This document shows positions 1 through 57,912 of a stretch of 57,912 nucleotides of DNA, piece by piece. Where the stretch lies: assembly GCA_045863395.1 (NCBI GenBank), contig BTVJ01000047.1, positions 1 to 57,912 on the forward strand, in the 5' to 3' direction. The notes under the pieces are model-generated. The model saw only the letters and a program-made list of their open reading frames with translations. It was not told where the DNA came from and searched no databases. The first letter of the stretch is position 1, and each line of letters opens with the position of its first letter. The stretch is from Myxococcales bacterium. GTDB lineage: Bacteria; Myxococcota_A; UBA9042; JABWCM01; BTVJ01. A program made the position numbers and the translations under genes.

Positions 1-522
<522 letters not shown>

Positions 523-752
523 CGGACCCTCCGTGGGAGTCGACCGCGGGTGCTGAACGGTACGCGCCGACCTGCTCGACGACCTCAGAACTCTGTCGGA
601 CGGTGGGAGCGTAGATCCGGGAGGGGGCGCCAAGCAATGGCGAAGTTCGAGATCGTGCAGTTTCCGGGGGGACGCTTCGTAGCCGATGGGATGGGGGAGC
701 GCGCGGACCGGAGCCTCGGCCCTTTGGCGCCGGCCTCCCATGGGAGCGCCCC

Positions 753-3700
753 TCAGTTGATGGCGCCGCTCGCCCCCTGGGTGCCGCCGTTGCCAGGGCC
801 TCCGCCCCCGTTGCCGCCCGGGGCCACGGAGTAGTCCATGCCGCTGCCGATGGTCGGGCTGGAGCTGCCGGACTTGTAGATGCCGTAGCTGACGCCGCCA
901 CCGCCACCGCCGCCCGCGGCCCCGTTGCCGCCCGCGCTCCCGGCGCCGCCCGCTCCGCCGTCGCCCGAGTCGTCCGGGCCTGAGCCGCCCCCTGCGCCGC
1001 TGCCGCCCTTTCCGCCCGCGCCGCCGCCGCCGCCGTTGCCGCCCGTGCCGCCTCCGAGCGTCGTGATCTTCGTCGCCGAGATGGACGGTGACGCGTTGAC
1101 GAGGAACACCCCGAAGGAGCCGCCGCCCGGGGTGCCGCCTGCGCCGCCTGCGCCGCCGCAGCCACCACCACCGCCGCCGCCGCCGCCGCCGCCCCGGTCC
1201 GCGTTGCACACGCAGACGATGATGGTGCAGGCGAAGCAGGAGGCGCAGGACGAGCCACCTGCGCCGCCGCCGCCGCCACCGCCGCCTCGGCCGTGTGACC
1301 CGGTGGCTCCGGTTGCTCCCGATTGGCCCTCCCAGAACCCGGCCGCTACGGAGCCCGTGCCGTTTCCGCCAGCCGCGTTGCCTGGCGAGCTCACCGTGCC
1401 GCCGGAGCCCCCCGCGCCGCCGTTGTCGTCGCAGTCGTTGCCGCCGGTGGCGCCGATGCCCCCCGCGCCGCCACTGTTGCCTCCGCCAGAGCCGTTGGAG
1501 CCGCCGCCCGTGTTGTAGCCACCCCCGCCGCCCGTGCCGCCCCCAGCGCTGCAGCCGCTGGACCCACCGCTGCCCCCACCTCCGCCGCCGCTACCGTTCG
1601 ACGTGCCCGAGCCCCCTGCGGCGCCGTTGCCACCGCCGACGCCGGCTGAGCCACTCGACCCCGCCGTCCCGTTGCCGCCCTTGCCGGCGTTGATCGTACA
1701 GCCCTCGATCTGCAAGCCGCTGCCGCCGCTCGCGTAGACGGCGTACACACTGCCGCCGGCCGTGCCGTTGCTGCCGGTCTCGATGGTCAGGTACTTGAGG
1801 CCCGTCGGCGCCGTGAGGTTGTTCGCGACGACGGTGACGATGCGGCCGTTGCTGACGGTGCTCCAGGTGATCTTGGTGACGTTGGCCGTGTTGCGGGTCC
1901 ACCCGGCGGCGCGGTCGTAGCCTCCGAACACACCGACCCCGTTCTTCATGGTGACCGTCTCGGTGTAGGTGCCCTTGGACACCAGGACCTGGGTCTTGGT
2001 CGAGCCGTTGGCTGCGTCGATGCCGGCCTGGACCGTCTTCTTCGGGGACGCCTTGGTGCCCGCGTTGCCGTCGTTGCCTGACGTGGTGTCGACGAAGATC
2101 GCGGCAGCCTCGGCGCCGTCGATGCCGTCGCAGTTGGAGTCCACCGAGGAGGCGTCGGGGAGGTCCGTCGCGCCAGGATAGGTCGTGTTGACGTTGTCAT
2201 TGCAGTCGCCGCCGCCGCTCGGGCAGATGGGCGGCGCCGGCACCGAGACGGTCATCGCCGCGTCGCAGTACGCGTCGCCGTCGTCGTTGCAGCCGTTGTC
2301 CACCCCGCTCTTGCAGTCGTTGTCGAGCCCGTCGCAGACCTCCGCCTGGCCCGGGTTCACGTTGGCCTTGGCGTCGTCGCAGTCTCCGCCCCCCTTGGGG
2401 CAGATGGGCGGCGCCGGGCTGGAGACGGTCATGCCGGAGTCGCAGTATTGATCTCCGTCGTCGTCGCAGCCTTCGTCCGTGCCGTTCTTGCAGTCGTTGT
2501 CGATCCCGTCGCAGACCTCGACCTGGTTCGGGTTGGCCTTGTCGGTGCCGTCGTTGCAGTCTCCGCCCTTGGTCGCCGTGTAGGGCGCCTTGGCGCCGCA
2601 GGTGCACTGGGTGTCTGCTGTGACCCCGAAGGTGTCTCCGTCGTCGTCCCGATGGTAGACCGTGCAGCCTTGGGCGCCCGCCTCGTCGATCTGCCCGTCG
2701 CAGTTCTCGTCGCCGCTGCCGCAGACCTCCTTGGCGTCCGGGTTGATCGCCGGGTTGGAGTCGTTGCAGTCCCCCGGCTGAGCAGACGTGTAGAGGCCCG
2801 CCGGCAGACAGAGACACTGGGAGTCGGTCGCGAGGCCCCAGGTGTCGCCGTCCAGGTCGCGGTAGAAGGTCAGGCACCCGACCGCGTTGGCCTCGTCGGT
2901 CAGGCCGTCGCAGTCGTCGTCCATGCCGTTGCAGGTCTCCGCTCCGCTCGGGTTCACCGTCGCGATGGCGTCATTGCAGTCGCCGCCCTTGCTCGCGGTG
3001 TAGCCGTCTCCCGGCGTGCACCGGCACTGGGTGTCGCCGCTCTTGCCGAAGGTGTCGCCGTCCCCGTCGTAGAAGAAGTCGACGCACCCCGTCGAGCCCG
3101 CCTCGTCGATCTGCCCGTCACAGTCGTCGTCGATGCCGTTGCAGGTCTCCTTCGCAGCCGGAGAGACCGCACCGGTGGTGTCGTCGCAGTCACCGCCCTG
3201 GAGCGCCGAGTAGGGGGCGGTCTTGGAGCACAGGCAGGCCTGGGCGGAGGTGACCCCGAACCCGTCCAGATCCTCGTCCTTGTACCAGGTCTGACAGCCC
3301 GTCGAGTCCGCCTCGTCGGTCTCCCCGTCGCAGTCGTCGTCGAGGCCGTTGCAGGCCTCTTTGGCTCCGGGGTTCTGCGACTTGTTGAGATCGTTGCAGT
3401 CGCCGCCGACGCCGGCAGTGTAGGGCGCCACGGGGCCGCAGAGGCACTTGGAGTTTCCGGTCACCCCGAAGCCGTCCTCGTCGAAGTCGCGCAGGAAGTC
3501 CACGCAGCCGCTCGCCCCCTCCTCGTCGGTCTGCCCGTCACAGTCGTCGTCCGCTCCGTTGCACTCCTCCGTCGCGCCGGGGTTGATCGCCGCCACCGCG
3601 TCGTTGCAGTCGCCGGCCTGGGTCGCCGTGAAGGCCCCCTCGGGCGCGCAGAGGCACAAGCTCTTTGCCTTGCCCCAGGTGTCTCCGTCGACGTCCTCGT

Positions 3701-5513
3701 GGTAGGTCGAGCAGCCCGTGGCGTTCTCCTCGTCCACGGCCCCGTCGCAGTCGTCGTCCTTGCCGTTGCACGACTCGGTCGCCTTGCCGTGGACCGTCGG
3801 GTCGAAGGGCCCGCAGTCCGTCGCGTCCGGGTCCCCGTCGCCGTCCGTATCGCTGTCGCAGGCGTCGCCGACGCCGTCCTTGTCCAGATCCTCCTGGCCA
3901 GGGTTCGAGACGAGCTTGCAGTTGTCCGTCAGGTCAGGGACCCCGTCTCCGTCGTCGTCGTCATCGCACAGGTCGCCCGCGCCGTCCCCGTCCGTGTCCG
4001 TCTGATCGGGGTTCTTGACCGCCGGACAGTTGTCCGTGTCGTTGGGGACGCCGTCGCCGTCCAGATCTCCGTCGCAGGCATCTCCCACGCCGTTTCCGTC
4101 CGAGTCCTTCTGATCCGGGTTGGGCACGAGGGGGCAGTTGTCCTTGGAGTCGAGCACCCCGTCACCGTCGTCGTCGTCGTCGCAGAGGTCTCCCTTGCCG
4201 TCCTCGTCCGTGTCGAGCTGGTCGGGGTCCGCCACGAGCGGGCAGACGTCCTCGCCGTCGGGGATGCCGTCCCCGTCGTCGTCGTCGTCGCAGGCGTCTC
4301 CGTCTCCGTCCCCGTCCGTGTCCGTCTGCTTCTGATTCGACACGGTGGGGCAGTTGTCGATGGCGTCAGGCACCCCGTCGCCGTCCTTGTCCTGGTCGCA
4401 GGCGTCGCCCTGGCCGTCTCCGTCCGTGTCGGTCTGGTCCGGGTTCGGCACCTGCGGGCAGTTGTCGCTGATGTTCGGGACTCCGTCGCCGTCGAGGTCC
4501 GTGTCCACGCAGTCCGCGTCGCCGTCGCCGTCCGTATCCAGGAAGCCCTCGTCCGTCTCGCCGTCGCAGTCGTTGTCCTTGCCGTCGCAGGCTTCCTTCT
4601 CGGGCTTCTGCGCGTTGCAGGTCTCCTTGCCGCCCTGGCAGAGGGTGATGCCCGGGCAGGAGCCCTCCGCCGTGTCGGACGTACACTCCGCGCCGCCCAT
4701 GCCCTCGTCCACCTGGCCGTCGCAGTCGTCGTCCTTGCCGTTGCAGGTCTCCTCGGCGGGGATGCTGGCGTTGCAGTCCGTCAGGCCGTCCTTGCCGCAC
4801 GTTCGCGTGCCCTTGCACGAGCCAAAGGCGTTCTGCGTGGCGCAGCTCGTCGACGCCTGCTGCTGGATGGCCCGCGGAGAGCACTCGCACGTGCCTGAGG
4901 TGGGCACGCACTGCTTCGGGCCCCCATCGGTCTCCTCGCAGGAGTATCCTTCGGGGCACCCGTCATCGACGCAGGCCACGCCGCAGAAGCTGCCAAGGTC
5001 GCCGTAGGAGACGCACAGGTCGCCCTCCGCGCCGCCGCAGTCACCGTTGGCGTTGCAGGGTCGGCAGAGGTCCAGGTAGTCCTGGAGGCAGAGGTAGACC
5101 ACGTCGGGCGGCGTGTTGCTGACGAGCTTGCAGGTGAAGCCGGTCGGGCAGGAGTCCACGCACTGCTGGCTGCACCGCTTGCCCTCCGTCGTGTCGATGC
5201 AGTAGCCCGAGAGGCAGTCGCTGTTCTTGGAGCACTCGCAGAGGAAGCCGCCAATCTCGGTGCAGACCCCGGAGGTGGCGTCCTCCCCCGAGCCATCCGC
5301 TCCCGATGTGTCGCCTCCCTGGGTGTCCTTGGTACCCCAGCGGGGAACGTCGGCGCCGCCGCTGGAGTCGGGCGTCACCGTGGACCCGTCGGCCCCGCCG
5401 ATCCCGTCCATGTGCGCGTCGGCGTCCGCCGAGCCGCCCGCGCCGATGTTGACCCCATCGCCGCAGCCGGCGAGCGCGAGCGTGACGAGCGCGGAGAGGA
5501 TGGTTCGCTTCAT
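753..5513 (-). CDS. Giant lipoprotein with thrombospondin type-3 repeats, MopE-like Cys/Asp metal-binding repeats and a Gly-rich C-terminus
   Basis: Lipobox [17 protein letters not shown] at ATG 5513. Many DGDG..D..DNCP...NPDQ.D.DGDG.GDACD and E.CNG.DDDCDG..DE repeats. [27 protein letters not shown] resembles a beta-helix start and precedes Gly-rich tracts. Confidence 0.85.
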
Positions 5514-5663
5514 GGGCGGGCTCCGTGTGGCGTTCTTGGCCTCCGGGCTCGGCGCCCGGCGCGACACAGAGTAGTGCGCAGACGCCGCCTGCCGCAAGAC
5601 AAGTCGGAGGGGGTGCGTCGTGCGCCGACGCGGTGACCCCGGGGGAGGGCCGGGCGTGACCCC

Positions 5664-7835
5664 CTACGGGTGGAACTTCCCCTTGGTCTCGGCGAGCTGG
5701 ACGAGGATCTGCGCCGGCGCGAACCGTTTGCCGTGGCGGCTCTCGAAGGTGCGCAGCTTGTTGACCACCTCCCGCGCGCCCACGGCATCGACGTACCGGA
5801 AGGGCCCGCCACGGAAGGGTGGGAACCCGAGGCCGAAGATGGCGCCGATGTCCCCGTCGCGGGGGCTGCGCAGGATGCCCTCTTGGAGGCAGTGCGCCGC
5901 CTCGTTGACCATCAGCAGGCCGCACCGCTCGGCGATGGTGACGGGGTCCATGCTGGTGCCCGGCGTGATGCCGAGCACCTTGTAGACGGTCTCGTCGGCG
6001 GCGTGCTTGCCCTTGACCTTCTTGCCCTTCTCGTAGCGGTAGAAGCCCTTGCCGTTCTTGCGGCCCTTCCTGCCGTCCTCGATGAGGCGCTCCATGGCCC
6101 GGGGCGGGGTCACCCGGTCCCCGAAGGCCGCGAGCATGATGGGCCCCACCTTGGCGGCCACGTCCAGGCCCACCTCGTCGAGCAGCGTCATGGGGCCGAC
6201 GGGGTAGCCCCACTTCATCAGCGCGTGGTCGATCTCTTCGATGCGCACGCCCTCTGAGAGGATGTGCGCCGCCTCGTTCATGTAGGGCCCGAGGATGCGG
6301 CTCGTGTAGAAGCCGGTCCCGTCGCGCACCACGATGACGGTCTTGCCCTGCTTCTTGCCCAGCTCGACGCAGGTGGCGATCACGTCGGGGCTCGTGTGCT
6401 CCGTCACGATGATCTCGAGGAGCGGCATCTTGTCGACCGGCGAGAAGTAGTGCAGGCCGATGACGTTCTCGGGGTGGGACGAGGCGGCGGCGATCCGGGT
6501 GATCGGGATCGACGACGTGTTGGACCCGAAGATCACGTCCGGGCCGCACGTCGCCTCGACGTCGCGCACCATGCGGTGCTTGAGGTCCAGGTCCTCGAAG
6601 ACCGCCTCGATGACCACGTCGCAGCCCTTGAACCCGTCGTAGGTGGTCGTGCCGCTGATCGTGGCCAGCTCCTGGGCCGCGTCGTGGCGGCTCATCGCCT
6701 TCCGCTTGACCCGCTTGCCGTAGAGCGCGTGGAGCGCCTTCAGGCCGGCCGCCACGCCTGCGTCGTCCTTGTCCTTCATGCGCACGGGCAGGCCCGCCTT
6801 GGACCGGGTCACATACGCGATGCCGGCGCCCATGAGGCCCGCGCCGAGCACGCCCACCTTGCGGAGGGGGCGGGGCGTGGCTGGCTTGTCGGTGCCCGTG
6901 TCCTTCTTCAGCGCGGTCATGGCGAAGAAGATGCTCATCAGCGCCTTGGCCTCGGGGCTCATCACGAGCTTGCCGAACTCCCGCGCCTCGGCCTCCAGGC
7001 CCGCGTGCAGGCCCCGCTCGATGCCCGTCTCGACCACGTCGATGATGCGCTCGGCGGCCGGGTAGTTGCCGTAGGACTTGGAGAGCAGCGTCTTGCGCGC
7101 CTGCTGGAACAGCACCTTGCGCCCGAGGGGGTTGTCCTCCAGGGCGAGGTCCGTCAGGCCCTCCTTCGAGAAGATGTGGGCGAGGGCGGAGCCGACGCGG
7201 GCCAGGGGCTTCGGAGGGGGCGGCAGGTCCGCGAGGCGGCGGGCGTGTTGCTTCGCTACGTCCAGGAGGATCGCCTCGGGGACCACCTCGTCCACGAGGC
7301 CCATCTTCTTTGCCTTCGGCGGGCGGACGTGCCGCCCGGTGAGCATCATGTCCAGGGCCTTGGCGATGCCGACGAGGCGCGGCAGCCGCTGGGTGCCGCC
7401 CGCCCCGGGGAGCAGCCCGAGCTGCACCTCGGGCAGCCCGAGGGCGGTGTTGGAAGAGTCGGAGCACACGCGGCCGTGGCAGGCGAGCGCCAGCTCGAGA
7501 CCCCCGCCGAGGCACGGCCCTTGGATGGCGGCGACGACCGGGACGCGCCCGTTGGCGATGCGCCCGAAGGCCTCCTGGGTCTTGCGCGACAGGGCCGTCG
7601 CCTCCTCGGCGCTCGTCACCTTCTCGATGAGCGTGACGTCCGCGCCGGCCAGGAACGAGCTTGGCTTTCCGCTCCGAAACACGGCCGCGACGATGGTCTC
7701 GTCGTTCTCGACCGCCGCGAAGATGGCGTCGAAGTCGTCGGCAAATTCGGCCTTGAGCGTGTTCTGGGCCTCTCCGGGGACATCGAGCGTGATGACCGCG
7801 ATGCCGTCCGTGATCTCGAGGGTGACCGCCTTCAT
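5664..7835 (-). CDS. fadJ: Fatty acid oxidation complex alpha subunit (enoyl-CoA hydratase / 3-hydroxyacyl-CoA dehydrogenase)
   Basis: CLGGGLELALAC, LPEVQLGLLPGAGGTQRLPRL, GAGLMGAGIA, VIEAVFE, SNTSSIPI, GLHYFSPV. Start ATG 7835 overlaps the fadI stop (TGATG). Confidence 0.92.
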   Translation of the reverse strand: MKAVTLEITDGIAVITLDVPGEAQNTLKAEFADDFDAIFAAVENDETIVAAVFRSGKPSSFLAGADVTLIEKVTSAEEATALSRKTQEAFGRIANGRVPVVAAIQGPCLGGGLELALACHGRVCSDSSNTALGLPEVQLGLLPGAGGTQRLPRLVGIAKALDMMLTGRHVRPPKAKKMGLVDEVVPEAILLDVAKQHARRLADLPPPPKPLARVGSALAHIFSKEGLTDLALEDNPLGRKVLFQQARKTLLSKSYGNYPAAERIIDVVETGIERGLHAGLEAEAREFGKLVMSPEAKALMSIFFAMTALKKDTGTDKPATPRPLRKVGVLGAGLMGAGIAYVTRSKAGLPVRMKDKDDAGVAAGLKALHALYGKRVKRKAMSRHDAAQELATISGTTTYDGFKGCDVVIEAVFEDLDLKHRMVRDVEATCGPDVIFGSNTSSIPITRIAAASSHPENVIGLHYFSPVDKMPLLEIIVTEHTSPDVIATCVELGKKQGKTVIVVRDGTGFYTSRILGPYMNEAAHILSEGVRIEEIDHALMKWGYPVGPMTLLDEVGLDVAAKVGPIMLAAFGDRVTPPRAMERLIEDGRKGRKNGKGFYRYEKGKKVKGKHAADETVYKVLGITPGTSMDPVTIAERCGLLMVNEAAHCLQEGILRSPRDGDIGAIFGLGFPPFRGGPFRYVDAVGAREVVNKLRTFESRHGKRFAPAQILVQLAETKGKFHP

Positions 7836-9133
7836 CACTCCACCTCCCAGATGAACGCGGCGCCGAGCCCGCCGGCTGCGCACGCGGTGGTCAGCGCGAG
7901 GCCGCCGCCCCGGCGCTTCGTCTCGCGCAATGTCTGCGTGATCATGCGGGCCCCCGTCGCTGCGAAGGGGTGCCCGTAAGCGATGGAGCCGCCGAGCACG
8001 TTGAAGCGGTCCATGTCCACGGAGCCAATGACGGGGCGCCCGATCTCGGCGGCGAAGCGGGTGGACTCGAACGCTCGCAGGTTGCAGGCGATCTGGGCGG
8101 CGAAGGCCTCGTGCATGTCGACGAGGGTGAGATCGGAGAGGGCCACGCCGGCGCGCTCCAGCGCGATGGGGGTCGTGTGCGCCGGCCCCATGAGCATGTC
8201 TCCCCGCGGGTCGAGGGCCGCAAAGGCGTAGGAGCGCAGGTAGCCGAGAGGGACGTAGCCAAGCGCCTTGGCCCGGTCCTCGCGCATGATCAGCACCGCG
8301 GCCGCGCCGTCGGTGAGCGGCGAGCTGTTGGCGGCGGTCAGCGTCCCGTGCTTGCGGTCGAAGACGGGCTTCAGGCGGGCGTAGGACTCCAGGTCCGAGT
8401 CCTCGCGCACCAGGTTGTCTCTGGCGAAGGGCTCCTTGAAGGGCGGCACGTGGGCGGTCATCACCTCGCCTGCCAGCTTGCCGTCGGCCCAGGCGCGAGC
8501 CGCGCGCGTGTGGGAGCGGTGCGCCAGCTCGTCCTGCTCGGCGCGGGAGACACCCCACCGCTTCGCCATGGCCTCGCCGTGCTCGCCCATGGTCAGCCCC
8601 GTGGAGAACTCCTTGGGGGACGGCGGCACGGGCAGCAGGTCCTTCAGGCCCAGCTTGCCGAGGACCTGGAGCCGCTTCTGCAGGGTCTTGGCCTTGGACA
8701 GGTCCACGAGGGCCGTGGACAGGCGCTTCGTGACGGCGATGGGCACCACCGAGGCGCTGTCCGCGCCGCCGGCGACCCCGATGGTCGCGTGCCCGGCCTC
8801 GATGGCCTGCGCCACGCCGGCAAAGGCCTGGAAGCTCGTGGCGCAGGCCCGGCTGACGCTGTAGGCGTCGGTCTTGGGGTCCATGCCGGTCCCGAGCACG
8901 ATCTCGCGGGCGATGTTGGGCGCCTCCAGCGACGGCATCACCTGGCCATAGACGAGGATGTCCACGAGCTTCGGGTCAAGCGACGACCGGTCCAGCAGCT
9001 CGGCCACGACGAGGCGCCCGAGATCGAGGGCGCTCACTTCCCGGTAGGCGCTCGACTGGCGCGCGAAGGGGGTCCGCAGGCCCCCGACGACGGCGATCCG
9101 CTGGCCCGTTCGGCTACTCTTGCGCTGTGCCAT
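7835..9133 (-). CDS. fadI: 3-ketoacyl-CoA thiolase
   Basis: SRACATS (active Cys), [31 protein letters not shown]; coupled to fadJ. Confidence 0.92.
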
Positions 9134-9190
9134 GTGCTCCGGCTCCTGTGGGTTTCCCGTAGGGGGCTCCGTGGAGGGGCCCAGCGGCCG

Positions 9191-9219
9191 AGGCTAGGCG
9201 GTCTGACGCAGCGTGTCAA
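9191..9219 (-). promoter_or_regulatory. Candidate sigma70 promoter for fadIJ
   Basis: Minus strand TTGACA-N17-TAGCCT about 60 nt upstream of the fadI ATG. Confidence 0.55.
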
Positions 9220-9275
9220 TGGGGTCTGGAGCCCGTCTCTTGACCCCATCGCCCGGGTCGTGTGACAACGGGCCC

Positions 9276-10280
9276 ATGACCCGCACGCCCCACGACGCCT
9301 TCTTCAAGGGCGTCTTTGGCAAGCCGGAGCACGCCGTCGCCTGCTTCCAGGCCTATCTGCCGCCGGCGATCCTCGTGCACCTGGACCTCGGGACGGCGCG
9401 GCTCAAGCCTGGCAGCTTCGTCGACGACCGGCTCCGGCAGCGCCACTCCGATCTGCTCTACGAGGTGCAGATGCACGGGCGGCCCGCGCTGCTCTATCTG
9501 CTGTTCGAGCACCAGCGCGCGCCGGACCCGCTGATGCCATACCGCATGCATGGCTATGTCGGGAGAATCTGGGAGCGGTGGCTCGAGGACACGCAGGGGG
9601 CGAGGACGTTGCCGCCCGTCATCTCCCTCGTGCTCTACCACGGTGCCGATGCCTGGAGCGGGCCGGCGCGCCTGTCCGACCTCATGGACGCCTCGCCCGA
9701 GCTGCGCGCGGCCATGCTCCCCCACTCCCCGGAGCTGGCGCCTCTCTTGCTCGACCTCTCGGCGCTCTCCGACGACGAGCTGCGCGGCACTGCGCTCGGG
9801 CGCCTCGCCCTCTACCTCTTCAAGCACATCGACGACCCGGAGCTCATCCAATCGCTGGTCGGCTGGTCCTCCGTCTTCCTGGAGGCCATGGCGAGCTCGG
9901 GGTTGAAGGCGCTCCAGCTCGCGATATCATACGTCCTCAAGGCCGGGCGCGACGTAGAGCACGAGCGCCTCGCCGACACCCTCTTCCCCGAGACGCCCGA
10001 GGCGCGGGAGGTCATCATGAGCACAGCAGACCGGCTCCGGCAGGAGGGCTTCGAGCAGGGGATCCAGCAGGGGATCCAGCAGGGGATCCAGCAAGGCGTC
10101 CAGCGCGGCCAGCAGCGCGGGAAGCTCCACCTCCTCCTTCGCCAGCTCCAGCTCCGCTTCGGGCCACTGCCGGCCGAGGTCAGCGCGCGCGTCGAGGCCG
10201 CCGATGACGAGCTGCTCGACCTCTGGGCAGAGCGCATCCTCACCGCGCCGACCCTGGACGAGGTCCTCGCCGACCGCTGA
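9276..10280 (+). CDS. rpn: Rpn (YhgA-like) PD-(D/E)XK nuclease / putative transposase
   Basis: PHDAFFKGVF, SFVDDRL, HSDLLYEV, YLLFEHQ, LPPVISLVLYHG; C-terminal QEGFEQGIQQG repeats and LLRQLQLRFGPLP (DUF4351-like). Confidence 0.88.
   Translation: MTRTPHDAFFKGVFGKPEHAVACFQAYLPPAILVHLDLGTARLKPGSFVDDRLRQRHSDLLYEVQMHGRPALLYLLFEHQRAPDPLMPYRMHGYVGRIWERWLEDTQGARTLPPVISLVLYHGADAWSGPARLSDLMDASPELRAAMLPHSPELAPLLLDLSALSDDELRGTALGRLALYLFKHIDDPELIQSLVGWSSVFLEAMASSGLKALQLAISYVLKAGRDVEHERLADTLFPETPEAREVIMSTADRLRQEGFEQGIQQGIQQGIQQGVQRGQQRGKLHLLLRQLQLRFGPLPAEVSARVEAADDELLDLWAERILTAPTLDEVLADR
10017..10280 (+). CDS. Probable internally initiated small Rpn C-terminal protein (RpnS-like antitoxin), 87 aa
   Basis: In-frame ATG 10017 (MSTADRLRQEG) directly preceded by GGGAGG at 10006-10011 inside rpn. 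Confidence 0.6.
   Translation: MSTADRLRQEGFEQGIQQGIQQGIQQGVQRGQQRGKLHLLLRQLQLRFGPLPAEVSARVEAADDELLDLWAERILTAPTLDEVLADR
10053..10120 (+). repeat. 12-bp tandem repeat (CAGCAGGGGATC-like) encoding QQGI units
   Basis: Three near-perfect units plus degenerate ones in the rpn 3' region. Confidence 0.85.
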
Positions 10281-10490
10281 GACGGCACGCCGCGGGCGGC
10301 CGGTGGTGGGGGCCCCCCCAGGGCGCGCCCCCGCCAGACGGGGGCTCGCAGCTCTGGCGGGGCGGGCGGTCTTCGTCCCCGCCTCTGCGGGGCGCTGCCT
10401 TGGAGGCGCTGGCCAGGGGCGGGCGCGGCCTGCGCGAGCGTGATCGCGCCGGTTCTGGCCGTCTCCCCTCCGGTGGGAGGGGCCCCCGGG

Positions 10491-10574
10491 CTGGAGAGGC
10501 GGAACCCGAGGCTGTCGGCGCGGTTGCCCGGCGACGTGTTGTTGCGGTTCGCGGCGCGCGCGTTGCCCGCGTTG
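10491..10574 (-). mobile_element. DGR template-repeat (TR)-like copy, non-coding and AAC-rich
   Basis: 84-bp ungapped match to 10795-10878 (70/84 identical). 11 of the 14 differences are at adenines of this copy on the minus strand. Reads AAC GCG GGC AAC GCG CGC GCC GCG AAC CGC AAC AAC ACG TCG CCG GGC AAC CGC. Confidence 0.8.
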
Positions 10575-10628
10575 CGGGGCTGCTGACGCGCCCCCTGGAC
10601 CCCATGCGGGTGGCTCCGTCGAGGGATC

Positions 10629-10712
10629 GCGCCGGCGTCGCGCGCGACGGCGGGGCCGGGCTCCGCTGCGCTCCGAGTTGTCCGGCCTCGCCGTCGGGCG
10701 CGGCGCCGGCGC
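10629..10712. repeat. Long imperfect inverted repeat (31-bp arms) between VR and TR
   Basis: Arm 10629-10659 pairs with 10682-10712 with three non-Watson-Crick positions; 22-nt loop. Confidence 0.75.
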
Positions 10713-10740
10713 TGCGAGGCGGCTCGTGGTGAACCTTCAT

Positions 10741-10771
10741 CAAGGGTTCAAGGGTCCAAGGGTCAAGGGTT
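10741..10771 (-). repeat. Four tandem CCCTTG-core repeats just downstream of the target gene stop
   Basis: Plus strand CAAGGG at 10741, 10749, 10757 and 10764. Confidence 0.8.
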
Positions 10772-10774
10772 CGC

Positions 10775-10793
10775 CTCGCGCCTACGGCGCGAG
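10775..10793 (-). promoter_or_regulatory. DGR target-recognition-like hairpin/cruciform at the 3' end of the VR
   Basis: Minus strand CTCGCGCC-GTA-GGCGCGAG: perfect 8-bp stem with a GNA triloop, overlapping the stop codon. Absent from the TR copy. Confidence 0.7.
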
Positions 10794-11567
10794 CCTGGAG
10801 AGGCGGAACCCGACGCCGGCGCTGCGGCCGCCCGGCGACGCGAAGTTGCGGCTCGCGGCGCGCGCGTGGCCCGCGACGTCGAACCACGAGCCGCCGCGGT
10901 CCACCCGGTACGAGCCCGCCGAAGGCCCTCGCGGGTCAGACGCGCTGCTCTGGCTGTAGTACTTCTCGCCGTACCAGTCGGCGACCCACTCCCACACGTT
11001 CCCGTGCATGTCGTGAAAACCCCAGGCGTTGGGCCGCAGCGTCCCCACCGGGTGGGTCTTATCACCCGAGTTGCCGTCCCACCACGCGTGCTGGCTCAGC
11101 GCGCTCTCGTCGTCCCCGAAGGAGAATTTGCCTGTGCTTCCGGCGCGGCACGCGTACTCTCACTCCGCCTCGGTAGGGAGCCGGTACACGTTGGTGCCCT
11201 CCTTCTCGTTCAGGCGCCGGATGAAGGTCTGCACGTCATCCCACGACACCTGCTCCACCGGGTTCTCTCGGCCCTTGAATTTGCTCGGGTTGCTGCCCAT
11301 CACGGCGACCCACTGCTCCTGGGTGACCTCCGTCTTCCCGAGGTAGAAGGGCCTCGTGATGGTCACCGTGTGGCGCGGAGTCTCGTCAGGATTCGCATCC
11401 TCGAAGTTCGGATCCGCGCCCATCTTGAATGTGCCGGCGGGGACCAGCAGGAACTCCATGCCGATGGAGTTGGTCAGTTTGGCCGGCCTCGACGCCGTCT
11501 GGCTGGCGGCGACCGACGGCAGGAACACGAGCAGCATCGCTGCTCCGAGCCGCTTCAGAGCACCCAT
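10782..11567 (-). pseudogene. Secreted FGE-sulfatase (SUMF1-like, C-type-lectin fold) protein, DGR target, interrupted by one in-frame TGA
   Basis: ORFs 11160..11567 and 10782..11048 are in the same frame. The junction reads RLPTEAE*EYACRAG where the family has W. Motifs [51 protein letters not shown] upstream and a signal peptide. Confidence 0.85.
10795..10878 (-). repeat. DGR variable region (VR) in the last codons of the FGE-sulfatase-fold gene
   Basis: Encodes [27 protein letters not shown]; differs from the TR copy only at codon positions 1-2. Confidence 0.8.
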
Positions 11568-11591
11568 TGCGTCACCTCCGTCCTGGCGGCC

Positions 11592-11897
11592 CTACTTCGC
11601 CGTGAAGTCCACGCGAGCGTTCCCCGAGGACGGCAGCCGGACCTCGCGGCCCTGGTTGCCGTCGAGGTAGACCGTGATCTTGGCGCCACACGCCGCGCTC
11701 CCGAGATCCATGGAGTACCACCCGTCCGATGGGTACGCCCGCTGGGAGTTCCAGCTCGTCGACACCGTCGTGGTCTTGTTGGATTTGGAGCCGTCCGGCC
11801 AGACCACCTTCCCCTCGATCCCGCAGGCCAGCGCCGCGCCGTGAGTCATGGCCGCCAGGGCCACGGCAGCTCCGAGAACCGTGAGAATTCGCTTCAT
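11592..11897 (-). CDS. Small secreted hypothetical protein (101 aa, two Cys)
   Basis: Signal peptide MKRILTVLGAAVALAAMTHGAALA; GGAG upstream; ends 25 bp before the FGE gene start on the same strand. Confidence 0.7.
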   Translation of the reverse strand: MKRILTVLGAAVALAAMTHGAALACGIEGKVVWPDGSKSNKTTTVSTSWNSQRAYPSDGWYSMDLGSAACGAKITVYLDGNQGREVRLPSSGNARVDFTAK

Positions 11898-12206
11898 GGA
11901 CTTACTCCCGTTGGTGATGTGAGACTCCGCCGCGGCGACTCGACCACGCGCTGGAGTCACGACGGATCGCTTGTCGCAGACGTCGGCGGACCTGTCAACG
12001 GACGAACTGCATGGGTGGGCGCTGACCCGGGCGCCGTGGACGCGGCGTTCGTGTGTGCTCCCCACCGGGGGTCAACGCGTCGCCGAGTGCTTCGGCGGGT
12101 GAACACTGGGACTGCGCCGAGCGCCGACGACACCCAGCCGAGGCCCCGCGTCGTCACGGCCGGCGTGCAAGCGCGTGTCATCACCCCGTGAAGGGAGGCA
12201 ACGCCT

Positions 12207-12454
12207 GTGATCCGCTCGCTTGGCGACCAGCTCTCCGAGGACCTGTACCACGGCCGCACCACGTCCCGGGTCCGCAGGGTGGTCCGAAGCCTCGTGAGAT
12301 CAAGGTCAAGCGGGGGGTCACGTCGCAGACGGCGTGGCTGCTCGCTCAGGCGCTGGGCACGACGCCGCAGTTCTGGATGAACCTCCAGAGCGCCTACGAC
12401 CTCGCCACGGCACGCCCCGACCATCAGGTCGACCCCATCGCTCGGGCTGGTTGA
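12207..12454 (+). pseudogene. Collapsed higB-higA toxin-antitoxin module (5' end of higB joined to 3' half of higA)
   Basis: GGGAGG then GTG 12207 gives VIRSLGDQLSEDLYHGRTTSRVRR (HigB-like start). Another frame gives KRGVTSQTAWLLAQALGTTPQFWMNLQSAYDL (HigA C-terminal half). Confidence 0.7.
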
Positions 12455-12509
12455 GCTCCCGACGCCGCTGGGCGGCCCTCCTTCCTTGCACGCCCCCATC
12501 CCCCGGCCC

Positions 12510-12538
12510 TTGACCCCCCAATGGCCCGCCACTACCCT
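12510..12538 (+). promoter_or_regulatory. Candidate sigma70 promoter, leaderless geometry, for the helicase
   Basis: TTGACC-N17-TACCCT, then 7 nt to ATG 12546; no Shine-Dalgarno. Confidence 0.5.
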
Positions 12539-12545
12539 GCGCCGC

Positions 12546-14576
12546 ATGGCTGGCGTGGACCTCGGTGGGCTCAACCCGAAGCAGCGAGAGGCGGTGCTTC
12601 ATCGGCACGGGCCATTGCTCTTGCTCGCTGGCGCCGGCAGCGGCAAGACCCGCGTCGTCACGACGCGCATCGCGCACCTGATCGCGACCGGGGTGCTGCC
12701 GGGGCACATCCTGGCGGTGACCTTCACCAACAAGGCGGCGGGGGAGATGGGCGAGCGGGTCGCCTCCCTCGTGTCCGCCGAGGCCGCAAAGAAGGTCACG
12801 GTGTCGACGTTCCACAGCCTGGGCCTCCTGATGCTGCGGGAGCGGGGGCGGCACATCGGCATCGCGCCGGAGCTGTCCATCTTCGACCAGTCCGACCAGG
12901 TGACCACCGTGCGGGACGTGATGCGCGAGGCGCGCATCGACACGGAGCGCTACGAGCCGTCGTGGATGCTCGGGCGCATCGGCGCGCTCAAGAACGGCGG
13001 CGTGTCGGCGGACCGCTACGCGCCCGGGCCCGGCGACCTCATCGGGGCGCTCGTCGCCGACGTGTACCGCCGCTACACGGAGCTCCTGCGGGCCTACAGC
13101 GCCCTCGACTTCGACGACCTGCTGCTGGAGCCGCTGCGGCTCTTGCGGGAGCACCCTGCCGTGCGCGACGAGTACCGGGAGCGCTTCCGGTGGATCATGG
13201 TCGACGAGTTCCAGGACACGAACGGCGTGCAGCTCGATCTGGTGCGGGAGCTGGCGGACGGGCACCGGAACCTGCTCGTGGTGGGCGACGACGACCAGTC
13301 CATCTACGGGTGGCGGGGGGCGCAAATAGAGAACGTCCTCGCGTTCGAGCGGCACTTCCCCGACGCCCGTGTCTTGACCCTGGACCAGAACTACCGCTCC
13401 GTCGGCAACGTGCTCCACGCGGCCAACGCGGTGATTCGAAACAACCGCGTGCGGCGCGACAAGACGCTCTGGACCGCGGAGGGGCAGGGCGAGCCGCTCC
13501 GCTACGTGCGCCTGCCCGAGCCCGAGTCTGAGGCGCGCTTCATCGCGCAAGAGATCGACCGTCTTCGCTATGCCGAGAGTCGCCCCCTCAGCGCCTTCGG
13601 AGTCCTGTTTCGCACCAACGGCCAGGCCCGCGCCCTCGAGGAGGGCATGCGCTTCGCCAATCTGCCCTACAAGCTGGTCGGCGCCTACAAGTTCTTCGAC
13701 CGCAAGGAGGTGCGGGACGCGCTCGCGTGGATCCGCCTGCTCGTCAATGAGCGGGACGAGGTCTCCCTGCGCCGCGCCCTGGCGTTTCCCCCGAGCGGAA
13801 TCGGCCCCGCCTCGCTGGGGCGAGTCTCGGCGTTCGCCCACCGGCACCGGGTCTCCATGGTGGAGGCGCTCCACCGGGCAGACGAGATTGACGGACTCAA
13901 CGGCCGCATCCGGGGGACCGCGAGAGACCTCTCGGCAATCATTCGGCGCACCGCCGCACGGATGGCGCCCGGGCGACCGATTCAGGCGCCGCTCGCCCAC
14001 ATGCTCCAGGAGCTGCGCTTCTACGAGGCCATGGTGGCGAGCGGAGACAAGCGCGAGGTGGTGCTCTCCCGGTGGCGCAACGTCCAAGACCTGCTCAACG
14101 GCATCGGCGCCTACGAGTCTCGCAAGGGGGCGGAGGCGACGCTGGAGGACTACCTCCGCCTGATCGCGCTCGACACGCGCGACGACGAGGACGCCAGCGT
14201 CGAGAAGGATCGCCTGACCATGATGACGCTCCACTCCGCCAAGGGCCTGGAGTTCCCCGTCGTCTTCCTCACAGGGCTCGAGGAGGGGCTCCTGCCCCAC
14301 AAGCGCAGCGCCGACGAGGGGGACGTGGACGAGGAGCGGCGCCTGTTCTACGTCGGGATCACCCGCGCCCGGGAGCGCCTGGTCATGACCGGGTGTCGGC
14401 GCAGGAAGCGCTTCGCCGAGTCCATCCGCTGCCAGGAGAGCCGGTTCCTGGACGAGCTGCCGGCCGAGGGCGTGGTCCGCGAGGATCGCACCGACGGCTC
14501 CCACGACGAGGCGGCCTGCCCCGAGGCCCGCACCGCCGCCCTCGCAAAGATCGCCGCCCTCTTCGAGAAGCCATGA
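12546..14576 (+). CDS. ATP-dependent DNA helicase, UvrD/Rep/PcrA family
   Basis: LNPKQ, AGAGSGKTRV, VTFTNKAA, VDEFQDTN, VGDDDQSIYGWRGA, QNYRS, MTLHSAKGLEF, EERRLFYVGITRA. Confidence 0.93.
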   Translation: MAGVDLGGLNPKQREAVLHRHGPLLLLAGAGSGKTRVVTTRIAHLIATGVLPGHILAVTFTNKAAGEMGERVASLVSAEAAKKVTVSTFHSLGLLMLRERGRHIGIAPELSIFDQSDQVTTVRDVMREARIDTERYEPSWMLGRIGALKNGGVSADRYAPGPGDLIGALVADVYRRYTELLRAYSALDFDDLLLEPLRLLREHPAVRDEYRERFRWIMVDEFQDTNGVQLDLVRELADGHRNLLVVGDDDQSIYGWRGAQIENVLAFERHFPDARVLTLDQNYRSVGNVLHAANAVIRNNRVRRDKTLWTAEGQGEPLRYVRLPEPESEARFIAQEIDRLRYAESRPLSAFGVLFRTNGQARALEEGMRFANLPYKLVGAYKFFDRKEVRDALAWIRLLVNERDEVSLRRALAFPPSGIGPASLGRVSAFAHRHRVSMVEALHRADEIDGLNGRIRGTARDLSAIIRRTAARMAPGRPIQAPLAHMLQELRFYEAMVASGDKREVVLSRWRNVQDLLNGIGAYESRKGAEATLEDYLRLIALDTRDDEDASVEKDRLTMMTLHSAKGLEFPVVFLTGLEEGLLPHKRSADEGDVDEERRLFYVGITRARERLVMTGCRRRKRFAESIRCQESRFLDELPAEGVVREDRTDGSHDEAACPEARTAALAKIAALFEKP

Positions 14577-16441
14577 ACGTCGTCAGCATCCACGAGGTGT
14601 GCCGCTCCTACGGGAGCCGGATCGTGCTCGAGCGCGTGACCCTGGGCCTGGACGCGGGCGCGAAGGTCGGCGTCATCGGCGCCAACGGCGCAGGCAAGTC
14701 GACGCTCCTGCGGATCATCGCCGGCATCGAGCCGCCCGACTCCGGCACCGTCGCCGTGCGCCGCTCCGCGCGAGTCTCCATGCTGGACCAGGACCCGGTC
14801 CTCGCTGGTGGAACGGTCCGTCACATCCTGGAGGAGCCCTTCGCCGCGCTCCAGCGCACCATGGACGCCTATCAGGCGGCGGCGGCGGCCATGGACCACC
14901 GGGCCGACGAGCTCCTGGAGCAGGTGGAGCGCCTCGGCGGCTGGGACTGGCACGCGCGGGTGAACCGCGTGGCCTCCGAGCTGGGGCTTCCGCCGCTGGA
15001 CACGCCCGTGGACGTCCTGAGCGGCGGCCAGCGCAAGCGGACGGCCCTGGCGCGCCTGGTGCTCGAGGAGCCCGACGTCATCCTGCTCGACGAGCCCACC
15101 AACCACCTGGACGCGGCCACCGTGGACTGGATGGAGGAGTGGCTCGTCGCCACGCGCTCGACCGTGGTGCTCGTGACCCACGACCGGTACTTCCTCGACG
15201 ACGTGGTGGACGAGCTGGTGGAGATCCGGGGCGGGTCGGCGCGGGTCTACGAGGGCAGCTACACCGACTACGTGGCGGCGCGGGCCCTGGAGGAGGCGCG
15301 GCAGGAGCGCATCCGGCACCGCCGCCTCCAAGCCTTGCTCACGGAGCTGGAGTGGGCGCGGCGCTCCCCGAAGGCGCGGACGACCAAGTCCCAGTCGCGC
15401 CTCGACCGGATTGACTCCGCCCAGGCGGAGGTGGCGCGCCTGTCCCCGTCGGTGTCGCGCCTGGAGATCGACTTCGGCAAGCCGCCGCGCCTCGGCGGCA
15501 CCGTCCTGGAGCTGCACGACCTGCGTCTCGGGTGGGGTGGGCCTCCCCTCGTCGACGGTCTGACGCTGCATCTGCGCCGCGGCGAGCGCATCGGCGTCGT
15601 GGGCCCGAACGGGACCGGCAAGACCACCCTGCTCGGGGCCCTGGCCGGGAGCCTCGCCCCCCTCGGGGGCCGCATCGTCCTCGGCACCAACACGCGCATC
15701 GCCGTGCTCGACCAGCAACGGAGCTGCGTGGATCGCGCCCCCACCGTTCGCGCGGCGGTCGCGCCGGACGGGCGCGACACGGTGATTCCCCCCGGGAGCC
15801 CGGGCGTCCACGTCGTCTCGTGGCTCGACCGCTTCGGCTTCCCGACCGACACCCACGACCGCCCCGTCTCCACGCTCAGCGGCGGCGAGCGGAGCCGCCT
15901 GGCGCTGGCTCAGCTCCTGCTGGAGGACGCGAACCTCCTGCTCCTCGACGAGCCGACCAACGACCTGGACATCCCCACCTTGACGGCGCTGGAGGAGTCG
16001 CTGGTCGCCTTCAAGGGGTGCGTGGTGGTGGTCAGTCACGACCGCTACTTCCTCGACAAGGTGGCGACGGGCATCCTGGCGTTTGAAGACGGGGCGCGGG
16101 TCACGCTGGTCCAGGGCGGCTGGACCACCTTCCAGCGGCTGCGACGGGAGGTGGAGGCGCCGAAGGAGGCGAAGCGGGAGGCCCCTACGGCGCGCCCGCC
16201 CCGCAAGAAGAAGCCCCTCACCTACGGCGAAGAGAAGGAGTTTGCCGGCCTCGAGGGGCGCGTCGAGGCCGCCGACGCGGAGGTCGCCCGCCTGGAGGCC
16301 GCCCTCGCCGACCCCGCACTGTGGGCCGCCGGACCGGCCGCGGGTCTGGAGCTCGACCGCCAGCTCGTTGCTGCGCGCGAGGAGGCTGCGAGGCTCTACG
16401 CGCGCTGGGAGGACCTCATGACGCGGCTGGAGGAGGGCTGA
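14573..16441 (+). CDS. ABC-F family ATPase (Uup-like)
   Basis: Two ABC cassettes (GANGAGKST/LSGGQ/LLDEPTNHLD and GPNGTGKTT/LSGGE/LLDEPTNDLD), no membrane domain, C-terminal coiled coil; ATGA overlap with the helicase. Confidence 0.9.
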   Translation: MNVVSIHEVCRSYGSRIVLERVTLGLDAGAKVGVIGANGAGKSTLLRIIAGIEPPDSGTVAVRRSARVSMLDQDPVLAGGTVRHILEEPFAALQRTMDAYQAAAAAMDHRADELLEQVERLGGWDWHARVNRVASELGLPPLDTPVDVLSGGQRKRTALARLVLEEPDVILLDEPTNHLDAATVDWMEEWLVATRSTVVLVTHDRYFLDDVVDELVEIRGGSARVYEGSYTDYVAARALEEARQERIRHRRLQALLTELEWARRSPKARTTKSQSRLDRIDSAQAEVARLSPSVSRLEIDFGKPPRLGGTVLELHDLRLGWGGPPLVDGLTLHLRRGERIGVVGPNGTGKTTLLGALAGSLAPLGGRIVLGTNTRIAVLDQQRSCVDRAPTVRAAVAPDGRDTVIPPGSPGVHVVSWLDRFGFPTDTHDRPVSTLSGGERSRLALAQLLLEDANLLLLDEPTNDLDIPTLTALEESLVAFKGCVVVVSHDRYFLDKVATGILAFEDGARVTLVQGGWTTFQRLRREVEAPKEAKREAPTARPPRKKKPLTYGEEKEFAGLEGRVEAADAEVARLEAALADPALWAAGPAAGLELDRQLVAAREEAARLYARWEDLMTRLEEG

Positions 16442-16444
16442 GCG

Positions 16445-17599
16445 TCACGCGAAGGGCACGGAGAACATCTGCACCGTCGAGTACGCGAGCATCCCCACGG
16501 AGATGACCAGGAAGGCCACCTTGATGGGGAAGCGGCGCAGCACCGTGGACATGCCGGCGAAGAACAGCGTGACCGTGAACAGCACCGTGGTCAGCGTGAA
16601 CTTGTCGCCGTAGCCGTTGAAGAGCTGCCCCTCCTGGAGGAGCTTGCTCCCCTCGTCGAGGAGCTGCGTGTAGGCGCGCTCGTGGGTCTTTCTGTAGTCG
16701 GGCGACTCGAAGAACATCGGCTTGCTCAGGCGGTCGTACTCGGCGTCGATGCGCCCCTGGATCTGGAACCAGCGGGTCTCCGCCGCCTCCACCGCCTTCG
16801 CCAGGTCCGGGCTCTTGGCGACCGCGGCGGCGATCTCGTCCTCGTCCTCCGTGTCCTCGACGCCCGCCTTGGTGAGCGCCGCCTCCAGCTCCTCGCCGAC
16901 CTTCTCCTGCTCCGCCTCCGCGGCCAGGATCGTGTGCGCCAGCTCCAGCTTCTGCTTGTCCGTCAGGGCGGCCATGCGCTTGGTGTACTGCGTGTCGGCC
17001 CACTTGAGCGCCGTCCCGAGGTTCTTGCGGGTGTTGAGCAGCTTCTCGAGCTGCTTCGCCACCGGCATGTCGGCGCTGTAGAGGAGGTCGTCGATGATCT
17101 CCTGGGCGGGGTCGCCCTCTTCGTCGCCCTCAGCGGTCGCTTCGGCCGGGGCGGCCTTCGCAACGGGAGCTGCCGGCGCAGGAGGGGCCGCAGCGGCCTC
17201 CTCGCCGTCTTCACCCTCGCCCTCGCCCTCGCCCTCGCCCTCGCCCTCGCCTTCGGCCGCCGCGCCCACGACCGCCGCCAGCACCTCCGCCGTCGCAGCC
17301 TCCTTCTCTTCGGCCTCCTCCTTGGCGACCACGGCCTCCCGCGCCTTGATGTTCTCCATCCACAGCACGGCGTCGAAGGACTGCTCCTGGACCCCGCGGA
17401 GCATCTCGCGGTTGGCGTCACCGAGCTTGTTGGTCCCCTGGTTGTAGGCCGTGAGGCAGTTTCCGCTCCACAGCGACCCTTGGTATGCGGCGTAGGCCCC
17501 CATCATGGTCGCCACGCCTAGCAGGACGGCGGCGGCCAGCTCCACCACGTAGCCCCGCCGCTCCTCCCGCTCCTCCGCCGCTGACTTTCCCTCCGACAT
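16445..17599 (-). CDS. Membrane protein (DUF4337-like) with a long acidic, GE-repeat soluble loop
   Basis: One N-terminal and two C-terminal hydrophobic segments; GEGEGEGEGEGE tract near 17214-17250. Confidence 0.65.
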   Translation of the reverse strand: MSEGKSAAEEREERRGYVVELAAAVLLGVATMMGAYAAYQGSLWSGNCLTAYNQGTNKLGDANREMLRGVQEQSFDAVLWMENIKAREAVVAKEEAEEKEAATAEVLAAVVGAAAEGEGEGEGEGEGEGEDGEEAAAAPPAPAAPVAKAAPAEATAEGDEEGDPAQEIIDDLLYSADMPVAKQLEKLLNTRKNLGTALKWADTQYTKRMAALTDKQKLELAHTILAAEAEQEKVGEELEAALTKAGVEDTEDEDEIAAAVAKSPDLAKAVEAAETRWFQIQGRIDAEYDRLSKPMFFESPDYRKTHERAYTQLLDEGSKLLQEGQLFNGYGDKFTLTTVLFTVTLFFAGMSTVLRRFPIKVAFLVISVGMLAYSTVQMFSVPFA

Positions 17600-17789
17600 G
17601 CACCGCTCCTTCGCTCGCTGCTGTGCGGGCGGGTCGTTTTAGGCGGAGCCCCTGCGGCTCCGCACGTGGACTTGCACGGACGCGCACGAACATACCGCAG
17701 GATGGTGGTGTGGCGGAAGGAGGGGAGTGAGGAAACGGGAGGTGCCGCTTGCGAGCCCCCCCCCGCAGCGCCAACCACTTCTGGAGGAG

Positions 17790-20555
<2,766 letters not shown>

Positions 20556-20968
20556 CGAACACTCCTGCGCGAAATGTCAACGTGGGTGGGGTTGCTCCAT
20601 GCACACTCCACCGCGGCGACGTCGGGATCCTTCCCGTCGTCGAGTGCCCAGGGTTGGAGGCGTAGCAGTCCCGGTCGGGCGGGCCCCTCCGCTGGAGGCC
20701 GACCGGTGCACGCTGCGCTGCGAACCGCTGGTCACCGGGGACGCTCGACACCTGTCCGGGCGCCCTCCGCTGCCACGCTCCTGGTTGAGAGTGAAGCCAC
20801 ACTCTCACGACGCAGGGGCGCCGTCAAGCACCAAATCAGTCCGAGATCTCGCGTAGATCCTTGCGGTTGATGGTTCGTGTACTGCGGATCCGCCCCCTGA
20901 AGGGGGGCTCATTGCGCCCCCCTTGGGGCAGCGGTAGCGTGGGGGGCGTACCCAGGACCGGAGGACCC

Positions 20969-22009
20969 ATGCAGCTCGCACCCCTCGTCGTCGCCCTGCT
21001 CCTCGCCCCGAGCGTCGCCAACGCCTGCACCACCTTCCTGCTCCGCGGCGACGCCGGGCCCGTGGTGGGCAAGAGCTACGACTGGGACAACGGGCTCGGG
21101 CTCGTGGTCGCCAACCGGCGCGGGGTCGCAAAGCAGGGGCTGGCCCTGCGGCCGGGGGAGGAGACCGCGCGGTGGGTGTCGCGCTACGCCAGCGTCACCT
21201 TCAACCAGTACGGGCAGGAGCTGCCGAACGGCGGCATGAACGAGAAGGGGCTCGTGGTGGAGGTCATGTGGCTGGCCGGGAGCGTCTACCCGGAGGCGGA
21301 CGACCGGCCCGCCATCAACGAGCTCCAGTGGATCCAGTACCAGCTCGACGTGAGCGCGACCGTCGCCGAGGTGGTCGCGAGCGCCCCGAAGCTGCGGGTG
21401 TCGCCGGCCTACGCCCGGGTCCACACCATGGCGTGCGACGTGACCGGGGCGTGCGCCACCTTCGAGTACCTGGACGGGGAGCTGGTGGTCCATGCGGGGG
21501 ACGCGCTGCCCTTCTGCGCCCTGACCAACCACACCTACGCCGAGTCGGTGAGCTGGCTGGCGTGGAAGGGCGGGGCTGCCCTGCCCGGGAAGGGGTCGCT
21601 CCCCCGATTTGCCCGGGCCGCCCGCGCCGCGTCGGCGCCGCCTGGTCCCGGCGCCACCGAGCGCGCCTTCTCCGTGCTGGACGACGTGCGGCAGGGCTCC
21701 TACACCAAGTGGAACATCGTGTATGAGCCCTCGGAGCTGAGAGTCCACTACGCGACCTACGACCGGAAGGCGCGGAAGTCCATCGACCTGCGGAGGGTCC
21801 TTGGAGACTGCACCGCGCCCGCTCTGGCGTTGGACATGAACGAGAGTGGTGTCGCTGGCGACGTCACGGATCTGCTCGTCCCGCTGACACCCGCGAAGAA
21901 CCGCTCGCTCGTGGAGAAGAGCATCGCCAGGCTCAGGGCGCCCATCCCGAAGCCGCTGGTCGACGCGCTCGCCCGGTTCCCCGAGACTCTGCGCTGCACG
22001 CTGGAGTGA
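20969..22009 (+). CDS. Linear amide C-N hydrolase (choloylglycine hydrolase / penicillin V acylase family), secreted
   Basis: Signal peptide then N-terminal nucleophile CTTF; GMNEKGL, WIQYQLD, LTNH; GGAGG upstream. Confidence 0.88.
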   Translation: MQLAPLVVALLLAPSVANACTTFLLRGDAGPVVGKSYDWDNGLGLVVANRRGVAKQGLALRPGEETARWVSRYASVTFNQYGQELPNGGMNEKGLVVEVMWLAGSVYPEADDRPAINELQWIQYQLDVSATVAEVVASAPKLRVSPAYARVHTMACDVTGACATFEYLDGELVVHAGDALPFCALTNHTYAESVSWLAWKGGAALPGKGSLPRFARAARAASAPPGPGATERAFSVLDDVRQGSYTKWNIVYEPSELRVHYATYDRKARKSIDLRRVLGDCTAPALALDMNESGVAGDVTDLLVPLTPAKNRSLVEKSIARLRAPIPKPLVDALARFPETLRCTLE

Positions 22010-22030
22010 CTGTGCTGGCGACGGGTCGCC

Positions 22031-23962
22031 TCACCCCTCCCCGAGCGGCGGCGCCTCGTCCGTCCACGCGCTGACCACCACCCCGAAGGCCTCGACGGAC
22101 TCGATCAGGGCGCCATAGGTCGCGTCATTGGCGACCGTGGCGCTGTCTCCGACGATCAGGAGGAGGCGGCGCGCGCGGGTCAGCGCCACGTTCAGGCGCC
22201 GGGCGTCCGCCAGGAAGCCGATCTGCCCCTCGTCGTTGCTGCGGACCAGGTCGACGAGGATCGCCTCCTTCTCGCGCCCCTGGAAGCCGTCCACGGTGCC
22301 CACCTCCAATCCCTGGCGCACCTCGGGGTCCAGCAGCTCTCGCAGGAGGCGCACCTGGGCGTCGTAGGGGGTGATCACCGCGACGTCCGTGGGTGCAACG
22401 CGCCGGCTCAGCAGGCGCCGCACCTCGGCGGCCGTGCGCTCCCCCTGCCGCGGGTTGCTGGTGCTCGGGTCGTCGCCCGCGCGCCGCTCCTCCCAGCCCT
22501 TGCCCGCCGTGTCCACCAGCACGAGGGGGCCCGGGCGCAGGGGATCCGATGCGGCGCCCAGGTCCTCGAGCGTGTGGTGCGCGACGCTCGGGGCGGCGAC
22601 CAGGCGGCCGCCGTACCAGCGGTCCGACGGAAACGCCATGATCGCCTCGTTCATGCGGTGCTGCACCGTGAGGAGCCGCAGGGGGTCGCCGCGCGCTGCG
22701 TCGGCGAGGCGCTCGAAGATCGTGCGCCCGAGGCCGGCGCGGGTGGCCTCTTGGTCGATGACCGTCGGCGGGAGCTGGCACGGGTCGCCCGCCATGATGA
22801 CGCGGCGGCCCCGGGAGAGGGCGACCAGCGCCACCGGGTCCACGGCCTGGGTCGCCTCGTCGAGGACGACGAGGTCGAAGGGCTCGTCGGGCAGCAGCGC
22901 GGCGTCGGCTCCTGCGGCGGTCGCGCAGACCACCGCCGCCCGGGAGACGATGGCCTGCTCCACGCGCCGCAGGTGGACCCTGGCGTCCTTCTGGAGCCGC
23001 CCCGCCTCCCGCAGCAGGTCCCCCTTCTCGCTCCTGCCGATGGCGCCCCGGTCGAAGCGGATCTGCGCCTTGCGCCGAATGGCGTTGGCCTCCGCCACCC
23101 ACTTGCGGGCGAGCCTCCAGGCGTCCGTGCGGGCGAGCTGGGAGTCCAGCGTGCGCTCCTGGACCGCGGGCGCCACCCGCGCCGGGTGTCCCAGGCGCAC
23201 GACGTCCACGCCCGCCGCCAGCCGCTCCGCCAGGTTGTCGACCGCCGCGTTGCTGGCCGCCGTCGCCAGCACGCGCTCCCCGCGGAGGACCGCCTGGCGG
23301 ATGACCTCGACCAGCGTCCGCGTCTTGCCGGTGCCCGGCGGACCGTGGACGAGGGCGACGTCCCGCGCCGCCAGACACCGTGCGACCGCTGCCCGCTGGG
23401 GGGCGTTGAGCCCCTCGTCGAAGGGCGTGATGGCGGGCTCGGCCACGAACTCCGGCTCCCGGTCTCCGAGGAGCACCGCGCGGAGGCGCCGCAGGTCACC
23501 GGGCGGAGCCTGGCGGAAGCGGGTGATCGCCCGGTCGCCGCGCGCAAATGTCTCCAGCGGGTCGTCCAGGTCGAGGCGGAAGCCCTCGTCGAGCAGGCGA
23601 TCCGGGGCGTCGTCCACCATGACGGCGAGGCGGTCCCCACGGCGGCGCGAAATCACGCCGCGCACGGCGTCCGCGCCGTCCGGGTCGTCCCACCACAGGC
23701 GAACGGGGTCCCCTGGGCCCGCGCGGAGGGTCTCCAGCTCTCCGGTCGGGCGCCGTGACGCGATCCAGAGCAGGGTGCGGCCCCCGGGCGCCGCGTCCGT
23801 CTCGTCCACGACCAGGTCGCGTGCCGCCACGCCCCGGGCGATGCGCTCGGCCAGGGTCAGCGCGCGCCGCTGCTCGACGGCCCGCGCCTGGACGGTCGCC
23901 CGCTCCGCCCGCCAGAGGGCCGCGAGGTGCGCGAGGGTGCGGTCTTCGTCTGCGGCGCTCAG
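22031..23962 (-). CDS. Superfamily 1 helicase, Upf1/IGHMBP2-like
   Basis: LNAPQ, HGPPGTGKT, ASNAAVDNL, LDEATQ, AGDPCQLPP, QHRM, TVDGFQGREKE, RRLNVALTRAR. Start uncertain; CTG 23962 has GGAGG 7 nt upstream. Confidence 0.88.
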   Translation of the reverse strand: MSAADEDRTLAHLAALWRAERATVQARAVEQRRALTLAERIARGVAARDLVVDETDAAPGGRTLLWIASRRPTGELETLRAGPGDPVRLWWDDPDGADAVRGVISRRRGDRLAVMVDDAPDRLLDEGFRLDLDDPLETFARGDRAITRFRQAPPGDLRRLRAVLLGDREPEFVAEPAITPFDEGLNAPQRAAVARCLAARDVALVHGPPGTGKTRTLVEVIRQAVLRGERVLATAASNAAVDNLAERLAAGVDVVRLGHPARVAPAVQERTLDSQLARTDAWRLARKWVAEANAIRRKAQIRFDRGAIGRSEKGDLLREAGRLQKDARVHLRRVEQAIVSRAAVVCATAAGADAALLPDEPFDLVVLDEATQAVDPVALVALSRGRRVIMAGDPCQLPPTVIDQEATRAGLGRTIFERLADAARGDPLRLLTVQHRMNEAIMAFPSDRWYGGRLVAAPSVAHHTLEDLGAASDPLRPGPLVLVDTAGKGWEERRAGDDPSTSNPRQGERTAAEVRRLLSRRVAPTDVAVITPYDAQVRLLRELLDPEVRQGLEVGTVDGFQGREKEAILVDLVRSNDEGQIGFLADARRLNVALTRARRLLLIVGDSATVANDATYGALIESVEAFGVVVSAWTDEAPPLGEG

Positions 23963-24128
23963 GGTTCCGCCTCCGGTCTGCGATCCGATGGCGCATGGTA
24001 GCACGCCGGCCGTCTGTGGCCTCCCACGAGTCGTGGGGGTTCCGTGAGGCGCTCGACCCTCTGACCCTTGCCGACCGTGGTGGCTATGGCATGATGCGCG
24101 CCGAGGAGCCGAGCCAGGAGGGAGCCCG

Positions 24129-24989
24129 ATGAAGAGAGTGCTTGTCGCCGGCGCCACCGGCCACCTGGGGAGGCACCTGGTCGCGGCGTTGCGAGAGCGT
24201 GGCGCCACGGTACGCGCGCTTGGCCGCTCGGCGGAGCGCCTCGCCGTCACCGGTGCCCACGAGACCCACGTCGCCGACCCGCTGCGGCCGGACCCGCTGG
24301 AGCCCGCGCTGCGCGACGTGGACGCCGTCGTCTCGTGTCTCGGGGCCAGCGTGGCGCTCTCTCTGGCCGGCTGGGCGAGCTACCTGCACGTCGACGTGCC
24401 CGCCAACGCGCGCCTGATCGCCGCAGCCGAGGCCGCGGGCGTGCGGCGCTTCGTCTACGTGTCCACCCACCACACGGAGGAGATGCGCTCTTTGGGCTAC
24501 GTGCGGGCCCACGAAGCGGTCGCCGCGCGCCTTCGAGTCAGCTCCCTGGACGCCGCCGTCGTGCGCCCGACCGGCTTCCACTCCGCCTACGTGGCGCTCC
24601 TCGACCTGGCGCGCAAGGGCCCCGTGCCCCTCTTCGGCGACGGCTCGGCGCGCACCAACCCCATCCACGACGGGGATCTCGCGGCCGTGTGCGCGGACCT
24701 CGCCGCAAGCAGCGGCGCCGAGGACGTGGTCGCCGGCGGGCCCGAGGTGCTCACGCGGCGCGACATCGCCGTGCTCGCGTGCCGGGCCGTCGGCAAGGAG
24801 CCGTCGTTCCGACCGGCTCCGCCAGGTGTCGCGCGATTCGCCGGGGCTCTCCTGCGCCCGTTCCACCCTCGCCTGTCGCACCTCATCCCGTTCCTGGTGG
24901 CGGTCTCCACATCGGACTGTCTGGGGCCTGTTCGTGGGACGCGGCGCCTCGAGGAGACCTTCGCCGAGGCGGCGCGGGCCCTGTCGTGA
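24129..24989 (+). CDS. NAD(P)-binding atypical SDR oxidoreductase
   Basis: VLVAGATGHLG Rossmann motif, VRPTGF, NPIHDGDLA. Confidence 0.85.
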   Translation: MKRVLVAGATGHLGRHLVAALRERGATVRALGRSAERLAVTGAHETHVADPLRPDPLEPALRDVDAVVSCLGASVALSLAGWASYLHVDVPANARLIAAAEAAGVRRFVYVSTHHTEEMRSLGYVRAHEAVAARLRVSSLDAAVVRPTGFHSAYVALLDLARKGPVPLFGDGSARTNPIHDGDLAAVCADLAASSGAEDVVAGGPEVLTRRDIAVLACRAVGKEPSFRPAPPGVARFAGALLRPFHPRLSHLIPFLVAVSTSDCLGPVRGTRRLEETFAEAARALS

Positions 24990-26605
24990 GGGGCGCGCTG
25001 CTCGTCGTTGCGCTTGGCGCCGCGCTTGCGGTCCGGTGCACAGACGGTCCGGTCTCCTCCGACGCCGGTGCCCCAGGGGGACTCCCGGACGCGGAGTCCG
25101 TCGACACCAGCGAGGCCCAGGGGCACGGGGACGCGAGTCTGCTATCGGACGCCCACGACATGGCGTCTGGAGATACGCTCGACGCGACGATCCCGCTCGT
25201 GGACGCGGGGTCCGACACGGGCGAAGACGCTCCGATCTACTCCGACGCCGACGCGAGCACCTCCCCCGACACCGGGTGGCCGTGTCCTCCGCAATCTCCA
25301 GGGAGCCCCGGCCCCTTTCGTCGCGATGGCGACTCCATCGTGGATTCTCTGGGTCGAGCGATCATCCTGCACGGGGCCAACGTCAGCAACACGACCAAGC
25401 ACTCCCAGGGCTACATGACGTGGCACGGCCCCGAGGACTTCGCTGACCTCGCGTCCATCGGTCTCAACCACGTGCGCCTCCTCGTCCAATGGGCGGGTGT
25501 CTCCCCGGAGAAGGGCGCCGTGGACGAGCCGTATCTCGACGCCCTCGCCGAGCGCGTCGACTGGGCGGCCCAGGCGGGGCTGCTCGTGATCCTGGACATG
25601 CACCAGGACGTCTTCGGCTACGGTTTCGGTGGCAACGGGGCGCCGCGTTGGGCCTGCGACGAGGCCCTGTACGCCGCCCACCAGCCGAAGGAGCCGTGGT
25701 ACAGAAACTACCTCTCGGCGCCCGTGCAGGCCTGCTTCGACCGACTGTACACGGACGACGCGACCTTCGCCGGCCTGCGCGACGCCTGGGTGGCCGTGGC
25801 GGGTCGCTTTGCCGACCATCCCGCGGTTCTTGGCTTCGACCTGCTCAACGAGCCGCACTGGGGGACCCACCCGGCGGAGACCTTCGTGTCCGACATCTGG
25901 CAACGCCGCCAGGAGGAGCTGGCCGCCGCCATTCGCGCCGTCGCCCCCGGCCGCATCGTCTGGTTCCAGGGGACCACCCTCGTCAGCATGGGCGCGGTGC
26001 AGCCGTTCGCCCCCGCCTGTCACGGCGATACGGGCTACGCGCCCCACTACTATCATCCGCTGGTCCACGACGGCTATCCCTACGCCCCTCCATTGAAGCC
26101 GCAGGTGGTCCTCGCCCTCGACGCAATCTCGGCGTCCGCCGGCAATCTCGGCGGCGTGCCCGTCTGGCTCGGCGAGATCGGGGCCTTCCCGAACGCCCCC
26201 ACCACCCCGGCCTATCTCCACGACCTCCTCTCCCTGCTGGCGGAGCGCCGCTGGGGCTGGGCCTGGTGGGCGGACGACCGCTCCGAGGGCGGCTTCGCGC
26301 TGCGCCACGCGGACGGCACCTTCCAGGAGGCCGTGGTGGACATCGTCGGCCACCCCTACGCACGTCGCATCCCCGGCGCGCTCCTCTCCCAGTCCATGGA
26401 CTTTGCCGCCGACCTGTACGTGGCCCGCTTCGCCTGGACCATCGAGGGGCCCTTGGAGGTCTGGACCGGCGGAGGGGTGGTGACTGTAGGTACGGACGGA
26501 GGAGACTTGGTTCCCTGCGTACAGGGAGACGGCTCCCTGGGAGTTGTGGTGTGCGGCCCGCCCGACACGCTTGGGGTCGTCTGCGAGGTGAGGGTCGAGC
26601 GCTGA
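24986..26605 (+). CDS. Glycoside hydrolase family 5, endoglycoceramidase-like, exported
   Basis: GRAIILHGANV, ILDMHQD, FDLLNEP (acid/base), APHYY, WLGEIG (nucleophile); GTGA overlap with the upstream gene. Confidence 0.85.
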   Translation: MRGALLVVALGAALAVRCTDGPVSSDAGAPGGLPDAESVDTSEAQGHGDASLLSDAHDMASGDTLDATIPLVDAGSDTGEDAPIYSDADASTSPDTGWPCPPQSPGSPGPFRRDGDSIVDSLGRAIILHGANVSNTTKHSQGYMTWHGPEDFADLASIGLNHVRLLVQWAGVSPEKGAVDEPYLDALAERVDWAAQAGLLVILDMHQDVFGYGFGGNGAPRWACDEALYAAHQPKEPWYRNYLSAPVQACFDRLYTDDATFAGLRDAWVAVAGRFADHPAVLGFDLLNEPHWGTHPAETFVSDIWQRRQEELAAAIRAVAPGRIVWFQGTTLVSMGAVQPFAPACHGDTGYAPHYYHPLVHDGYPYAPPLKPQVVLALDAISASAGNLGGVPVWLGEIGAFPNAPTTPAYLHDLLSLLAERRWGWAWWADDRSEGGFALRHADGTFQEAVVDIVGHPYARRIPGALLSQSMDFAADLYVARFAWTIEGPLEVWTGGGVVTVGTDGGDLVPCVQGDGSLGVVVCGPPDTLGVVCEVRVER

Positions 26606-26614
26606 GAGAGACGC

Positions 26615-27349
26615 TCAGCGGGTCGAGTTGCGGAACCGTGCATAGAGGCGGTCGCGCCAAGAGATCAGGTCGCCGAACTCCGTGACCAGCTCGGGCACCG
26701 TCCAGTGGATGCGGCTCCTCGGGCCGATGGGGGTCGTCGGTGGTGGGCTGACCATCTGCAGGGCAACGGCCATCGTGATGTCCGCGTAGGTGAGCCGGCC
26801 GTCGAGCAGGTGGTCGCCACCCGCCAGTGAGGCGCGGAAGGTGGTGAGCGCCTCGCCCATCCGGGCGACGCGTGCCTCGTTGGCGTCGTCCTGAAAGGCG
26901 TACTTCTTCATCAGGTAGCGGACGCCAAGGCGTCCGAGGGCGCGGGAGGCGGGGCCGAGCTTGCCGAGGGCGCCCGGCACGCTCTCCATCAGGGCGACGG
27001 GGTCTTGGGCGACTCGCAGGGTCGTGCGCTCTCGCCCGGTGCTCAAGACCCGTTCGCTGAGCGCATTCCACCGTGTGATGGTCGCCTCGTGTCGCGCGGG
27101 GAGCAGGTCGGAACCGGTCCGCGCGCACGCGTGCTGCACGATGGCGAAGGAGTCCGAGATTGGGGGGCCGTCACCGAGCAGGATGGGCACGGTCAGCCTC
27201 CCGCGGAGCCTTCCCGCGCGGAGCCGGAGCAGGGGCTCGCCCACCATGGGGAGGTACTCGCGGTAGCGGTAGGAGAAGCCGGCGACGTCGAGGCCGAAGC
27301 GCGCCTTCTCGGTCCAGGGGGAGTAGGAGATGCCGACGAGCGTGTGCAA
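26615..27349 (-). CDS. Glutathione S-transferase family protein
   Basis: YSPWTEKAR, TVPIL, ISDSFAI, LTYADI; TTG start with GGAGG. Confidence 0.8.
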   Translation of the reverse strand: MHTLVGISYSPWTEKARFGLDVAGFSYRYREYLPMVGEPLLRLRAGRLRGRLTVPILLGDGPPISDSFAIVQHACARTGSDLLPARHEATITRWNALSERVLSTGRERTTLRVAQDPVALMESVPGALGKLGPASRALGRLGVRYLMKKYAFQDDANEARVARMGEALTTFRASLAGGDHLLDGRLTYADITMAVALQMVSPPPTTPIGPRSRIHWTVPELVTEFGDLISWRDRLYARFRNSTR

Positions 27350-27608
27350 GGGAGCCTCCGTTCGGTGGTTGCGCCGCCCTGGATGCGCAACCGTTGTATG
27401 CCACCGCCCGCCATGCGTCCAGCGCTGACGCTCGCACGTGCTGGCGGGCGCCCAGCGCCCGCGGGGCCTCGCATCTCGACTGGGTCCGCGCCGTCGCTGA
27501 CCACGCCGTTGGCGGGCGCGGACCCCGTCGGGCTTGCCAGCACCGGTGCCTGGCGTAATATGCCGCCGCCGGGCTCTCCCGGCCCCACAACCCTACGGAG
27601 CCATCCCC

Positions 27609-28235
27609 ATGCCGACACTCAGGTTGACCTACTTCGACTCGGCCGGGCGGGCCGAGCCCGTCCGCATCGCCCTCCACATGGCCGGTCTGCCCTTCGAGGA
27701 CCGGCGCGTCAAGTTCCCGGAGTTCGCCGCCCTCAAGGCAGAGGGCACCCTCCCCCTCGGGAGCCTGCCGGTGCTGGAGGTGGACGGCGTGCCCCTGGTA
27801 CAGACCGCCGCGATGCTCCGCTACGTGGCGCGCCTCGGGGATACGGGCCTCTACCCGACGGACCCGCTGCGCGCCTTCGTCGTCGACAGCGCCCTCGACT
27901 CCATGAACGACACGCTGTCCCACGCGCTGGTCCCGAGCTTCTTCGAGCGTGACATGGAGAAGAAGTTGGCGATGCGCGCGGAGTGGGTTGCGGGCCCCAT
28001 GACGCGGGTGCTCACCTACATCGAGGGTCTGCTCGAGCGCTTCGGGGGGCCGTTCCTCGGCGGTGCGTCGCTCTCCATCGCCGACCTCGTCGTGGCCCAC
28101 CAGGTCCAGCAGATTCGGGCGGGTCACCTGGACGGCGTCACCATGGAGGCCCTGGCTCCGTACCCTCGCATCGGCGCCCTCGCCGAGGCGACGCTCGCGG
28201 ATCCGCGGGTTGCCGCCTGGTCTTCGCGGTCCTGA
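27609..28235 (+). CDS. Glutathione S-transferase (sigma-class-like)
   Basis: LTYFDSAGRAEPVR, PLGSLPVLEVDG, QTAAMLRY, LSIADL. Confidence 0.87.
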   Translation: MPTLRLTYFDSAGRAEPVRIALHMAGLPFEDRRVKFPEFAALKAEGTLPLGSLPVLEVDGVPLVQTAAMLRYVARLGDTGLYPTDPLRAFVVDSALDSMNDTLSHALVPSFFERDMEKKLAMRAEWVAGPMTRVLTYIEGLLERFGGPFLGGASLSIADLVVAHQVQQIRAGHLDGVTMEALAPYPRIGALAEATLADPRVAAWSSRS

Positions 28236-28462
28236 GGCTCCCACGCCCAAGGGGGGGCACAGCCCGCACGCCACGGCGTGACGGAGCGTGATCCTCGATC
28301 ACGGCCCGTCACGCCCCACCACGGCGTCGCAGACCCCGGTGGTGTCGCTCGGGGAGGCCGCCGGCGCCCAAACCTGCGCCACTCCTCGTCGTGAGGCGCG
28401 CGCTGCGCTCCTGGCACGACCGTTGCTCTCCATCCGCTCGACACCACACTGGAGGTGACGTC

Positions 28463-29572
28463 ATGAAGCGCATGGGAACGAGAGTCTGCGCCGTGATCGC
28501 GGCGCTCTTGGGTATGGCGTGTGAGGCGGGGACGGGCGGGAGCGTGGCTGGGTGCGAGGGCGGAGCGTGCGGGCAGGGCGAGGACGACGCCGGGTCGCAC
28601 GGTGGCGCAGGGCAGGGTGGCGCGGGGCAGGGCAGCGCGGGGCAGGGTGGCACGGGGCAGGGTGGCGCGGGGCAGGGTGGCGCGGGGCAGGGTGGCGCGG
28701 GACAGGGTGCCTCGGGCGTCGTTCCCACCATCGGGCAGTGCGCGATCTTCCCCGCCGACAACCCCTGGAACCTGGACATCTCGACGCTGCCGGTCCATGC
28801 GAACAGCGAAGCGTTCATCGACTCCATCGGGAGGGACGGCACGCTCCACCCCGACTTCGGCACCGAGTGGGAGGGCGCGCCCATCGGGATCCCCTTCGTC
28901 GTGGTCGGGGCGGAGCAGCCGCTGGTCCCCGTGAGCTTCACGTGGGCCGACGAGAGCGACCCGGGTCCGTACCCCATCCCGAGCGACGCCCCCATCGAGG
29001 GCGGGGCGGACAGCGACGGCGACCGCCACATCATCGTGGTCTCCACGGCCACCTGCACCCTCTACGAGCTCTACAACGCGTGGCCGGCCGGAGGCGGCTG
29101 GACCGCGGACGCGGGCGCGGCCTTCGACCTGTCGAGCAACGCGCTTCGGCCCGCGGGCTGGACGTCCGCCGACGCGGCGGGCCTGCCGATCCTCCCGGGT
29201 CTGGTCCGCTACGACGAGGCCGCTGCGGGGGCGATCCGCCACGCGCTGCGCTTCACCGTGAGCCACTCCCAGCGGGCCTATGTGGCTCCAGCGACCCACG
29301 CGGCCAGCTCCAGCACCGACCCTTCGCTCCCCCCCATGGGATTGCGGCTCCGCATGAAGGCTGCGACGGACTGCACGGGGCTATCGATTGAGGTGCAGGT
29401 GATCTGCGCCGCACTCAAGACCTACGGAATGCTCGTGGCGGACAACGGCTCCGACTGGTACATCTCTGGCGCCCCTGACCCACGCTGGAACGACGACGCG
29501 CTCCATGATCTGAAGTCCATTCCAGGTGACGCCTTCGAGGTCGTGGACACGGGCGCCATCACCCTCTACTGA
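28463..29572 (+). CDS. Lipoprotein of unknown function with a GGAGQ-repeat linker
   Basis: Lipobox LLGMAC; globular part FPADNPWN, GIPF, SDPGPYPIP, GDRH, IRHALRFT, MGLRLR, YGMLVADNG. Confidence 0.75.
   Translation: MKRMGTRVCAVIAALLGMACEAGTGGSVAGCEGGACGQGEDDAGSHGGAGQGGAGQGSAGQGGTGQGGAGQGGAGQGGAGQGASGVVPTIGQCAIFPADNPWNLDISTLPVHANSEAFIDSIGRDGTLHPDFGTEWEGAPIGIPFVVVGAEQPLVPVSFTWADESDPGPYPIPSDAPIEGGADSDGDRHIIVVSTATCTLYELYNAWPAGGGWTADAGAAFDLSSNALRPAGWTSADAAGLPILPGLVRYDEAAAGAIRHALRFTVSHSQRAYVAPATHAASSSTDPSLPPMGLRLRMKAATDCTGLSIEVQVICAALKTYGMLVADNGSDWYISGAPDPRWNDDALHDLKSIPGDAFEVVDTGAITLY
28601..28705 (+). repeat. 15-bp tandem repeat x7 (GGTGGCGCGGGGCAG)
   Basis: Seven consecutive units with at most a few substitutions each; coding linker. 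Confidence 0.9.
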
Positions 29573-29628
29573 ACCATCAACCGGGGCCGCCCCGTGCGCG
29601 GGGCCGGCCCACGAACTCGGAGGACATC

Positions 29629-30663
<1,035 letters not shown>

Positions 30664-30670
30664 GGCGCCG

Positions 30671-31777
30671 TCAGAACGTCCCGCCCACCCCGACGGAGAG
30701 CAGGGAGGTGGGCGCCACCCAGAGCCTGCCTGCGGCCTCTGTGCCGTCAGTCGGCTCCGACTCCAGGGCCCACCACGTCAGGCCGCCCGCCACGAGCGCT
30801 GCTCCCGCGCCCGCCAGCACGGACCCGCTCAGCACGAGGGTGTCCACCTCGTCACCCAGGCGCTGCGCCTCGGCCTGTGTGAGACCCGTGATGACCCCGC
30901 CGTCCCGCTGCGACGACGCGAGGGGCTGAGACTCCACCAGCGCGGCGATCAGCAGGCCGGCGCCCGCGGCGGCGGCAGCGGAGCCCACGCCCACCAGGAC
31001 CCAGGGCCCGGGGTTGGTGGGTTCGGCCACCGCGCCGGGCTCCGCCAGTGTGACGTGGGCGCCGGAGAGCACCTCGACGCGGAGGGTCTGCGGCGGCGCC
31101 CCCGACGCAGTGACCTCCACTGCATGGACCCCGGCGTCGAGCTCCACCGCGCTGACTCCCGGTGCGAAGGGCAGCACCCGCCCGTCGATGCGCACCGTGG
31201 CGCCCGGGGGCAGCGCCACGGTCCCGCGCTCGCCGCCGTCGGGTGGCCAGACCACGCGCCGCGCGACGTCCAGGTCCCGCGTCCAGCAGGAGGCGCGCTG
31301 CGTCTCAGAGGGAAGCACGCACAGGGTGTGCGCCCCGGGGGCCACGGGCAGCACCTCGTTGGGAACGAGCCCGCCGTCGAGGGACGCGCGCGTCGTGGCT
31401 GGCAGGGAGCGCAGGTCCACCGCCGCCCGTTGGAGCAGCGGCGCGAGGGCGGCGGCCCGCGTGGCGGCTTCCGCGACCAGCTCGGGCGTGGTCCGCGGCT
31501 GGCTCGGGTAGAGGACGAAGTGATCGTAGGCCTCCCGCAGGAAGCCCATCTCCTCATAGCTTCGCGCGATGTTGAACACGTAGACGGCCCGAGGCTCTGC
31601 GCTCTGAGCCGCTTGAAGCAGCGCGATGGCCTCGTCGAAGGCGCCGCGCTTGAACGCGGCGCGCGCCCGAGCGAACGCCTCCGGGGCGCCCGCGTCGTCC
31701 GTTGGGGGGGCGCTCCATGCGGTGCTGCCGCTCAAGGCGACGGCGACCACGAGCGCGAACCATGAGTGACGTCTCAT
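30671..31777 (-). CDS. Secreted TPR / PEGA-like protein
   Basis: Signal peptide; ARAAFKRGAFDEAIALLQAA and VFNIARSYE (TPR); beta-rich middle; hydrophobic Gly-rich C-terminus ending GGTF. Confidence 0.75.
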   Translation of the reverse strand: MRRHSWFALVVAVALSGSTAWSAPPTDDAGAPEAFARARAAFKRGAFDEAIALLQAAQSAEPRAVYVFNIARSYEEMGFLREAYDHFVLYPSQPRTTPELVAEAATRAAALAPLLQRAAVDLRSLPATTRASLDGGLVPNEVLPVAPGAHTLCVLPSETQRASCWTRDLDVARRVVWPPDGGERGTVALPPGATVRIDGRVLPFAPGVSAVELDAGVHAVEVTASGAPPQTLRVEVLSGAHVTLAEPGAVAEPTNPGPWVLVGVGSAAAAAGAGLLIAALVESQPLASSQRDGGVITGLTQAEAQRLGDEVDTLVLSGSVLAGAGAALVAGGLTWWALESEPTDGTEAAGRLWVAPTSLLSVGVGGTF

Positions 31778-31784
31778 GGGGCAG

Positions 31785-31813
31785 ACCATAGCCCGGAGCC
31801 GTCGGGCCGTCCA
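31785..31813 (-). promoter_or_regulatory. Candidate sigma70 promoter, leaderless geometry, for the TPR gene
   Basis: Minus strand TGGACG-N17-TATGGT, then 7 nt to ATG 31777. Confidence 0.5.
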
Positions 31814-31888
31814 GGCACGCGCCCCAGTCCGTCGCCCAGGCTTCGCTGCGGAGAGAGCTCGCGGCGACCTCCACCCTTCAGATTCTTC

Positions 31889-31917
31889 TTGACGCTGCGC
31901 GGAGCCTCTGCCATCTT
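31889..31917 (+). promoter_or_regulatory. Candidate sigma70 promoter for the sulfate uptake operon (leaderless onto the Cys-rich uORF)
   Basis: TTGACG-N17-CATCTT with an extended -10 TG, then 7 nt to ATG 31925. Confidence 0.55.
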
Positions 31918-31924
31918 CCCCGCC

Positions 31925-32038
31925 ATGACGCTCAACCGCCGCTCCCTGACGATCAATGTGGCAACCACCGCCTGTCGGTGTTGTTGTACGTGTCGCCGGC
32001 CGGCGGCGGTGCGGGCCGTGAGCGGCGCCCTCCTGTAG
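31925..32038 (+). CDS. Cys-rich leader peptide (37 aa), putative cysteine-responsive attenuator
   Basis: [37 protein letters not shown]. Five Cys in seven codons, all TGT, directly upstream of sbp-cysTWA. Confidence 0.75.
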
Positions 32039-32245
32039 GGTCCCTCAGTCCCGCACCGGGCGCCGGCCTCCCCCGGGTTCCCCCAGACTTTCACAGCGGT
32101 CGGAGAGGTTCTCTCGGCGTGGCTCCATACCTCGGCATGGGGACCGCGCCTTGTGCTCGCCGCGGGACGTTCCAGGCGAGACGCTCACCGATTCGACCCT
32201 CGACCAGACACCGTCGCGGCGGAGTGTCCACCGCGCATGACGAAC

Positions 32246-32314
32246 CGGAGTCTCTCCGCCGAGACTCCGCCTCCAGACAGGTGTGTCTGGAGACAGACGA
32301 GCCTATGGAGTCTC
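32246..32314 (+). promoter_or_regulatory. Alternative RNA hairpins that could sequester or free the sbp ribosome-binding site
   Basis: GAGACTCC (32261-32268) is complementary both to GGAGTCTC at 32247-32254 and to GGAGTCTC at 32307-32314, which holds the SD for ATG 32320. A 9-bp hairpin (32271-32292) lies between. Confidence 0.6.
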
Positions 32315-32319
32315 ACCAC

Positions 32320-33327
32320 ATGATCCGATTCATGACAGCCCCCTTCGTGCCCCTCTTCGCCCTCATCGCGCTGCTCCCTGCTTGCGCCGGCTCCTGCGAG
32401 CAAACGGATGGACCAAAGCTCCTCAACGTGTCGTATGACCCGACCCGCGAGCTCTACCAGGACTTCAACGCTGCCTTCGCGAAGCACTGGAAGGCCGAGA
32501 CCGGGCAGGACGTCACCATCGAGCAGTCCCACGGCGGCTCTGGAAAGCAGGCGCGCTCCGTCATCGATGGCCTCGAGGCGGACGTCGTCACCCTTGCGCT
32601 CGAGGCCGACATCGACGCCATCGCGGCGGCGGGGCTCGTCAATTCAGCGTGGCGGGGGCGGCTCGAGCACGGGAGCACACCGTACACGTCGACCATCGTC
32701 TTCGTGGTGCGTGCAGGCAACCCGAAGGGGATCAAGGACTGGCCCGACCTCGGCAAGCCCGGCGTCCAGGTGATCGTCCCGAACCCCAAGACCTCCGGCG
32801 GCGCCCGCTGGATCTACCTCGCCGCGTGGGGAGCGGTCAGCGAGCGGGGTGGGACGGCAGAGCAGGCGAAGGACGCCGTGGCGGCGCTCTTCCGCAACGT
32901 CCCGGTCCTGGACACGGGCGCTCGCGGGTCCACCACCACCTTCGTCGAGCGCGGCATCGGGGACGTGCTCCTGTCGTGGGAGAACGAGGCCGTGCTGATC
33001 ACCGAGGGCATCGGCAAGGGGCGCTTCGAGGTCGTGACCCCCCCCATCAGCATCCTCGCCGAGCCGCCGGTCGCGGTCGTCGACCAGAACGTGGACAAGA
33101 GAGGCACCCGCAAGCTCGCTGAGGCCTACCTGGCCTTTCTCTACAGCGAGCAGGGCCAGGCCCTCGCGGCGAAGCACCATTACCGCCCGCGTCGAGAGGT
33201 CCCGGGCGCGACCCTCCCCGCGCTCCGCCTGTTCACCATCGATGCGGTCTTCGGCGGCTGGAAGAAGGCGCAGGGCGAGCACTTCGCCGACGGCGGCGTG
33301 TTCGACCGCATCATCGAGGCCCGCTGA
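32320..33327 (+). CDS. sbp: Sulfate ABC transporter substrate-binding protein
   Basis: [56 protein letters not shown]. Start could be 32305, 32320 or 32332. Confidence 0.93.
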
Positions 33328-33330
33328 GCC

Positions 33331-34188
33331 ATGGCGCGCCGCGCACTCCCCGGCTTCCACCTGTCGATGGGCATGACGCTCACGTGGCTCTCGCTGCTGG
33401 TGGTCATCCCCCTCGGCGCCCTCGCGCTGAAGGCGCTCTCCCTGACCTGGGACCAGCTCTGGGCCGTGATCTCGTCGGAGCGCGCGGTGGCCTCCTACCG
33501 CCTCAGCTTCGGAGCCTCGCTGATCGCGGCGAGCGTCAACGCGGTCTTCGGGACGCTGATCGCCTGGGTCCTCGTGCGCTACGAGTTCCCCGGGCGCTCC
33601 GTGGTCGACGCCATCGTCGACCTGCCCTTCGCGCTGCCGACCGCCGTGGGCGGCATCGCGCTTACCGCCGCGTGGGAGCCGGCCGGGCTCGTCGGCCAGG
33701 TGCTCACCCCCCTCGGCCTCAAGGGCGCCTTCGCTCCCCTCGGGGTCGTCGTCGCCCTGGTGTTCATCGGGCTGCCCTTCGCGGTACGCACGGTACAGCC
33801 CGTGCTCGCCGAATTGGACCCGGCCCTCGAGGAGGCGTCGGCCACCTTGGGCGCGTCACGGCTGCTCACCTTCCGGCGGGTGCTCTTCCCCGCGATGCTC
33901 CCCGCAATTGCCACGGGCTTCACGCTCGCGTTTGCCCGCGCCGTGGGGGAGTATGGCTCGGTCGTGTTCATCTCGGGGAACCTGCCGTTCAAGACCGAGA
34001 TCACCCCGCTCCTGATCATGACCCACCTGGAGCAGTTCGACTATGGGGGTGCAACAGCGCTCGGCCTCGTGATGCTGCTCGCCTCCCTGGCGCTGCTCAT
34101 CGTGCTCAACCTGCTCCAGCGGCGCGTGCGCCCGGAGCGCTCCGCGTCGCGCATGCGCCCGCTCGTCGGCGGGCCGAAGGGGGAGTGA
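33331..34188 (+). CDS. cysT: Sulfate ABC transporter permease
   Basis: VDLPFALPTAVGGIAL, PFAVRTVQPV, EEASATLGA, ARAVGEYGSV. Confidence 0.93.
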   Translation: MARRALPGFHLSMGMTLTWLSLLVVIPLGALALKALSLTWDQLWAVISSERAVASYRLSFGASLIAASVNAVFGTLIAWVLVRYEFPGRSVVDAIVDLPFALPTAVGGIALTAAWEPAGLVGQVLTPLGLKGAFAPLGVVVALVFIGLPFAVRTVQPVLAELDPALEEASATLGASRLLTFRRVLFPAMLPAIATGFTLAFARAVGEYGSVVFISGNLPFKTEITPLLIMTHLEQFDYGGATALGLVMLLASLALLIVLNLLQRRVRPERSASRMRPLVGGPKGE

Positions 34189-34189
34189 C

Positions 34190-35086
34190 ATGGCCGGCTC
34201 CGTCTCTCTCTCTCTCGTTGGCCCGCGGCGCCGCTCCGCCACCGAGCCCTTCTGGGTCCGGGTGACGCTCCTGACCATCGCGGGGCTCTTCCTCGCCGTG
34301 TTCCTCCTCATGCCGTTGTGGGTCGTCGTCTCGTCGGCGCTCAAGGAGGGCCTCGGCGGCTATGTGCGGGCCCTCGGGCTCCCTGACACGGTCTCGGCGG
34401 TCCGGCTGACCCTGCTCGTTACCGGCATCGCGGTGCCGATCAACGTCGCGTTCGGGCTCGCGGCGGCGTGGGCCGTGGCCCGCTTCGACTTTCGAGGCAA
34501 GGCGCTCCTCGTCTCGCTCATCGACCTGCCGTTCTCCGTCTCGCCCGTGGTCGCCGGCATGCTCTTCGTCCTGCTGTTCGGCGCTCAGGGGATCTTCGGG
34601 CCGTGGCTCGCCGAGCACGGGATCCGCGTGATCTTCGCCGTCCCGGGCCTCGTCCTCGCGACTCTCTTCGTGACATTTCCGTTCGTGGCCCGCGAGCTGA
34701 TCCCGATCCTCGAGGCACAGGGGCCGGAGCAGGATCTCGCGGCGCTGACCCTCGGGGCCGGGCCGCTCCGTACAGCGTGGCACGTCACCCTGCCCAATGT
34801 CCGCTGGGGGCTCCTCTACGGGACTCTCCTGTGTACGGCCCGGGCGCTCGGCGAGTTCGGGGCCGTCTCCGTCGTCTCGGGTCACGTGCGGGGGCGGACG
34901 AACACGCTGCCGCTCCACATCGAGACCCTCTACAACGAGTATCAGTTCACCGCGGCCTGGGCCGTGTCGAGTCTGCTGGTCGGTGTGGCCGTCGTCACCT
35001 TGATCGCCCGCAAGGTCCTCGAGTGGCAGATTCGTCGAGCACTTCGCTCCGCTCAGGAGCACGTCACCCCCGGAGGAGCCCCGTGA
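34190..35086 (+). CDS. cysW: Sulfate ABC transporter permease
   Basis: [51 protein letters not shown]. Confidence 0.93.
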
Positions 35087-36132
35087 GGATCCACGTCGAC
35101 CGAGTCACCAAGACCTATGACTTCTACCCCGCCCTCGACGACGTGAGCGTCAATGTCGCGGAGAACGACCTCGTGGCCCTGCTCGGACCCTCGGGGTCTG
35201 GGAAGACGACGCTGCTCCGCGTCATCGCGGGGCTCGAGCACCCGGAGCGCGGCCGCATCCTGTTCGACGACGAGGACGTCACCAATGTCCCCGTCCAGCG
35301 CCGTGGAATCGGCTTCGTGTTTCAGAACTACGCGCTCTTCGGGCACATGACGGTTGCCGACAACGTGGCGTTCGGGCTCCGCGTCCGCAAGGTGCCGAAG
35401 GCGGAGGCTCGCGAGCGGGTGATGGAGCTGCTGCGCCTCGTCCAGCTCGAGTCCATGGCGGCTCGCCTGCCTGGGCAGCTCTCGGGCGGTCAGCGGCAGC
35501 GGGTGGCCCTCGCCCGGGCGCTCGCTCCAAACCCGCGTGTGCTCCTCCTCGACGAGCCCTTTGGCGCCCTCGACGCCCGGGTGCGCCGCGAGCTCCGCGA
35601 GTGGCTCCGCCGCCTCCATGACGAGATCCACGTGACGAGCGTGTTCGTCACCCACGACCAGGAGGAGGCCTTCGAGGTGGCCGACCACGTCGTCATCCTG
35701 CACAAGGGCCGCGTGCAGCAGACGGGCACCCCGGACGAGGTCTTCGACAGCCCCGAGAACCCCTTCGTGCTCGACTTTCTCGGCGACGTGGCGGCGATCC
35801 CCGGATTTGCCGAGGCGGGGCAGGGGACCTTCGGCTCCCTCTCGGCGCCGGCACCTGGCGCGACGGTGCGGGCTCCGGCCCATGCCTGGGTCCGTGGGCA
35901 TGACCTGGCCCTCGCCCCGGACGGCGACGTGCCCGCTCGCCTGCTGGCCCGCATCGCAGACCACCGGCGCATCGGGGCGGTGGTCCGGCTGACCCTCGTG
36001 GAGCGGGATACCGGCGCGCGCATCGCCACCGTCGTCCCCCACCACGAGTGGGTCTCGCTGGGTCTGGCGCTGGGAGACTTCGTGGAGGCCGGAGTGCGCC
36101 GTGTCCACGTCGTCACCGAGGGGCTCGGATGA
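35083..36132 (+). CDS. cysA: Sulfate ABC transporter ATP-binding protein
   Basis: [49 protein letters not shown] overlap with cysW. Confidence 0.93.
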
Positions 36133-37781
36133 CCGAGCACCGCCAGACCCGCGAGAGAGTGACGAAGGCGCCCGGCGAGGACCGCGCGCTGGAGCTCGAG
36201 GCTCTCCGCGCGCTCGCAGATCAGGAGCGGCCAGATCGCGTGATGGCGAGATGGGGCGCGCTGCTGGAGCGCTCGTGCCCCGTCCAGGCGCTCTCCCTCT
36301 TCGGTGTGCTTCGAGGAGAGCTCGTCCTGCTCGTGGGGTGGGCGGACCCCCACGAGCTGCCGCTGCCACCGGACACGGCACCGCGCCGTAGCAGTCCTCT
36401 CCGACCTGGCGCTATCTCCGCGCATTCGCCACTGAGCGGGGGTGCGGAGCTTGCCGAGCTCCTGCGCTATGTCGCCGGGGCAGGCGTGTGCAGGGTCGAC
36501 GCGGCCGATGCACCCGACGTGGCGAAGAGGCTCGCCCCCGCTGGTGCAGCAGGTCGCACGGCGCTCCTGCCGCTGGTGAGCGGCGAGCGGACCCTGGGGC
36601 TCCTGCTTGCCGTGGTGAAGTCGGAGCGCGCCTCGGCCCTCGGCGCGCTCTCGACGCTCGCGGGCGCGGCGTCCGTGCTCGCCGCGATTGTCCTGGCGCG
36701 GGCGGGCTCCACTCCTGAGCCGCCGCCAGGGCGTGCCGACGAGCGCGCCCGGGCCGGGGAGCTGGACATCGTGGGAGAGACGCAGGGCCTCCGCGAGGTC
36801 ATGGGGCAGGTCGCGCGCGTGGCCCCGCTGGACGTCCCGGTCCTCGTCCTCGGAGAGACCGGCTCCGGCAAGGAGATGATCGCCCGTGCGATTCACGCAC
36901 GCTCCGCCCGCTCGGCGGGGCCCGTCGTGCGGGTGAACTGTGGCGCGATCCCGCCGGAGCTGGTGGACTCGGAGCTCTTCGGCCACGAACGCGGCAGCTT
37001 CACGGGAGCCACTGGCACACGCCAGGGGTGGTTCGAGCGCGCCGACGGCGGAACCCTCTTCCTCGACGAGGTGGGGGAGCTCCCCCTTCCTGCCCAGGTC
37101 CGCCTGCTGCGTGTCCTGCAGGACGGGACCTTCCACCGCGTCGGCGGACACAAGACGCTGCATGCCGACGTCCGAATCGTCACCGCCACCCACCGGGACT
37201 TGCGGGCCATGGTGCAGTCCGGGACATTCCGAGAGGACCTCTGGTATCGCGTCGGCGTGTTCCCCCTTCGTCTCCCCCCTCTCCGCGAGCGCCTGGAGGA
37301 TCTACCGGCCCTCGCGAGGCACTTCGCTCGTCTTGCTGGCGAGCGACTCGGCGCGGGCTTCCTGGCTCCGACCGACGAGGACCTCCGGCTCCTCGCTCGC
37401 TACCCGTGGCCCGGGAACGTCCGCGAGCTCGCCTCCGTCATCGAGCGTGCCGCCATCCTGGGCCACGCGCGACGGCTCGACGTCGCGTCGGCCCTCTCTC
37501 TGGGGCTGTCGTCCGCGTCGCCGGGCGCCTCGGGGGCGGAGCGCGAGCCCGCGACGGCGCGCAGCTCGTCGGACCCCTCGCAGGACACGCTGGACGCTGC
37601 CATGGTGCGCCAGATCGAGGCCGCGCTCGCTCGCAGCTTCGGTCGGATCGAAGGGCCAGCGGGGGCCGCCGCCATCCTGGGGATCAATCCCCACACGCTG
37701 CGGTCCCGGATGCGCAAGCTGGGCGTCGAGTGGTCCCGCTTCCGCCCCCATCCTCCGGGTGTGAGAATGACTGAGCCATGA
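36129..37781 (+). CDS. Sigma54-dependent transcriptional activator (bEBP, FhlA-like AAA+ and HTH, GAF-like N-terminus)
   Basis: [73 protein letters not shown] overlap with cysA. Confidence 0.9.
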
Positions 37782-38086
37782 GGTCTCAGGGTTCCCCGTT
37801 CTCCGTCCTTGTGTCAGCGTCCGTTTCACTGCTCCGACTCCTTGAGGGGGTGTTCAACACGGCTGGCCAGCGGTGGCCGAGTGATAGGGTCGTCTCTGCA
37901 AGGACGCTTGGAGGGTGTACTCGAAGCGGCCCTGCCAAACGTATGGTCGCGTACCAAGTGGGTGCGTCCCAGACCTCCCGACGACGAGACGAGTAGCGTC
38001 CGGTCGGGGTCCGCTCGTCGAAGAGATCTGACCCCTTCGGTGGGGGCCCGCCCGAGCGCTCGCGACGCGCCGCCTTGAACACGGGC

Positions 38087-38220
38087 CATGAGGCCGTGCT
38101 CGTTCGCCGCTCTGGCTGGACCGATGGGTCACCGGGCGCCTCTGCCGTCCTGGGGATCAAGCCCCCCACTCAGCGTTCCCCGATGCGACATCTGTGCGCC
38201 GCTGGTCCCGCTCTCGTCCT
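38087..38220 (+). pseudogene. Degenerate second copy of the activator's HTH-coding 3' end
   Basis: Reads HEAVLVRRSGWTDGSPGASAVLGIKPPTQRSPMRHL, colinear with [36 protein letters not shown] at 37614-37721. Confidence 0.7.
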
Positions 38221-38457
38221 GTCCTGCCCAAGGCTTGATTGACCGGGCCTTGAAACTCCACGGTCTCCCATTGCCCGTCCTGGGCTGAGCGTTCTGTGTC
38301 ACGGCTGCATCACGGGAGTCTCGCGCGACGCGCAAGTCCGGGCGTCCAAGTTTCGGATCGGCATTGAACGCTCTCCAGCGCATGAATGCGGCGCAGGAGC
38401 CCTATGCCGGCCATGAGTGGGGCGGTGACACTCGGTACGAGCGCCTTCGCTCGTGCC

Positions 38458-38473
38458 TGGCACGCTCTGTGCA
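38458..38473 (+). promoter_or_regulatory. Sigma54 (-24/-12) promoter upstream of cysK
   Basis: TGGCACGCTCTGTGCA matches TGGCACG-N4-(T)TGCW with exact GG-N10-GC spacing, about 100 nt before cysK. Confidence 0.75.
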
Positions 38474-38571
38474 AATCCCGTTGACATGGAGGTGACGTAG
38501 CACTCCGACTCGCAGGGTAGGGTCTGGAGACATCGCCGAGCATGGTTGTGATGGTGTTTCAAGGAGGACTC

Positions 38572-39561
38572 ATGGCCGAGAGTGTTGAGCACTGGTTCGC
38601 GGACAATGCCCTGACTATCGGGAACACGCCCCTGGTGCGCCTGAACCGTATCACTGACGGAGCCCGCGGCATCGTGCTGGCCAAGATCGAGGGGCGGAAC
38701 CCGGCCTATTCCGTGAAGTGCAGGCTCGGCGCTGCCCTGGTGTGGGACGCCGAGAGACGGGGGCTGCTCGGTCCGGGCAAGGAGCTCGTCGAGCCGACGA
38801 GCGGCAACACGGGAATCGCACTTGCCTTTGTGGCCGCCGCCAGAGGCTACCCTCTGACCCTGACGATGCCCGAGACCATGAGCCTCGAGCGTCGCAAGCT
38901 GCTCACGGCCTACGGAGCGCGACTGATTCTGACAGCCGGTGCTCGGGGCATGGCCGGAGCGGTGGCTGCGGCTGAGGAGCTCGCGGCCTCCGACCCGGCG
39001 CGCTATGTTCTGCTTCAGCAGTTTCGCAACCCGGCGAACCCCCGCATCCACGAGACGACCACTGGTCCCGAGATCTGGAGAGACACGGCAGGGGCAGTGG
39101 ACGTGCTCGTCGCTGGTGTCGGCACCGGGGGAACCATCACGGGGGTCTCGCGCTACATCAAGGAGACGCGGGGCAAGGCGATTCGTTCCGTGGCCGTCGA
39201 GCCGGCGGCGAGCCCCGTGCTCAGCCAGCGGCGAGGAGGGCTGGAGCTGAAGCCGGGCCCCCACAAGATCCAGGGTATCGGTGCGGGCTTCATCCCCCAG
39301 GTGCTCGATCTCTCGCTCGTGGACGAGATTGAGCAGGTGACGAACGAGGAGGCGGTCTCCTTTGCGCTGCGCTTGACGCGGGAGGAAGGGATCCTCTCCG
39401 GGATCTCGTCTGGTGCGGCCGCGGCAGTCGCCGTGCGTATCGCGCAGCGACCTGAGAACGATGGGAAGGTGATCGTGGTCGTGCTGCCGGACTCCGGCGA
39501 GCGCTACCTGAGCTCAATCCTCTTCGACGGCGTCTTCGATGCCGATGGGTTCAGCGTCTGA
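38572..39561 (+). CDS. cysK: Cysteine synthase A
   Basis: [16 protein letters not shown] (PLP Lys), [38 protein letters not shown] upstream. Confidence 0.94.
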
Positions 39562-39740
39562 GTCTTCGGACCCCGGAGACACCCGAGGATGAGAGACGAC
39601 ACGTCGATCATGGCGACCTTGGGGGGAACGAGTACGGCTTGAAAAGAGAGCAGGTGCTGTCGGCCCAGGTGGGTCGGAGGCCTGAAGTCATGGGAATCAT
39701 GCTTTGAGCCGCCTCGCGCTGACGAGGCTCAGGAGAGCAG

Positions 39741-40661
39741 ATGGCAGAGACGTTCATTGGGCAGCATGCGCTGACAGACACAGCGGCGCGCCAACTGGCG
39801 AACGCCACGAAGACCGTTCCGCAGCTCGAGTCCATCACGCCGCGGTGGCTATTGCACCTGCTCCCCTGGGTGCCCTTGGAAGCGGGCGTCTACCGCGTCA
39901 ATCGCGTCAAGCCGGGATCGAAGGTGGTCGTCGAGGGGGCGCGCCGCGACGAGCGAGTCGTTCCAGAGACCTTCGTCGACTACGACGACAAGCCCCGGGA
40001 GTACTTCCTGAGCGCGGTGACCACCGTGCTCGACATCCACACGCGGGTGTCAGACCTGTACAGCACCCCCCACGACCAGGTGTCCGAGCAGCTCCGCCTG
40101 ACGGTCGAGTTCGTCAAGGAGCGCCAGGAGCGGGAGCTCATCGTCAATCCCGAGTATGGGTTCCTGGCGAACGTGGCGCCGTCCCAGCGGCTTCGCACCC
40201 GGACCGGTCCGCCGACCCCTGACGACTTCGACGATCTCATCTCCATCGTCTGGAAGGAGCCGGCCTTCTTTCTGGCCCACCCTGCCGCCATCGCCGCCTT
40301 CGGCAAGGAGTGCACCTCCCGGGGAGTTCCGCCACCCACGACCAGCCTCTTCGGGAGCCCGTTCCTCACGTGGCGCGGGCTGCCCATCATCCCCTCGGAC
40401 AAGCTCGACGTCACGGTCGGTCCCGACGGAATCGGGCGGACCAACATCCTCCTCCTCCGCGTCGGCGAGAAGCGCCAGGGGGTCGTCGGACTCTACCAGC
40501 CTGGGCTCGAGGGAGAGCACAGCCTCGGGCTCGCCGTGCGCTTCATGGGCATCAGCCGTCAGGCCATCGCGTCGTATCTGATCTCGCTCTACTCGTCCCT
40601 CGCCATCCTGACCGATGACGCGGTGGGGCTCCTGGAGGGAGTCGAGGTGAGCCGCCCATGA
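39741..40661 (+). CDS. Family 2A encapsulin nanocompartment shell protein (SrpI-like)
   Basis: AARQLANATKTVPQ..ITPRWLL..LPW, TFVDYDDKPREY, HTRVSDLYSTPHDQ..EQLRL, GPPTPDDFD.L, WRGLPIIPSDK; 306 aa, directly before a cysteine desulfurase. Confidence 0.9.
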   Translation: MAETFIGQHALTDTAARQLANATKTVPQLESITPRWLLHLLPWVPLEAGVYRVNRVKPGSKVVVEGARRDERVVPETFVDYDDKPREYFLSAVTTVLDIHTRVSDLYSTPHDQVSEQLRLTVEFVKERQERELIVNPEYGFLANVAPSQRLRTRTGPPTPDDFDDLISIVWKEPAFFLAHPAAIAAFGKECTSRGVPPPTTSLFGSPFLTWRGLPIIPSDKLDVTVGPDGIGRTNILLLRVGEKRQGVVGLYQPGLEGEHSLGLAVRFMGISRQAIASYLISLYSSLAILTDDAVGLLEGVEVSRP

Positions 40662-42232
40662 CGAGCTTCGGAATCGGCGGCCCCGCCCCGAGCCCTCCGG
40701 ATGGAATGGTCAATCTCTTTCGGGCGGTGACCGCGGCCGCCACGGAGCATGGCCGTGGGGTGACCATCGACGAGCTAGCGAGCCATGCGGTGGCAGCGCT
40801 TGGCCTCGCGGCTCGGCCCGCGGTGCCGCCGCCCGGCAGCGCAGTCGTCCTCCCGGTCCCCCGTGACCTCGGCCCGTCTGCGGTCCCGGTCTCTGTCTCC
40901 GCCGCGGGCGCGGGGGACCTGGGTGCTCACCCGCCGTCCGCCAGTCTGGCGCCGTACTGGGCGCCTCCGCATCCCCTCCGACCCGATGCCGGGTGGGTGC
41001 GGCCTTCCATCGACGTCCATGCGGTTCGCCGTGACTTTCCGATCCTCTCAGAGCGCGTGCATGGAAAGCGGCTGATCTGGCTGGACAACGCCGCGACGAC
41101 GCAGAAGCCGACGGCGGTGATCGAGCGGTTGGTCCGTTTCTACTCGCACGAGAACTCCAACATCCATCGCGCCGCGCATGCGCTGGCCGCCCGTGCGACG
41201 GATGCATACGAGGGAGCGCGAGAGAGTGTCCGCGCGTTCCTCAACGCGCCGTCGCCTCGCGGGGTGGTGTTCGTCCGAGGCGCCACGGAGGGGATCAACC
41301 TCGTCGCCAAGAGCTGGGGTCGCCAGAACATCCGGGAGGGGGACGAGATCGTGCTCACCTGGATCGAGCACCACTCGAACCTGGTCCCCTGGCAGCAGCT
41401 CGCGGCGTCCACAGGCGCGCGGCTTCGGTTCGCCCCGGTGGACGACGACGGCCAGATCATCTTGTCTGAGTACCAGAGTCTGCTTGGACCGCGCACGCGC
41501 CTCGTCGCCTTCACGCAGGTCTCAAATGCCCTCGGCACGGTGACGCCGGCCCAGGCGCTGATCGAGTCCGCCCACCGCCACGGCGCGAAGGTGCTCGTGG
41601 ACGGGGCCCAGGCGGTCAGCCACTTTCCGGTGGACGTGCAGGCCCTCGGCGCTGACTTCTATGTCCTCTCGGGTCACAAGGTCTTCGCCCCGACGGGGAT
41701 CGGGGTCCTCTGGGCCCATGAGGCGCTGCTCGACGCCACGGAGCCGTGGCAGGGCGGCGGCAACATGATCGACGACGTGACACTCGAGCACAGCACCTAC
41801 CAGGCTGCTCCTGCGAGGTTCGAGGCGGGCACGGGGAGCATCGCCGACGCTGTCGCCCTCGGCGCGGCCGTCGAGTATCTGTCGGGGTTGGGGCTCGAGG
41901 CCGTCCATCGCTGGGAGCAGGAGCTCCTGTCCTATGGGACCGAGTGCCTTCGCAGGATCCCCGGGCTTCGGCTCATCGGTACGGCCCCGGCGAAGGCGGG
42001 CATCCTGTCCTTCGTGCTCGACGGGATCACCACGGAGGACGTGGGCCGCGCACTCGACCATGAGGGGATTGCCGTGCGGGCGGGTCATCATTGTGCGCTT
42101 CCTGCGCTTCGTCGGTTCGGGCTGGAGAGCACCGTTCGTCCGTCGCTGGCACTCTACAATACGCCGGAAGAGATCGACGCCCTCGTCGCCGCCGTGAAGA
42201 GGGTCGGTGCCTCGCGACGCCGAGGACGGTGA
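40658..42232 (+). CDS. Encapsulin cargo cysteine desulfurase (SufS-type) with a disordered N-terminal extension
   Basis: About 115-aa Pro/Ala-rich N-terminus, then LDNAATTQKP, EHHSN, DGAQ, SGHK, RAGHHCA; ATGA overlap with the shell gene. Confidence 0.92.
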   Translation: MTSFGIGGPAPSPPDGMVNLFRAVTAAATEHGRGVTIDELASHAVAALGLAARPAVPPPGSAVVLPVPRDLGPSAVPVSVSAAGAGDLGAHPPSASLAPYWAPPHPLRPDAGWVRPSIDVHAVRRDFPILSERVHGKRLIWLDNAATTQKPTAVIERLVRFYSHENSNIHRAAHALAARATDAYEGARESVRAFLNAPSPRGVVFVRGATEGINLVAKSWGRQNIREGDEIVLTWIEHHSNLVPWQQLAASTGARLRFAPVDDDGQIILSEYQSLLGPRTRLVAFTQVSNALGTVTPAQALIESAHRHGAKVLVDGAQAVSHFPVDVQALGADFYVLSGHKVFAPTGIGVLWAHEALLDATEPWQGGGNMIDDVTLEHSTYQAAPARFEAGTGSIADAVALGAAVEYLSGLGLEAVHRWEQELLSYGTECLRRIPGLRLIGTAPAKAGILSFVLDGITTEDVGRALDHEGIAVRAGHHCALPALRRFGLESTVRPSLALYNTPEEIDALVAAVKRVGASRRRGR

Positions 42233-42274
42233 TGCGGCTGTGTCAGGTCTGCACCTGAGGTTGGAGGGAGACTC

Positions 42275-42709
42275 GTGACCGTGGATCTCGCGCACTTCAC
42301 GCCGGTGGCCTCCCTCGGTGGGGGTCTGATCATCGGCGCTGCGGCGTCGGTGCTCGTGCTCCTCACTGGGCGCATCGCCGGGATCAGCGGCATCCTCGGC
42401 GATCTGATCGGGCGCAGCGCGACTGGCCAGAGGGGGTGGCGCCTTGCCTTCCTGGCGGGTCTCCTCGTGTCTGCGTGGATCGCCCACGCCGTCGCCGGCC
42501 TGAGCATGCCGCACATCGACGCGCGAGCCGAGCTGCTCGTCGGTTCGGGGCTCCTGGTGGGATACGGGACCCGGCTCGGCTCGGGCTGCACGAGCGGTCA
42601 CGGCGTCTGCGGGCTCTCCCGCCTCTCATCCCGCTCTGCCGTCGCCACCGCGGTCTTCATGGCCGTCGGGTTCGCGACGGTCTTCGTGGTCCGGCACGTC
42701 GTTGGTTAG
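42275..42709 (+). CDS. YeeE/YedE family sulfur-compound transporter
   Basis: [31 protein letters not shown]. Confidence 0.88.
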
Positions 42710-42738
42710 AGGGTCCGCAGCAGACACGGAGTGATCGA

Positions 42739-43188
42739 ATGGTGGCGGCCACATCCTTCATCGCGGGGCTGGTCTTCGGCGTGGGCCTCGTGCTCAGCGG
42801 CATGACCGACCCGCGCAAGGTCATCGGCTTCCTCGACCTGGCGGGCGCATGGGATCCATCGCTCGCTCTCGTGATGGGGGGCGCCATCCTGGTGGGGCTC
42901 CCGGCCTTCTCCGTAGCAAGGCGGCAGGAGCACAGCGTGCTCGGTGCGCCCATGCCGGCGCCGCCAACGAGGAGGATCGACCGTCCCCTGATCGCAGGGG
43001 CGACCCTGTTCGGCGTTGGCTGGGGTCTCTCCGGGCTGTGTCCGGGGCCGGCCATTGTCGCCGCTGGCGCCGGCGCCACGGGGGGCCTCCTGTTCACGGC
43101 GGCCATGCTCGCGGGAATGACATTCCACTTCCTCCTGGGCGGCCCGTCCACCGCGTCCACTCCGCCGCAAGACGGGGAGACTCCATGA
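42739..43188 (+). CDS. YeeE/YedE family (DUF6691-like) partner membrane protein
   Basis: GLVLSGMTDPRKVIGFLD, WDPSLALVMGGA, FGVGWGLSGLCPGP. Confidence 0.87.
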   Translation: MVAATSFIAGLVFGVGLVLSGMTDPRKVIGFLDLAGAWDPSLALVMGGAILVGLPAFSVARRQEHSVLGAPMPAPPTRRIDRPLIAGATLFGVGWGLSGLCPGPAIVAAGAGATGGLLFTAAMLAGMTFHFLLGGPSTASTPPQDGETP

Positions 43189-44027
43189 GCATGTCCACAC
43201 CTCGTGTCGAGAGGCTCTCGCCGGCCATCGGAGCCACTGTCCACGGGCTCGATCTGACCCACCCCATCGGCGACGCCCTGCGTGACGAGCTGTCCCAGCT
43301 CCTCCTCGAGCATCACGTCCTGTTCTTCCACGAGCAGCGGATCACGCCGGCACAGCAGCGCGACCTGGCGGCCCGCTTCGGCGCGCTGCACATGCACCCC
43401 GTCTACCCTCACGTCGGCGACGTGCCCGAGATCATCGTGCTGGACACAGACGCGGAGAACCCGCCCGACAACGACAACTGGCACACCGATGTCACCTTCA
43501 TCGAGACGCCGCCGATGGGAGCTGTCCTGTCAGCCCGTCTTCTGCCCCCGGCAGGCGGAGACACGCTGTGGGCCAGCGGCATCGCGGCCTACGAGGCGCT
43601 CTCCGACTCCCTGCGCAGGTTCGTGGAGACGCTGACCTGCGAGCACGACTTTCTGAGGAGCTTCCCGGCGTGGCGGTTCGCCCGCACGCCCGAGGAGCGA
43701 GTTCGCTGGGAGGCAGCTCGGGACGCAAGCCCCCCGGTGATTCATCCGGTGATTCGCACCCATCCGGTCACGGGTCGCCGCGGAATCTTCGTCAATGAGG
43801 GGTTCTCGTCCCGGATCCTCGAGCTGTCACCCCGCGAGAGCGAGGCGCTCCTCCGGTTTCTCACCACCCACGTCGCCAAGCCGGAGCACACGGTCCGGTG
43901 GCGGTGGCGGACCTACGACCTCGCGTTCTGGGACAACCGGCTGACCCAGCACTACGCGACTGCGGACTACCTGCCCCACCGCCGCGTGATGCACCGCGCC
44001 ACGATCCTCGGAGACCGGCCCTACTGA
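43185..44027 (+). CDS. tauD: Taurine dioxygenase (Fe/2-oxoglutarate sulfonate dioxygenase)
   Basis: NPPDNDNWHTDVTFIETPP, GGDTLWASG, HPVIRTHP, WDNRLTQHYA, RVMHRATILGD. Confidence 0.92.
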   Translation: MSMSTPRVERLSPAIGATVHGLDLTHPIGDALRDELSQLLLEHHVLFFHEQRITPAQQRDLAARFGALHMHPVYPHVGDVPEIIVLDTDAENPPDNDNWHTDVTFIETPPMGAVLSARLLPPAGGDTLWASGIAAYEALSDSLRRFVETLTCEHDFLRSFPAWRFARTPEERVRWEAARDASPPVIHPVIRTHPVTGRRGIFVNEGFSSRILELSPRESEALLRFLTTHVAKPEHTVRWRWRTYDLAFWDNRLTQHYATADYLPHRRVMHRATILGDRPY

Positions 44028-44147
44028 ACGCCGAACCTCTCCACCGACGACGGCTGCACCCCTCCACCTCTGGCATGAGGTGGCGCCGACGGCGACGACG
44101 TGAGCCCCCAATCCTCGACGTCAGGTGCTCTCGGCAGAGACACCGGC

Positions 44148-45077
44148 TCACCGGTAGACGAAGGGCTGCTCCGCGAGGGCGATCCCTGCGCCGCCACAGA
44201 CGACCACGACGATGTCCTGCGCGTGGCCGGCCGAGCCGAGGGACTCGTAGGCGACGGCCAGCGCCGCGCCGGCCGCCGGCTCCACCAGAACGCGGTGGTC
44301 CAGTGCGAACCGGTGCATGGCCGCGAGCGCCTGGTCGTCGGACACCACCACCGACTCGACCTGGTGCTGCTGCGCCCGCTCGAAGGCCCCGGCCGCCACC
44401 TGGTCCGCGCCCAGGGTCTTGGCCACCGATGCAATGCGGGACAGGCGGACCAGGTGCCCCGCCTGCATCGCTGCGTGCAGTGAGGCGGTCCCGTGGGTCT
44501 CGACGGCGATCACCCGCGTGTCGGGCAGCCCGTGGCGGTCCAGCCCCTCGAGGACGCCCGCGAGCAGGCCGCCGCCGCCCACCGCGACGACCATGTGCGA
44601 GGGGCGAGCGCCATCCTCGACGAGCTCGTCGATCAGCGTTGAGTGGCCGGTCCAGATCTCCGGGTTATCGAAGGGGTGGACGTAGAACGCTCCCCCGGCC
44701 TCCGCCGCCTCGCAGGCTGCCCGGTGGGCGTCGAGCCAGGTGGCGCCCGCCTCCACGACCGTCGCGCCGTGCTCGCGGATCCGGGCCAGCGCCGTCTGCG
44801 GTACCCCGTCGAACACGAAGATCGTCGCGCGCACACCCAGCTCACGGGCCGCGCTGGCGACCGCGATGCCGGCGTTGCCCCCGGACGACGAGACCAGGTG
44901 CGCGGTCCCCTGCGCCACCACCTGGGCGCACAGCCGGCCGATGCCGCGGATCTTGAACGACCCCTCCGGCTGCAGCGCCTCCATCTTCAGCCACACCGGG
45001 CGCCCGGCGGCGTGTGAGATCGGCAGTGAGCGCCACAGGGGCGTCCGGACGTGCAGCGGTCGTGGCTCATGCGGCAT
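44148..45077 (-). CDS. PLP-dependent L-serine/L-threonine dehydratase (fold type II)
   Basis: LKMEALQPEGSFKIRGIG, SSGGNAG, HPFD, VGGGGL, VEPAAGA, VCGG; start overlaps the upstream gene by 11 bp. Confidence 0.85.
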   Translation of the reverse strand: MPHEPRPLHVRTPLWRSLPISHAAGRPVWLKMEALQPEGSFKIRGIGRLCAQVVAQGTAHLVSSSGGNAGIAVASAARELGVRATIFVFDGVPQTALARIREHGATVVEAGATWLDAHRAACEAAEAGGAFYVHPFDNPEIWTGHSTLIDELVEDGARPSHMVVAVGGGGLLAGVLEGLDRHGLPDTRVIAVETHGTASLHAAMQAGHLVRLSRIASVAKTLGADQVAAGAFERAQQHQVESVVVSDDQALAAMHRFALDHRVLVEPAAGAALAVAYESLGSAGHAQDIVVVVCGGAGIALAEQPFVYR

Positions 45078-46926
45078 GGCGGTGCTCCCGGCTGCGCTGG
45101 ATGAAGGACTCGACGTTCTGGCGGCACGCGGCGATGTCCGGTCCGTGAAAGATGAGCCCGTGCTTCTGGACGTACACCACGGCGCTCGTGCGGCAGGCGT
45201 CGGCCACCCGGCGCGCGAGCTCGACAGAGGCATACTCCTGTGGCTCGATGATCGCCACCTCCAGCGCCCGAGCCTCGCGGTTCGACAGCAGATAGTGGGT
45301 GTGGACGACGGCGCCGGCGTTCGTCGCCTGGTAGATGAGGAAGTGCATCAGCGACTCGGAGGAAGGGATCCCGTTCCCGGCGTAGCGCAGGACTCCTTGG
45401 GCGTACTCCACCAGCCGGACGAAGTGCGTGGGCTCCAGGTGCTTGATGTAGCAGCCGCTGGTGGTGACGAAGACCTCTCCACCGTGGCAGGCGCTCAGGT
45501 TGCCGGTGGCGTCGGTCTGGTTGGGAAAGGCCGCGGCCAGCGCCCCCAGGTCACGGATCTGTCGCACGAGTCCGGGGTCGATGCGCAGGGGCTGATCGAT
45601 CCTCTGAAAGTCGACCCAACGGCTGGATGAGACCGGGGCGGCGACCTCGACGGCGCGAGCGGCCGCCGGAGGGGCCGCGGTCACCGGAGTGTCTCCGGTG
45701 AACAGGATCTCGGTGCGGCTGTGTGCCAGGGCGATCACCTGAGGAGCGATGGCCTCGGGGGCGGCGCCCGACAGGATCGCCGCGAACCACTCGGCGATGC
45801 GGTCCAGGTCTGCGTGGGTGTAGCCGCGGCGCGTGATCTCCTGCACGCCGACCCGCAGGGCGTCCACGTTGCGGAACGGGATGCCGCGGTGCACTGACAG
45901 GTGAGCCCGCAGCAACCTCTCCATCGCGTGGCTGGCCGACATCACGCCGGTCAGGTCCAGGAAGAAGTGGTGGTTGGCGGTGTGCGCGCCGTCCGGCCGC
46001 GCCAGCACGGGCAGCCCAGCGGCGGCCATGCGCGCGGCGAGGTACTGCGCGTTGTCGATGACCTGCCGCCCGAAGGCCGGCCCCACCTGCTGCATCTCGT
46101 GCAGCGCGATGCACAGCGACAGCAGCGACGCCGTATGCTGGCTGGACACGAGGCCCTGTGACAGGCTGTAGCTGACCCGCTCGAGCAGCTCGCGGTTGCG
46201 CGCCAGGATGATGCCCTTCTGCGGCCCGAAGAAGGTCTTGTGGGTGTTCGCCTGGAGGATGTCGGCGCCCTCGAGCAGCGGGTTCTGGAAGTGGCCCCCC
46301 GCGATCAGGCCCAGCGTGTGGCTGGCGTCGTACAGGATCGGGGTGTCACCCACGATCTCGCGCAGCTCGCGGATCGGGAACGGGAACAGGTAGTTCATCG
46401 CGTCCAGGTAGAGGAGCTTGGGTCGGTCCCGGCGAAACACGCGCTCCGTCTCGTCCAGATCGATGGTCAGCCGCTCGCGGTCGAAGGCGTAGGTGGTGCT
46501 CCGGCGCCCGAACTGCTTGATGATGTGCTCGGTGGCGAAGTGCCCCCCGTCAGCGACGCCGAAGCGCATCACCACGTCGCCCGGCTCGGTCAGCGACACG
46601 AGCGTCGTCTGCATGGCGTGCAGGCCGGAGATGCAGCGCAGCTCCACCTGCTCGGCGCCGAACATCTCGCGGCAGACCTGGATCGCCGAGCGTTCGATGG
46701 CGTTGACACGGTCCAACCCCCTGAACAAGAAGCCGTTCAGCCGGGAGGGAGAGTCCTGGCGCATGTCCAGGTGCTCCAGCAGGTAGCGGTTGCCGAGCGG
46801 CGACGCCAGCACCTGGCTGGCCAGGGGAGACATCAGGGTCTCGTTGGAGGTCAGGTGGATGAAGTCGCGGTCCTCCCGCTCCTCCTCTCGGATCAGCGCG
46901 TCGATCTCGTGCAGGCTCAACACCAT
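45067..46926 (-). CDS. SHMT-fold PLP enzyme (L-threonine transaldolase-like) fused to a C-terminal class II aldolase domain
   Basis: LTSNE, SGLHAM, DGGHF, YDASH, NTHKTFFGPQKG, LRVGVQEITR; C-terminal GNLS, PSSE..MH, VHTH, KHG. Confidence 0.8.
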   Translation of the reverse strand: MVLSLHEIDALIREEEREDRDFIHLTSNETLMSPLASQVLASPLGNRYLLEHLDMRQDSPSRLNGFLFRGLDRVNAIERSAIQVCREMFGAEQVELRCISGLHAMQTTLVSLTEPGDVVMRFGVADGGHFATEHIIKQFGRRSTTYAFDRERLTIDLDETERVFRRDRPKLLYLDAMNYLFPFPIRELREIVGDTPILYDASHTLGLIAGGHFQNPLLEGADILQANTHKTFFGPQKGIILARNRELLERVSYSLSQGLVSSQHTASLLSLCIALHEMQQVGPAFGRQVIDNAQYLAARMAAAGLPVLARPDGAHTANHHFFLDLTGVMSASHAMERLLRAHLSVHRGIPFRNVDALRVGVQEITRRGYTHADLDRIAEWFAAILSGAAPEAIAPQVIALAHSRTEILFTGDTPVTAAPPAAARAVEVAAPVSSSRWVDFQRIDQPLRIDPGLVRQIRDLGALAAAFPNQTDATGNLSACHGGEVFVTTSGCYIKHLEPTHFVRLVEYAQGVLRYAGNGIPSSESLMHFLIYQATNAGAVVHTHYLLSNREARALEVAIIEPQEYASVELARRVADACRTSAVVYVQKHGLIFHGPDIAACRQNVESFIQRSREHRHAA

Positions 46927-46977
46927 GGCAGGCTCCCTTCGCTCGTGTCGTCCATCAACAAAATGGACAATCGGGGC

Positions 46978-47007
46978 GCTATATCTGTGTTCTGCGCCGG
47001 ATGTCAA
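46978..47007 (-). promoter_or_regulatory. Candidate sigma70 promoter for the transaldolase-dehydratase pair
   Basis: Minus strand TTGACA-N18-TATAGC about 50 nt upstream of ATG 46926. Confidence 0.45.
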
Positions 47008-47112
47008 GGCGGTGGTCAGAGGTGCAGGAGCGGTGCGACACCGCGAAGCGAGGGGCCGTGCTCGGCGGCTCCCGGTCACCGCGATGCGTGACCGGGAAGT
47101 GGCGAGGCGGGC

Positions 47113-48162
47113 TCACTCCACCCGAAGCGTTCTGTGCATCGAACCGACGCCTCCTCGGTCGTCGCGCACCACCACCCACAGGTGGAGCAGCCCGACCTTC
47201 GCCGGGGCCGTCCAGCCGTTGTCCGCATCTCGCGCGCCGGTGGGGCCCGTGTGGGACGCGGCGAAGGTGCCGCCCGTGGCGTACCAGGAGAGGCGCAGCG
47301 ACTCCCGCGCCACGGAGATGGACTGCTCCTGGCGGTCAAAGAGGACGTAGGCCTCGGCGCCCGTGCAGCCCGCCGGCGCAGCGCAGTCGTCCGGGCAGTC
47401 GACGGCGTCCTCCGAGGTGCCGCAGGCGCCGTCGCCGCACACCGCTCTGTCGGGACAGTCTGCCCAGCGTGCCCTGATGGCCAGTGTCTCGCCCCTCTTC
47501 ACAGTGGGCGGTGCGTCTGCGCCGAGGGTCACCTTCGAGCCCCCCCGCAGGAGGACCAGGCTCTCCAGGGCCGGGTTTGCGTTGGGGTGGTAGCGGCGAG
47601 TCATCTCCGCGGCGAGCTTCTGGGACGCGCCGCTCACCCCGCAGGAGATCCTGGCCTGCGCGATGGCCGCGCCACCGTCGGGGGTGCCGACGCGCAGCGG
47701 CTGGTAGTAGCCTCCGGTGGCGTCCGCATCCGCGGGGCGCCCCGCTGCTTGGCCGTCCACGGCCTCGGGAGGGTTGGGGCCGAAGGTGGAGCAGCCCTCG
47801 ATGGGGAGGGTCCCGGTGGTCGTGAGTCCCTCGCCAATCGGGGTGAGATGCGAGCCCTCGTCCAGGCACTTGACCGCGACGGAGCCGAGCTCCGACAGTG
47901 GCTTTCGCGCGGTGCAGAAGGCCCAGTCCACCGTCGAGGTCTGGGGCTCCCCCTCGGGGGTCGCGATGAGTGCGCGGACTGTGACCTCCGTTCCCGGGGC
48001 GGCCTCCGGCGGGACGACCTGCACCGCGAGCACACGCGGTCCGTCGATGGTGCTCTCATCCACGGCCAGGTCCGGCAGACACGCCGAGAGGACGAGGGCG
48101 AGCAGCGCAGGGAACGTCCACGCGGACTCTGGCCGTCTTCGTCGCCTGTCGCAGTTCTTCAT
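47113..48162 (-). CDS. Lipoprotein associated with the TonB-dependent receptor
   Basis: Lipobox LVLSAC; PRVLAVQ..PPEA.PG and LWVVVRDDRGG; TGATG overlap with the receptor stop. Confidence 0.75.
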   Translation of the reverse strand: MKNCDRRRRRPESAWTFPALLALVLSACLPDLAVDESTIDGPRVLAVQVVPPEAAPGTEVTVRALIATPEGEPQTSTVDWAFCTARKPLSELGSVAVKCLDEGSHLTPIGEGLTTTGTLPIEGCSTFGPNPPEAVDGQAAGRPADADATGGYYQPLRVGTPDGGAAIAQARISCGVSGASQKLAAEMTRRYHPNANPALESLVLLRGGSKVTLGADAPPTVKRGETLAIRARWADCPDRAVCGDGACGTSEDAVDCPDDCAAPAGCTGAEAYVLFDRQEQSISVARESLRLSWYATGGTFAASHTGPTGARDADNGWTAPAKVGLLHLWVVVRDDRGGVGSMHRTLRVE

Positions 48163-50828
48163 CAGAACGCCCACTTCAGCCCTGCAACGGGCAGGATCGG
48201 GAGCCCCCGGATGGTCCCGCGCCGCGTGAAGTCGGTGCTGTAGACGATCTCGTCCGGGTTCTCCTGGTTCGTCACGTTCTGCACCTCGAGGTAGACGTCG
48301 AGGGTGGTCTCGCCGATCTCGAAGCGCTTCTCTCCCCGCAAATCCAGTTGGAAGAACAGGGGGACCCGCTCGCTGTTGTGCTCACCGAAGAGGGGCTGCG
48401 TCACCCCGGCCGAGAGGTCCTCCCAGGCGCCGATCACGGGTGTGCGAGGGAAGCCGGACGCGAGGCGGGCGCGCAGACCCACGTCGAATCCCAGGCCCAC
48501 GTCCCAGGCCACGACCGCGGTCAGCAGGTGGGTCTGGTCGTAGTCGAACAGGCGCCAGGCGGCGTCCTCGCTGTCCCGGCGCTCCGCCCGGATCAGGCTG
48601 TATGAGACCCAGCCGAAGACCCCCTCCACAGGGTCGAGGCGGACCAGGAGCTGCCCTCCGTAGGCGCGCCCCTCTCCCTCGGGGACCAGCGCCTCGGCCT
48701 GGGGGGGGAACTCGAGCTCGCTGCGGACGGCGAGACCGCCCGACTCGGTGTAGAAGCCGGTGAGCTCGACGGAGAGCAGCTCGATGGGGCGCAAAGTGAA
48801 GCCGAGCAGGGCATGGAAGGCCGTCGCCGCCGGGAGCGCGGGGTTGCCGAACACCGCCGAGAGGTCACCGGGGAGGGGCGCCTGGCTGAACAGGCCGACG
48901 GCGGTGTTGACGGAGAGCTCCGGGAGCGCATCCCAGCGCACCGCCAGGCGAGGCTCCGCGACGAAGCCCTCGTCGAAGCGGCCGAGCTCGGGGGTGTCAC
49001 CCTGCTTCGGCAGCACCCGGTCCACCGCCTGGACGGTCGGGTCGAGCCGCAGCCCCGGCACCACGTGCAGGGTGCCGTCGAGGAACGAGAAGTCGAGCTC
49101 CACATACGGGGCGGCGCTGATGAGGAGCGTGTCCCACGCGTCCGCATCGATGGAGTTCGGGGGCGGCTGCCCGAACACCCGCAGGTCGCCCTCCCGCGCC
49201 GGGGCTCCGGTCGAGCCCCGCCGAGACTGCTTCGTGGAGACCACCTCCGCGTCCAGGCCCACCTCCGCCGAGAGCCACGGGGTCAGTGGGCCGCGCCAGC
49301 TCGTGCGAAGCCCGAACGAGAGTGTCTCGGAGGCGAGGCGAGTCTCCACGGCGCCGAGCTTCTCGACGCGCTCTGCCTCGTCGAACCCGAACCACGGAGT
49401 CACCCTCACCTCAGCGCCTCCACCCAGCTCCCCCAGGTAACGGAGCCACGTGCGGGCGAAGAACAGGGAGCGCTCGTCGCTTCGAACCAGCGCCGGGTCA
49501 GGGTCCGGGATGCCGCGGCGCACGGTGTCCGACGAGACCAGGGCGACGGCCTCCAGGTGCTCCCCGGGGCCGAGCTCCACGCGCGCCCGCCCCTGGACGT
49601 CGTAGTAGCGGGGGAAGGGGAAGTAGTCCTGCGCGTCGTCGTCCACGACCTCGCCGCCGAGGAGGTCCAGATAGCTGACGCGGGCTGCCGCGGCGAGCTC
49701 CAGGGGCTCGGCGACCTGCCCGCGGAGCATGGCAGAGGCGTCGAACACGTCCGCCGCCACGCTCCCGTGGACGCCCTCGTCGTCGAAGGTGCGGAGCCCC
49801 ACCTTGACGAGACCGCCCAGGCCGCGCCCGTAGGCGGCGCCATAGGCGGCCGGCACCAGCTCCACCGACTCGACCAGATCCGAGTGGACCACGGAGCGGA
49901 GGCCCCCCTGGTGGTAGAGGCGAGGGATGGGCACGCCGTCCACCGCGACCCGTGTGTCCTCGGGAGACGCGCCCCAGACGACGAGGGCGCCCGAGCCTAC
50001 GGAGGAGCGCCCCACGCCGGGCATGCTCTCGACCACCTTGAGCACGTCGCCCTGGGCCCCCGGGATCTTCAGCGCGTCCTCGGCGACGACCTGCGTCGAC
50101 GCGGCCTCCCGCTTGACTGCCGGGGCGACCACGACGATCTCCATGTCGTCGCCCTCTCCCTCCATCACGGTCTCTGCCAAGGAGACCTCGTAGGCGACGT
50201 CGAGGCGCTCCCCCGCGACGAAGGCCTCTTCCACGCGGAGCGCGGTGAATCCCTCGCCCTCCAGAGTGACGCTGCGGGGGCCGGGCGGGACGGCCGCCAC
50301 AGAGAAACGGCCCTCCGCGTCGGTGGTGACCGCCTCGACTCCCTCCACGAGCACCCGGACGCCTCCGAGTGGAGCGCCAGACTGACGCCCGCGCACCAGG
50401 CCGGTGAACGTGGCGACCGTGGGCTTCTGCTCCTTCAGGGTGAAGGCGTAGCGGTAGAGGATGCGCACGGGGATGGGCTCGCCCTCGAGCATGGCGGGCT
50501 GGAACAGGAAGGACCGGCACGCCGCCACCGCCGCAGTGTCGAAGGCTGGTCCCGCAGACGTGACCACCTCCGCGTCCGTCACGGCGCCTGTCTCGTCGAT
50601 GGTCAGGCGCAGCTCCACCGTCGCGGTCCGGCCGGCGGCGCGCTCGTCCTCTGGGTAGGGGGCCTCGACGAAGCGGAGCAGGACCGGGGCCTGTGGTCCG
50701 TTGGGGACGGCGTCGGCCGGCGGCGGCTCACCAGGGGGGGTGTCGTGGGCTGCGCGGGCAGCCGCCGCCGGACCGACGACGAGCAGGAGCGCCGCCAGGA
50801 GCGCGGCGCCTCGATGGCTTGGGAGCAT
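48162..50828 (-). CDS. TonB-dependent receptor with a fused N-terminal TonB C-terminal-like domain
   Basis: Signal peptide; YPEDERAAG..VELRLTIDETG..FQPAM (TonB_C); plug IPGAQGDVLKVVESMPGV; barrel ending GLKWAF. Start may be 50864. Confidence 0.88.
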   Translation of the reverse strand: MLPSHRGAALLAALLLVVGPAAAARAAHDTPPGEPPPADAVPNGPQAPVLLRFVEAPYPEDERAAGRTATVELRLTIDETGAVTDAEVVTSAGPAFDTAAVAACRSFLFQPAMLEGEPIPVRILYRYAFTLKEQKPTVATFTGLVRGRQSGAPLGGVRVLVEGVEAVTTDAEGRFSVAAVPPGPRSVTLEGEGFTALRVEEAFVAGERLDVAYEVSLAETVMEGEGDDMEIVVVAPAVKREAASTQVVAEDALKIPGAQGDVLKVVESMPGVGRSSVGSGALVVWGASPEDTRVAVDGVPIPRLYHQGGLRSVVHSDLVESVELVPAAYGAAYGRGLGGLVKVGLRTFDDEGVHGSVAADVFDASAMLRGQVAEPLELAAAARVSYLDLLGGEVVDDDAQDYFPFPRYYDVQGRARVELGPGEHLEAVALVSSDTVRRGIPDPDPALVRSDERSLFFARTWLRYLGELGGGAEVRVTPWFGFDEAERVEKLGAVETRLASETLSFGLRTSWRGPLTPWLSAEVGLDAEVVSTKQSRRGSTGAPAREGDLRVFGQPPPNSIDADAWDTLLISAAPYVELDFSFLDGTLHVVPGLRLDPTVQAVDRVLPKQGDTPELGRFDEGFVAEPRLAVRWDALPELSVNTAVGLFSQAPLPGDLSAVFGNPALPAATAFHALLGFTLRPIELLSVELTGFYTESGGLAVRSELEFPPQAEALVPEGEGRAYGGQLLVRLDPVEGVFGWVSYSLIRAERRDSEDAAWRLFDYDQTHLLTAVVAWDVGLGFDVGLRARLASGFPRTPVIGAWEDLSAGVTQPLFGEHNSERVPLFFQLDLRGEKRFEIGETTLDVYLEVQNVTNQENPDEIVYSTDFTRRGTIRGLPILPVAGLKWAF

Positions 50829-50867
50829 TGTGGAGCCCCCGCGTTGTCTCGTTCGTGCGTGCATGCG

Positions 50868-51686
50868 TCAGATCGTGAACCGGATGGCGATGACGAAGGT
50901 GGATGGCACGGGCTTTCCGCACTGCATCGCGGGCTCGAAGCGGCCCTCCCGGGCGGCGGCCAGCGCGGCCTCGTCGAGCCCGTGGCCCAAGCCCTGGAGC
51001 ACACGCGCCTTCACCACCCGGCCCTCCGCGCCCACGGTCAGCTCGACGCGCACTTTGCCCTGGACGCCTGCTGCGCGCGCCGCCTCAGGGAAGCGGGGCT
51101 GGGGGATGGACAAGGGTCGCGGCTTGCTCGCCGGCTCATCACACCCGGTCTCCTTCTTCTTCTTCTTCGGCGCCGGCTCCAGGGTGCGCGTCACGGTACG
51201 CGTGGCCGGCGTCGGCAGGGGGCCGACGCTCGCCACCTCCTGGCCGGCCCCTGTGTCGCCGTCCCCGTCCCCGCCAACCGGGACGCCCAGGCTGCCGCCG
51301 CTCATGGACCCGCCCAGGTCGACCGGGACACGGGGCCCCTTGCCTGGGGGTGCCTTGGCAGCCGCCGGCGGGGGGGCCTTCGGAGGTGCCTTCGGCTTCG
51401 GAGGCTTCGGCGGAGGTGGGGCCTCCGGCGGGGGCGCCTCGACCACTGGCGGCGCCGGGACCTCTGCCTTGGGGGCTTCTGCCTTCGGGGGCTCCGCGGG
51501 CTTCGGAGGCTCCTGCTTTGGGGGCTCCGGCTTCGGAGGCTCTGGCTTCTTGGCCACCTCCACGAGCTGGATGGGCACGGGGTCCGGCACCACCTCCTCG
51601 TCTTCGAGGGTGGACACGGCGGCCCCGGCGGCGACGTGCAAGCCGACGCTGATGGACCAGAGCGCTACCAGCACGCGCCGTCGCAT
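50868..51686 (-). CDS. tonB: Energy transducer TonB
   Basis: TM with SVGLH, Pro/Lys/Glu-rich spacer, FPEAARAAGVQGKV..GLDEAA..FEPA. Confidence 0.88.
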   Translation of the reverse strand: MRRRVLVALWSISVGLHVAAGAAVSTLEDEEVVPDPVPIQLVEVAKKPEPPKPEPPKQEPPKPAEPPKAEAPKAEVPAPPVVEAPPPEAPPPPKPPKPKAPPKAPPPAAAKAPPGKGPRVPVDLGGSMSGGSLGVPVGGDGDGDTGAGQEVASVGPLPTPATRTVTRTLEPAPKKKKKETGCDEPASKPRPLSIPQPRFPEAARAAGVQGKVRVELTVGAEGRVVKARVLQGLGHGLDEAALAAAREGRFEPAMQCGKPVPSTFVIAIRFTI

Positions 51687-51688
51687 GG

Positions 51689-52108
51689 CTACTCGACCTT
51701 GTCCACGTTGATGGCGAACCGCTGGATGCCCGCAAGGCGCGCCGCGTCGATGACCGCCATCACGGCGCCGTGGTGGGTGGTCCTGTCAGCCCCGACCACG
51801 AGGTTCACGTCTTTGTCGGCCCGCCACGCCTCCGACAGCTTCCCGGCGAGCTGGGCGGGAGTGACCTCCTCTTTGTTGAAGTGGAGCTTGCCGTCCTTCG
51901 TGATGGTCACGGCGATTGGCGACGACGTGCTGCCGTCCGAGGTCTTTGCCTCCGGGAGCTCCACCTTGATGGTCTGCGACACGATGTACTGGGCCGAGAC
52001 CATCATGATCACGAGGAGCACGAGCACCACGTCCACCATGGGCGTGACGTTGATCCCCGTGATCATTCCGCGACCCCTGCCTCCCTGCGCGGGTGCTGCT
52101 GCTCCCAT
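51689..52108 (-). CDS. exbD: Biopolymer transport protein ExbD/TolR
   Basis: INVTPMVDVVLVLLVIMMV, VELP, GADR. Confidence 0.9.
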   Translation of the reverse strand: MGAAAPAQGGRGRGMITGINVTPMVDVVLVLLVIMMVSAQYIVSQTIKVELPEAKTSDGSTSSPIAVTITKDGKLHFNKEEVTPAQLAGKLSEAWRADKDVNLVVGADRTTHHGAVMAVIDAARLAGIQRFAINVDKVE

Positions 52109-52111
52109 GGC

Positions 52112-52858
52112 CTAGTCCTCCGCTGGGGCGCCGACCGCCGCGAAGAAGGACGAGGTCCCGGGGGTCGTGTTCGCGCGGGCCGGGCGGGCGAGGGCTTCAG
52201 ATGCCTCCGGTCCGCCTGCCACGCCCTCCGGGTGGGACTCGAGCCACGCGGAGAGGAGGCGCCCGAGCCCGTAGACCTCGTTCTCGATGATCCCCGCCTG
52301 CCGCTGGACCAGGTTGAAGGCGATGACCGCCGGGATGGCGACGAAGATGCCGACACCGGTGGCGATGAGGGCCTCGGCGATGCCGCTCATGACGCTCGCC
52401 ATGTTGGCGTCCTTGCCGCCGCCGCCTCCCAGGTGGTGGAAGGCGACGATGACGCCGATGACCGTGCCGAACAGGCCGATGAACGGAGCGTTGTTGCCGA
52501 CGGTGCCGAGCAGCGTCGAAGAGCGCTCGATGCCGGGGCGCTCCTTGCCCAGCTCGCTCTCGATGGCATCGAGCACCGCCTTGGAGCCGCCGCGGCGCCA
52601 CGCCCAGGAGGCGCGGAGCACGCGGCCCTGAACGGAGGGGGAGGCGGCGAGGATGCCGTCCACGCGCCCCGGCTCGTTGCGCAGCAGGGCGTCGCGGACT
52701 CTGGAGCGCAGGGCGTCACCCGCGCCGCGGGCATTGCGCCGGAAGAAGAGCCACCGTTCGAGCACGGCGGTGAGCGAGAGAACGGAGAGGCCAATCAACA
52801 GATAGAGCACCCACTCGCTGCCGAGGAGGGCGATCTTGGACAGGATCTCGACGAGCAT
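52112..52858 (-). CDS. exbB: MotA/TolQ/ExbB proton channel protein
   Basis: LGTVGNNAPFIGLFGTVIG, GIAEALIATGVGIFVAIPA; AGGAGG upstream. Confidence 0.9.
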   Translation of the reverse strand: MLVEILSKIALLGSEWVLYLLIGLSVLSLTAVLERWLFFRRNARGAGDALRSRVRDALLRNEPGRVDGILAASPSVQGRVLRASWAWRRGGSKAVLDAIESELGKERPGIERSSTLLGTVGNNAPFIGLFGTVIGVIVAFHHLGGGGGKDANMASVMSGIAEALIATGVGIFVAIPAVIAFNLVQRQAGIIENEVYGLGRLLSAWLESHPEGVAGGPEASEALARPARANTTPGTSSFFAAVGAPAED

Positions 52859-52876
52859 GGACTTGCCTCCTGGCAC

Positions 52877-53866
52877 TCACGGAAGAGTGAGCGCGGTGAC
52901 GTACAAGGGGGGCTTGGCCCCGCCAGTTGCTGATGCTGCGAGGAGCTGTCCCTCGCGAATGACGGTCTCCACCTGGCGCCACGTCCCCTCCTCGTCTCCG
53001 GGCTCCCGCCGGAGCACCGACAGGCGAAACCGCGTGGCCGGCTCGCCGCAGGCCGCGTAGGGGTCTACGTGGACGAGCCACGAGCCCTTGGGTGGATCCT
53101 CCTGCCAGACCAGGTTCTCGCGGCGGGCGCCATCCACCACGCAGTTTGCGTTGGAGTCCAGATCGAAGCGCCCCGTCGTGGGGTCTGCGAGCGCATCGGC
53201 GGGGACCTGGTTGTCCACCGCGGTCGCGGTTGTCGGGTTCTTGGGGGAGACCACCTTGCCCCCCGGGCTGGTGAGCCGCAGGTCCAGATCCATGTCTTGG
53301 TCCCACTGGAGGGACACCACCAGCGCGGGGGGAGGGATGGTTGGGTCGCAGGAGTTGAAGTTGTCCGGGTAGTCGGGCAGGACGCACACGTCGGTCTCCC
53401 GCTGCTGCCCGGCCTTGCCGCCCTCGTCGAACGCGACCACCTGGAGCTTCTGGAGCCCCACGGGGATGTCGTAGCCGAAGTCGGCCTGGACCTGCCACAC
53501 CCGCTCGCCGTTGGCGGTGGGGTCCACGCCCTGGACCTTCGCCACCCAGTACCCCGTACCCAGATCGGCGAACCGGAGCCCGACCGAGAGGGCGTCCGGC
53601 GAGGTCCGGCCGGCGATGTTGCGGCCCACCTGGCCCGGGCGGATCAGGTTGGAGACTGCGCCGAAGGATGTGACGGTCGGCTCCTTGGGCTCCTCCGTCG
53701 CCTCGTCCTCCGACGACGCGGAGCCCGTCTCCTCCGGGACGGGAGCTCCGGGCAGCTCGCCACTCTTGAAGACACCGCCCCGGATGCGAATCGGCTCGTC
53801 GAGGCCAGCGGGAGCCGCGACACCGCAGGCCATGGACGACACAAGGAGCAATGGGGAGAGCCTCAT
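52877..53866 (-). CDS. Hypothetical lipoprotein
   Basis: LLLVSSMAC; VSLQWDQDMDLDL..TSPGG and DLDSNANC..ENLVW; tight operon spacing. Confidence 0.7.
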   Translation of the reverse strand: MRLSPLLLVSSMACGVAAPAGLDEPIRIRGGVFKSGELPGAPVPEETGSASSEDEATEEPKEPTVTSFGAVSNLIRPGQVGRNIAGRTSPDALSVGLRFADLGTGYWVAKVQGVDPTANGERVWQVQADFGYDIPVGLQKLQVVAFDEGGKAGQQRETDVCVLPDYPDNFNSCDPTIPPPALVVSLQWDQDMDLDLRLTSPGGKVVSPKNPTTATAVDNQVPADALADPTTGRFDLDSNANCVVDGARRENLVWQEDPPKGSWLVHVDPYAACGEPATRFRLSVLRREPGDEEGTWRQVETVIREGQLLAASATGGAKPPLYVTALTLP

Positions 53867-53867
53867 G

Positions 53868-55451
53868 TCAGAACCCCACCTGCAGACGCATTGTCCACCC
53901 GTCGTTATCGAGGTCTGTCGCGACTCCACGTGAGTCCCGCGCGAGCATGTCCATGATCACGTCGTACTGGAAGGAGAGTCTCGCGACACCCGGCCACGCG
54001 AGTCCGACCAGCGGGGAGAGGGTCTGGACCGATGCGTCGACGACGAGCCGCACCCCCTGGCGGTCGTCCAGGAAGTCAGAGTCCGGGTCATAGTAGTCGT
54101 AGCGAAACCCGACAAAGGCATACCGGGTGAGCTCCTGGACGAAGCCCACCATGGCGGAGACCTCCCGGATGTCGCGTCCGGCGAACACGGGGTCCGCGAC
54201 GAACCATGTGCGATCCAGGTTGGTGGCCAGCGTCGCCTCGGCCCAGACGCGGGTCCAGCCGATGGGCGTGCGTCCCGAGATCCGCAGGTCCGCGCCGATG
54301 CCCCAGCGCTCGAAGGTCTCGGACGAGCGAGCGGCTCGGCCGGGGACCGACACGAGCTCGCCCGTGTCGATGGCGGCGTTCTCGTTGTAGTCCTGCCACT
54401 GTGCCGCGTCCTTGCTGGCGGTGGACCCGGCGCTGAACCCGGTGCCGTAAAGGAACGAGACTCCTCCGGCAATCTCGAAGTCCTCGATGGGGCTCGCCTC
54501 CACCCCGAGGCGCCCTGAGAAGTCCGGGTCGGACGTGGGGTCGAGGGCGTCGACTCCGACTGTGTCGGTCAGGTTGCGTCCCCCCATGATCGCGACCGCC
54601 CAGCGAAAGAACGAGACGCCGCCGTAGAGCTTGGCTCCGACATCCGACTGTCCCCCGAAGAAGGCGCGGGAGCCGGCGGAGCGCTCCATGAAGAGGAGCT
54701 GATCCTGGGGCTCGGCCAGCTCGTAGCCGAAGGGCACGTCCGTGACGCCGACGCTCAGGGCGACCCAGGGTGGAGCGTCCTCCTCCGGGTTTCTCCACAG
54801 GATCCCGCCCTCAGCGCGCCGGACCCCCAGGGACAGGCCGCGCGTGGTATTGGCGTCGAGCTCCACGTCGAAGCGCGCGAAGTCGAACTCGCCGAGGATG
54901 CGGAGCCGCGCCCGCCGGAGGGAGAACGTGTCCTGGTTGAGGGGTGCGCCTCCCTGCTGAAGCTCGTCCTCTGACAGATCGGACGCGCGGTACTGCGCCT
55001 GGATATAACCGAGGAGACGCACGTCGTCGGAGAGAGGTACGCCCTCTCGGGGCCACGCGGTGGGACTGGGGGCGGCGTTCAGGGGCGCCTCGGCAGGAGT
55101 GTCCGCTGCCGGATCGGGAGGGGCCGTGGGGGCCTCCTTGTCGAGCGCGTCCAGACGAGAGCGGAGTGCTTCGACCTCGCGGCGCAGGGCGTCGAGGTCT
55201 TCGGACGGGCTGCGCGACAGGGGAGCCCATGCGGGCGGCGCTACCTCAGGCTCTGTGTGTTGAGCTGGAGTCGTCGAGACATCTGAGGCAGGGGCGCCCT
55301 CGGACGAGGGCGGAGACGAAGGATCTCCCGGGACGGTGGAGGTACCAGGATTCTGACGCTCAACGGGAGCATCGTCCTCGTCCTCGATCTCCCAAGCGCC
55401 CTCCTGCGCATGCGTCGTTTGTCCTGCGAACAGGACAGCGGCTGTGAACAT
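53868..55451 (-). CDS. Outer-membrane porin (OprO/OprP-like) with an N-terminal coiled coil
   Basis: GYIQAQY, FSLRRARL, DVPFGYE, FMERS, ends RLQVGF. Start uncertain. Confidence 0.7.
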   Translation of the reverse strand: MFTAAVLFAGQTTHAQEGAWEIEDEDDAPVERQNPGTSTVPGDPSSPPSSEGAPASDVSTTPAQHTEPEVAPPAWAPLSRSPSEDLDALRREVEALRSRLDALDKEAPTAPPDPAADTPAEAPLNAAPSPTAWPREGVPLSDDVRLLGYIQAQYRASDLSEDELQQGGAPLNQDTFSLRRARLRILGEFDFARFDVELDANTTRGLSLGVRRAEGGILWRNPEEDAPPWVALSVGVTDVPFGYELAEPQDQLLFMERSAGSRAFFGGQSDVGAKLYGGVSFFRWAVAIMGGRNLTDTVGVDALDPTSDPDFSGRLGVEASPIEDFEIAGGVSFLYGTGFSAGSTASKDAAQWQDYNENAAIDTGELVSVPGRAARSSETFERWGIGADLRISGRTPIGWTRVWAEATLATNLDRTWFVADPVFAGRDIREVSAMVGFVQELTRYAFVGFRYDYYDPDSDFLDDRQGVRLVVDASVQTLSPLVGLAWPGVARLSFQYDVIMDMLARDSRGVATDLDNDGWTMRLQVGF

Positions 55452-55609
55452 GGCTGCGAGCTCTGCTCTCACTGTGTCGCTCCAAGGGGAATTGACGATG
55501 CTCCAGTCACTCTCGCGGCGTCCCCCGCGCTGTCCAATTCGTCTGAGTCGACGGACAGGGCGCCTCCCCCGGACGGAGTGGGGGAGGCGCCCCGTGCCTC
55601 GGCCAGCCC

Positions 55610-56236
55610 TCAGGGGAGGGGCGGCAGGGGCTTCCCGTCGTACAGCGGCAGCCTGGCCTCGTTGTCGAAGAAGAGGCACGAGCTGTCCGTGCAGTGGTTG
55701 ATCACCTCAAGCGGGGTCGTTGGAGGGCAAGCGTAGCAGCCCTTGGGGCCGTCACAATTGACCGGGACGTCCTCTTCACTGCCGGTGTCCGTCGCGCCAC
55801 CCGTGTCGGTCGTTGCCCCATCCGCGGTGCCACCCGTGTCGGTGATGCCACCCGTGTCGGTCGTGCCGCCCGTGTCGGTGGTGCCACCGGTGTCGGTGGT
55901 GCCTCCTGTGTCAGTGGTACCAGCATCAGTGGTGCTCGTGTCGTCCCCGGCCGAGACGTCGTCTCCCGATGTCCCGTCGCTGAGCGTGTCCTCTCCACCG
56001 GAGTATACGTCGTTGGGCGGCTCCTCCACCGAGTCGCCGTCGCACCCAGCTACCAGAAGCAGCCCGGCCGCGAGGGGCCACCGGAGGGCACGGGCGAACC
56101 GACCGACGAAACTCAGGTGCCCGGTCATCGACGACCCAACCGGGGAAGCGATGAGCAGAGTCTCCATGGCACCTCCAGACTTCAACGAGCTTGCCGTCTC
56201 CAGGCCGCGAACGGCCGGTCTCTGGTTCGTCGTCAT
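55610..56236 (-). CDS. Lipoprotein with TDTGG repeats and a small Cys-rich C-terminal domain
   Basis: LLLVAGC lipobox; 18-bp repeats at about 55780-55940; CDGPKGCYAC..NHC..C. Start uncertain (56236, 56167 or 56128). Confidence 0.65.
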   Translation of the reverse strand: MTTNQRPAVRGLETASSLKSGGAMETLLIASPVGSSMTGHLSFVGRFARALRWPLAAGLLLVAGCDGDSVEEPPNDVYSGGEDTLSDGTSGDDVSAGDDTSTTDAGTTDTGGTTDTGGTTDTGGTTDTGGITDTGGTADGATTDTGGATDTGSEEDVPVNCDGPKGCYACPPTTPLEVINHCTDSSCLFFDNEARLPLYDGKPLPPLP

Positions 56237-56238
56237 GG

Positions 56239-57474
56239 CTACTTCACCTCGCAGAAGTCGTGGCGGCACACCGGTGCGCTGCTGGGGCAGTCGGAGTCAC
56301 TCTTGCATGAAGCGCAGTCGGTCTTTCCGACGGCCTTCCACTCGAAGTAGCAGCCGCAGGGAGCATCGGGTACGACGCTGAAGAGAGGCCCGCTATCGGA
56401 CGACCGGTCGACGTACATGGCGCACTTGGGGATGTTCTTGTTCTCGATGGTCAGGTCGAGGATGGGGACCTCCTTCGGTGGGGTCACCGTTCCGTCTATC
56501 CACCCAGCCAGGAGCGCCACGTTGGGATTGGACGGCTTGCCGTTGGCGCCGACGCGTGTGAACACGTGCGTCGGGCTCCAGAGGTAGTACTGGCCAAATC
56601 GGACGTTGCTCTTGTCGAAGGCCGTCGCGGTGGAGTCGGGCCAGTACCCGCAGATCTGGTCCGTGTGCTGGTAGGCGAGCGTGCGGACAACGTCCCGGTT
56701 GTCGTCCGCCACCTCGCCGCTGGTGAAGCCGATGGCCGCCTCGGGCTTCGGGGAGCCCGCCAGGAGTGTGATGGTTGCCTGGTTGGTCTTGGCGTCCACG
56801 CCGACGAACTTGGCAGGCGGGACTCCAATGGCCTTGGCGATGGCGATTTGAACGGCAGAGGTCCCGTTGCGGGCGATGATCTGCTCCTCGTCGGTCCAGG
56901 GCGCGGCCTTGCCGGCCTTTCCGAAGCCGAACACGAAGTACAGCGCCTCGGCGCTCACGGACTGCTGGCTGGAGGCGACGGGGACGAGCAGGTTCCACGA
57001 GTTGATGACCCCGGTGAAGTCGCCGAACTCCTTGGGCAGCGCGTCGATTCCGGCACAGGATGTGGCGTCGATCCCCATGACGGCGAAGTCGAGCTTCTGA
57101 CCGAGCAGGGGCAGCTCGCAGGTACCCTGGGTGCCATCCGCCTCCCAGTAGAATGCGGTCCCGGTGATCGCCGTGTCGCTCAGGAGGGAGTTGATTCCCA
57201 CACAGGCGCCTGGCGACTGGTAGATCAGCGCCACTGGCTTGTCCGAGGTCCTCCACGCGGCGGCAATCTTCCCAAGGAAGTTGGTGTTCGCGCTGCCGCC
57301 CTGCCCATAGATGGGGGACGGCAGCGTGTTGCACTTGATGTCGGCCTTGGCGTCAGCGGCCATGGTGCCAGAGCCTGCGAGGGCCAGCGCCGCGCAGCCC
57401 GCCAGGAGGGTTCTCCGTCCCCCCGGGCGCCGGCGTACCATCGCCTGTCTCTTCATGGTCTGAGATTGAGTCAT
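56239..57474 (-). CDS. Exported solute-binding-protein-like protein with a Cys-rich tail
   Basis: Signal peptide; IYGQGGSA, YQSPGACVG, ARNGTSA, GQYYLWSP resemble PstS-like binding proteins; ends CASCKSDSDCPSSAPVCRHDFCE. Start uncertain. Confidence 0.6.
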   Translation of the reverse strand: MTQSQTMKRQAMVRRRPGGRRTLLAGCAALALAGSGTMAADAKADIKCNTLPSPIYGQGGSANTNFLGKIAAAWRTSDKPVALIYQSPGACVGINSLLSDTAITGTAFYWEADGTQGTCELPLLGQKLDFAVMGIDATSCAGIDALPKEFGDFTGVINSWNLLVPVASSQQSVSAEALYFVFGFGKAGKAAPWTDEEQIIARNGTSAVQIAIAKAIGVPPAKFVGVDAKTNQATITLLAGSPKPEAAIGFTSGEVADDNRDVVRTLAYQHTDQICGYWPDSTATAFDKSNVRFGQYYLWSPTHVFTRVGANGKPSNPNVALLAGWIDGTVTPPKEVPILDLTIENKNIPKCAMYVDRSSDSGPLFSVVPDAPCGCYFEWKAVGKTDCASCKSDSDCPSSAPVCRHDFCEVK

Positions 57475-57912
57475 CCAGTCTTCTCCGTTGGCTCCCGTCG
57501 TTCCCTGGTGTCTGCCACGCGCATGGTGGCGCTTCTACACGAGGCGTGCCAACAGGGTCCGGACGCGGCAAGGTCGCGACAATACAGATGTGTTGGCGAT
57601 CCAGGCGGGAGACTCGCGCTCCGGGGCCCGCGACCCGTCACGGGTGACCAGGAGATGTCCAAGCCGTCATGGGACTCGAGGGATCCGCTGGCCCGGGCAG
57701 GTCGGGCTGGTGGGAGACTCCAAGGCCACTTGAGTTCGAAGTGCCTTCGGGCGGCTCGGACCTCCGCGTGTCGATGTGACCGGGTCCAAGACGGCGTGGT
57801 GTCTGCGCGGCACCGTCGTGGCATCGGCGGCAAGGCAGCAGGTTGCCTCGTCCGGGCCTCTAGTAGGGCGTCGCCGAAGTAATGATGCAACCGGGAGGGC
57901 CGATCCATCCCC

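What the first reader, a model, noticed from the sequence alone, without database searches (positions are those of the whole stretch)
10491..11567. DGR template/variable repeat pair with adenine-biased divergence but no reverse transcriptase in the window
Seen: the last codons of the FGE-fold gene (10795-10878) have an ungapped 84-bp copy 304 bp downstream (10491-10574). Of 14 differences, 11 fall on adenines of the downstream copy: 11 of its 16 adenines against 3 of 68 other bases. All are at codon positions 1-2 (AAC to GTC, CAC, AGC, TTC, GGC). Known: this is the signature of DGR mutagenic retrohoming, and FGE-type C-lectin folds (e.g. Treponema TvpA) are standard DGR targets. Inference: no RT or Avd gene is recognisable in 58 kb, and a convergent rpn gene sits where the RT often follows the TR. 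This is either a satellite cassette served in trans or a decayed DGR.
Basis: partly seen in the sequence, partly recalled or inferred. Interest (0 to 1): 0.85.

Follow-up and report, generated by a model that had tools for sequence, protein, structure and literature searches.

The report
Broken remnant of a hypermutation cassette
This is a real template-and-target pair of a gene-scrambling retroelement (a DGR), but the target gene has an internal stop codon, the template is a third shorter than in intact relatives and the enzyme genes were likely deleted, so it is likely an ordinary dead relic of a known kind.

Summary
The repeat pair is real: 14 differences in 84 bp, 11 of 16 template adenines against 3 of 68 other bases (p 7e-8). 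The downstream copy is a true DGR template repeat (TR), since it keeps the conserved 3' spacer RNA helices.

The cassette looks dead. The TR is 84 bp against 125-130 bp in 6 intact relatives, and its 5' third and leader are gone. In 10 of 13 related TR loci the RT lies upstream of the TR, in none directly after it. So a ~1.9 kb deletion of HRDC-avd-RT between VR and TR is likely (architecture C1); rpn probably did not replace the RT.

The genome holds one complete DGR (contig C33) with a different TR, so service in trans is not excluded but unlikely. One oddity: three adenines conserved in homologous TRs are changed within 8 bases of this TR, as if the template had itself been hit.

Degenerate DGR loci are published, and this scan noted RT-less cassettes before on other DNA.

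The parts
10782..11567 (-). Target gene: stand-alone FGE-type C-lectin-fold protein (261 codons, signal-peptide-like start judged by eye), broken by a nonsense codon
   Evidence: PF03781 on both halves; best PDB match Treponema TvpA 2y3c, E 1e-37; 64% identical to a Prosthecochloris aestuarii DSM 271 plasmid FGE protein, a plasmid listed with a C1 DGR in Wu 2018 Table S1
11160..11162 (-). In-frame TGA at the conserved Trp of the LPTEAEWEY motif
   Evidence: Trp in 9 of 9 homologs fetched; TGG in the genome's paralogous alignments that span the site; kept in 5 of 5 runs that bridge it
10795..10878 (-). Variable repeat (VR), the part still matched by the template
10879..10919 (-). Inferred 5' part of the VR whose template is lost; NNC codons sit where homologous TRs have AAC
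   Evidence: Codon table against 9 homologous TRs; intact repeats extend 41-46 bp further 5'; no template for it elsewhere in the assembly
10740..10771 (-). Four short CCCTTG-type tandem repeats after the stop codon, typical of target ends in related DGRs
   Evidence: also after the VRs of L020-L023, L036 and L048
10629..10712 (.). Long GC-rich inverted repeat (31-bp arms), candidate target-side hairpin/cruciform
   Evidence: I1; region 10576-10790 folds with z -3.7, 0 of 200 shuffles as stable
10576..10642 (-). REP-like palindromic element shared with C28 and C32, cut short at the deletion junction
   Evidence: 90-93% identity; it continues in C28 and C32; a similar element precedes HRDC in L022
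10575..10576 (.). Inferred deletion junction (REP-like element joined to the inside of the TR)
   Evidence: Bridged by contigs in 6 of 7 runs laid; VR-TR offset 304 against 2133-2218 in 4 intact loci
10491..10574 (-). Template repeat (TR), 3' two thirds only
10512..10519 (-). Adenine-eroded patch inside the TR (codons GCC and AGC where homologs have AAC)
   Evidence: AAC at the 10519 codon in 13 of 13 homologous TRs; AA at the 10513 codon in 12 of 13; the C32 remnant keeps AAC at 10519
10327..10490 (-). DGR RNA 3' spacer: template:primer-like duplex (10489-10482 with 10420-10413), hairpin 10452-10429, invariant CCA (candidate priming A at 10410, by analogy only), 3' hairpin 10363-10327
   Evidence: 74% identity over 171 nt to the TR plus spacer of an intact DGR; covariation on 8 sequences
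9213..10280 (+). Convergent Rpn/YhgA-like gene; neighbour, not a DGR part
   Evidence: PF04754 and TIGR01784

Best explanation
This is the remnant of a diversity-generating retroelement whose target gene has an internal stop codon and whose template is shortened, likely because a deletion removed the HRDC, avd and reverse-transcriptase genes, so it likely no longer mutates anything. Shown: TR/VR pair, conserved 3' spacer, nonsense codon, 84-bp instead of 125-130-bp repeat, and the junction to a cut REP-like element. Inferred: the ancestor had the order target-HRDC-avd-RT-TR (architecture C1). Its RT copied the TR RNA with errors at adenines and wrote the cDNA into the last ~42 codons of the lectin-fold gene. 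One deletion of about 1.8-1.9 kb then took HRDC, avd, RT, the RNA leader and the first ~41 bp of the TR. Without the leader:spacer duplex, cis-primed reverse transcription would fail, by analogy with Bordetella phage BPP-1. The order of deletion and nonsense mutation is not known.
For: (1) The RT is upstream of the TR in 10 of 13 related TR loci and directly downstream in 0 of 13. The others are TR upstream of the target (L020), TR near a contig end without RT (L024) and TR fused to a gene (L035). (2) VR-TR offset is 2133-2218 bp in 4 intact loci against 304 here; repeats are 125-130 bp with 0-1 non-A mismatch in 6 of 6 intact loci against 84 bp and 3 here. (3) The VR still shows NNC codons upstream of the present TR start, and no template for them exists in the assembly. 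(4) The stop is kept in 5 of 5 bridging runs from 5 studies, one of which may be the source sample. (5) The whole VR is covered in 5 runs: one is identical and four share a single change at 10817. The non-A TR/VR mismatches at 10814, 10822 and 10823 persist in all five, though homing from the present TR should erase them; the equivalent zone is rewritten at C33. (6) In BPP-1, deleting the upstream strand abolishes reverse transcription (bioRxiv 10.1101/2023.10.23.563531, passages). (7) The genome carries other DGR debris: a truncated RT-avd fusion on C68, a VR tail on C32, and tagged FGE ends without template on C18 and C32.
Against: Contigs drop rare variants, so low-level activity is not excluded. 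The one VR polymorphism (10817) falls on a TR adenine (about 4% chance for at least 1 of 4 SNPs). Up to 3 non-A mismatches also occur in Wu's curated, putatively functional set (rows 101 and 104). The 3' spacer is largely intact. A leader:spacer run beat shuffles (p 0.04 or less) in only 3 of 9 homologs, or 4 of 9 by duplex energy, so the leader helix is not shown throughout the family. No close intact relative of this cassette was found, so the deleted content is inferred from relatives with about 75% TR identity.
Confidence: 0.72

Rival explanations
1. Also a fossil, but of the Treponema order target-TR-HRDC-RT: only about 100 bp (leader and 5' TR) were lost upstream, and the RT block was lost downstream where rpn now lies.
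For: This order exists in 2 of 12 CLec1 HRDC rows shown from Wu 2018 Table S1 and in T. denticola (PMC4891356 passages). The C32 paralogous tail runs on into a G-rich stretch that resembles TR leaders, judged by eye. The closest relative, L020, has its TR detached from the RT, so the order is plastic.
Against: 0 of 13 related TR loci have RT after the TR. No RT, avd or HRDC trace lies after the spacer. It needs two separate losses.
Confidence: 0.12
2. A minimal satellite template served in trans by the intact HRDC-Avd-RT of contig C33, transcribed by read-through from the target operon, with a substitute leader from the REP-like element (10595-10588), and perhaps serving a remote target.
For: C33 has intact avd (NF033474 above cut-off) and an RT with YMDD. 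The spacer helices are kept, and the window and C33 share a C-G closing pair absent from the other 7 of 9 spacers folded. An 8-bp substitute duplex is possible. A third VR-like copy (11 differences from the TR; 3 of the 4 listed are at adenines) stands in contigs of runs X1 and X3 at about genome depth. Trans action at degenerate loci is proposed by Dore et al..
Against: 5.3% of 3000 random genomic 60-mers give the same 8-bp run, the test was post hoc, and its expected pairing in the folded ensemble is 0.0 bp (long-range pairing was also near zero in most intact homologs). The window spacer is far closer to L020 (z about 9) than to C33 (z about 2.4), and those two RTs are only 40% identical. 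The local target is a pseudogene and its non-A mismatches are not erased. The third copy is absent from the assembly and has one non-A difference.
Confidence: 0.1
3. The downstream copy is a fragment of an ordinary paralogous FGE gene, a chance repeat or an assembly artefact.
For: AAC-rich paralogous repeats in this genome can show apparent adenine bias. The spacer alone folds no better than shuffles (z -0.65, 50 of 200 as stable).
Against: The copy runs into a spacer homologous to that of intact DGRs. Two helices pair in 90% of 120 cells, 11 of 15 pairs change on both sides, 0 of 500 shuffles reach this, and slid controls pair in 29-54% (the structure was drawn from these sequences). The junction is bridged in 6 of 7 runs.
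Confidence: 0.02

Closest known systems
DGR architecture C1 (TG-HRDC-AVD-RT-TR) with CLec1 / FGE-sulfatase 'b1' targets, e.g. Prosthecochloris aestuarii DSM 271 plasmid (Wu et al. 2018, PMC5758913, Table S1)
   Same: FGE-type stand-alone target with a C-terminal VR, A-specific TR/VR differences at codon positions 1-2, and the same gene order in relatives and at C33
   Different: HRDC, avd, RT, leader and 5' TR are missing here, and the target carries a nonsense codon
Degenerate DGR loci of Thiohalocapsa PB-PSB1 (Dore et al., bioRxiv 10.1101/2023.09.22.558884 / PMC10907252)
   Same: Several DGR loci in one genome, some complete and some lacking RT or part of the TR; palindromic MITE-like repeats at lost components
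   Different: Most PB-PSB1 degenerate loci examined still vary in nature, some through a matching TR in trans; here no second matching TR exists in the assembly and the VR is almost invariant in run contigs
Treponema denticola DGR / TvpA and its leftover targets (PMC4891356; PDB 2y3c)
   Same: Same fold family (best PDB hit), HRDC-type lineage, leftovers after core loss
   Different: Treponema's order is TG-TR-HRDC-RT, and its leftovers lack both RT and TR, whereas here the 3' TR and spacer survive
Bordetella phage BPP-1 DGR RNA (avd-TR-Sp; Handa et al., bioRxiv 10.1101/2023.10.23.563531)
   Same: A TR:spacer duplex directly after the repeat end, followed by a strand that pairs with an upstream leader in several homologs
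   Different: The leader here comes after the RT rather than from avd, and it is deleted in this copy; no sequence comparison with BPP-1 was made

Membership tests
Diversity-generating retroelement (functional) | TR/VR pair differing mainly at TR adenines | tested here: met
   11 of 16 against 3 of 68, p 7e-8
Diversity-generating retroelement (functional) | VR at the 3' end of a CLec-fold target, changes at codon positions 1-2 | tested here: met
   (sequence match; no structure was predicted)
Diversity-generating retroelement (functional) | Intact target reading frame | tested here: not met
   TGA at 11160-11162, kept in 5 of 5 bridging runs
Diversity-generating retroelement (functional) | Cognate DGR RT in the cassette | tested here: not met
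   0 of 4 RT matches on C47; the intact DGR RT is on C33 with its own TR
Diversity-generating retroelement (functional) | Structured spacer RNA 3' of the TR with a template:primer duplex | tested here: met
   whole-spacer folding z -0.65 does not add support
Diversity-generating retroelement (functional) | Full-length TR and upstream leader for the leader:spacer duplex | tested here: not met
   84 against 125-130 bp; leader replaced by a REP-like element
Diversity-generating retroelement (functional) | Ongoing A-specific VR variation in populations | tested here: inconclusive
   One SNP (10817, at a TR adenine) among 5 runs covering the VR; contigs only, no raw reads
Diversity-generating retroelement (functional) | TR RNA transcribed and reverse transcribed | not testable with these tools
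   One RNA-run contig covers the TR but gives no strand and may be DNA
Architecture C1 DGR (Wu 2018) | Order target-HRDC-avd-RT-TR | tested here: inconclusive
   Only target and TR remain in the window; the full order is seen at L021, L022, L023, L038, L048, L051 and C33, and in part at L026, L046 and L049
Remote target served in trans (Wu 2018 non-adjacent targets) | VR matches the TR of a complete DGR elsewhere at all non-A sites | tested here: not met
   The C33 TR matches only its own VR; the window TR matches only the window VR, plus the C32 tail in part

The most novel reading that the evidence does not exclude
The template itself was hit by its own mutagenesis. Three adenines conserved in 12-13 of 13 homologous TRs are changed within 8 bases (including an adjacent AA pair), with no non-adenine change needed, and the new bases match neither the local VR nor the C32 remnant at that codon. 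This would be a natural record of mutagenized cDNA homing back into the TR, a loss of directionality that erodes a DGR from within.
Probability: 0.2. Interest if true: 0.55.

Novelty: new member of a known kind. Interest (0 to 1): 0.22.

Why it matters
As a relic it matters little: degenerate DGR loci are described. It gives a clean, read-supported example of how a C1-type DGR breaks, and shows that RT-centred searches miss such template remnants. The comparison also maps the RNA scaffold of these RT-then-TR elements onto the BPP-1 model: a covarying duplex starts right where TR/VR homology ends. If the eroded patch came from back-homing into the TR, it would bear on how DGRs keep the template invariant and how they die. 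If the leaderless RNA were used in trans, it would define a minimal guide for DGR-based mutagenesis tools.

Tried and rejected
Rfam: 2 weak matches, both far below gathering scores and taken as chance. Promoter scan: 0 sigma-70-like sites, uninformative at this GC content.

Exact-pattern scans found no close copy: viral contigs 0, metagenome contigs 0, genome contigs 0 then 1, which was the L024 contig again. A metagenome scan with the upstream 102-aa protein gave 1 relative with no FGE or DGR gene beside it, so that gene is not treated as a DGR part.

Protein searches found no near-identical intact allele (best 73% among the 120 listed of 7996 scored) and no third VR gene (0 of 31 candidates, lengths 143-457 only). 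Natural variants of the target in the protein clusters stay unchecked.

My first genome-wide TR scan was swamped by low-complexity hits and was redone with filters. TGA read-through as a genetic code is rejected: paralogs have TGG at the site and neighbouring genes end in TGA.

RNA run X14 has contigs over the TR and part of the gene, without strand or level, so it is not used. The TR SNP at 10499 (X3, X9) is not copied into the VR but may lie outside the transferred zone (PMC3240598 passages), so it is not used either.

The erosion test depends on how it is counted: 3 of 19 ancestral A against 0 of 65 others gives p 0.01 (post hoc; assumes 10510 is a change in the VR), but 4 of 18 conserved A against 3 of 43 conserved other bases gives p 0.11. 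Gene conversion from another VR is an equally good source of the patch: an allele of the post-VR tail differs at 15 sites in 86 bases, three of them shared with the C32-type copy, which points to recombination among these tails. L036, L037 and L050 were VR-only hits and were left out of the TR counts.

Full report
Observation. The pair is as described. 10491-10574 and 10795-10878 align without gaps at offset 304, with 14 differences: 11 at the 16 adenines of the downstream copy and 3 at the 68 other bases (p 7e-8), all at codon positions 1-2. Adenine bias alone is not proof in this 71% GC genome, because Cys-rich coding repeats gave similar scores in a genome-wide scan.

The copy is a template repeat. 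Its 3' flank is 74% identical over 171 nt to the TR and spacer of an intact DGR in a same-class genome. In an alignment of 8 spacers, a duplex that starts right after the end of TR/VR homology and a hairpin pair in 90% of 120 cells, with two-sided changes in 11 of 15 pairs. None of 500 shuffles reaches this, and slid controls pair in 29-54%. The structure was drawn from these same sequences, and the whole spacer does not fold better than shuffles (z -0.65). [quoted passage not shown] The target is an FGE-type C-lectin-fold protein whose best solved relative is TvpA. Its stop codon is followed by four short tandem repeats and a strong inverted repeat.

First, the target has an in-frame TGA at 11160-11162 in place of a Trp found in 9 of 9 homologs fetched. 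Of 7 runs laid, 5 bridge the site and all 5 keep the stop; they come from 5 studies, and one may be the source sample. Second, the TR is truncated. Six of 6 intact relatives have repeats of 125-130 bp with 0-1 non-A mismatch, against 84 bp and 3 here. The gene still shows NNC codons where homologous TRs have AAC upstream of the present TR start, and no template for them exists in the assembly. The TR now abuts a REP-like element that is cut short compared with its copies on C28 and C32. Contigs of 6 of 7 runs bridge this junction, so it is not an assembly error.

Where the RT was. Searches of 41, 107 and 401 genomes and fetches, together with the genome's own C33 element, gave 13 TR loci. The RT is upstream of the TR in 10 and directly after it in none. 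One has the TR upstream of the target, one lies near a contig end without RT, and one is a TR fused to its gene. Three VR-only hits were left out. This is architecture C1 of Wu et al. 2018 (PMC5758913: passages, section 22 and Table S1 rows). The offsets (2133-2218 against 304) imply a loss of about 1.8-1.9 kb. The supplementary figure of architectures was not seen, and bioRxiv supplements were not seen.

Is it served in trans? The assembly (97% complete, 186 contigs) has 4 RT matches and 2 Avd matches. C33 holds a complete element: target, HRDC, avd, RT, an intervening gene, then a TR with 13 of 27 adenines changed and 1 other mismatch. C68 holds a truncated RT fused to an avd end. The C33 TR matches only its own VR. 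The window spacer is much closer to L020 than to C33, and those two RTs share 40% identity. Five runs cover the whole VR: one is identical to the window and four share one change at 10817, a TR-adenine site (about 4% by chance). All five keep the three non-A mismatches, which homing from the present TR should erase. Against my reading: contigs hide rare variants, curated DGRs can carry 3 non-A mismatches, and the window and C33 share a closing C-G pair. An 8-bp substitute leader duplex is possible but arises in 5.3% of random 60-mers. A third VR-like copy stands in contigs of two runs but not in the assembly; that it shares the VR's 3' end is inferred from where the contigs end.

Mechanism. 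Established for DGRs: RT with Avd copies the TR RNA by cis-priming from the spacer, misreads adenines, and the cDNA replaces the VR (passages). Inferred here: this wrote the present VR; a deletion then removed the enzymes, the leader and the 5' TR; the target acquired a stop codon; the order of the last two events is unknown. Confidence 0.72, or about 0.85 for 'fossil' by either route.

The oddity. The codon at 10519 is AAC in 13 of 13 homologous TRs and the codon at 10513 starts with AA in 12 of 13, but three of these adenines are changed in the window TR. This accounts for 2 of the 3 non-A mismatches. The C32 remnant keeps AAC at 10519. Back-homing into the TR, gene conversion from another VR and GC-biased drift all fit; the statistics give p 0.01 or 0.11 depending on the count. 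Six literature searches showed no paper on natural TR self-mutagenesis in their listings. That is weak evidence, because most subscription papers are not held and I read only passages.

Known precedent. Dore et al. describe degenerate loci with missing RT or TR and MITE-like repeats in their place (passages and section 5). PMC4891356 describes leftover targets in Treponema (passages). Earlier notes of this scan report RT-less cassettes in other genomes and the C33 element in this one, and label the host a myxobacterium, which I did not test. Verdict: real, a new member of a known kind, most likely inactive; interest 0.22.

Noticed in passing
G000:C33:45155-52690: Complete DGR (target, HRDC, avd, RT, an opposite-strand gene, then TR) with a clean TR/VR pair; already noted by an earlier agent.
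   Followed up: partly
G000:C68:1-935: DGR RT cut after its first two thirds and fused in frame to an Avd C-terminus, preceded by a spacer-like stretch at the contig end and followed by an Rpn gene.
   Followed up: partly
window 9213-10280 and G000:C68:1026-1640: Both of the genome's 2 PF04754 Rpn/YhgA genes lie directly beside a DGR remnant; whether this link recurs elsewhere was not tested.
   Followed up: partly
G000:C32:69910-70115: The last ~58 bp of a related target gene, with the same repeat tag and REP-like element, fused out of frame to a truncated Ser/Thr kinase gene.
   Followed up: partly
G000:C28:91066-91189 (contig end): A copy of the REP-like element directly follows what looks like the 3' end of a group II intron (recognised from memory, not tested).
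   Followed up: no
window 10676-10761: Runs X3, X4 and X14 hold an allele of the post-VR tail with 15 differences in 86 bases, partly like the C32 copy, and X3 and X4 an 8-base deletion allele; this points to recombination among paralogous tails.
   Followed up: partly
runs X1 (492-nt contig) and X3 (908-nt contig), laid on window 10491-10571: A third VR-like copy with 11 differences from the TR at about genome depth, absent from the assembly.
   Followed up: partly
L035:1-800 (G054:C13): A frameshifted FGE gene that ends in an unmutated TR followed by the spacer: an apparent VR-TR recombination collapse that removed the enzymes.
   Followed up: partly
L022 (G033:C27:1-7607): Tandem duplication of a whole target-HRDC-avd-RT-TR unit with a period of 4701 bp; real or an assembly effect, not checked.
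   Followed up: no
G000:C18:150-395, C32:93-482, C18:10851-11123: Further FGE gene ends with repeat tags and no template found in the assembly; the first two look like variants of one VR.
   Followed up: partly
window 11592-11900 (-): 102-aa secreted-looking protein with no Pfam match, just upstream of the target; one 67% identical relative without DGR context.
   Followed up: partly
window 12200-12454 (+): Degraded HigA-like antitoxin piece (TIGR02607, below cut-off) between the island and uvrD.
   Followed up: no
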